A program made the translations under genes and the position numbers. A stretch of 61,635 nt of DNA, the filler included, from Sanchytrium tribonematis (Eukaryota), in assembly GCA_018985235.1 (NCBI GenBank). It is 15 parts of 15 records of this genome, joined end to end, with 100 filler letters (N's around TTAATTAATTAA, not from the genome) between each part and the next. Parts side by side here need not be neighbours in the genome. Positions count along the whole stretch, not along the records: positions 11,771 to 32,479 come from JADGIG010000095.1; 14 more parts are not named here. One strand, 5' to 3'. Below are positions 1 to 61,635 of the stretch, one piece after another (position 1 is the first letter of the stretch; each line of letters opens with the position of its first letter). The notes under the pieces were generated by a model, which saw only the letters and a list, made by a program, of their open reading frames with translations, ran no database searches and was not told where the DNA came from.

Positions 1-1
1 A

Positions 2-1327
2 GCTGATGAGTTATGGGATAAAATTTTAAATGGCCTAGAACACGGATACTATCCTGAATTCAAAGGTCTTCCAAAAATTCACAAGAAAAAATTAGGGCTT
101 AGACCCATAATTCCTGCAATCTACACTCCAACTACAGAGATTAGTAGATTGCTGTCTTGTGAACTACTTAAATTTGTTCAAAAAATAGACTGGATTCTTC
201 CAAATTCATTAAAACTTCTCCAAGAGATTGACAGACTAAAACTTCCTAACAATCTCGAAAAGAATGAACATATCTACTTCGTCTCTGCAGATGTGGTTTC
301 CATGTACCCTTCTATTAATTTAGAAGAAGCAATACCCTGTATTAAAAGAATACTTGGTATTACACAAGCGAAACATAAAATTCACTCAAACTTTGGAGAG
401 ATGATCAACTATATTACAGATAGCTTGAATATTACCCTGTACAACAATTTTTTCAAATTCCAGGGTGATATATATCATCAGAAAAAAGGAGTAGCAATGG
501 GCACTAATTGTGCCCCAGAGTTCGCCAATCTTTTCATGGCTTGGTATGAACACAAAGACCTCCTTCATAACAATGAATTTAAAAACAATTTGATCCACTA
601 TAGGAGATATATAGACGATATATTCTTTATTTTTAAAGGAACAATCGAAGAATTGAATAATTTTAAACAAAAAATGAATTCAATGTCTACATCACTCAAA
701 TTAACTTTTGAGACCAGTACAGAATCAACCAACTTTTTGGACATGACTGTATATAAAGGTAGACACTTCAAAAGATCAAATAAATTATCAACACGCTTAT
801 TCCGTAAGTTCAATGACTTCAACGGATATCCTTTTCCTTCAAAAGCCCAACCGCATAAATACAAATACAGTTGGATTGAAGGGGAATGCATTCGCATTTT
901 AAGAACGTGTTCTGATAAAATCATCTTTCATAATGAAATAAATCAATTTAAAAAGAAATTGCATAAACATCATTATGATAAGAAAATCGTAGATGAGTAT
1001 ACTTCAAAAATTGACTTTTCACAAAGATCCAAACTTTTGTTTGATACAACCCCTAAAGATGATTCGAATATCAAAAGAATCTTCTTGGATAATACTCCAA
1101 TCTACAAAGAGCTTAAATCTACAGTTCAAAAAACATGTAATATACTAGACATCTGTGACTCTTCAACTCAGATCTCCACTATAATATTTAGTGGCCGTAA
1201 AATACAAGACGTTTTGAACAGTACGAATAAAAAGATTCTCAAACCTGATGTCAACAAACATTGGAAATTTCTTAAACAGAAACAAGAGAACAGCTCTATG
1301 TCAGACAAACTTTGCTTTATGCATTAA
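2..1327 (+). CDS. PLE reverse transcriptase, C-terminal half (RT core and thumb)
   Basis: Motifs SADVVSMYPSI, QKKGVAMGTNCAPEFANLFM, YRRYIDDIF and NFLDMTVY. The frame is open from position 2. Confidence 0.9.
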   Translation, partial: ADELWDKILNGLEHGYYPEFKGLPKIHKKKLGLRPIIPAIYTPTTEISRLLSCELLKFVQKIDWILPNSLKLLQEIDRLKLPNNLEKNEHIYFVSADVVSMYPSINLEEAIPCIKRILGITQAKHKIHSNFGEMINYITDSLNITLYNNFFKFQGDIYHQKKGVAMGTNCAPEFANLFMAWYEHKDLLHNNEFKNNLIHYRRYIDDIFFIFKGTIEELNNFKQKMNSMSTSLKLTFETSTESTNFLDMTVYKGRHFKRSNKLSTRLFRKFNDFNGYPFPSKAQPHKYKYSWIEGECIRILRTCSDKIIFHNEINQFKKKLHKHHYDKKIVDEYTSKIDFSQRSKLLFDTTPKDDSNIKRIFLDNTPIYKELKSTVQKTCNILDICDSSTQISTIIFSGRKIQDVLNSTNKKILKPDVNKHWKFLKQKQENSSMSDKLCFMH

Positions 1328-1333
1328 CATTTA

Positions 1334-1590
1334 GGATTCGTGGTTTGTATATCTGACAGTCTTCGAAAGAAGAAAGTGATAGAATAAAAATTCTAATCGC
1401 GGACGTGTAATTCAAGTATTATTTTGATTTTTAATCGAAATACTTCTTAAAACAAAATTTATTTTGTTGATCTTATTACTACACCAATATTTGACTTGAA
1501 GATGTCATTTATAGGTCAAACGGTGTTAAATCACCCAGTAATGATAAGATTTAAAAAGAACTTGAATAATAAACACACCACACAGAGTCC
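1334..1590 (+). ncRNA. Putative structured RNA in the PLE spacer (multibranch fold, hammerhead-like sub-domain)
   Basis: Nested complementary segments found by eye: 1334-1348/1573-1590, 1376-1385/1390-1400, 1414-1445, 1451-1468, 1470-1480/1537-1550, 1481-1485/1522-1526, 1490-1495/1515-1520. Confidence 0.45.
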
Positions 1591-1592
1591 CC

Positions 1593-2851
1593 ATGATTCA
1601 TAAATTTGCTTATAGCGCCTCGGGCTGCACAAAAAACCTCGACGCTGAGTTACACCCAGTGGTCGAAATGATTGCCCTAGCAGCAGAAAACCGATTTAAG
1701 GGTTTTCTAACAAAGGAGAATGCGAAGTCATCCCTGGCTCGCGATATCTTTGGTTCGGGTCAATTTACCCCCAAGATAAGTCTCCAAGGGGATCCGGCAC
1801 TGGTTAATCCACTTAACCAGTACCTGAATAATGATTTGCCCCCCGAAAAAGATCAGTTAACGATCAAAAAGCGGGCAATCATTTCAGCATTAGAAGAGTT
1901 TTTTAAAGCTTCTATTACTGATGATATTTCTCGTATCAATTCACAACTACACCCCAATAGAACGTATGACTACATGATAAAACTGATCTCTGAAAGAGAT
2001 GGTTTTAGAATGATTCATGAAGAAACACGTTTAGGGATTGAGGAATATTTTCTCAAAGTCGCTCAAACGATTTACGTAAATTTTAATAATTTAGAAGAAA
2101 TATCAACTGGGAATTTACAGTCTAGCACTGTCAAAAGCCCCCTCAAAAGACCCCCTTCCCAAGACGACCCCCATGGACGTCGACACCCCTCCAAAAGGCA
2201 AAAAACCGCCTCCGAAGAAGGGAAAACCAAAAGGGAAAGGGATTCAGAAGCCCCAACCGAAGAAGAAGAAGAAGAATTAATAAATAAATTCATCTTTCAA
2301 AAATCTGATTCGGTATTTAGCTTGTCTTCTGCCATAAACGTGCCTAAATTTATATTTAACGCACTCAATAAAGGAAAAAATTATGTCGGCCATCGCCACT
2401 TCGATTTTTTCGCCGAGAAAGAACAATGTATTAGTCAACTGACTAACATTTTTCCGGAACACAACGAAAATTACATTCGCAACATCTTTATGGCAACCCT
2501 ACCAAAGAATCTTGATATCTACAAAAGAGCAATTTCAGTTCTGAGACCCTCAGTAACGGATTGGCTTATTGATAATCAATGTCTAGCAATACCTAATGAT
2601 AAAAATCTAGGTATATCTATCATCCAAAAGGACGATTATATCAACTTATGTAAATTACATATTTCTGACACCAACAGCTATTCAAAAATTGAGTCTATTT
2701 CTCGCTACGAAGTCGAGAAACAAATTAAGACACTCCATAGCAAATATCATCGCTTACTAGCTGATGAGTTATGGGATAAAATTTTAAATGGCCTAGAACA
2801 CGGATACTATCCTGAATTCAAAGGTCTTCCAAAAATTCACAAGAAAAAATT
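1593..2851 (+). CDS. PLE reverse transcriptase, N-terminal half (continues in frame into position 2 via the terminal overlap)
   Basis: ORF ends ...ADELWDKILNGLEHGYYPEFKGLPKIHKK, identical to the translation from position 2. Contains the PLE-type IPNDKNLGISIIQKDDY motif. Confidence 0.85.
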
Positions 2852-2951
2852 NNNNNNNNNNNNNNNNNNNNNNNNNNNNNNNNNNNNNNNNNNNNTTAAT
2901 TAATTAANNNNNNNNNNNNNNNNNNNNNNNNNNNNNNNNNNNNNNNNNNNN
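2852..2951. other. Artificial contig linker N-TTAATTAATTAA-N (same linker near 5798, 8737, 11671, 32480, 35414, 38345, 41266, 44184, 47102, 50014, 52925, 55834, 58736)
   Basis: Identical 100-nt spacer with stops in all six frames; genes are truncated at each one. Confidence 0.98.
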
Positions 2952-3092
2952 ATTAAGCTTGTCAAATCACACAAGGTACCAATCACAAGCCTATTCGACA
3001 AGTTTGATTCGCTTGCAATCATGTGAAATGACTATTTTTATTGCGTCTTAAAATCCACATGACTCTAAAGATGACCGTGCTGTCTCCTTGAA

Positions 3093-3662
3093 ATGAGTAA
3101 AAATAACAGCACAAATTACAATTCCAGTACATTAATTGACACAGAATCACATTCTACACAATCTACAACCACATTTACAGTATCCAAATCCAGTTTCTGC
3201 TCAAATCAAGTCCAATTTCACTGTCAAGATAATCCAAGATTACATTTCACTTGGAATGCAAATTTAAAAACATTATTTATGGAAGATATCAAAATATTAC
3301 ACGCAGAAATACCAAAACATGGTAAATCTATCAAATTAGTTGATCATTTATCTGTTAAAGATATTGCCACAATTTATCAAAAACCCTCTTTTTTAAAATT
3401 AAGATTTATTGTTCAATTTCATAATGACTATTATTATATTCATCGCACAAATCAATTGACTATAATTTATTTAAAGAATCCAAAAGAGGGTGGATATGAA
3501 ATTGCCAGATTGACGAGAATCGGATTAAAAAGAAGGGAAGAAATTAAAATTCAATCTGATGCGGATTGTGCTTTGATTATTGGTATTTTAATGTGCATTA
3601 AGAAATTGATTCAAAAAAGATGGCCACCAGAGAAGCAACCACGGGTTAAATCTCGCAAATAA
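3093..3662 (+). CDS. Hypothetical protein, possibly LURP-one/tubby C-terminal-like
   Basis: 189-aa ORF, beta-rich, with a C-terminal hydrophobic helix (DADCALIIGILMCI). Confidence 0.5.
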   Translation: MSKNNSTNYNSSTLIDTESHSTQSTTTFTVSKSSFCSNQVQFHCQDNPRLHFTWNANLKTLFMEDIKILHAEIPKHGKSIKLVDHLSVKDIATIYQKPSFLKLRFIVQFHNDYYYIHRTNQLTIIYLKNPKEGGYEIARLTRIGLKRREEIKIQSDADCALIIGILMCIKKLIQKRWPPEKQPRVKSRK

Positions 3663-3818
3663 ATTCATTTCACAATCACGCTGATTTTCATTTTGCTATC
3701 TTTCTTATCTTTAGGCATTTTTAGGCAAGTTACAAAATTTGATTTGTTGAAAAAGGAATGACAGGTCTTTTAATCCTATTTCATGCTATAAAAGGAGAAG
3801 AAATTCATTCCATATCAG

Positions 3819-4709
3819 ATGATTTTCAACAATTTATTAATCGCAGCTCCTTTACCAGCTAAAGATCCCTTACTTAATGGCGTAACAGATCAAACATTAG
3901 ACGGTTTAATTAAACAAAATGGATTACAGACTTTTAATCATTTTGATGTCGCCAAGGGATTACTGCCAGATTTAGACGCACAACTTGAATTTGCAAAATC
4001 AATGGCAAACATGGAGATGTTATTTCATCCGGGAGCCGAAATGGATGGAAAAGTCCATCACTCAGTAGGAAAGATTAGAGATGCTCGCTTGGATGATTTG
4101 GAGAAGGAGATTAAGGAATTAGAAGAGCTTAAAAGAGACTTGGGTTTCCATTTCCCATCACAAAAAACGGCTCAGAAAGTATCAAAAGCATACATTGAGT
4201 TAAGAAATAAGTTGAGACCTGAATTTGAAAGAGTCCACCATGAATTAATGGCGTTGGAACAAAAAACAACAGACACGAGAAAGCTGATTTTTATTGAAGA
4301 AATTACTAAAAAATTTCTAGACCAAGGCAAAAAAGTATTGGATTGGTATGATTATAAAACTAAGTCACTAACTCAGAAAGAGAAGGATGAAATTGATTCT
4401 AAACTACTCCGTGATGTTAAATTCTTGGAGGAAATGAACGAAATCGTTGAAAAAGGGATTTTATCAGGTACACCTAGCCAAGAAGTACATGATCAAATTC
4501 AGAAATTCAAGGATGGATTGAAACAGCAAAATGAGCGGTCATTGATCGAAAGAAATGGTGATTTCGTCGCATATACAGACTCAAAACTAGTTACAAGAAA
4601 AATCAACGAATTGCCTGATCATGCAAGCAAAGCAATTGTGGGTGCCGCAGCAATTGGTCACCCAACTGATGGATTGGTGCTAAGACATGCATTAGCCATT
4701 AAGAAATAA
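3819..4709 (+). CDS. Hypothetical, possibly secreted, helical protein
   Basis: 296-aa ORF with a short hydrophobic N-terminus and coiled-coil character. Confidence 0.65.
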   Translation: MIFNNLLIAAPLPAKDPLLNGVTDQTLDGLIKQNGLQTFNHFDVAKGLLPDLDAQLEFAKSMANMEMLFHPGAEMDGKVHHSVGKIRDARLDDLEKEIKELEELKRDLGFHFPSQKTAQKVSKAYIELRNKLRPEFERVHHELMALEQKTTDTRKLIFIEEITKKFLDQGKKVLDWYDYKTKSLTQKEKDEIDSKLLRDVKFLEEMNEIVEKGILSGTPSQEVHDQIQKFKDGLKQQNERSLIERNGDFVAYTDSKLVTRKINELPDHASKAIVGAAAIGHPTDGLVLRHALAIKK

Positions 4710-4734
4710 ATTTTAAGATTCTTTTTTCAAACAA

Positions 4735-5797
4735 ATGGAGATTAAATTGTGTCCCGAAAGTCAATGCCATGTCAAATTACAGGATTTAAATTTCAGTATT
4801 AATACTTTTCAACCCTATTCTGACTTTGTATTAATCACAGATCACCAATTTATCAATTTATCAGAGAAATTAAAATGTCCAATTTACATAAATGATGGAT
4901 GCTACAAATATGGTCGAATAGCCAATGAAGAAAATGATTTAATCTTATTAAATGAATACACCCGATTACAATACGATGAAGAAATAGAATTTGATGAATT
5001 AAAAATCAAATGCATTCCTTCTCAATTGTATTTTGGGAGTTGTGGGTATTTAATCACCTGTGGCTCCTTTAAATCATTATTTGTAGCACCTGGAATCCCC
5101 AATTATTGTAGAGAAATACCAAATATACCAAATTTGAATGCATTAATTGTGCTGGATTGCATTCCACATCCAATTCCACTTGCAAACCAATTAAAATCAT
5201 TAGAATTACAAGTATTAGGTGCTATTAAGCAATTTAAGCCATTTATATTCCATATACATCCAAATAATGGCCATTTATTCAACTTATTAGTCAGTTTATC
5301 CAATTTGCAAATCACTCATTCCATCACCATTTACATTTTATTAAAATCAGAATTGAAATTATATACATTATTAAATAGTGTGCCAGAATCACTCAATGAA
5401 CAATTAAAAAATAAAGCATTTTTAGGAGAATATGGCTGTAAATTAAATTTTCATGTATATTCCAATGAATGTGATTTTGATTTCCAACAGAAATGGCTAA
5501 AAGATCCAGGTATCGTCATGACACACTCTAATGCACTCATTGAAGCATTAAATCAATTAGATAAAGAATCCATCGTGTTTCATTTTGGCAATGATTTGCC
5601 CATGACATCATCCAAAATAGCCCATCAAATTTGCCATTTAAATGTCAAATCAAGCATCCAACAGATACTACAGACAATTCCATCTGATTTAGTCATCATG
5701 CCACCCATATCCATTGATCCAAACACCCTCAATATGCTCAATATGTTATATCCCCATTTATCATTTACCAATCAGCATACCATTGAAATGGACCCAT
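4735..5797 (+). CDS. Divergent MBL/beta-CASP protein, Integrator subunit 9-like (3' truncated)
   Basis: DFVLITD, LQYDEEIEF..LKIKCIPSQLYFGSCGYLI and PESLNEQLKNKAFLGE resemble INTS9 segments; no catalytic HxHxDH. Confidence 0.55.
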
Positions 5798-6093
5798 NNN
5801 NNNNNNNNNNNNNNNNNNNNNNNNNNNNNNNNNNNNNNNNNTTAATTAATTAANNNNNNNNNNNNNNNNNNNNNNNNNNNNNNNNNNNNNNNNNNNNTTG
5901 ATTCATACCAAACGTTGGTCCCACTCTTTTTAATCCTGCTTTTGTGGCGAAAAGAACTATTTTGATTGGTAATGACAAAAAGTTGGGCGATTTTACGCAA
6001 AAATTTCCCAACTATTGCACAATAAGACTATCTGAAGAGTAGATAAGCCCTACAATTAATCCCAAACTTTGAAAATCTTATGAACTAAAAAGT

Positions 6094-6750
6094 TTATTCC
6101 TCAATAAAATCTATAACCTGATTTATCATTGTATGTAGCTTAATTTTATCTTTTATATTTTTTGTTTTCATTTGTCTGCCCAATTTTATAAGTTCATCAC
6201 CAATATCACCTTGATCGGAGTTTGAATCGCTACTAGAAACAAGAGGCGACGTTATATGGCCATATGGATATATTTCACAGTATTGTTGGACAGTTCTGAA
6301 AAAGTCTTCGCAACATATTTTTTCAGACTTGTAATGTAATTTAAAATACCTTTCGGCAAGGGTATTTGTACAGGGTCTTAATTTTTGCAAAAATATAAAA
6401 TTTGATAAATCATAACTAATTTGATCAATTGTAATTTTCTCATTGTATGATGACTCTTCGAAAGCTTTTAAGTAATCCTTTGTATTTTGGGACGGATTGA
6501 CATGAATACCCACAAAATTATAATCATAGATTACTACATTGGCTTGATATTCGACTTCGTCTAAAATAACCTTGTCAGTATTAATAGTTATGCATTTCAT
6601 TGAGTGTACTTTTCCGCAAAAATAAAGGAACTTAAATGGTAAATCTGCTTCATAAACAACATTTCCTGCAAGAGACAACATGTCGAAAAGAGATCTCCTT
6701 TGTGTCACATTGAAATAAGACATTTTATTTTTGATGAGAGCGATCCTCAA
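6094..6750 (-). CDS. Hypothetical protein
   Basis: 218-aa ORF; likely ATG start at 6723. Confidence 0.55.
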   Translation of the reverse strand: MRIALIKNKMSYFNVTQRRSLFDMLSLAGNVVYEADLPFKFLYFCGKVHSMKCITINTDKVILDEVEYQANVVIYDYNFVGIHVNPSQNTKDYLKAFEESSYNEKITIDQISYDLSNFIFLQKLRPCTNTLAERYFKLHYKSEKICCEDFFRTVQQYCEIYPYGHITSPLVSSSDSNSDQGDIGDELIKLGRQMKTKNIKDKIKLHTMINQVIDFIEE

Positions 6751-6877
6751 AATGGAGGTACCTAGAGCATCTTCTAAATTGCCCTTACAAATTATTTACT
6801 ATGCTTGCGTGTTAGGTTTGATTGGCGTATTCAGGATTCATAAATTTGACATTGCTTTTTTTCTCACAAGGAGTTAA

Positions 6878-8549
6878 ATGTATTCAAGTTCAAATCCTCA
6901 CGAGCAGTCCTGGCATCAGCAAATTACTCCTGATCAGCGCCTTCAAAATATCCAAGATACGGCGCAATTATTAAGTATGTTTGCTGATGAAAATTCAAAA
7001 GAAAAAGTTAATAATATCGCACAACGTTTTGAACACTCTGTATTTGTCTCCGCAACCTCATTGCAAGGATATATTCAGTCTATTCAAATGAAACTATCTC
7101 AGCTACGTTCCAAAGCATATGGCGATGACCAATCTTTAAATACGGTTACCCCCATTTCAACGAACCAAGCTGCTCCTTCACAGGTTAGTTTAAATACCCC
7201 ATCCCAAATAATGCCATCTACTCCTCCTCAGCAACAATTACCAACAAATGCTCCGTCGCAATCAACGGCGCCTCAAAGTGCTACAAGCCCTCAAAGTTTA
7301 ACTATGCCTATTCAAAATGTCCAAATTCATCCTTCTCAGATGCCCCATTCTATGCCTCCTAGTGAGCTATATCAATTATCTCCGCCTCCTGTTCAGGCCC
7401 CACAGCAACAATTTACAAGAAGACAAGTTGAGGCCAGCCAATTAGAACAAATTAGACACTCTACACATGCACTAGCGCAGCTATTTAATCATGCAAATAG
7501 AACTCTTCCTTACCACAAAGCAACGCTTGGAGAACAAAATTGGCAAAAATTTATGACCATCAATCAAATGTATCACCAGCACATGACTGCGCTGCAAGAT
7601 AATCAAGTTGTCTTTTTACACGAACAACTATTACAAGTTAAAGATCACCTAGAACATCTTTTACACAGTACAAATACCATTGAAGCTAATGTTGCGGATT
7701 TACAGCCTCTTCCGTTGAATCCGATGGCAAACCCCAATCAAATGGGTCTTCTCCCACCTGTAACTGATAAAGAAACAGCTTGGATGGACCATGTTCGAGT
7801 GAATGTTTTTGGAATGGCCCAAGACTTGCAGAATTTGAATACGGTTTATGAATTTCCCCGAACAACAATCAAGTCCATAGAAAACGATATTGGGCCTGAT
7901 CACATGGTCAATCCGTTTAATTTATTCGACCAAAAGGAGCTCGACTTCACTAGATTTATAACACATGAGAAAATAGCCAATAAACGAAAAGCAGAAATCA
8001 CTGCTCCTGTGGAAAAGAAACAAAAAGTAATGGATGTCACAAATTTGAAAATGACAGATGTGGGAAACGAATGCGACAATACAGAGCTTGTACATTTTCT
8101 CAATTTAAGCTGGAATATGGCTTGGAGAGGAAAAGAAAGTATTTTACCTGGCTATGTTACAACCTGTATCTCTGATATGAAATCAAATAACAAGAAACCA
8201 ACTAGAGTAATATATTACTGTGGAAAGCCAAATCCAGATGAGTGGTGGCTTGAGCATGATAATTTATTTTTGCGGGTCGTGGGAATCGAATCAGAAGGTA
8301 TTTGTATATAATTTAGGAAATGTATTTCTTATATCATCTCAATATCCCAAAATGGTTAAAGTAGACATGAAATCAAATGATGATAATAGCGGTGTCAGTG
8401 AATGGATAAACAATACATTTATGGACGAATTAGAAAATATAAGCATAAGTAATAGCACGGGAGATAAAAGCGACCTACCGATAAATGTGCGGATAGTGAC
8501 TCTGGACGACTTTCGCTCTATTAGGGGCAATTGCCTTGAAGGATTTTGA
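6878..8549 (+). CDS. Mediator Med15/Gal11-like protein (KIX domain + Q/P-rich); exons 6878-8297, 8317-8549
   Basis: N-terminal KIX-like segment (AQRFEHSVFVSATSLQGYIQSIQMKL) and a Q/P-rich linker. A 19-nt intron joins the ORF to the 8220-8549 frame. Confidence 0.65.
8298..8316 (+). other. 19-nt spliceosomal intron
   Basis: GTATTTGTATATAATTTAG; removal extends the ORF by ~77 codons. Confidence 0.8.
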
Positions 8550-8836
8550 CAGTAAATAAGTGGATATACATACTTTATTACCAAAGACCTTCAAATAACT
8601 GTCTTGCTTGTTGAATATTGTATTTAACAATAGCTAATTCAATATCATCCTTGACAGCGACAAGAATATAAGTATTGCTGGTTAAGCAATCTAATATTAG
8701 CTTCACCTCGTCACTTTGAATTTCCATTCCTTGAAANNNNNNNNNNNNNNNNNNNNNNNNNNNNNNNNNNNNNNNNNNNNTTAATTAATTAANNNNNNNN
8801 NNNNNNNNNNNNNNNNNNNNNNNNNNNNNNNNNNNN

Positions 8837-11605
8837 CCGACTTTGATAATTGTTCCAAAGCATTTATTAAATCAATGGAAGCTGGAACTTGACAAATTTT
8901 ACCCTGAATTCAAGTATCATGTTGTTGCTTCTAAAAACGATCAAAGGCCACCTTTTAAATTTGATATTATATTTACCATATATTCATATGCAAGTTTAGA
9001 ATACAAGTATGCCATGGGTGATCATCCGCGCTCAAGGCGATTTGAAAGAAAGTATGAAAGGCCAACATCTTACTTGTTGGAAAACAAGTGGCTGAGGTTA
9101 ATTATTGATGAGGGCCAGGCTGTAGATAATTTTGCAACTAATTTATCTAAAGTTTGTAGTTGGATCCCGGCTGATTTCAGGTGGTTTTGTTCAGGTACTC
9201 CATTCGGCTCTCAAATTTGGCGAGATATTACTGGAATTGCCTATTTTTTGCATTTAGATCCACCGCAAGCATCTGACGAGAGTATAGTAGACTTTCTACT
9301 GCCCATATTTATAAGACATAATAAAGGCACTGTCATTCATCAGTTGGACCTTCCAAATCAAAAGGTTTTGAATCATTGCCTAGAGCCCACTTTCCTGGAA
9401 AAAGAAATTTTGGAAAATGCACTCCTAAAGTTCAAATTGGACAATGAAGGAGCTCGGAGCGATTTAAAATCACTAATTGATGTTGAAGTTAAAAAACGAT
9501 CGAGACAACAAAAGCAATTTGTAAGTCGCCTTTCCCAAACGTTTAATCAGCTTCGAAAACTATGTAGTAATCCTAGATATATAAGCAACGAGAAAATAGG
9601 GACTGAAAAGAATCTACTTGACACTTTGTACCTACAATCTGCTATTGCCTACTTTAAATCTGCGCTGGAACTTTATGATTTACAATTACTATTGGCCCGT
9701 AACAGGGAACATCTCGGATTACATTTGGAAAATTTGAAAGAGTTGGAACACTCTCTGAAAGACATTTTTGATACCCTTAATATAGCAGCAGAAATACAGA
9801 AGCAACTGCATGTTTTGTATTCGAATGTGAACAAAATTCATATTCCGCCAAGCTTTTCGAAAATTTCAGATTTATTAGGACAATTTAAAAAAATAGAAAT
9901 TGGAATCACATCAAATCAAGCTGCTAGGGAATTTCATTCTTCTATTGAGAATCTTGCAAGTGCATTTTTACTCAAATTACATCACATGCTGTTCATTTTT
10001 GGCTTAACTTCAAATCATTTAAATCAGACTGAAGATAATTTATACTTAGAAATCAGTACTGAAATCAGAGACGTGTCCCTTGATACTAGAATCAAAAGAA
10101 TTAATTACTACCGCGATGAGGGTTTAGAAGAACTTCAGTATAAGAGGCTGCCTGTTGAGTCTCTAAATAACCTCGTTTTACCGTTCCGTTTAGCCATCCA
10201 GGCCGAAAGTTTGCAATACACCTTTGGATGTTTAAAATTGGTTCAAGATAAAATATCTAGTCTATCAGTGACTTTAAATAACTTATTGTTAAGCGACGTA
10301 ATAGACCCTCCGGATTGCGAATATTTGTGCGAAAACCCTACGGTTTACGATAAAAATGCTCAAATTCAACTCAATATAAAAATTTACCAAGAAATAATAC
10401 ACGTTTTGACCATATACCTAAATTGTTATTTACGCGGTGCACATATCGCATTCGCAGTGCACTACACCACTGATCTGGAAATTGGACAACATGATCTATT
10501 CTTGAAACTCAAAAAGAGAATTAGCGATGAACTTGGCACTTTTGAGGAACTTTACCAATTGAAAAGTTTACAAGCTTACCAAATTACGTGTCGGGAATAC
10601 ATGCACGATAACGATGAACACAATTTGTTCAAGACTACAGGTGCTTTTCTGAACAAGGTCATCAAAGATCAAGACCACAATTACAAAAGTATAAAAGCAT
10701 ACCTTTCAAATTGCGATGAGATATACGAAGTCAGATTACAATACTTTTATCAATTGCAGCTCGTCAGTGACCAAGTAGCAGAAATTGAAAACACGCAAGA
10801 TTTAAACTTGATACAAAATAGAATTTTAAATGAACAAAGAAAAACATCATTTTTATCGGGAAGAGTGCGGTTTCTATCAAATCAGCTTTTGGATTATGGA
10901 TCCGCATTTATGTGCTCAATATGTATGGAAACGTCCGATTCTGGGATTCTGATTAATTGTGGCCATAGATTTATGATAACTTGTTTTGATAGTTGGTTCC
11001 AGCTTCACAGAAATTGTCCGAAATGCAGGTACCCCATTGATGACCTAAATACTCAAACAAAGGTGTTTGCTCAACTAAAACATGTCGTTTCCTCGAATAA
11101 CGAACTATCTGAAGTCGGGCTCGAAATCAAGGAAATTCAAATGGATTTTAAATCTGTAAGCACTAAAATTGACTATATTTTAAAAATTTGCCTATACTAT
11201 GGGGAATCCAAAATACTAATCTATAGTTCTTTCACTAGCATATTGCAGGACATTCATGAAAGTTTGAAGGCTGTCACCATAACAAGTGGGTTTTCTTCTT
11301 CAGTCGATCAATTCAAAAAAGGGTCATCCATAAGGGTGTTACTACTAAATACAAAGTTGGAAAATTCTGGTTTATCATTACAGTGCGCAAATCATATTAT
11401 TTTTGTGGAACCGTTTTCAGATAATAAAATTCATCAGCAAGCATTGGGAAGGATAAGCAGAATCGGCCAAACGAGAGAAACGTTTATTCATTATGTCTAT
11501 ATGAAAGGCACCTTGGAAGAAGCAATCATGAATAATAAGCAAGTCACAAATCACGTTAGTTTGAGCCATGGCTTGAATATTGCAGATGTGATAAACTTTC
11601 TTTAA
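8837..11605 (+). CDS. SNF2-family helicase with RING finger, SHPRH/Irc20-like (5' truncated)
   Basis: WLRLIIDEGQ, RWFCSGTPF, RING CSIC..CGH..C..CPKCR, QALGRISRIGQ. Confidence 0.85.
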   Translation, partial: PTLIIVPKHLLNQWKLELDKFYPEFKYHVVASKNDQRPPFKFDIIFTIYSYASLEYKYAMGDHPRSRRFERKYERPTSYLLENKWLRLIIDEGQAVDNFATNLSKVCSWIPADFRWFCSGTPFGSQIWRDITGIAYFLHLDPPQASDESIVDFLLPIFIRHNKGTVIHQLDLPNQKVLNHCLEPTFLEKEILENALLKFKLDNEGARSDLKSLIDVEVKKRSRQQKQFVSRLSQTFNQLRKLCSNPRYISNEKIGTEKNLLDTLYLQSAIAYFKSALELYDLQLLLARNREHLGLHLENLKELEHSLKDIFDTLNIAAEIQKQLHVLYSNVNKIHIPPSFSKISDLLGQFKKIEIGITSNQAAREFHSSIENLASAFLLKLHHMLFIFGLTSNHLNQTEDNLYLEISTEIRDVSLDTRIKRINYYRDEGLEELQYKRLPVESLNNLVLPFRLAIQAESLQYTFGCLKLVQDKISSLSVTLNNLLLSDVIDPPDCEYLCENPTVYDKNAQIQLNIKIYQEIIHVLTIYLNCYLRGAHIAFAVHYTTDLEIGQHDLFLKLKKRISDELGTFEELYQLKSLQAYQITCREYMHDNDEHNLFKTTGAFLNKVIKDQDHNYKSIKAYLSNCDEIYEVRLQYFYQLQLVSDQVAEIENTQDLNLIQNRILNEQRKTSFLSGRVRFLSNQLLDYGSAFMCSICMETSDSGILINCGHRFMITCFDSWFQLHRNCPKCRYPIDDLNTQTKVFAQLKHVVSSNNELSEVGLEIKEIQMDFKSVSTKIDYILKICLYYGESKILIYSSFTSILQDIHESLKAVTITSGFSSSVDQFKKGSSIRVLLLNTKLENSGLSLQCANHIIFVEPFSDNKIHQQALGRISRIGQTRETFIHYVYMKGTLEEAIMNNKQVTNHVSLSHGLNIADVINFL

Positions 11606-11771
11606 ATTAGAGCCAAAAAGGACACATTATTGTTTAATCGTTTGTCGATTGGCATCAGCAGCATGTTAGANNNNNNNNNNNNNNNNNNNNNNNNNNNNNN
11701 NNNNNNNNNNNNNNTTAATTAATTAANNNNNNNNNNNNNNNNNNNNNNNNNNNNNNNNNNNNNNNNNNNNA

Positions 11772-14700
11772 CCAAGAATTCTACAATTCTTTAGACACAA
11801 TCTATACAGTGTTCGCGAAGCAACTTTAAATGTTGTTAATTGCCTCAAAGATGTTGAAAATTGGGTCACTGTTGATTTGGTTACTCGTGTTTTTTACAAT
11901 TTCATCTTGGAGGATAAGGAAACTCTTCTAGAAAAAAGTTTGAAAACATGGACGCTCATGACTGATGCATTTCCAGAGGTTTTAAAATATGTGCCTTTTT
12001 GGATGCAACTTGCTTTCCATCCTCTTGGACAGCCGTACGAATCTCGGTTAATGCTGGTTCCTATATCATCAATGGATCAAGCAATGGCAAATCAGGATTT
12101 GGGTGTGGTGGATATTGATGTACTGATCAAGTCTAGGCTCACTGCCTGTGATGCGTTGGCATACGTTTTCTCTAAAAATCCTGACATCAAATGTTTAAAA
12201 CCATATATTGTATCAAATTACGCTATTCAGAAACAGTATTCTGCTTATTTGTTGTCAGTTGTACTCAGTTCTGGAAAATCAGATTGGGTACCGTCGGATT
12301 TGAAAGACTATTTTATAGATTCTCTTAACGAAAGCAATTCTTCCTATTTGGAAGTCGAAAATTTAACAAAGCGAGTTCGAAATATCGCTGCAAAATTTAT
12401 TGAAGAATTGAAGCGCTCTGCATTTACCAAGGATCTTCCTAATTCTATTTCCGCTACAGTGGGTGAATTTGAGCAACTAGCATCGCTGGATATATCTAAT
12501 TTAAATTTGAAAAGTGATAATCAGAAAAAGCTTCAAGCCGAGGTTGCAGTCTTTAATTTGTCAGTCAATATTTATCGAGTACGTACCCACTCTTCTATAG
12601 CCTCATGTGTTATTGCCTTGCACCATTTTCCTGACAAAGTTGGGTCAATAATTAAAGCCCTTATGAATTCCATCAAATTTGAAGAAAATATAAATTTACA
12701 GAGCATTAGTTGCAAATCTTTGGTCTCTTTTATTCAAATCATATTAAATGTGCCTGATCGAAAGAAAGTGCTAGATAAACTCCTCAACAATTTAAGCGCT
12801 TTTATTTGTAGCGATCCGGAAGAGACGCTCATATTTAAAGAAATTGAACAAAAGCAAAGTATCCATGTCTATGAGGATCTATTAAGACTTCAAAACATCC
12901 CAATTCAAAAAAAGCCAGAAAACATTGATGTTGATTTGATAGAAGAGGAAAAGGCTGTCAAGTGTATAAGTAGAGGAAGCGAAAAAGTATTTGAACTGCT
13001 TTTTTCACAATATCAAGATAATTTTTTTGAACGGTTGCCAGTTCTCAAGTCAAATATTACAGACCTTGTGTACCTCAAAGATTATGTTGGTGTTGAACAA
13101 AAAATAATAGATTCTTTTCAAATGATATCGGTACTTGCAAAATATTCAAGTCTAAAGGACAAGAATTTTTTCATTGAATTACTGAGTCCGCTTTCCAAGT
13201 TTTTATCTTCTGATTTGCTAGCTATACGAAACATGGCCAGCAAATCCATTGCTACAATTTGCAAAAAACATACCGTGGACACTATGATATTTTTAATTGA
13301 AAATGTATTTCCTTTTTTTAACGATCAAAGAAATATTTCTAAACGTCAAGGTGCAACGGAGGTGGTACACTATTTAATAACCTTAATGGGGGACGACTTA
13401 ATTCCTTATGTGATGTTTATTCTACTTCCAGTAATGGGTCGTATGAGCGATCAGGATGATGCTGTGAGGCGGATTAGCTCGCAAAATTTTGCGTCCCTTA
13501 TCAAACTTGTTCCACTCGAGGAAGATATATCGGATAGTTCAGATTTACCAGATCACTTAAAGCTCAAAAAGGTTGAAGAGCGAGAATTTTTGCAGCAACT
13601 TCTAGACAATTCCAAATTAAAGCAATTTAAGTTACCTATCGAAATCAATGCGGAATTGCGTAGCTATCAACAGGATGGACTTAATTGGCTTCACTTTCTA
13701 AATAAGTACAATTTACATGGTATATTGAGTGATGACATGGGATTGGGTAAAACTCTTCAAACTATATGCATCATGGCTAGCGACTTTTTTACTAAAACAC
13801 AAAAGTTCCAGGAGACTGGTAAGTCAGAATACAAACCTTGCCCGAGTTTAGTGGTATGCCCAAGCACGCTTACTGGCCATTGGTTTCACGAAATTCGAAA
13901 ATACGTTTCAAATCTATATCCAATCCAATATGTCGGGCTTCCAAGCGAACGCTATAAATTGAGATCAAAACTTGATAACTTTAATGTTGTGATTACATCT
14001 TATGAGATATTGCGAAATGATATCGAGCACCTCTCACAACAATGGAATTATTGCGTTTTGGATGAGGGGCATATCATTAGGAACGGTAAAACTAAGATAA
14101 CAAAAGCTGCTAAGACCGTCAAAGCGTTTCATAGATTAATTTTGAGCGGGACTCCCATTCAAAATCAAGTGCAAGAACTCTGGAGTTTATTTGACTTTCT
14201 CATGCCTGGCTTTCTTGGGACTGAGCGGCAATTTCATGATCGTTATGGTAAAGCTATAGCCAATAGCAAAGATTCGAAGAAAAATAGTAAAGAAAACGAA
14301 TTGGGACAAATTGCATTACAACAATTGCACAAGCAAATACTGCCATTTTTGCTCCGAAGACTGAAAGAAGATGTTTTGCAAGACTTGCCGCCAAAAATTA
14401 TTCAGGATTATTATTGCAATCTGAGCGAGACTCAAAAAACGTTGTATCAAAACTTTGCCATGAAACACAAAAGTGAACTAACGGCAGACGAACAAGACAA
14501 AAAAGAAAAAGCAATGCATGTGTTTCAAAGTTTGCAATATCTTCGCAAGGTATGTTCTCATCCACTTTTAGTCATGAACGCTCAAGAAATCTCTACTTTT
14601 GACGGCAATTTGCACGACCTCGAGCATGCTCCAAAACTTCAGGCTTTACAAGAATTACTGATTCAATGTGGAATTGGGGTAGATAAAAAAGAAGAAGCCG

Positions 14701-15330
14701 TCGTTCAACATCGTGCTTTGATTTTCTGTCAATTAAAAAAAATGATTGAGATTGTTGAAAATGATTTATTTAAAAAGCACATGCCATTTGTTACTTATAA
14801 AAGGCTTGACGGAGATACACCCTCTAATAAGAGGCATGATGTTGTTCAAGAATTTAATGAAGATCCTTCAATAGACTGCCTTTTACTGACGACGCGTGTG
14901 GGTGGGTTGGGATTAAATCTGACTGGAGCAGACACCGTAATATTCGTCGAATCAGACTGGAATCCAATGCAAGACCTGTATATTATATTAATTTAGACAA
15001 GCAATGGATAGAGCTCATAGATTAGGTCAAAAAAATGTGGTGAATGTGTATCGACTAATCACCAGCGGTACCCTAGAAGAAAAAATCATGAACGTTCAAA
15101 GATTTAAAATGAATATTGCAAATGAAATTGTTAATCAACAAAATGCAGGACTTCAGAGTATGGGTACAGATCAGCTTTTAGATCTCTTCGAAATAAGCGA
15201 AGAGCCAATTAAAGTCAAAACAAATACTAACTCTTCCGGTCCTCCTATTTTGCAAGAACTTGGGGAATTGTATGACGATGATCAATATAATGAAAATATA
15301 GATTCTTATATGTCAAAAATAAACAATTAA
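11772..15330 (+). CDS. MOT1: TBP-associated SNF2 ATPase Mot1/BTAF1 (5' truncated); exons 11772-14977, 14997-15330
   Basis: HEAT repeats, [10 protein letters not shown] and LDEGH. The spliced product restores [18 protein letters not shown]. Confidence 0.95.
14978..14996 (+). other. 19-nt spliceosomal intron
   Basis: GTATATTATATTAATTTAG; removal restores helicase motif VI ([10 protein letters not shown]). Confidence 0.95.
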
Positions 15331-15348
15331 ATTTCGATACCAAAGGAG

Positions 15349-16209
15349 ATGGATCGTCAGGTTTACGTTGGAAATATCTCACAAGAAACTACTTCAACTT
15401 ATTTGAAAGATTATTTTAGCACTTTTGGAGAAATTGTCAAAGTAGAGTTGCCTGAAAATCCACAAATGCCAGGTCATCATCGCCAAATTGCATTCATTGA
15501 GTTTGAGGAAAAGGAGGATGCTTTACAAGCAGTTGAAAATATGAACAATAATCTGCTACTGAATAGAATTATAAAATGTAGTATTAGTAAGCATAAAGTT
15601 AGAAACTTCTCAAAGCCATTGTGGGAGGATGAGGACTACCTCCAGTTGTATAGCAAACAATTCGAGGGTAATAGCATTAGTGAAATGAATCTGAAGGTGG
15701 AAGGTGAAACGAAGCAGTTGTATTTTACTGTTCAAATAGGGAATATATTGGCTGGTAAAATTATAATTCAAATCAGAAATGACATTGTTCCTAAGACAAG
15801 TGAAAATTTTTTTAAACTAACTACTGGTGAATTAGGATTTGGCTATAAGAATTGCATTTTTCATAGAATTATTCCTGGATTTATGTTGCAATGTGGAGAT
15901 TTTTTAAATAACAACGGAAGTGGTGGTAAGAGTATTTTTGGAGACCAGTTTGACGATGAGAATTTTTCGCTCAAACACACAGGACCTGGAATTGTTAGCA
16001 TGGCAAATTCTGGCAAAAATACAAATTCTAGTCAATTTTTCATAACGACAGTGGCAGCTCCTTGGCTTGATGACAAACATGTCGTTTTTGGTAGGGTTGT
16101 TGATGGAATGGACGTTGTGAAGAAGATAGAAGCTACTGGAAGTAAGGACGGTGTTCCAAGTCAAATAGTTAAAATTATAGATTGCGGTAATTATGAAAAA
16201 GTAATTTAA
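15349..16209 (+). CDS. PPIE: Cyclophilin E (RRM + peptidyl-prolyl isomerase)
   Basis: N-terminal RRM (VYVGNI, AFIEFE); cyclophilin motifs [15 protein letters not shown] and [10 protein letters not shown]. Confidence 0.9.
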
Positions 16210-16210
16210 T

Positions 16211-17020
16211 TCAGCATTTCAATCCAACGTGAATATCGTAGACGTATATATGGCTTGGGAAGATAGTACTTTTTGGCCAAGTCGAATTTATGCAATCTGG
16301 GTCTTCTGCATTATTCTTGTCGCAATAAATTGTATTGTTATTGACAGATATATATATTTCTCGAGGTGGATGCGCGTATCCCATCCAAATTGGAGGAGAT
16401 AATGGTGTCAAATCATTCCTGTTTGTTATTCTAGATATTGATCTTACTTGTTCCGATAAAAGTTTTACAAAATGATTGTTACCAACTCTAGGACATCCAA
16501 TCGTGACAATAGATGTCGGTGCAAAGGTTGATATTTCAAGCGCAGCTATCGAAGCTATTGCCCCGCCCATCGAATGGCCAACTAAAATAACATTCTTACT
16601 GGGCGATTCTCTTACAAATTTCAAAATTTCTTCCCGAAGTAAGGTCCACCCTCTGAGAAATCCATTGTGTACTCTTACAAGCTTTCGTTTTTGGTAAGGA
16701 ACGAGGTTGTAATCTGGCAAAGATGTTTTGGAAAATCTTACATCAAGTACAAAGTCAACTAATGCGACACTTCCTCGAAAACTAATAAACAGATGCGTTC
16801 TGTTGGACAAAAGAACTACAACAGGCGAATCGTTTTCCAGTCTTTTGTGGAACTTCAATTCTCTAGTATAGTCGTTACAGTGCAAAAGGCAATCAAAGTT
16901 GGCCAAACTTGTATTTGAGCAATACGACATTCCAGATATGTGTGCAAAATATCTGATCTCTGAAGAATGAATACTTTCTCCCACAAATGAAGCTACAACT
17001 ATTACGAAAAGCAAAATCAT
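16211..17020 (-). CDS. Secreted class 3 lipase
   Basis: Signal peptide, SFRGS, VHNGF, GHSMGG, GCPRVGN. Confidence 0.9.
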   Translation of the reverse strand: MILLFVIVVASFVGESIHSSEIRYFAHISGMSYCSNTSLANFDCLLHCNDYTRELKFHKRLENDSPVVVLLSNRTHLFISFRGSVALVDFVLDVRFSKTSLPDYNLVPYQKRKLVRVHNGFLRGWTLLREEILKFVRESPSKNVILVGHSMGGAIASIAALEISTFAPTSIVTIGCPRVGNNHFVKLLSEQVRSISRITNRNDLTPLSPPIWMGYAHPPREIYISVNNNTIYCDKNNAEDPDCINSTWPKSTIFPSHIYVYDIHVGLKC

Positions 17021-17115
17021 ATGTTGATCGCCGTGGCGAAGTTCATTTATTAGAAAAACTACCCCAGCAGTGGTTTCAACTATTTAGATTTGAGGTGACA
17101 GTTTCACTTTTAAGG

Positions 17116-18220
17116 TCATAGTACTTTTCGCATGTTTTCGTAAACCAAATAGCTAATTGAAGCAGCAGGTGCAACTTTGAATAAAGCAGGAGTCAGACCT
17201 CTGTAGAAACCTCGTATGCCATCTTTTTCTTTGGTATGTACGATACATTCCCATGCATTATTATAAGCGACCGGGTGTGCAGAAGTTTTCATTGCCTGAA
17301 GTCTTGATTAGTATAGGTTACCTTGTTCTAATTAAATTCAATGGATAGACAATTGTAGCACTGACTGAGGCACTAAGCATGCCAATGGCTAGAGTTGCCA
17401 AAACTAAAGGCGGCTCCCCAGTTGTTTTTTTATACAGAATTTTGAGAGTCTCGTAAGTTCCCAAATCTATACCAGCATAAGGAATAATGCCCAACAGGGC
17501 GGGAGATACGCCTCTATAGAAAGCTTGTAAACCACCAGAATTATTAATTGACTTGATTACATCAAAAATAGTTGCTCTTTGTTTTGAATTTTTTTGTAAA
17601 GCTATCATGTATCTAGTTTTTAGTGTTTCCAATGGATAAATTGTGAACTGGCTAATAAATCCAGCAATTGAGCCAGCCAGAAATCTACTCCAAGGTGCTT
17701 CTGGTAGTCTCTCTTTTGAGTATTCAAAAAAATGAAATTTTAAAGCAGATTCAGGCATGACCTTCATGCAGTTGATAAAATTACCTCTCCAAAATGACCG
17801 AATTCCATTTTCTTTATAGATAGTGTGGAAAATTGATGAAAATTTGAGCAATCCTGATTCTGTTTGTAAATAAACTTTCATTCTATCTAAAGGAGCAGTA
17901 AATGATCTACTAACAATTCCGGCAATTGAACCAGAGATTGCATTAGTAAATTTGTGCTTAGGGGGTACACTTCCAAATACCCAATAGTGTAATAAATCTG
18001 TCTCTGTGATAATTTTCTGACTGTTAAAAAAATCTTTCCAGTCTTTAAGAGATATACGTCCAAGTTCTGAATGTGGAATTGATTTTATCAGCCGGTCGAT
18101 TTTTTTATCACTCCAGGCTACTTGATTTTTTTTTAAAAAAGCAATAATTTCTTCCTTGGTTATATACATATCGTTATTTGAATCAATCTTTGAAAAAGTT
18201 GAATCAATAATATTTGACAT
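17116..18220 (-). CDS. Ca2+-binding mitochondrial ATP-Mg/Pi carrier (Sal1/SCaMC-like); exons 18220-17322, 17302-17116
   Basis: EF-hands plus PX(D/E)XX(K/R) carrier repeats. Splicing restores [11 protein letters not shown] and the third repeat ([16 protein letters not shown]). Confidence 0.9.
17303..17321 (-). other. 19-nt spliceosomal intron
   Basis: GTAACCTATACTAATCAAG, containing a TACTAAT branch-like motif. Confidence 0.95.
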
Positions 18221-18277
18221 AAATTACGGTTTTAAGAGGAGAAACAGAATTTCACATTTTCAAATCAGATTTTATTC

Positions 18278-20597
18278 TCAACAATAATTTCTCCAAAAGT
18301 CTTGTTCAAAATTGTCAAATGGGAAATCTCTTCCAAATTGCTGGATTAATTGTGACTTATTAAGTGTCAATGTATCGATATCGACAAAATATCGTTCATT
18401 AAAATTAGCCTCACAAAATCCGCGAATCTTTAGAGAAGCATCGTATTGCTCTGATTTTGTATCTCCATAATTTATAAATCCACTGTTCAATTGAACAATG
18501 TTGTCACGCCTTGATATCTAAATTAGCTATAATTACAATTAAGGTATCTTGCAAGGTTGAATTGCACTTCCAGACTTCTCTTAAACCATTGACTAATACT
18601 CCACTTATATTTACACATCTACATTCATTAGCCAGAGTTTTTGAAAGACTCTTGCAATACTCTCTTTCAGTAGTCGTAAAGCCATTTAGATCTTGAACGG
18701 GAGTGTCTGGGTGGTGGGCACTTGCAAGTTTATAGGTGTAAGGTGGATTGTTGATGTCAATCATACCTGCAGTTAAGCTTATACCACACCCAATCGCAAG
18801 TATGAAAAAATAGAGTACTAGTATATCCTGTAATTTTTTATCGATTACCATATCCATATTTTGTAATTCTTTAGCTTCTATATTTAAATACTGGGCTAAA
18901 TGGACCTTTTTCTTGGTAAAATCCCCTTCGGGTCCCATTTCTTCCAATTCTCGCTGAGTTAATTTATGGTGATGTTCCATATCTTTTTTCATCTCTTTTT
19001 CTTTTCTTGATTCAATATATAGGCCTAAAAATATCGCGGCTATCGGCAGTATCATAGTCAATGTGATGACCGGTATCGCAAGCTTTGTTGGGACTGGTAC
19101 ATTGAAGGAAAAGAGAGTAAATATTACCGCATTTAAAACCTGTAATGAGTTGCAAACAATTGAAACGATATCTTCTATTGAGCTAATGTAAGGTCTTGAA
19201 TATGTAGTTATACACAAGGCCACAAAATGAACTACTGTTAAAGAAATAAAAACAGGTCTGGCTCCATCTCGACTTATTCCGATTAATGCAGATATACAAA
19301 CAATTAAAAGTCTGTAAATTAAATAAATCAACTTGTAATTTTTCCACTTCAGTTGAAACATACAATATAGAGACTTGCAGCAGTTCTTCGAACCAGTAGC
19401 TCGGACAATCCATTGGTTCTCCGGATCTTTGCAAATGACAGGAATTTCAACAATAAATTTGGAACAAGTTTTAGTCAATTTGTAGAAAAGCAACGGCATG
19501 CCAATTGTGATCAATATAAACATTAAGACTACCCCGATGGAAAAGTATTGCAATATATCACTATGGTATGTTATAGTTTTATCTGCCCTAAAAAATAATT
19601 CATCCTCAAAATTAATATTCTTGGCAAGTCCGAGATTTGTGAAATTAGAAGCAGTGGTGGACACATTAAACATGGGAATACAACCGTCTGATCCACCAGT
19701 ATATGGTTGGAATGGCATTTTCATTTTTAAAATTCCATTTTCACATTGTTCATGTTGTACGTAATTGGAGCCCAGAATCATTTTGAAAGCAGAAATCGTA
19801 ATAGGAACATAAAGCAATGACATAAAAATTAGTATAATTTTCACCACATCTTTTCTAAATGCATAATTGAGTTTTGTGTTAAAGTTTCTACCTCTCGAAG
19901 ACATATTTGATATTACATTGTACATCAACACCAGTCCAAATATCACCAATAGCCCATAAATTTGTCCGTTTGCACCAAAAGAGGCCAATCCGATGGTAAA
20001 TAAAACGAATCCTAACAAAAGATTTCGTAATTGTCTCCAAAATGACTTTTTGTGAACGAATTTTAATCCCTTGAGATACTTAAATTTTTCAAGATCGATT
20101 TCATCAGCATCCAAGTTAACAGTACTTCCCACTGCAGTGTTGATTTTTTCCTGGACTTTTTTTTTCTGTCTTCTTTTCTGAAAATAATGGGAAATTGCTA
20201 TTAGAAATAATACAAAACCACACAATACCATTATAAGTATTCCAGATATGTCGCTTGTTTGCCCACCTAATAACTTGATTATTAAACCAAATATAAAACC
20301 GAAGAAACAAACAGCAGTTAAAGTGTATTTCAAAATTGTAAATACTGATCTGAAACTAAAAAGGATTGTTAAAGAAATCAAAATTGGAACAACGTGGGAA
20401 ATAAATAGATGCTGTGTTCTAATATCAACCTGGTCTATGTTAAATAATTTTAGTCCGACGGTAAAATCAAAGTTGAAAAACTGTAGAAATTGAACATAGC
20501 CCTTGTATTCGTCTGGCCAAGCTATGTCTTGACCGGCCGCTACAGACAAAAATTGAGCATTCATCATCAGGATTTCAACAACAGAAGAAACTCCCAT
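18278..20597 (-). CDS. Multi-pass membrane protein (TRP-C/GPCR-like); exons 20597-18537, 18517-18278
   Basis: More than 10 hydrophobic segments. A 19-nt intron joins the 697-aa ORF in frame to 18490-18278. Confidence 0.7.
18518..18536 (-). other. 19-nt spliceosomal intron
   Basis: GTAATTATAGCTAATTTAG; frame-restoring. Confidence 0.85.
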
Positions 20598-20708
20598 ATT
20601 CTATCACCTTTGACCTACTCACTTTTTTCGTTTCTAATTTTGAAATTTATAATGAATGTTAATCTTGAGATCAGGATTGCATTAGTTAGATTAAACGTAG
20701 AAATAATC

Positions 20709-21389
20709 TTATTTATTGTTAACAATTAAATAAAGTACGTTTTCGAAAACAGTTTCGTCGTCATCGACTACTCGTCCGTTTCCTACCAATATTTGAGATT
20801 TTCTAGGAAGTTTTAAGACCTCTTCAATAACTATCTTTACATCTTGAAGGCAGGATTTAGTTCCGACGGACACAGTAAATGATTGATCCCTAATTGTTTT
20901 TATCGTGATAGTTCTGTAGTCTAAATCAATCAATTTCTCTATATTATCAGATCTCCCAGCGGTGTCCATATCATCCATACCCTCTAAAAAATAGTTATCC
21001 CCATCCGCATCCAATGTTTTGCCATTTCCCTTTTTTTCCACTATTTCAAGTCGCGATCTCAATTCATGAATCTCTTGGGTTAGTTCCTCTATCTGAGATT
21101 GATACTCTGAATCCAAAACCTTAAACCTCGATCCAATATCCACAAATAAATCCTCTACAAATGTGCTGATGCCATATACTTGTTGCCTTTGTTCTCTTAA
21201 AGAATTACTCAAGTCTTTCATTTTCTTTGAAAGATCACAATCTATTTTGTCTTGGCAGCAAAATTTTGTTACATGGTGTAAATTTTCAACGCTGTTTGAG
21301 TTTGGGGACGAAACCTTTCGTGAAACTGGTGAGTTGTTCACGTTGTCAATTATTTCGAATTCTTCATTCATATTTTGCAATGGAAACAT
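20709..21389 (-). CDS. Coiled-coil protein with C-terminal ubiquitin-like domain
   Basis: ITIKTIRDQSFTVSV..LQDVKIVIEE..LPRKSQILVGNGRVVDDDETV resembles a UBL fold. Confidence 0.7.
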   Translation of the reverse strand: MFPLQNMNEEFEIIDNVNNSPVSRKVSSPNSNSVENLHHVTKFCCQDKIDCDLSKKMKDLSNSLREQRQQVYGISTFVEDLFVDIGSRFKVLDSEYQSQIEELTQEIHELRSRLEIVEKKGNGKTLDADGDNYFLEGMDDMDTAGRSDNIEKLIDLDYRTITIKTIRDQSFTVSVGTKSCLQDVKIVIEEVLKLPRKSQILVGNGRVVDDDETVFENVLYLIVNNK

Positions 21390-21467
21390 TATTAAGTTGG
21401 AGATCCAAATTGGAGTTTTAATTCTTGAGACATTAATTTTTAACCAATCATAAAAGAAAATGTATTT

Positions 21468-21959
21468 TTATTGAAATTGACTAAATCTGGATGAAGTTGA
21501 CGTACTTGTACTTAAACAACTAGCTCTTCGAATGAATCTACCGTTTGTCTCATATACTGAACTTTGTGGAGACGATGTCATTGGAGACAAGAGAGGATTT
21601 TGACTTCTTGAAATCGGAGATTGAAGTAGAGGATTTTGGCTGCGCACGATGGGAGAGTCACTCAAATCAGATTCTATACTAATAACCGGATCAGTTTCAC
21701 TGAAGCTAGTTTGAATAACCAGTGCTTTTTTCTTCATCGCCATCTTTTCCATCTTTTCTTGAATCGGACTTAACCGTCCAATTGTAGTGTTAGGTCTTTG
21801 AATTGTGTCATTAGCGAAATCGTTTATCATAAATAAAGGCACGGTACTTCTGGATCTATTATAGTCTAGTTTTTTCGTAATAACATCATGTTGTATATAA
21901 TTATGTAATCTTTTTGGATTAAAAGACAAAGCCATTAATTCATTGATCTGCGTTGACAA
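21468..21959 (-). CDS. Hypothetical Ser/Pro-rich protein
   Basis: 163-aa ORF with an internal RSQNPLL repeat; start uncertain. Confidence 0.5.
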   Translation of the reverse strand: MSTQINELMALSFNPKRLHNYIQHDVITKKLDYNRSRSTVPLFMINDFANDTIQRPNTTIGRLSPIQEKMEKMAMKKKALVIQTSFSETDPVISIESDLSDSPIVRSQNPLLQSPISRSQNPLLSPMTSSPQSSVYETNGRFIRRASCLSTSTSTSSRFSQFQ

Positions 21960-22245
21960 TTTATTCCTTCGAAATGTTCTTTAATTGGGTGACAGTTAAA
22001 TTTTAATTTTAACTTCCAATCATCTTTGATTTAATATATTGCCTTTATTTTTTCAAAATGGATCAAGTCAACAAACATTTCATGTATCCAGAGTTATTTA
22101 AAAATTCTTAAAATAAAGCGAAAATTTAGTTCTGAGATTTAAGGTCAAACTAATTTGTTTATTAGATTGAATCTCCTTTCTAATTCACAATAAATGAACT
22201 TCAATATTTTACGAACATTTATTATATCAAATAAATTCATTCGGA

Positions 22246-23710
22246 CTAATTTTCTTTCTCAGAGTTATCCAAATGTAATGGAAGGACTGTATGTTTTTGA
22301 GACACAACAGGAACATGATCTGCTCTTTTTTTAACAGATGCGTTAGATAGTACATTAGTAAAATAAATTCTGCTTGGTTCTTCCAAATAGTAGTGAACAA
22401 TAGTTGCCACAACAATAGCTAATGCCGATACCTTGTAGATGTCGAGGTTGCTAAACACAAACAATTTGTTTTCATTCAGACATTTTAAAATTAATAGCAC
22501 AGGATAATGTGACAAGTATATGGAGAAACTAATTTTCCCCAGGAAGACCAAAACTTGATTTGCCAAGACTCTGGACACTAAAAAAGCATTGTCAAGGCAC
22601 AAGAACAAGCATACGGAATAGGAGACTATATTAAGTCTGGTGATTTCGAATTGTGTCGTAAAATGGCCATCATCATCTACAAGTACCAATTCTTTGAAAT
22701 TTAGTAACAAGTAAAGTGACAAGCAATCAAATATTAAGCGTATTGGTTTAAGACTAATTTTGATCCACCCCAATAGCTTCACCGCAAGAACACCTGCAAA
22801 GAAGGCATAAAAAAGGGGCCCAACCATAGTTCCGGTACCAAGCTGAGCGCTGCGATAACCAACATAGGCCATCAATTCAAAAGCGAAGACATTCACATAA
22901 TTAGGGCAAAATCTAATGAATAAAAACATAATAATATTAATAATCCACTCTGCAGACAAACTCCAAGAAGGGATATTACATCCTGCATTCAATTCCCAAC
23001 TTTCAAAGTAAGAATGCCAATAATGAGTCAAGGTGTAACATCTGTAAATAAGATCAGGAGAAACCCTTGCTCTCCAGCTTGCATCGTACATCTCGCCTAT
23101 GTATACGGTGCACACCATGTAAACTGTTGCGCAAATCCAATGTAATGGATAAAACCTTGCAGCACGACTAACCATCAACTCGTAAAGGTTTCCAGACCTT
23201 TTAGAATTCCAGTACACCTTTCCTAAAATATGCCCACTAAGTACAACAAAAAAAGGAACCATAATGTTACCCAAATGACTGAAGTAAAATAATACATGTT
23301 CTGGATCATTTTGTACAGATTTGACATAACTCTCTTCACTAAACTTAACAGAGTCTAGTGTATGATACACTACTTATTTAATTTAAATTACCAACAAGTA
23401 GCGCTGCAATTCCTCGTAATGCGTCCAAGTGTCCCAACCTCTGTTTTGTTTCATACCACATAAACCTTTTTGGAAAATATGATGTACAATATCTTGTCCA
23501 TTTGTCCCATAGTATTACTATTTTTGAATACACCGGAATCAAATTGTCATATTCTACAATAAAACAACCTAATTTTCCAAGCAACAGAATAACAATTACA
23601 AAAGGTGGAATTCCTATATGCATTAAAAATGAGCGACTCATTATTATTACACAAAAAAGTGTAATTAAATAAATACAAAATTTGTTTAATTCTTTGTTTT
23701 GTTGAAGCAT
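22246..23710 (-). CDS. Acyltransferase family 3 (OafA-like) membrane protein; exons 23710(or 23461)-23392, 23372-22246
   Basis: Splicing gives LDALRGIAALLVVVYH. Other motifs: FFVVLSG, RAARFYP, WSLSAE, LGKISFSIYLSHYP. Confidence 0.9.
23373..23391 (-). other. 19-nt spliceosomal intron
   Basis: GTAATTTAAATTAAATAAG; restores the family motif LRGIAALLVVVYH. Confidence 0.92.
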
Positions 23711-26032
23711 CAGAAATTGACCCAGTAGGACGCGCGAGATTTATACTTTAAAAAAAGGCCATAACATTACACGACGCGAAACAATTGCGTTGAGGCTCAA
23801 GTTTTCAATTGTATCTTAACAATTTTGGAAAATTACTAAAATCAAAGCTCCTCGCAATCACACGTCTCACGTAGAAGAGGCTCCAAATATGAATGTAAAA
23901 TGGATATTCATCTCGAAATTCCACCTGAAAATTATAAATAAATTTTGTAACTAGTTGGAAATAGCTTCCATATTATATAAAGTCGATTAAAGAACCTGTT
24001 CAATTCCCCTCAAATCTGCTATATGGATGTATGTTGGGAAACCAGAAACGGTTGCCAAAAAGCTGCAAATGTAGTTCTTATTTTAGGTGGTTTCAAAGAA
24101 AAAACTGATAATACATTTATGATTGCAAATAAGAAAAATGAAACAACAAGTGCAGCTAAATTAAACATTATTAAGATCAAAGAAGATTGCACTATAGAAT
24201 ATACTAAAATAATGCCGACTCTGTGTATCTAATTCCGGCAATGGTATTTTAATTTTTACCAACAAATGCCATATCTAAAGTAACGAATCTCTTTTTTGTT
24301 TCATATTTCACTGGCATATCCCAGACGATTAAGGTAAATTCGTAATTATTAAAGCATTAAATAAATAGGATCTACAAACAATTCACAATTCTATACACCC
24401 ACAAATCTACTTCCACCAATACTAATAATGTATGAAGAACTTTTATTACTGTTCCATTAGAAACTTTTATACTGAACAAATTTGCAATTTAAGGAAAAAT
24501 TCTGGTTATAAAAAGTATTAAAAAACCACCTATTGGTAATTTGAGAAAATGGATTGTAGTGTATTGAAATCAAGTTCCACTTTCATTATTTAAAATGGAT
24601 TAGAAAGATTTTACTTCAGTGGAAATATTGAAGGCTTGCACTTGGCAAAAGCCAATGACTTGAGTTTTAATTATTAATTTAAAAAGAGATTTTTTAAATG
24701 CATTAGAAAGAGTTCAAATGTTTAACAAAGCTATGGATTTTTGAGGTGAAAATCCAGCATATTCTTGCTCATTTAATATTTGCAACGATATTGATATTAC
24801 TGATGATTAATCCCAGTTTTTGACTTTGAAAAACAAATTGAAAAGCCAGAAGTTATGGTTCATTTATTGTTAAGTGAAGAAGAATAAAAGATTGATTTAA
24901 TGGAACATTTATTACTTTGGAGGGGAATAATTTTTTTTTATAGTCAAAATCCTATCTGATTCCCGCGAGGAACTGGATTTGTAAACACTTTATTTAAAAG
25001 TCATTTTACCTGCCTTGTCAAAAGCGTGAAACTGTTATGAGCACTACTTTGATTTCTAGCTATGCTACAATTTGCTGTAATGTTTTTGATGGATCTTCTA
25101 ACAACATATTATGTATTTGTAATCCATGATGAACGTCTAATATGGGTTGCGACAAAAATGTGACATAGCAGTATCTATAAAACTATAGCTAATTGAAATT
25201 GCAACACAACTGTCCCCCAAGTTTGCGTTTACTATCATTTGTTTGGACTCATTAAATCACAGGTTTATACTTTTGACATATTGCACTGTCTTGCTGAATA
25301 TAGATCATTGTGAGAATAGTGTGATTCCTAAAAATCTTTTTCCATGATATGAAAACATCCCTAAGCACAACTTTTGTTTCCAAATGCTTTATAAGTGTAT
25401 CAATTTTATTAAGACCAAAATAAGTCCAACTTGTATCAAATGACAAAATCAAAATATTTTCAAATAATCATTTTCCAAAAGTCAAGGTCAAAATCATTTG
25501 GGGTTTTAAAATGGTAAATATGAAGAAAACAAATTTCCAATCAAGGGTGCATTTGGTTGATATTAATTCAAGAATCCCTTATAAAGTAAAATTTATGATG
25601 TATAACTATTTCATTTTTTAGCAATGCAACCTTCTCTTTAATATATACATATCCAACAATTTTGTCTGACCTCAATTAATATTGATTAGTGAGACACTTG
25701 GCAGCCATTTCTTATAACGATTTTAACCCGCAAAATGACTAAACAAAATAAATAATGGAAATTTAGAGTGCTTTTTCATTTATTGATTATATTGTAGCCT
25801 TGGTAGCTTGAGAATTCGTTGCTATATGAATTTAGTGCTTGTAAGTCGAGGTCTCTCAGATTATTTGCAACTTCTAGCATATTTCCTTCAATTTCCTTTT
25901 TAAATTCACTCAGCCCCATTATTTTTAATCCATTTACCCTTGAGATGGTTGTTGTGATGGAACGTTCTGTTGGTCTCATTAATAAGATAAAATTAATGAT
26001 AAAGGCCTTTTTTGGAGTTGAAACTGTGACAA

Positions 26033-27323
26033 ATGCGCTATGACAGACAAATTAGAATTTGGAACAAATCAGGCCAGGACAAAATACATCACTCAAAAGT
26101 CCTTTGCCTAGGAGATGGATATATATTATGGGAAGTTTTAAAAAATTTAACACTGGGTGGTTTTGGTACATTATTTGTAATGGAAACTGACTTTATTAAA
26201 TCTAAAATTTCACAGATTCAGTTTTTCAACCCCGAGGTGAATGTGATAATCGTTAATCAATCAAGCATATTAGATATAAAGCCAGACATGGTTTTGGAAC
26301 TTAATTATATTGGTAAAGTTATCGATTCAGTTCATTTTCGAGACATACCGAGTCTAAAGGCATATAGCAACGGATTTTATGGCTACATAAGTACGGAATT
26401 TGATGGATTCATTGCTAGGAAGAAAGAAAAACATATTGACTTAATGATACGAAATCCGTTTAAAGGACTTAAGGATTACTTTGAATCATTTAATTTAGAC
26501 AAATTGAATGATTACGAATATGCGCACGTGCCCTATCCAGTATTTTTGTATAAAGTTCATATATCCTTGGGTGAGAATCCTTCGCGAGCAGCAATACGTT
26601 CCACACTTAAAACATTTATCCGTGCTGGTGTCGAAATGGACAATATTCAGGAGGCAATCGACCATGCTTACTACCTCTTTCAGAAAGATATAGATGGCAA
26701 TGTAGTAGATCTTTTTTCTAATATTGACAAATTAAAAGATCCCCTTAAATCAATAATAACTTCCGTATCCAATTTTTATGCAAAAAATGGCCGACTTCCA
26801 GTCTCAATAGACATTCCGGATCTAAAAGCTACAACCGGAGAATACTTGAAATTCAAAAATTTGTATTCTTCTCAATTTGATTTGGATTGTCGAGAAATCC
26901 AAAATGATTCTATAAATTACCTTGATTGTGAGGATGTTAAAGAAATATGTAGAAATATAAGAGACTACAAATTTTGCGAAGGATCTGTCGTTCATTATAA
27001 ACAATCAACTAAATTTGAGGAGCCTTTTAAAGTGGAAATTGAACCATTCGAATTATTTTCATTCTTAAATCTTCATCGACAATACCGCGTTCGTAATCAG
27101 ACATTTCCCCAGAATTATAATCAATTAAATTGTGATGGTGTTTTAAAAGGGTAGATCATGTTTATTTAGATCCCTCTGCAATGGTGAGATATTTGGAACT
27201 TCGGCTGTACTTGGAGGAATGATTGCTCAAGAAGTAATTAAGCTAACCACGCAACAATATCTACCTTTAGAATCTGCAGTGGTATTTGACGGGCTAAATT
27301 GTAAAGCTGGTAAAGTTTTTTAA
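26033..27323 (+). CDS. ULA1: NEDD8-activating enzyme regulatory subunit (Ula1/APPBP1); exons 26033-27150, 27170-27323
   Basis: RYDRQIRIW, EVLKNLTLGG and HVPY; spliced C-terminus SAVLGGMIAQEVIKLTTQQYLP. Confidence 0.85.
27151..27169 (+). other. 19-nt spliceosomal intron
   Basis: GTAGATCATGTTTATTTAG; restores the conserved GGxxAQEVIK tail. Confidence 0.9.
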
Positions 27324-27344
27324 AAATAAATAATCCTCTGAAAC

Positions 27345-27821
27345 ATGATTCTTTGCATATTGGGTTCTGGAGGTCATACAAGTGAGATGTTTTCATTAAT
27401 AGAAGACATTGATAGCAAATTAATATTTATCGCATCAAAAGATGATCAATTATCTCAGTTCAAAGCTAAGCAGAAATATCCAAATTCAAAAATTTATACA
27501 ATTATTCGACCGAGACTGCCAGCTCAATCATTGCTTTTAGCTTTGCCCCGCATAATTGTTTCTCTAATTCATACGATTTATGTTGTGGCGCGTATATTTT
27601 ACAACAATAGAAACATAAAAATCACATTGGGAAATGGTCCAGGATTGTCACTATTGGTACTATTAATATCCAAACTTTGTGGTGCCAGTACCGTCTATGT
27701 TGAGAGTTTTGCAAGAGTTAAAACACTTTCATTGAGTGGAAAAATAGCAAAACATGTTGTGGATCATTTTATTGTTCAATGGAAAGAAAATGAAGGGAAA
27801 AGTATGGAATGGATATTGTAA
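27345..27821 (+). CDS. ALG14: UDP-GlcNAc transferase subunit Alg14
   Basis: LGSGGHTSEM, GNGPG, YVESFARVKTLSLSGKI, FIVQW. Confidence 0.92.
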   Translation: MILCILGSGGHTSEMFSLIEDIDSKLIFIASKDDQLSQFKAKQKYPNSKIYTIIRPRLPAQSLLLALPRIIVSLIHTIYVVARIFYNNRNIKITLGNGPGLSLLVLLISKLCGASTVYVESFARVKTLSLSGKIAKHVVDHFIVQWKENEGKSMEWIL

Positions 27822-27848
27822 CTATAGGAGTTTTTGAAACATATTTTG

Positions 27849-28238
27849 ATGCAGAAAGAAATCGATTACGCAATTAATTTCATCTCTACCATAATTCAAA
27901 AGCATGGAATATCTCAGGAGCAATTGTCGGTTTTTAGATCTGAGCTCAGCCAACTTCTGAAAGAAAAAATTGGAACAGTTGGATGGTATGTCAATTCTCC
28001 GGAACAAGGTTCAGCAAGAAGAGCTATTACGAATTTACAAAGCACTTCGCATGTAGATGTTTGTCTTCAAAAAGCTGCAATTCAAGCAAATATATTGGAT
28101 ATCCGTTCATTACTACCAGCAGATTTCATACTTTGGATAGATCCAATGTCTGTTAGCTACAGATGCGGAGACCATGGTAATGTTTTTACTATATACGATG
28201 GGACCAAGCAGGTAGTATTCAGTGATAATAAATTTTGA
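27849..28238 (+). CDS. BTG/Tob family antiproliferative protein
   Basis: MQKEIDYAINFI, W...PEQGSARRAI, LLPADFILWIDPMSVSYRCGD (box B). Confidence 0.88.
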   Translation: MQKEIDYAINFISTIIQKHGISQEQLSVFRSELSQLLKEKIGTVGWYVNSPEQGSARRAITNLQSTSHVDVCLQKAAIQANILDIRSLLPADFILWIDPMSVSYRCGDHGNVFTIYDGTKQVVFSDNKF

Positions 28239-28239
28239 T

Positions 28240-29472
28240 TCATTTTTTCATGCATTCAAGAGAGCAATACTTGATTCCTTCTTTTTTAAAAGTGTAGGGC
28301 AGATGAATCGTATTTCCGCACACGCATTTAATCGAGTTGAGGCGATTTAAGGTAGCTTCCAAAATTTTGGAGCGATCCGGCACTCGGTCAATAGGCTTGG
28401 CCTTTTGGATAGTCAAATTATCCCGTGCCGACGGTTTCTCAGAGGCCGCAGGATCACGTAGGTCTAAAACATCATCAGATATTTCATATGTCGTTTTCTT
28501 TTTCTTCTTTTTTCTTCTTTTCTTTTTACTTGTGCTTTCAGATTGTTGTTCTTCGTCTTTCATCATAGATTTATCCCCAAAAGATTCTAAACTATCATTC
28601 TCGCTCTCCTTGGACAAATCGTTATCAGATGGTAGTAGAGAAACCTTGATTACATCAAATTCGGCACTTTGAAAATTATATAGCGATTCGAAGCAATCTC
28701 TTGCAACTTTGAAAGTTGGCTTCCCTAAAGAGAGTGGAACTTTTTTAGTTTCCTTGAAATTCCCACATTGATATAGACAATTTTTTAAAATAAGTTCATT
28801 TTTTTTGGCACCATATAACCAAATCACGTCTACCTCTTGAAATAATGCTTCTCCTGATACAAAGGCAACAATATCACTGACTAAAGCAACCTCGTTGTGT
28901 CTCCTTATAGAACTTCCAGCAGAACTGGCCTTTCCTTTTGACTGGTCATGACTAGATTGGCCCCCGCCTTGCTTTCGTCTAGTAGTATAGCGATGAATTG
29001 ATTTGTGACATAAAACTTTTCCACTATTCAAGTCAAAAATAGCACCAGCAAAATCTCCACCACTTAAGAGCAGAAATCCCCACTTTTGATTGGAAAACCG
29101 CTTTAGTTGACTGTTGAGTGTTTCCACGCTTAAGTTTGCAAATAGAGATTTATCAAACAATTGAGGAAATATTGCAATAGTATTGTTTTCCGCGGAACAC
29201 ACTAACATATCCGACTTATTTACAATGGTAATTGTTTCTTCAATTCCCTTATGCTCTTCCTCAATATCAACAGCGTTCAGTTTATTAATGATATTTTCTA
29301 TATGACCCTGTGACTTATAATGATCTCTCATTTCTTCACCATTGACAAATCCCACTTGGCAATCATTACATGTTTTTGCTGAATTATTTTCGTTCTTTTT
29401 ACCAACTTCTATTTGACTTTCTACTCTATATTTTGGGGGAACATAAATTATAGAAGAAATTGGAGTTAACAT
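28240..29472 (-). CDS. VMS1: Vms1/ANKZF1 peptidyl-tRNA release factor (VLRF1)
   Basis: C2H2 zinc finger; GGDFAGAIF; HRYTTRRKQGGGQS..D..SSAGSSIRRHNE. Confidence 0.9.
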   Translation of the reverse strand: MLTPISSIIYVPPKYRVESQIEVGKKNENNSAKTCNDCQVGFVNGEEMRDHYKSQGHIENIINKLNAVDIEEEHKGIEETITIVNKSDMLVCSAENNTIAIFPQLFDKSLFANLSVETLNSQLKRFSNQKWGFLLLSGGDFAGAIFDLNSGKVLCHKSIHRYTTRRKQGGGQSSHDQSKGKASSAGSSIRRHNEVALVSDIVAFVSGEALFQEVDVIWLYGAKKNELILKNCLYQCGNFKETKKVPLSLGKPTFKVARDCFESLYNFQSAEFDVIKVSLLPSDNDLSKESENDSLESFGDKSMMKDEEQQSESTSKKKRRKKKKKKTTYEISDDVLDLRDPAASEKPSARDNLTIQKAKPIDRVPDRSKILEATLNRLNSIKCVCGNTIHLPYTFKKEGIKYCSLECMKK

Positions 29473-29508
29473 TTCTCCTTCTGCTTTAAAATAGGCGAAA
29501 TAATTTTA

Positions 29509-30787
29509 TTATGATAGGTAAGATTTGGTCAAGCATTTCACATTACAATACTTAGAGTTCTGGGAACACCATGGCGCGTAGTTATAAAAGTCAACGTTGT
29601 TAAGCTCTGTGGCAACTACTCGTACAATAGATTTAGTCAAATTGTTATCCAAAGGATCTTGGGAAAGTTCCCAAAACATCATACCACCAAGATCCATAGC
29701 TTCTACATAGTCGATCTTGTACCGCACAGATACATTATCTTCATAACTAACAAAAAGTCCTTTGTTCGCATTGTAAATATATGGCGCCTTGGCAACAGCA
29801 TCAAAATATCTCACATTATTAGAATCCGACAAATCGCTAAGAATTTGATTATAAGTCACCCATCCGTCACAACCTCCACTTAAGCAATCAAGTTTGCGAA
29901 AAAGTCCATGCATTTTTGTATCGCCTTTAAGAACGGGGTAGGAATGTCCATAAAGAGGTACGCCCACCACTATCTGGTTCTTTTTTACGCTATTTTGCAG
30001 CAAGAACTTAACGGTTGTGTCAACTGAATAATCACCATTTGGATCTGCCGAATTTCTGTAAAGCGGTGCATGATGTGTGCCATATCCAGATCCTATACTT
30101 ACATCGTAACTCATCACGTGAAACCAACTTATATATTGCGCAGATTGACTCAACTTGTAGTTCGCTAAAGTTGATTGTGCAACGGGAATAGCAGTTGTAA
30201 GCTGGTATCCCGCGCCATTTGGTAATCCATTCAATTTAGCTCTCAAGTCTCTCATCAAACCAACATACATAGTGCCTTCATAGTCATTTTGAGGATACTC
30301 CCAGTCTAATTTAATAGAAAATACCAATGTCAATTCCATCCAAACCATATTGAACCACTAAATCAATTGCCGAATTTATAAAATTGGTTTTCTTTGTCGA
30401 ATCTCCTATAACAGGCGCAAAGTTGCCGGACCAAGAATAGCCCCCAATACTAAGCAATATTCTAAGGTGTGGATATTCTTTCCTTAATTGGAATAGGAGA
30501 TTGTAATTTCCTTTCGCGCAACAATTGCAATCGTCAACTATCTTTGTAACTTTATGAACATCATCATCCGTTCCAGGCGTCACATTCCCCGAACTGACAT
30601 CAATATTGGCAAATGAATAAGCTAAATGTGTATAATAATCCCCGTTTAATTTTCTGATATCGATACCTCCCCAATAACTCAGATACCCGACAATAACTCT
30701 TTTGGTGTTTGTATCTCTGGGTGCTACATTATAGTCTCCGATATCAAATTGACTGGCAGCAACTTGCAGCACAAAAGAAAAAAGCAT
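29509..30787 (-). CDS. Secreted GH18 chitinase; exons 30787-30325, 30305-29509
   Basis: LLSIGGYS, spliced DGIDIDWEYP, VMSYD, GGMMFWELSQD. Confidence 0.95.
30306..30324 (-). other. 19-nt spliceosomal intron
   Basis: GTATTTTCTATTAAATTAG; lies inside the catalytic DxDxE codons. Confidence 0.96.
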
Positions 30788-31072
30788 TTTGTTTGAGACG
30801 TCACATCGGCAAAAAAAATGAAACCTGAATTTTGCCATTTGGTTTTTATCTTTGTAAAGTCCATCTGCCAAATGAAAGTCACATTCCAATTAATTAACAT
30901 CATACTCAACATACTGTCCTCTCAATTTGAAAATTATATTTCAATTCTCGTTTATTTTACCTCTAACTATCTAAAGACAGGTGTAGCAATACAAGGAAGA
31001 GTTCAAATGATCTGAAATGCTGTATAGGTGCGAATTCAGTTCAAACCCATTACGTATAGTTACGGACTTAAT

Positions 31073-31681
31073 TTATTTACCTATCAAGAAGGTACTGGAG
31101 ATATCCTCAGATCTAAAGAGATATTCTGAAGGCAGCCAATGGATGATTGCTTGTATCTTGTACTCGCCTTTTCTAACATTGGGCATAGTAAAGGGAACCA
31201 CTACCTCACCAAATCCAATATATGGATATTGTTCTGAATGCTTCGCATGTTTTATATATAATTTTAAAGCCTTTTTGACAAGTAACTGCGATTTACCATC
31301 TCCCTGTAAATATATTGTAAGCCTCTTTAATCCCCAAAAGGAATCTATTCCATTTACATAAATCTTTAATTTACATTCACTTCCTTTCTTTACACGGTCT
31401 TCACATTGAATTGAATAAATATGGATTGATTTATCATGAATGTAATCTCTACCAGCAAATATAACAGAAGATCCCACAACACTTAAACCTGTAGCGATAG
31501 CTATTTTTCTAGCAGGTAATTGTTGAATTGTGCTTTTCATACGATTGTATACAGTCATCCCGACAGTCTTTACACCACTTAAATGCTCTACCAGACCTTG
31601 GTAAATACTTTTGTATGAAACACCGTCATAATAGCTTGAAGGTATTGCAGTCGCAAAAAGAATGCAAAAACAAAGTAACAT
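31073..31681 (-). CDS. Hypothetical secreted protein
   Basis: Signal-peptide-like N-terminus; 202 aa. Confidence 0.6.
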   Translation of the reverse strand: MLLCFCILFATAIPSSYYDGVSYKSIYQGLVEHLSGVKTVGMTVYNRMKSTIQQLPARKIAIATGLSVVGSSVIFAGRDYIHDKSIHIYSIQCEDRVKKGSECKLKIYVNGIDSFWGLKRLTIYLQGDGKSQLLVKKALKLYIKHAKHSEQYPYIGFGEVVVPFTMPNVRKGEYKIQAIIHWLPSEYLFRSEDISSTFLIGK

Positions 31682-31859
31682 CTGTTTAATGGAGTGGACC
31701 AGAACAAATTATATCAGATGGTCGCCAAATAGCGTCATTAATCACCTAATACACAAAAAGAAATTCGTCATGCAATCTTTTTCTTTGAAATTGCCCTTAT
31801 AGGTACTTTGAGAATTTCTCACTGTTACCGTATTGAAAAAAGTTACTAATTAAAGGAGA

Positions 31860-32479
31860 ATGTTTGATAATTTTGTGGGTATATTATTGATTCTAAACAT
31901 GGCTTTTTGGGTCACTCAACCTATGAATAAAAGCGAAACCTTTGCTATGATAAAGCCAGATGGATATCATGCAACTTTAGACATTTTGAAATATTTGGAA
32001 AAGCATGGATTTGAAATTCAAAAAAAGAAAACATTAATTTTGTCAAAAGAGCAAGCTGAACTATTCTATGAAGAGCATAGTAAAAAGATATTTTTTCGAG
32101 ACCTGATAAGATATATTACCAGTGGCCCTGTAACAGTATTATCTCTTACGAAAGTGAATGCAATTGAGGACCTGAGGAATTTATTAGGAAACACAGACTC
32201 AAATGAAGCTAGAATTGAAAGTCCAAGCTCTATTAGGGCTATATATGGCACAGACAAAGAGAAAAACGCATGTCATGGCTCGGACAGCATTGTTGCAGTT
32301 GAAAGGGAAACGAATTTCTTTTTCAAGTGTGACCCTATCAACTTAATCACGACTGATATCAAAACTCTTCGGTTTTTAGAAGAACAAATTTATCCAACTT
32401 TAACACAATGCCTCGAGGAGCTAATCAAAGACAAACCAGAAGACCCAGTGCGATTTCTTGGCAATTTGCTTATAAAATT
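31860..32479 (+). CDS. Nucleoside diphosphate kinase with C-terminal Dpy-30 motif (NME5/RSPH23-like), 3' truncated
   Basis: TFAMIKPDG and NACHGSDS, followed by FLEEQIYPTLTQCLEELIKDKPEDPVRFLG (Dpy-30). Confidence 0.8.
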
Positions 32480-32579
32480 NNNNNNNNNNNNNNNNNNNNN
32501 NNNNNNNNNNNNNNNNNNNNNNNTTAATTAATTAANNNNNNNNNNNNNNNNNNNNNNNNNNNNNNNNNNNNNNNNNNNN

Positions 32580-32657
32580 GGGGGAGTTGAGTATACAGTC
32601 GTATTTACTCACTCAAGTCCCCCCGGGGAAGTTGAGCTGGAGGGGGAGTTGAGCTGG
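32580..32657. repeat. G-rich direct/inverted repeat cluster
   Basis: GGGGRAGTTGAG occurs three times. The first copy pairs with ACTCAAGTCCCCC (1 mismatch). Confidence 0.7.
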
Positions 32658-32658
32658 T

Positions 32659-34269
32659 AAAGACTTTATAACCAATAAACTACCAGCTGATTGGCAATTG
32701 TCAACAGTAATCGAGATCTTCAAGTCAGGCAATCACTTGCAACCTGACAGATATAGACCCATCTCTCTAATCTCAACGGGATTCAAAATCTACCAACAAA
32801 TGATTTACCACTCAAGATTTCGTAAATTATTATTCCCAGGCCCGAGACATGGATTCACCAAATCCCGCTCTACAGCATCCCAAATCCACTCTTTAATTTT
32901 AACCATGAAGCGCTTTTACTCATCTCATGGCAAAGTATATGCCGTGGCACTAGACCTGTCAACAGCCTTTGACTGTTTAAAGCATCAAGATGTATTTCAT
33001 CATGTCCATTCCCATCTTGATAATCATGACACAAATATTTTGAGGCAGATCATTACAAATCAATCATTTTATCTGAGAAGAGATCCTAACAAAACTGCAA
33101 TACCAATGCGAAGAGGAACTCCCCAGGGAGGGACTCTTTCTCCATTGGTCTTTGCATTTGTGATGGATCGCATTTTAGAAGAAATTCCCATCTCTGATGA
33201 TTACGCATTATTTCTCTATGCGGATGACCTGATTATATGTACACATGATTACAGATCGCTTCAAAACATAACAAATATGACTACATCTTTGTTGATTGAC
33301 CATGGCTTTAAAACAAAAGATTCCAAATTTCAATTTATAACTACAAATGATGAAATAGAAGGACTGCTGCTCCAAAATAACATATTTATTCCCACTCAAT
33401 CAAATATGATGTACCTAGGAGTAGTTTTAAATGCATATGGTATTGATTACGAAGCCGATATTAAATTAAAACTACAAAAAGTGAATTTTGCAATCTCACA
33501 AATATCTTGGACAAACCGACTTCTTCAATTTAAACAGTCATTCTATCGCTTTTATAAGGGTATTATATGCCCAATATATGGATATAACATTGAAAATTAT
33601 GATGATAATGGCCTGGATATGCTTGAGCAACATCGCACAAAAATGATAAAATCATTACACAGAAACAAGTACAGATATTTCCAATATATTCACAATTATT
33701 ATACGATACATCATCTATATGCTTCTAAAGTCATTAATTTTAACAAACAACTGACAGAACTAGGAATGAATGAAATAGACTGCACATTTATGAATAGAAA
33801 GGATATCAACTATAGCAATCAATTAAATATGGAATGGGAATGGAATAACCAACCTGATCAGTATCGAGCATCAGAATTCAAATCACACCATAAAATTTTA
33901 AAAATGGCTGTTAGAAAAAATCCAACACATCTCCAAGTTTTGTACGACGGATTTTTATCTGGCACTTTACCTAGAAAACCTATTGGAAACCAAGAAATTA
34001 AATGCAGCTATTGTCATAAGAATTTTGAGGGACTAGATCATTTTCGAAATACTTGCAGCTACACTGAAATGGAATATAAAACCAGAGAATCCATTTATAA
34101 AACACTACAAAGTACTTCAAAAAGAAGAATTACTAAGGAGTTGAAATTCTTGAGGGATTCAAATTACTGCAGATCTGATTAATTAGACATATTAAATGCA
34201 CAAGGATGTGTTTAAAAACCACTTTTATCATGCAGCATTTGATTAAGTAAATTTATTATATATATATAT
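32659..34269 (+). mobile_element. 5'-truncated non-LTR (LINE) retrotransposon; ORF2 RT to 34182, 3' UTR ending in (TA)n
   Basis: LPADW..IFK, YRPISLIS, LDLSTAFD, GTPQGGTLSP, YADD and a CX2CX7HX4C knuckle; TA run at ~34257-34269. Confidence 0.88.
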
Positions 34270-35513
34270 CTTGGTAGTGATTATATTCGTTTTGCCGTTT
34301 AAATGTGCGCAGCCTGGAATGTTTTGGACGTAGTGGCGGTGATGAGTTTAGTAAATCAAGATATATAATGGAGTGATACTTCATGGGGGTTGAAATGGAT
34401 TCAGATTTACAGTGAAGGACCACATTCGCCTTAATCAACGTGATTTTGTGGCTTATAAACAAGGCAAAAACATCACTTATCAAGAGTATAATCGAAGTTT
34501 TGCAGCCCAGGCCAAGTTTCTGAGTGCTTCAGAACAGCTATACATGTCAGCAGACCAGTTGTTAGGTCAAATATTGCTAGCTTGGCATATAATAAATTCG
34601 AGAAATTTTTTTAAAATCGTTAAAATCTTAGATTTGCGCAGGGAATCGCAATTGATCTAAAACTCAACAACTTAGAGATGTTGGCTGGCGTTAAAAAGAA
34701 GAAAGAGAGTTTGAGAAAGCTTAAATTGAGCCTAAATACATTGCAAAACCCCTGAATGCTATGGATAATATTTGTTCGGACATTATAAAAGTAAATGTCC
34801 GCATCTTGAGAAATGAGCAGAGTTAAATCAGACAGATGCTGAAACACCAAATACCATAAGTCAAAATTCCAGCAACTTCAAAATTGCCGACAGGATAAAC
34901 AGTTACATGATTTCGCTCCGTTAGCCAGCCAATCAAATTAATACAATTAAAAATTTTAAAGTTTCTACTCTTAAATTCCTGAAAAAATCTCGTGTGCACC
35001 TGTCATATAAATCCGAAATTACCTTATCAAATATTGCATTTTTTTTAAATCAAGTCTTTATCAACCGTTTCGATAGAAGTACCATCATACCAGCATTTGT
35101 GACATGAAAGAACAGAATTCGTTTGTATAAACAAATATAGTTCAATGCGACACCGAATAAGTTTCAAAAATATATACTTTTTACCGAACATTTTATCAAG
35201 GGTACAACTTTTGAAGCGATAATCAGAATCTTCTGATGGAACCCGAGCTACAAAGTTGTATCCTTCTACCTTTTCAAAAAAATTCATCATTAAAGAAAAA
35301 CAAGCGACATTCGACTTAATATAGATATGAAAACTAAGACTATGTAGAGATTTAGCTTTCAGCATTGTATCCAGAACTAGAAAATCAGATATAACAGAGT
35401 CAGTTCTTCGAAGNNNNNNNNNNNNNNNNNNNNNNNNNNNNNNNNNNNNNNNNNNNNTTAATTAATTAANNNNNNNNNNNNNNNNNNNNNNNNNNNNNNN
35501 NNNNNNNNNNNNN

Positions 35514-35968
35514 TAAATCTACGACGTTTTTCAGGATGTCCCATGACGAATCTAAATATGCGAGAAATAGCAAAAGAATTACCAACTATTCAAGATGCTG
35601 GTGTGCGCGAAGTCATCGTGTTACATTCTGACGCGGATGTGATTATGGAGAACCAGGGTACTGCAGAATGGGCCCGTGGATTGGAATTCGTATCTGATCC
35701 TAAAAAGACTTTATATAAGAAATGTGGTGCAAAGACATTCAATACCGTGTCAGATAAAGTGAAGCAAGTTGCTGAAGATGGATTAAAATTCGTCATTGGA
35801 TTTAAAAAGGGAAATGTGTGTGAACAAATAGATTTGAATCAGTTATCCATGGAAATGATTATAGATTGTACAGATGGTACTATTATTGCATTACACTATC
35901 CTGAAGACCCACATGAGCAATGGACTGCAGACGAAATTGTCAATTTAGCAAATAAATATACTCTTTAG
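35514..35968 (+). CDS. AhpC/TSA-like redoxin, copy 1 (5' truncated; CxxT)
   Basis: NLRRFSGCPMTN, FVSDPKKTLYK; paralog of the next two genes. Confidence 0.8.
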
Positions 35969-36103
35969 ATGTAGTCATTGATAATAACACACTTGAACAC
36001 TGCATAGTTTAGGAAAAATCAAATCAAATCAGTCAATGTCACTAAAATCATTGACTTAGTGAATCTAAATTCAAATATTTGTGTGGCTTATTTTTGAAAC
36101 AAA

Positions 36104-36688
36104 ATGAAACGAGCTTCTGATGCGTTCTCTAAATCATCGATAGAAAAAGTCCAATTAAAAGCAGGTGATACCGTTCCAGTGGACTCCGTTAAAACCATAG
36201 ATAATATTGAAATACCGCTAATAAACAGCCATGGAAAAGTTCATTTAAATTTAAGAAGATTTTCAGGTTGCCCGCTTTCCAATCTGAATATGCGTGAAAC
36301 TGCAAGAGAATTATCAACTATACAAAGTGCTGGTATACGTGAAGTCATTGTTTTACACTCTGATCCTGAGGTAATTATGGAAAATCAAGGGACTGCTGAA
36401 TGGGCAAAAGGCATTTCATTTGTAAGTGACCCACATAAAATAATATATAAAAAGTGTGGTGCTGGGACTATGCCAGGTGGATTTGAGAAAGTGAAGCACT
36501 TGGTAGACGAGGGAATGAAATTAGTTTGTGGATTTAAAAAAGGAAATTTATGTGAGCAAACAGATTTGCATCAATTACCCATGGAATTGATAGTGGACTG
36601 TACAGATGGGACCATTATAGCAGTGCATTATGCAGAAGATCCCCATGATCAATGGACTGCTGAAGAAATCGTTAATTTAGTAAAATAA
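36104..36688 (+). CDS. AhpC/TSA-like redoxin, copy 2 (CxxS)
   Basis: LKAGDTVP, HLNLRRFSGCPLSN, FVSDPHKIIYK. Confidence 0.85.
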   Translation: MKRASDAFSKSSIEKVQLKAGDTVPVDSVKTIDNIEIPLINSHGKVHLNLRRFSGCPLSNLNMRETARELSTIQSAGIREVIVLHSDPEVIMENQGTAEWAKGISFVSDPHKIIYKKCGAGTMPGGFEKVKHLVDEGMKLVCGFKKGNLCEQTDLHQLPMELIVDCTDGTIIAVHYAEDPHDQWTAEEIVNLVK

Positions 36689-36818
36689 ATATTTTGGAGA
36701 ATTTATTACAAACACGCGATTTGAGCATTCTGGTATTTATTTAAGCTTGTCATTATTATGTCCAGCATGTGCGCGCGTCAATGAATCACAGAATCCAAAT
36801 GGCTCTAATTTGAAACAA

Positions 36819-37375
36819 ATGCCATCTTCAGAGGTTATTTTAAAAGTTGGGGACACAGTTTCTATCACGACACTTACAACCATTGACAACAAGCAAGTTA
36901 AATTAAAGAATAGTACAGGTCTATTACATCTCAATTTACGTAGATTCTCAGGTTGTCCGATTTGTAACACGTTGATGCGTGAAATTGCTCAAGAATTGCC
37001 CAGAATTAAGTCTGCTGGTGTTAGAGAGGTATAGTATTACATTCTGATGCAGATATCATCAAAGAGAATCAAGCAAGTGCCAAATGGGCTCAAGATTTAG
37101 AATTTGTTGCTGATCCCGCAAGATATTTATATCGTCTATTCGGTGCAAAAGAAATGAGTGAGAGTGGATTTGATAAAGTCAAGCACATTATTGATGAGGG
37201 CATGAAGTATGTGGGTGGCTTCAAACGTGGTAATTTGGCAGATCAAAAAGATTTGCTGCAACTTCCCATGGAAATGTTGATTGATTGTACGAACGGGAAG
37301 ATTAGAGCAATTCATTATGGTGAAAATCCATACGATCAATGGTCTGCGAGTGACATCATCAACTATGCCCAATAA
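36819..37375 (+). pseudogene. AhpC/TSA-like redoxin, copy 3 (CxxC), with a 1-nt frameshift at ~37030
   Basis: RRFSGCPICN; GAG GT ATA GTA TTA CAT lacks one base relative to the paralogs' EVIVLH. Confidence 0.7.
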
Positions 37376-37661
37376 ATCAAATTTATCAGATTATTTTTTA
37401 ATACCCAAGGGGATTCCTTGGGTTTGTGACCCAATGAAGGGTCCTTGCAATTAAATTACAGCATATTCAATCACTACAAACGTGGTTCATTGGTTCATGT
37501 TGGTTTGTCACTTTCAAATCCCAAATGATTGGCCGGCAAAGCATCTTAAAATTGCTTTGATTGGCTACAAATTCACAAGGTCACGAAATGAGTCCTTGTA
37601 CCCCAATTTTAGATACTTGCACATCGTATTTAACACATGCATCCCCAAAGTAAATTACCTG

Positions 37662-38344
37662 ATGTTATTCACTCCGGTTTTGTCTCTCAATGCAACTGCG
37701 CAAGATATTGGATTAGACTTGGCATTCGATCTTGCTGAATTCATCATTGATGCTGCTTCACCCGCAGAAGCACAATTAAGTTGTAAAGCCAAAGATGACA
37801 TCAAAGTCTTTTTAGCACATCCATTGGGTGTCTTTAACAAGTGTTCTTACGACTTTAAAATGTCTGACAAATTAGAAAAACAAGCAGTCGACATTTTAGG
37901 TGATTTAAGTGCCCTAGACAATGGCCAATTGCAAAGTGATTTGGATATTAAAATTTGCAGTCGAAAACATGGAGAAATTACTTTAGACAAACCAAAACCA
38001 AAAGTCACTCGTAACTTTAAACAAAAGATGGTCAGTTGTGAAGCATATGGCGATCCCCATATTTGCGCATTCTCAGGTGATAAATTCGATTCCTACGCAA
38101 GTGGTACATTTTGGTATGTCAAATCTGCTTTATTTGATGTTCAAGCACATCAAGTCCCTTGTGGTGGTGATCGTACTTGCATTGACAAGGTGGCTGTAAA
38201 ATATGCAGATCATTTATATATTGCAGATTCTAAAGGCAAATTTCAATGTCATGCTGAAAATGAATGTAAAACAGATCATGGGATTTCTATCAGTGAAAAT
38301 GGATTAGGAAGCATTCTCACACTCCCTGGTAACATTAAAATCAC
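37662..38344 (+). CDS. Secreted von Willebrand factor type D domain protein (3' truncated)
   Basis: CEAYGDPHICAFSGDKFD...GTFWYVKS..FDVQAHQVPC. Confidence 0.75.
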
Positions 38345-38444
38345 NNNNNNNNNNNNNNNNNNNNNNNNNNNNNNNNNNNNNNNNNNNNTTAATTAATTAA
38401 NNNNNNNNNNNNNNNNNNNNNNNNNNNNNNNNNNNNNNNNNNNN

Positions 38445-38696
38445 AAGAAGATTACCTCCGAATAAATTCCCAGCAATTATAGATGTCAGATTCTTCCAAT
38501 AGAAGATTGTGCTTGGTAATTTTGATATATTATTATTACTGATATCTAAATGCATTAAGGATTTGGTTTTGAATGGCAGATTATTGGGTATCTTGCTTAA
38601 ATTTTGATTTGATAATACTAGAGTTGTAACTTCTGACTTAATAAGTGAGGAATTTGTAAGAATATCTTCTATGTCCATTTCAATAATTTTCTCCAA
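38445..38696 (-). CDS. Leucine-rich repeat protein (3' truncated)
   Basis: LVLSNQNLSKIP, LDISNNNISKLP. Confidence 0.75.
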
Positions 38697-38735
38697 GTTT
38701 GAGGGACTAATAAAGTAAAAGCCAACAAAAATCTT

Positions 38736-39302
38736 TTATTTCAATTGCAGCCCAATCAAATGTTCTTTGACTTCTTTGATTGGCAAACCTTGGATTGCTT
38801 CCTCATAGTCGTTCGGAATTATGTAGTCTTGAAGTAAAGGATGTTCCACCATAAGTGCACCAGCACAATATAAAAGGTCCGGGCAATAACTCAATTCTTC
38901 TAATATTTTATCCGGTATTGGAGTTTTAAATCTTTGTGTAGCGACCACATTACACTCTTTTTGAGCTCTAGTTGTTGTATTTCTTGTGACTAGTCCAGAT
39001 ATACAGACTGCGGGATATTTATTATAACCCTCTAGAAAATTTCTAGCTTCTTTCTGGTCCGCTGGCTTTTCGAGAATGATACCGTTAACTACCACTACTT
39101 GATCTAAGCAAATCACAATTTTGTCTCTACATTTATCTTGTACAGCTTTCATCTTTGCTTTTGCTATTTCGAGTGTCAATTGATAAGGATCGGTGTACCT
39201 GATGGCTTTTTCATCAATATCAGGTGATATAGTTGTGAAGGTCATATGTCTAGCAAGAATCGCTTTCCGACTTGAAGAAGAACTTGCCAAAACGATATCC
39301 AT
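38736..39302 (-). CDS. Maf-like nucleotide pyrophosphatase
   Basis: IVLASSSSSRKAIL, PDIDEKAIR, AKAK, DQVV..GIILEKP, QGLP. Confidence 0.92.
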   Translation of the reverse strand: MDIVLASSSSSRKAILARHMTFTTISPDIDEKAIRYTDPYQLTLEIAKAKMKAVQDKCRDKIVICLDQVVVVNGIILEKPADQKEARNFLEGYNKYPAVCISGLVTRNTTTRAQKECNVVATQRFKTPIPDKILEELSYCPDLLYCAGALMVEHPLLQDYIIPNDYEEAIQGLPIKEVKEHLIGLQLK

Positions 39303-39342
39303 CTCCTAGCTTTTTATTTTGATACGAAGTTTTGATTTATTG

Positions 39343-40152
39343 ATGAAATCGCGCGCAAACTCTAACTTTCAATATTGTGCATGGTGCGCATCGTATATTC
39401 AATACCAGCACTTTCTTAACCATTGCCATTTATGTACCAAAATTCCGTCAATCCTCAAATTGGATGCTTTCTTGACATTATTATCAAAAAGAGGTGAGTG
39501 CCTCTCAAACAATACATACAGACATTTGCATTTAAAAAGAGAGGAATTTTATCCTTACATGAATCTTCTATTGATTTATTTTGAAGATAGCAAGACATAC
39601 GTCACTTGTAAATACTGTTCGGATAATATTGGCGCTGGAGGAATTATTGAACATTTTTTCACTTGCAAATGTACTTCGTCTCACATTAAAAGCAATTTTT
39701 TGCTTAAAGTGCTCAAGGCGACAAATAGAGAATCTCAAAGAATAGATTTGAGATGTTACAACAATGTCCATATTCTTCCAGCACCAAGTGGAGGATTTGC
39801 TAACCATTGGATTCATCCCTCAAAAGAAATCAAATCGGACGTTGCGGTCCAGCTTAAACAAATTCGGGATGTCAAAGAAGGAGATTTGACTATAAATCCT
39901 TTAAGGCGAGTCGATTCTGTTTTTTCTGTTTCTGAGAAGCCAGTCGAGGAAAATACCGCGGTAACTTCAAAGGCCAATCATCAAGACAAGCTCGAACTAT
40001 ATAAAGAAATCATGCTTAAAGAATTGGAAATAACAAAATTGGATTATGTATATAAAATCATAGAAAATATTTACAAGACTGACATTTCAGAGCAAAAAGT
40101 CTTGCTAGAAGCTGCTCGCAATTTATCCACTAATAAAACTTCAGATATTTAG
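39343..40152 (+). CDS. Hypothetical Cys/His-rich protein
   Basis: Two CxxC...H..C clusters and a C-terminal coiled coil. Confidence 0.55.
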   Translation: MKSRANSNFQYCAWCASYIQYQHFLNHCHLCTKIPSILKLDAFLTLLSKRGECLSNNTYRHLHLKREEFYPYMNLLLIYFEDSKTYVTCKYCSDNIGAGGIIEHFFTCKCTSSHIKSNFLLKVLKATNRESQRIDLRCYNNVHILPAPSGGFANHWIHPSKEIKSDVAVQLKQIRDVKEGDLTINPLRRVDSVFSVSEKPVEENTAVTSKANHQDKLELYKEIMLKELEITKLDYVYKIIENIYKTDISEQKVLLEAARNLSTNKTSDI

Positions 40153-40677
40153 TCTCAAAGTACATAGCTTTTCATCAAAATACACATCAAATCCATTTTT
40201 TAAATAAAAATCAAAAGCTGGATTATGCTTATAGCATGATAATCTTACTTCATCCATCGAATATCTTTTTGCTAGATTAATGCAGCATTTCAAGAGAAAT
40301 AATCCGATGCCCTGTCCTTGATACGTTTTCCTTATTTGCAATTCGAAAATAAATAACGAATTGAAATTAAAGTTTTCATCATGTTCATGTATAAATGTAT
40401 AACTGACAAACCCTACAATCCGACTATTGTCTCTGATGGCTATGTATCTCATTACTGGAAGGTCTAACTCTTTCAATTTAATTTCGTCGTCCCATGAGTC
40501 CGTAAGCTCATAAATTTTGCGCATATTGCTCTTTAACAATCTCATCAACCTAAATTTCAACCGATAAGTTAGGCTGTCACTGTATTTTACAATAAATTTA
40601 TCATATTTGAGTACCCGAGTTTCTATCGTTGACTCCAAGGCATGTTTTACCTTGCTGCTTTCGATACACCAATCCAT
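40141..40677 (-). CDS. GNAT acetyltransferase, NAA40/Nat4-like
   Basis: NMRKIYE..WD...KLKEL, LFIFELQI..YQGQGIG, KHNPAFDFYLKNGF. Confidence 0.75.
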   Translation of the reverse strand: MDWCIESSKVKHALESTIETRVLKYDKFIVKYSDSLTYRLKFRLMRLLKSNMRKIYELTDSWDDEIKLKELDLPVMRYIAIRDNSRIVGFVSYTFIHEHDENFNFNSLFIFELQIRKTYQGQGIGLFLLKCCINLAKRYSMDEVRLSCYKHNPAFDFYLKNGFDVYFDEKLCTLRLNI

Positions 40678-40713
40678 AAAACAAGGGTCTTTTCGACAAA
40701 AATTCCCCTTCAA

Positions 40714-41265
40714 ATGTTACGGCTCCATTTGAATGATTTTTTAGGATCGCATATTGAAAACTCATTCTTGGACAAACAAAGTATAATATTCACATCAGAG
40801 CAAGTGGAAGAAGAGGATTTGATTATAGACAACTCAATCGAGTTTGATGGAAACATTGTACAACCTAAAGATTATCAATCTAAGTTTCTCAATGACTACG
40901 ACAAGAAACCGCGACTTATAGAGCCAAAAGAAGTTGCAAAATTTACAGATTATTTATTACCATTCATGGAACAACAAATAGTGAAGGAAAATTTAATTAC
41001 TGAAAAGTTCGATTTCGAAAACGTGATTGATGTGGCTCATAAAATAGTCGAAAAAGCAGATTTTTTTAAAGGGTTTTGCTTGACAACCATTTGTAGTTCT
41101 ATTAAATATGAAAAATTGCTTCAAAAACTAGTGGATGAAGAATTTTCCAACTCCAGCATTGTAATATATTCAGATTCAAATATATTTCAGCAATTAGAAT
41201 TCACATTACAGTACAAGTCCACTTTGGTTGCAATGCCTAGTCTCATGATAAATTCTTCGAAATCT
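40714..41265 (+). CDS. Divergent Misato/Dml1-like protein (3' truncated)
   Basis: KFTDYLLP and IVEKADFFKGF..LVDEEFS resemble the Misato tubulin-like segment. Confidence 0.45.
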
Positions 41266-41365
41266 NNNNNNNNNNNNNNNNNNNNNNNNNNNNNNNNNNN
41301 NNNNNNNNNTTAATTAATTAANNNNNNNNNNNNNNNNNNNNNNNNNNNNNNNNNNNNNNNNNNNN

Positions 41366-42393
41366 ATTTCATCGCCCAAAATTTTTCAACCTTGCAAGAA
41401 CTTCATCCGTTCGAGCGTCCTCATAGACCAGCGGAAATTAAACAAAGAGCGATTCCTTATAATGTTAATGTACGACAAGTTCATGATCTGCTGAAAGCTT
41501 ATTGCAGAATTGGCGGAGCCTTAGTTGAAATCACAGATGAAAAGCCAGTCACTTCCCATTCACAAGTAAACTTGATTATACAGTCTTTTGATGGCAAAAT
41601 GGAAACTTTAGTCGAAATTTGCAAGAAGCTGTTGGGCTTGATTATAAAGCAAGTTGACTTAAAGGCGCACATCCAAACTTCATTGACAAATAAGCTACTT
41701 CAGCCTGAAAATATCAGCTTTACAAAGTTAAATTTGAGACAAATCTCAGAATTGAATGAAAAATGTAAATCTCATTTTATTTTGGGGCAGAAATATAATA
41801 CGACAAAGCTTTCAGACTTTTCAGGTCTGATAAATCTACAGCAACTTCACCATCTCCAACCTCTTACTGTTAATTTTAAAGATCAATCGGTTTTAACATT
41901 GTTTTTTACTTACGCACAAGCATATAAAGAATTCAGGAGCCATGCCGTGCCAAGGCTTGCATATTCGCAATACATCAGCATTATAAATGAAATAATTTCA
42001 TCTGTAAAAAAGTTAAACAGTGCACAATCAATGTCATTGCTCTACATGATTTATTGGGATCTGATACTATACCAAAAATATTTTCGAAAGTCACCTCTTG
42101 ATGAAGAAACTGCGAGAACCTCCAGAATCCTTATTTCTACCACGGTAAATACTGCAAAGTCCCTGCTGGATTCTATTCAGTCAGATGTCTTTGGAGCAGG
42201 ATCCGAATCAGAGAAGTTGCAACAACACATGGACAGAATTAAAAAATTTTTTTGGGGCAAAGACATTCATTTGTGGGTCATGATTTGGACTGTCAAACAA
42301 CTTGTGAAAATTAAAGACAGAAGGCCGAATCTGATTGATGGTTATTTTACTATTAAGCAGCAAGAAATTATGAATCAGCATTTGAATAAATAA
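41366..42393 (+). CDS. Hypothetical protein (5' truncated)
   Basis: Open frame of more than 330 aa running from the contig edge. Confidence 0.6.
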
Positions 42394-42477
42394 TATAAGT
42401 CTTTGTGTATTGACCATTAATTCTGTCAATTTAAGACATTCAAAACTGGAACAAGAATTGGATTGTTTCCTTGTTTC

Positions 42478-44183
42478 ATGAGTGATCAAAATGCAACTAG
42501 AATTGCGATTGTAAATGATGAAAGATGCTTGCCAAAAAAATGCAACTTAGAATGCAAAAGAAGTTGCCCGGTTGTTCGAATGGGAAAGCTCTGTATTGAA
42601 GTTACAAAAACAGATAAGTTGGCCGCTATCTCAGAATCTCTTTGTATAGGTTGCGGTATTTGCGTCAAGAAATGTCCTTATGAAGCAATCACTATCATTA
42701 ATTTACCAACAAATTTAAATCAGCACACAACTCATCGCTACTCTCAAAATTCTTTTAAACTGCATAGACTGCCAGTTCCTAGAAATGGACAGGTATTAGG
42801 GCTCGTCGGTCAAAATGGTATTGGAAAAAGCACAGCGTTAAAAATTTTGAGCGGTAAATTGAAGCCAAATTTAGGGCAATTCGACACTCCTCCTGAGTGG
42901 ACTGATATTTTAAAGTATTTTCGCGGATCAGAATTGCAGACATATTTTACAAAATTGCTAGAAGAAGAGTTAAAAGCTATCATTAAGCCACAATATGTTG
43001 ACCAAATTCCAAGAATGGTTCGTGGCAATGTTGAAGATTTGTTAAAGGGAAAGCATACTTCAAAAGAAATAACATTTGACAAAGTTATTTCCCTACTAGA
43101 CCTTAAAGATGTTCTCGGTCGTCAAGTTGATCAATTATCTGGCGGAGAGCTGCAACGTTTTGCTATTGGAATCGCAGTTATTCAAGCTGCCGACCTGTAC
43201 ATGTTTGATGAGCCTTCTTCTTACCTTGATGTAAAGCAACGCTTGAATGCTGCAAAGACTATAAGAATGCTACTTAACCAAGACCGATACGTTATTTGTG
43301 TTGAACACGATTTGAGTGTGCTCGATTATTTAAGCGATTTTGTTTGTGTCTTGTATGGCATGCCAAGTGCGTATGGAGTTGTAACAATGCCCTACTCGGT
43401 TCGTGAAGGTATAAATATATTTCTGGATGGTCACATTCCAACAGAGAACATGCGATTTCGTACTGATGCTCTGCAATTTAAGATTGCAGAAAACGCAGAC
43501 GACATGAAGATAGAAAAGCAGGTCTATTATGATTATCCATCGATGCATAAGACTCTCGGATCATTCAAACTGGCAATTGATGCTGGAAGGTTTTCAGATT
43601 CTGAAGTGGTTGTTTTATTGGGAGAAAACGGTACTGGTAAAACAACTTTTATTAGATTACTCGCAGGTGCAATAAAACCTGATGAAGACGATGTTGATAT
43701 TCCTGAATTAAGAGTGTCGTACAAGCCACAAACGATTGCTCCTAAATTTCCTGGATCGGTGAGGATGTTGTTCTTAAAGAAAATCAAGCACTCTTTCATG
43801 CACCCACAATTTCAAACAGATGTTGTAAAACCACTTAAAATTGACCACCTTCTAGACAATGAAGTTCAAACTTTATCTGGAGGAGAACTACAAAGAGTTG
43901 CCATTATTTTATGTCTGGGTCAAAGCGCTGATATCGTAATTTTGATTAATTTAGTATCTAATTGACGAACCTTCGGCTTACTTAGATTCCGAGCAACGTA
44001 TTATTGCTGCTAAAGTTATTAAACGTTTTATCATTCATTCCAGAAAAACTGCCTTTATTGTTGAACATGATTTTATCATGGCAACGTATTTAGCTGATAG
44101 TGTTATTGTCTATGATGGTTCTCCAGGTATTGATGCACATGCCAATACACCACAACCACTTTTATCGGGAATGAACGCGTTTT
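42478..44183 (+). CDS. RLI1: ABCE1/Rli1 ribosome recycling ATPase (3' truncated); exons 42478-43935, 43955-44183
   Basis: FeS clusters (CKRSCP, CIGCGIC) and two ABC domains. Splicing restores [14 protein letters not shown]. Confidence 0.97.
43936..43954 (+). other. 19-nt spliceosomal intron
   Basis: GTAATTTTGATTAATTTAG; restores Walker B (YLIDEP). Confidence 0.97.
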
Positions 44184-44283
44184 NNNNNNNNNNNNNNNNN
44201 NNNNNNNNNNNNNNNNNNNNNNNNNNNTTAATTAATTAANNNNNNNNNNNNNNNNNNNNNNNNNNNNNNNNNNNNNNNNNNNN

Positions 44284-44539
<256 letters not shown>

Positions 44540-44563
44540 TTATAAAGGAGATTTAAGTAATTT

Positions 44564-44622
44564 GATTGGATCATGGGTTTTTTGAGAGATGATTGGTGAA
44601 TAGAAAGATGAAATGTGATTGG
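44564..44622 (-). promoter_or_regulatory. Three regularly spaced CCAAT boxes upstream of H3
   Basis: GATTGG at 44564, 44591 and 44617 (26-27 nt spacing). Confidence 0.55.
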
Positions 44623-44706
44623 CTTATAACTGCATCATTAAAATATCCAGCTGATCAAATGTCGCAATCACTTATTTAAAATGTCAAATAGCCCACATCC
44701 ATCCTC

Positions 44707-55933: not shown

Positions 55934-57434
55934 AATAAAAAATACCATATTTTTCATGGTAAATAACCTCTCCAATATGAAATTTGCAGTTCATTTCAGA
56001 GAGGTTTTTGATTTTAGGGATTTGGTCTTTCCTCAGTACTCGATCCATTGTTAAGTTCATAGTTTCAATATCAGTGTTTAATTGTTTTTCAAAGCTAAGA
56101 CATGGTGAACCGTTTATACTTTTTCTTAGATTAGTGCGATTGTTCTCTGCATCAACTAATAACTTTAAAAATTGTTGCAAATTTTGGTCATCACGATTAG
56201 ATTGATAATTTCTTTCTACCTTTACCTTGTAAAAGTCCAAAAACTCTTCAGATTTATGACCAGAGAGTTGAAAGAGTGTCAGAAAATCCTCACAAAAAGC
56301 ATTTTCTATCATCTCATACAAAAATGCAGAAGAAACAATGCGATCTGTTCCTAAAATAAAACAGCACCAGCTCAAGGTATAAATCGAAGAGTACCATTTC
56401 ATTGATCTTTGAGGTTGTTGCGATATGCATAGCATTAAATTATTTAAACATCTTTCAACAACATAAGCGAAGTCAACTGGTGAAATGTGAGATTCTTGCT
56501 CTGTTGGGTCTGATATACCAATAGAAATCAATTGAGAACGTAAAACTCCTTCAGACAGCAAAGCTTGGGTAGCGGAGTATCGAAGTGGATTAACATAATA
56601 CCGCATCCCATCTATACTAAACATCAGCATAAATTCTGCTGGGAAACCTATCAAACTAAAGTTCAAATCTAATTCTTTCCCAATTAAATAAAGTATTATG
56701 CACAATAAAATTGGCATTCCTTTTTTAGTTTCCAGGCAGAGGTGTAAACAAGCATGACTAGTGCTGTTAAAATTCTGCATATCAACACAAAAGCCATATT
56801 CTGTGAAAAACCAATAGACTAATTTTGTGTATCTTTGAATTCCAAGCAAAGAAGGATCACTTAATTTTGATTTTGCAATGCCGACCAAATCCATCAGCAT
56901 GACTTTGTACTTTTCTAATTTCCATGGGTATAAATCAAATTCAGTCAAAAATCCTATATAGATTGCATCTCTAAACAAATCTGAGGAAGTGAATTTTGTC
57001 TTTAGAAAATAATCAATGTAAAATAAACGAACAGCAGCCCTCTTGGTCTTGGTTATATAGTATTTAATAGTTAAACTTTCAAATATTGGGAAACTCTCGA
57101 ATTTGGCATCGCAGTATTCTACAAGATGAATGCCATAAAATTCCTGTAAATCCTTAAAATATGGTAAAACGTGAAAATTGTTTCCCATTCTTTCCCACAT
57201 GTGGGTTATGTCATGATTGTGCTTACTCCGAATTAAAAATCTTTGATAGTAATCGCTTGAATGTAAATAATCTGTTTTGTAAGTATATTGATGCATCCAA
57301 AAATTAGAATCGCATCCACATTTATAAAGATATTTACAAGATCTTCTCGTATGGAGAAAGTCTTTGTATTCCAGGAAATTAAAAATTTGCAGTATAGTTT
57401 CTACAGGCAGAGCCTCAAAGCAATTTTTACCCAT
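55934..57434 (-). CDS. F-box protein with transglutaminase-like and YccV/HspQ domains (FBXO21-like), 3' truncated
   Basis: LPVETILQIFNFL F-box; KKGMPILLCII..IGFPAEF; KFHIGEVIYHEKYG. Confidence 0.85.
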
Positions 57435-57678
57435 TTCTCCGAGTAAAAGAGAAAAATTAGAATTACTTTTTAATTTTTAATTTAGAGGTAGCTAACAAAC
57501 TCGGATCATCACACAACTTTCAAGTTTCCAGCAATCATTAAAAATTTAGATCAATATTGCTAATACCATATGAAAATGGCATCATATGGCTATTGATGAT
57601 ATATATTGGCCAATTACAAGACGATTTGTTTCCCTTTAATCATATAAGAGGCTGATCATAGAAGTACGACTGAAGATA

Positions 57679-58269
57679 ATGCTGCCAGATTTACTTTCAA
57701 GTTCGAACACTTATAACAAGGATTTGTCCCACTTGGCGACAGGTCAAGATCCACACACAATTTTTATTGGTTGCATTGATTCTAGAGTTATACCTCACAA
57801 TTTGCTGGGCACTGAAGAAGGCGAAATGCTAGTTGTGCGCAATATCGCAAACCAACTAGATTTGCCTGCCATCCAGTTCGCAATGAAAAAGAGCTGCACA
57901 ACGATTGTAGTTTGTGGTCATTCAGGTTGTGGTGGTATTCAAGCAGCAATTGGAGAAGATGGGTTGACAGAAATTGATGACCATGTGCGTCCAATCCGAA
58001 GATTACAAAAACAATACAAGAAGCTTGTTCAAAATCAGTCCATGTTGTTAGAGTGGTTAAATGTTTTATCCTCTGTAAAAGAAGTCTCTAGAATCCCTTG
58101 CGTACGAAAGAAACTTGAGCATCGAAAATTGCATGTTTATGGCATGTATTTTGATATTGGCGAAAGCCGAATTCTACCATTGGCAGTAATCAGTAGTTGG
58201 GATCAGGCGAAATCGTTTTGTGTAGAGCATGAAATTAGAATGCTTCTGGATAATTTGGGAGATTATTGA
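57679..58269 (+). CDS. Beta-carbonic anhydrase (Nce103-like)
   Basis: GQDP..FIGCIDSR, RNIAN, CGHSGCGG. Confidence 0.93.
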   Translation: MLPDLLSSSNTYNKDLSHLATGQDPHTIFIGCIDSRVIPHNLLGTEEGEMLVVRNIANQLDLPAIQFAMKKSCTTIVVCGHSGCGGIQAAIGEDGLTEIDDHVRPIRRLQKQYKKLVQNQSMLLEWLNVLSSVKEVSRIPCVRKKLEHRKLHVYGMYFDIGESRILPLAVISSWDQAKSFCVEHEIRMLLDNLGDY

Positions 58270-58324
58270 TTAAAAGGATTAGTAAATTTGATTTTGCAAT
58301 AATTTAAAACAAAGGTGAAAAAAA

Positions 58325-58735
58325 ATGGATCATATTTTTGGAAATACCTTTTTGGATCCTAATCCGATAGAATTATCCAAGACACCCAACTTTCAATCTT
58401 TGGTTGGACCATTTTTGGTATTTCAAGGGCTCACAGATAAAGTCTATTCTGTTAGTATTTTGGTCATTTGCAAGCAAAGAGTGAAAATAATGGTCGGAAA
58501 TTCTGAAAGATCCTTTACCATACTCTATACATTTCACGACTACAATTTTAATCGCTGCATTTTACACTTTCCTTTGGAAGCGCAACATCAAAGAATAAAG
58601 TATTGGATAAATTTAGATGAAAATATCAGAGAATATTCATTTGTATTACCGGCAGAGGACGAGAATTTCAAACTCGCATACTACTCATGTGCTGGACTTT
58701 CTCAAGGAGTAGATTCTTTGAAATACGGTGGTTAT
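58325..58735 (+). CDS. PhoD-like phosphatase N-terminus (3' truncated)
   Basis: VGPFL, FVLPA...FKLAYYSCAGLSQGVD, similar to the fungal PhoD_2 SCNGFS region. Confidence 0.6.
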
Positions 58736-59663
58736 NNNNNNNNNNNNNNNNNNNNNNNNNNNNNNNNNNNNNNNNNNNNTTAATTAATTAANNNNNNNNN
58801 NNNNNNNNNNNNNNNNNNNNNNNNNNNNNNNNNNNCAACAGGTCTTTGATTACATTGGCTGATATTAATGTTGAATACTTTATTGTGAATATGGGTGTGG
58901 CGAGGACTATTGATTGTAATAGAGAGGGAATTCTGCATTGTACAGGAGTGTTTTAAAAAATAATTTATTCAAGGTTCCTGGTTCCGTGGATTTGTGGGAT
59001 GGGTTCTAGTTCCCAGGAACTGGAACCAGTTCCGCTAAAGTCGGTTCCGCTAAACCATTCTCACGTGTAATGAAGTGGCCAATTAAATTTCATTGATTTG
59101 CAACTATTTTTTTTTGGATATAATTGACACAAAAATAATATTTTCATCCCTGTTTCAAGTGTCATATATGTCCATACAGGTTCCAATGAGAGATGCTCTA
59201 AATCAATAAAGTTATATTATTATATCATGTGCAACTCCAGTCTCTTCTTTTATTACCATACCTAATAGCAGACGTATTGGTCAATTTAGATGAATATGAA
59301 AGTGATTAAATGTGGGATATATTCATTGTTATTTGAAAGGATTGAAGAAAATTTACAAGAATAATGGATAATTATGGAATAATCATGGATGATCAATGGC
59401 AAAACATGCATACATGGTATGAATATGCTTTAGATGAAGACGAAAATGGCTAATAAATTACTAATTAATAGAAAGAAAACTTTAGATAAAGTAGGGCATA
59501 TTTGAGGCATTGATTATAATTGTCACATTCCATTAATTAAGAATGCTGAATATCTAATAACATTGCCTATACATTAAAAACCCAATCGACTTACCCCACA
59601 AACTAATTCCCTCGTGTTTTAAAAATAGTTTGCCATTTTTTGAAACAAAATCCCCTTGTGACG

Positions 59664-61635
59664 ATGTTGAATCCAAATCAAGTCAATCAAGTCCAATCTC
59701 ACGATTCTGGCTATCAACAAACAGTATTTAAAGAGAAAAGTAAACAAATGCAACAAGTAGGTCAATTGATCAAAGAAAAAGGCTATTTACCATCAGAATT
59801 AGTAGATAGCGAAGTCAGCTGGTTTTATGGCCATTTGGGTATCGATGACCAATATTTCCAACATTCCACAGTCCAATCCATCACCAATCACATTGTAGCC
59901 CTCTACGGTGCTAAAATCACCAGTTATGCTCAAAATGAGTCAAATCCCCTTGAAATCCATTTAGAGAGATTAGAACAGGATTATGCAGCCATCATCCATA
60001 CCAGCAAACCAGGTATCTCAATGACCAATGGTCCAGATGTAGAAACCACCATTGATAAGAAATACCTCGATTCTAAAGAATTATACAGATTAGAATCTTA
60101 TCGATCCCATGGCACCGTCAGCAGTGATAACACCACCCAATTGCGATGCTATTTCATTAAAAAGTGTGAATTCATCAAGCCATCCCCAAATGATGTTGAG
60201 AAATTGGATATTCGCATGGTTGGCGATAAAATCTTTTTAGAGCGTGCGACTGAAAACACTTTAGAATTGTACCAATCTTGCATGCGTGAAGCATTAACCC
60301 GCACTGGACCCGTCATAGAATGCTACGACATCCACAACAGCAGAGAAAAACGAGTGATTATCGCGTATAAACAAGAAACCACCAATAATTTCTTTTCTGC
60401 CATGAGTGATTTATATCACTATTATGATTTATATTCTACTCGTAAATACGTAGAACAGTTTAGTAATGGCATCACCATCATGTCTTTTTACTTGAATCCC
60501 CTCCCAAATTCAAAATCAGCCCCAATTGAGCAATCCATTTACCAAATCATGAAAGAAGCCAGTTTGATTTACTGTTTACCCACTACCCCACTCCACAAGT
60601 TCTTCAAGACCAATTTATTGAGTGTGCAAGAAACCATGTATGGCTACTGCGCATGGATCTTTTGTCAACATTTCTTGAATCGACTTGGTTCAGAATACAA
60701 ATCATTGGCAGCTGTGCTAGATGTAGACAATCCACAGCATCTAGATGTTCTCACAAACATGAAAAAGAGATTACGACAAGATACATTCACCAGGGAATAC
60801 ATTTTAGACATTATCTCACAATATCCTGATTTAATCAAGCATTTATATGTCAATTTCGCATTGACACACTATGTATCTGCTAAAGAAGGCAATGCACAGC
60901 CTACATTGTCGTATCAACGCATTAAAACAGATAAAATCTATTCTGAAGAAGAATTATACGATTTAATCAAGAAAACAACTGTGAATAAGCATGAATTCAT
61001 GGTATTTGAATGTATTTTACAATTCAATCGACATGTCTTGAAAACCAATTTTTATACACCCACCAAAGTCGCCATTTCATTCAGATTAGATCCCCTTTAT
61101 TTACCAGATGTAGAATATCCAAATCGCCCATTTGGTATTTTCATGGTTGTGGGTACTGAATTCAGAGGATTTCATGTCAGATTCAGAGATATTGCACGTG
61201 GAGGTATCAGAATTATCAAATCTAGAAATAGAGAAGCGTATTCCATCAATTTACGCACATTATTTGATGAAAATTACGCATTAGCCAGTACACAACAAAA
61301 AAAGAACAAGGATATCCCTGAAGGTGGTTCTAAAGGCACCATTTTATTAGATATCAACATGCAAGATAAAACCAAACAAGCCTTTATGAAATACACAGAT
61401 TCCATTTTAGATTTGTTGTTGCCTGGTCACACCCCTGGCATTAAAGAGAAATTAGTAGATCGATATAAACGACCTGAAATCTTATTTTTTGGTCCTGATG
61501 AAGGGACTGCAGATGTGATGGATTGGGCTGCTTTACATGCGAAATCAAGAGATGCAGGGTTTTGGAAAGCATTTACAACTGGTAAATCGCAATCATTAGG
61601 TGGCATTCCCCATGATTTATTCGGAATGACCACGC
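59664..61635 (+). CDS. GDH2: NAD-specific glutamate dehydrogenase (fungal large type), runs off the window
   Basis: Missing from the ORF track. Translated by hand: SGYQQTVF..EVSWFYGHLGIDD, FRGFHVRFRDIARGGIR, KNKDIPEGGSKG, FFGPDEGTAD, TTGKS..GGIPHD. Confidence 0.95.
   Translation, partial: MLNPNQVNQVQSHDSGYQQTVFKEKSKQMQQVGQLIKEKGYLPSELVDSEVSWFYGHLGIDDQYFQHSTVQSITNHIVALYGAKITSYAQNESNPLEIHLERLEQDYAAIIHTSKPGISMTNGPDVETTIDKKYLDSKELYRLESYRSHGTVSSDNTTQLRCYFIKKCEFIKPSPNDVEKLDIRMVGDKIFLERATENTLELYQSCMREALTRTGPVIECYDIHNSREKRVIIAYKQETTNNFFSAMSDLYHYYDLYSTRKYVEQFSNGITIMSFYLNPLPNSKSAPIEQSIYQIMKEASLIYCLPTTPLHKFFKTNLLSVQETMYGYCAWIFCQHFLNRLGSEYKSLAAVLDVDNPQHLDVLTNMKKRLRQDTFTREYILDIISQYPDLIKHLYVNFALTHYVSAKEGNAQPTLSYQRIKTDKIYSEEELYDLIKKTTVNKHEFMVFECILQFNRHVLKTNFYTPTKVAISFRLDPLYLPDVEYPNRPFGIFMVVGTEFRGFHVRFRDIARGGIRIIKSRNREAYSINLRTLFDENYALASTQQKKNKDIPEGGSKGTILLDINMQDKTKQAFMKYTDSILDLLLPGHTPGIKEKLVDRYKRPEILFFGPDEGTADVMDWAALHAKSRDAGFWKAFTTGKSQSLGGIPHDLFGMTT

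What the first reader, a model, noticed from the sequence alone, without database searches (positions are those of the whole stretch)
17303..17321. Branch point at a fixed position: T12-W-A14 in all ten micro-introns
Seen: all ten introns have GTA at 1-3, T at 12, A at 14 and AG at 18-19. Position 10 is a purine and position 11 a pyrimidine in 9/10 (examples TACTAAT, GCTAAT, GCTTAT). There is no room for a polypyrimidine tract. Inference: the branch A lies 6 nt from the 3' end, the same offset as in Stentor micro-introns, giving a ~14-nt lariat loop. That loop is too small for simultaneous canonical U1 and U2/SF3b footprints, which predicts altered U1, U2AF or SF3b components.
Basis: partly seen in the sequence, partly recalled or inferred. 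Interest (0 to 1): 0.7.

Follow-up and report, generated by a model that had tools for sequence, protein, structure and literature searches.

The report
Fixed branch point in 19-base introns
Ten genes of a sanchytrid (a tiny fungus from a group that parasitises algae) each carry a 19-base insert with T eight and A six bases from its end; that A is likely the splicing branch point, which would make a loop of only 14 bases, far below the roughly 50 that human splicing needs.

Summary
Observation confirmed. 17303-17321 (minus strand) is a 19-nt GT-AG insert in a calcium-binding mitochondrial carrier gene. Ten such inserts all have GTA, T12, W13 and A14. Homology alone pins six junctions, and no shuffle of 200,000 gave an invariant T-x-A. 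The organism is a sanchytrid fungus. Positions 10-15 pair best with the canonical U2 GUAGUA box when A14 is bulged, so A14 is likely the branch point; no RNA was available. Read-through tails of relatives' truncated proteins keep A14 in 6 of 6 that fit 19 nt. Two exclude T12/A14 but fit 21 nt with T(-8)/A(-6), so the signal is likely anchored to the 3' end. The -6 offset matches Stentor and the yeast Yarrowia. The steric argument is sound, but it does not predict lost or altered U1, U2AF or SF3b. Stentor, with a shorter loop, keeps all of them by BLAST, whereas no U1 was identified in Mikrocytos. Those genes could not be tested here. One sequence hint of change: G at +5 is absent in 10 of 10. 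This scan already found the same intron class, and this T12/A14 rule, on other pieces of this genome. Verdict: a new fungal member of a known tiny-intron kind.

The parts
17303..17321 (-). Focal 19-nt GT-AG intron (phase 2) in a calcium-binding mitochondrial carrier (SCaMC/SLC25A23-25 type); T12 = 17310, likely branch A14 = 17308; 3' site is AAG
   Evidence: Ties for best of 458 frame-restoring deletions scored against 60 carriers, and is the only top-scoring one with GT-AG ends. Four relatives stop at the same place. No indel in run X1 contigs.
17322..18220 (-). SCaMC exon 1 (EF hands and two carrier repeats)
   Evidence: Pfam Mito_carr and EF-hand; P0242
17116..17302 (-). SCaMC exon 2 (rest of the third carrier repeat)
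   Evidence: Pfam Mito_carr profile positions 33-92, E 1.6e-12
14978..14996 (+). 19-nt intron (phase 2) in Mot1/BTAF1, in the helicase C-terminal motif
   Evidence: Exon 1 aligns to residue 1754 and exon 2 starts at residue 1755 of the same solved chain, 7z7n_E/6g7e_B
30306..30324 (-). 19-nt intron (phase 1) in a GH18 chitinase, splitting the catalytic DxDxE
   Evidence: Split codon aligns to residue 169 and exon 2 starts at residue 170 of 6epb_A; also 134/135 of 1ll6_A
43936..43954 (+). 19-nt intron (phase 0) in ABCE1/Rli1
   Evidence: Rank 1 of 895 frame-restoring deletions; three relatives stop at the same place
54448..54466 (+). 19-nt intron (phase 0) in kinesin-14
   Evidence: Ties for best of 1219 deletions; 12 of 117 distant kinesins break at the same site with a GTN-type codon
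23373..23391 (-). 19-nt intron (phase 1) in an Acyl_transf_3 gene; AAG scores above a TAG 3 nt further on
   Evidence: Ties for best of 589 deletions, 58.1 bits against 51.6 for the 22-nt form; profile of only four bacterial homologues
27151..27169 (+). Likely 19-nt intron (phase 2) in NAE1/APPBP1
   Evidence: Both exons match E1-type chains including NAE1; shortest GT-AG that joins them; exact length not pinned
18518..18536 (-). Likely 19-nt intron (phase 0) in an unnamed membrane protein
   Evidence: Exon 2 resembles homologues' C-termini and relative P0329 stops at the same residue; the 19-nt form ranks only 790 and 747 of 957 on two profiles, so length is not pinned
54818..54836 (+). Likely 19-nt intron (phase 1) in a Slo/BK-type K+ channel gene
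   Evidence: Joins a short ATG exon to a 331-codon channel frame; a 16-nt GT-AG alternative exists; not pinned by homology
8298..8316 (+). Likely 19-nt intron (phase 1) in a KIX_2 (Med15-like) gene; the one exception to R10/Y11
   Evidence: Frame join only; 13-, 16- and two other 19-nt GT-AG alternatives exist; no homology test

Best explanation
Ten genes carry 19-base GT-AG inserts with an invariant T at -8 and A at -6; these are likely ordinary U2-type spliceosomal introns shrunk to their bare signals, in which the A is likely the branch point, bulged from a short helix with a likely unchanged U2 GUAGUA box. Layout (shown): 5' site at 1-6 (GUA, mostly W-W, then U; no G5), a free linker at 7-9, branch region R-Y-U-W-A-U at 10-15, two bases, then AG. 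Inferred steps: (1) U2 pairs with positions 10-15 only, with no extended helix. (2) The 3' site is the first AG at a set distance after the branch, so extra bases in longer relatives fall on the 5' side. (3) Because 14 nt cannot hold U1 and U2/SF3b together in the human way, the 5' site is likely held weakly or in turn (U1 leaves, or passes it to U5/U6, before the sharp loop closes). The likely adjustments are trimmed peripheral, branching or step-2 factors, as in Stentor, not loss of U1, U2AF or SF3b. The product would be a 14-nt lariat loop with a 5-nt tail.
For: Motif-blind junction tests give the 19-nt GT-AG form for ABCE1, kinesin-14 and SCaMC, the acyltransferase, Mot1 and GH18. A14 is the only invariant A among positions 4-17; A13 is T in 3 of 10. 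With A14 bulged, 47 of 60 positions can pair with GUAGUA, against at most 41 in ten other registers. Leaving out T12 and A14, 37 of 50 pair against 25.5 in shuffles (p 0.0005). Of 13 relatives' tails, 6 fit 19 nt and all 6 force A14 (T12 forced in 3, possible in 3). Two (P0002, P0329) exclude T12/A14 and fit 21 nt with T(-8) and A(-6) forced. The kinesin site is shared with 12 of 117 distant kinesins, so it is likely an old intron position. The window encodes a full RRM-cyclophilin PPIE (E 4e-82 to 5mqf_o), which the Stentor table lists as an NTC-related protein with no S. cerevisiae counterpart. Stentor and other heterotrichs keep the core machinery.
Against: No RNA holder was listed, so neither splicing nor branching is shown. 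No snRNA gene lies in the window and no genome was available, so 'unchanged U2' and 'U1 kept' rest on analogy. The 21-nt reading assumes the relatives' stop codon is the intron's terminal TAG; longer introns cannot be excluded. Two tails of one cluster (P0122, P0327) exclude T12 and end too early to place the 3' end; three are uninformative. G5 is absent in 10 of 10, which fits a changed U1 or U6 equally well. Four of ten inserts are not pinned by homology, and two unresolved frame breaks would lack the motif if they were introns (47356-47372 and 45773-45798). One AT-rich look-alike sits in frame inside an open reading frame (2076-2094).
Confidence: 0.68

Rival explanations
1. Same introns and same branch A, but the early spliceosome is rebuilt: U1 snRNP is lost or has a changed 5' end, and U2AF, SF1 or SF3b are cut down, so U2 and U5/U6 find the intron alone.
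For: G5 is absent in 10 of 10, where canonical GUAAGU pairs with U1 ACUUAC (bioRxiv 10.1101/2022.06.08.495308, passages). Only U2, U4, U6 and 17-19 proteins were identified in Mikrocytos, which has 16-17-nt introns. C. merolae lacks U1 (PMC10158995, passages). Entamoeba has a co-evolved U1. An unchecked note reports a truncated SNRNP27 in this genome (e1-10419771).
Against: Stentor and Blepharisma have similar GTAAWW-type 5' ends and shorter loops yet keep U1 and, in Stentor, U2AF, SF1 and SF3b. U6 of the intron is kept in 9 of 10, the base that pairs with canonical U1. Most lineages with atypical donors keep a standard U1. PPIE is retained.
Confidence: 0.22
2. The inserts are spliced, but T12/A14 is not the branch site: branching uses A13 or varies, and the motif is a protein-binding or stop-codon signal.
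For: A13 is present in 7 of 10. In phase-1 introns positions 12-14 form a codon, TAA in 3 of 4. In myxobolids the conserved A's move with intron length.
Against: The motif holds in all three phases (4 phase 1, 3 phase 2, 3 phase 0) and reads TTA in the fourth phase-1 case. Three introns have no A13. The R10/Y11/U15 pattern is what wobble pairing with GUAGUA allows in the A14 register only.
Confidence: 0.06
3. The inserts are not removed (broken genes, assembly errors, or introns spliced too poorly to matter).
For: No RNA evidence. Short E. cuniculi introns are spliced below 20% on average, and predicted T. hominis introns failed validation (PMC6349667, passages).
Against: They interrupt conserved cores of ABCE1, Mot1, a chitinase active site and a kinesin motor. 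Relatives at 51-89% protein identity break at the same residues. Run X1 contigs show no indel over six of them (possibly the source data, so not independent).
Confidence: 0.04

Closest known systems
Heterotrich ciliate tiny introns: Stentor coeruleus 15-16 nt (PMC9505925, sections 2.1-2.6 and Table 1 read) and Blepharisma GTAAWWTTTATWTAG (PMC13685798, passages)
   Same: GTA start, AT-rich interior, putative branch A six from the 3' end, 5-nt tail, near-fixed length, no G5 in the commonest motifs.
   Different: 19 nt with a 14-nt loop against 15-16 nt with a 10-11-nt loop. A clear U2-complementary R-Y-U-W-A-U here, while Stentor has no strong branch consensus. A fungus, not a ciliate. Introns here lie mostly near gene 3' ends, in Stentor near 5' ends.
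Mikrocytid introns, Mikrocytos mackini 16-17 nt (PMC10245619, passages)
   Same: Small parasite, very uniform length, conserved internal sequence.
   Different: Rhizarian, with a highly reduced spliceosome (no U1 or U5 identified) and RNA support. The state of the sanchytrid spliceosome is unknown.
Constrained branch-to-AG introns of Yarrowia lipolytica (2 nt between TACTAAC and AG), Trichomonas and Giardia (4 nt) (PMC2483917, passages)
   Same: No pyrimidine tract; branch anchored to the 3' AG. The Yarrowia spacing equals A at -6, so this 3' geometry is already known in a fungus.
   Different: Yarrowia introns are long, so there is no tight loop; the sanchytrid branch motif is degenerate.
Microsporidian short introns, Encephalitozoon cuniculi about 25 nt (PMC6349667, passages)
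   Same: Fungal-side parasite, GT-AG, very short.
   Different: About 6 nt longer, few in number, often next to the start codon, spliced below 20% on average.
Bigelowiella natans nucleomorph 19-nt introns (PMC2483917, passages) and myxobolid 22-27-nt introns (PMC13644364, first third and passages)
   Same: Same or similar length.
   Different: Nucleomorph introns were reported to show no branch signature; in myxobolids the conserved A's drift from the AG as length grows.

Membership tests
U2-type spliceosomal intron | GT...AG ends | tested here: met
   10 of 10
U2-type spliceosomal intron | Exact removal restores the conserved protein | tested here: met
   6 of 10 pinned by homology; 4 of 10 by frame only or unpinned
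U2-type spliceosomal intron | Branch motif able to pair with U2 GUAGUA with a bulged A | tested here: met
   Best register at A14; p 0.0005 without T12/A14. Computed against the canonical box, not this organism's U2.
U2-type spliceosomal intron | Position shared with relatives | tested here: met
   4 of 4 genes searched have relatives that stop at the same residue
U2-type spliceosomal intron | Removed from mRNA through a lariat at the branch A | not testable with these tools
   No RNA holder listed
U2-type spliceosomal intron | U1, U2, U4, U5, U6 snRNAs and core proteins in the genome | not testable with these tools
   No genome held; no snRNA in the window; only PPIE seen
U12-type intron | 5' site RTATCCTT and branch TCCTTAAC (consensus recalled, from no call) | tested here: not met
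   0 of 10 have ATCC at positions 3-6
Heterotrich-type tiny intron | Putative branch A six bases from the 3' end | tested here: met
   10 of 10; Stentor values
Heterotrich-type tiny intron | Length 15-16 nt in a heterotrich ciliate | tested here: not met
   19 nt; sanchytrid fungus. Works like it, is not a member.
Sanchytriomycota (lineage) | Closest named relative is a sanchytrid | tested here: met
   ABCE1 87% identical to Amoeboradix gromovi P0121 against at most 73% for other named fungi; SCaMC 72% and kinesin 57% to A. gromovi. Long-branch clade with P0002 and P0003 in a quick tree that did not include P0121. Species not determined.

The most novel reading that the evidence does not exclude
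Sanchytrid fungi have a rebuilt early spliceosome that works without a canonical U1 snRNP (lost, or with a co-evolved 5' end matching the G5-less donor). It finds introns by a six-base U2 helix and measures the 3' site from the branch, the first such case in a fungus outside microsporidia.
Probability: 0.2. Interest if true: 0.78.

Novelty: new member of a known kind. Interest (0 to 1): 0.5.

Why it matters
Human spliceosomes need about 50 nt between the 5' site and the branch. A fungal lineage with likely 14-16-nt loops and a readable U2-type branch motif is a natural test of how small the lariat loop can be and which factors must change. Its relatives among fungi are well studied, so the comparison is cleaner than for ciliates or mikrocytids. 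I found no description of sanchytrid introns in print (searches; the library lacks most subscription journals). In practice, public proteins for these fungi stop inside the introns (P0001, P0121, P0123, P0242, P0246), which can bias gene-loss counts for the group.

Tried and rejected
No whole genome was held, so the spliceosome inventory and a genome-wide intron set could not be made. No RNA holder was listed; this says nothing on expression. The metagenome scan returned 2 loci, L001 and L002, nearly identical to each other, from an intron-rich fungus of 45-46% GC and not a sanchytrid; dropped. Rfam gave 0 matches at gathering and 1 weak miRNA match at E 0.47; ARAGORN gave 0 tRNAs. The careful ABCE1 tree did not finish; the quick tree places the clade on a long branch without a resolved sister. 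The deletion test could not pin the 18518 junction. None of the ten inserts folds (0.0 kcal/mol), so a hairpin signal was rejected. Stop-codon selection as the cause of T-W-A was rejected because the motif holds in all phases. The frame break near 37030 is a 1-nt deletion relative to the neighbouring paralogue, not an intron. Of 47 frame-join clusters, 9 are called introns; the kinesin intron fell outside the 25-codon filter. I set the other 38 aside as gene boundaries or off-frame joins, viewing 13 regions; two remain unresolved. A word search of earlier findings for sanchytrid snRNA or Prp8 notes returned nothing. Supplements of the papers were not read; intron logos there (PMC10245619 Fig. 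3 and PMC13685798 Fig. S4) could bear on the comparison.

Full report
Setting. The window is AT-rich (GC about 0.30-0.37) and gene-dense, made of contig pieces joined by N spacers. The genes are eukaryotic and fungal-like. ABCE1 exon 1 has two unnamed relatives at 89% (P0002, P0003). The 90% cluster of P0002 holds Amoeboradix gromovi P0121, which is 87% identical to the window protein; other named fungi reach 73%. The kinesin and the carrier also have A. gromovi among their nearest hits. So the organism is a sanchytrid; I did not determine the species. The sanchytrid genome paper (PMC8371127, passages) predicted open frames on contigs with TransDecoder, and its only hit for 'intron' is in a reference title.

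Noticed in passing
window, ten introns: 7 of 10 introns lie at 0.83-0.91 of the visible coding length (three of those genes are cut by contig ends), the opposite of the 5' bias reported for Stentor and E. cuniculi. My frame-join search needed 60 upstream codons, so 5' introns could be under-counted.
   Followed up: partly
window 15349-16209 +: Intronless full-length PPIE/Cyp33 (RRM plus cyclophilin), a spliceosome-associated protein, starting about 20 bases after the Mot1 stop.
   Followed up: partly
window 36098-36688 + and 36684-37375 +: Tandem AhpC/TSA-like paralogues; the second has a 1-nt deletion near 37030 that is also in run X1 contigs.
   Followed up: yes
window 2076-2094 +: AT-only intron look-alike with T12-A-A14, in frame inside a 445-codon reading frame without Pfam match. 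The frame's end resembles a Penelope-type reverse transcriptase start (recalled, not tested). Removal would shift the frame to an early stop.
   Followed up: partly
window 45773-45798 - and 47356-47372 -: Two unresolved frame joins (26 and 17 nt GT-AG) at the ends of a DUF6625 gene and an 853-codon gene; neither has both T(-8) and A(-6). They may be gene boundaries.
   Followed up: partly
window 22246-23740 -: Acyl_transf_3 gene with bacterial plasmid homologues at 21-28% identity carries one of the introns; eukaryotic homologues were not searched, so its origin is open.
   Followed up: partly
window 18278-20600 -: Membrane protein of an unnamed family: 176 representatives at E up to 0.001, and no Pfam match for 7 homologues tested. 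One full-length paralogue, P0330, is named Sanchytrium tribonematis.
   Followed up: partly
window 31854-32531 + and 32653-34182 +: NDK with Dpy-30 domain (likely the flagellar NDK5 type; recalled) and a reverse transcriptase frame.
   Followed up: no
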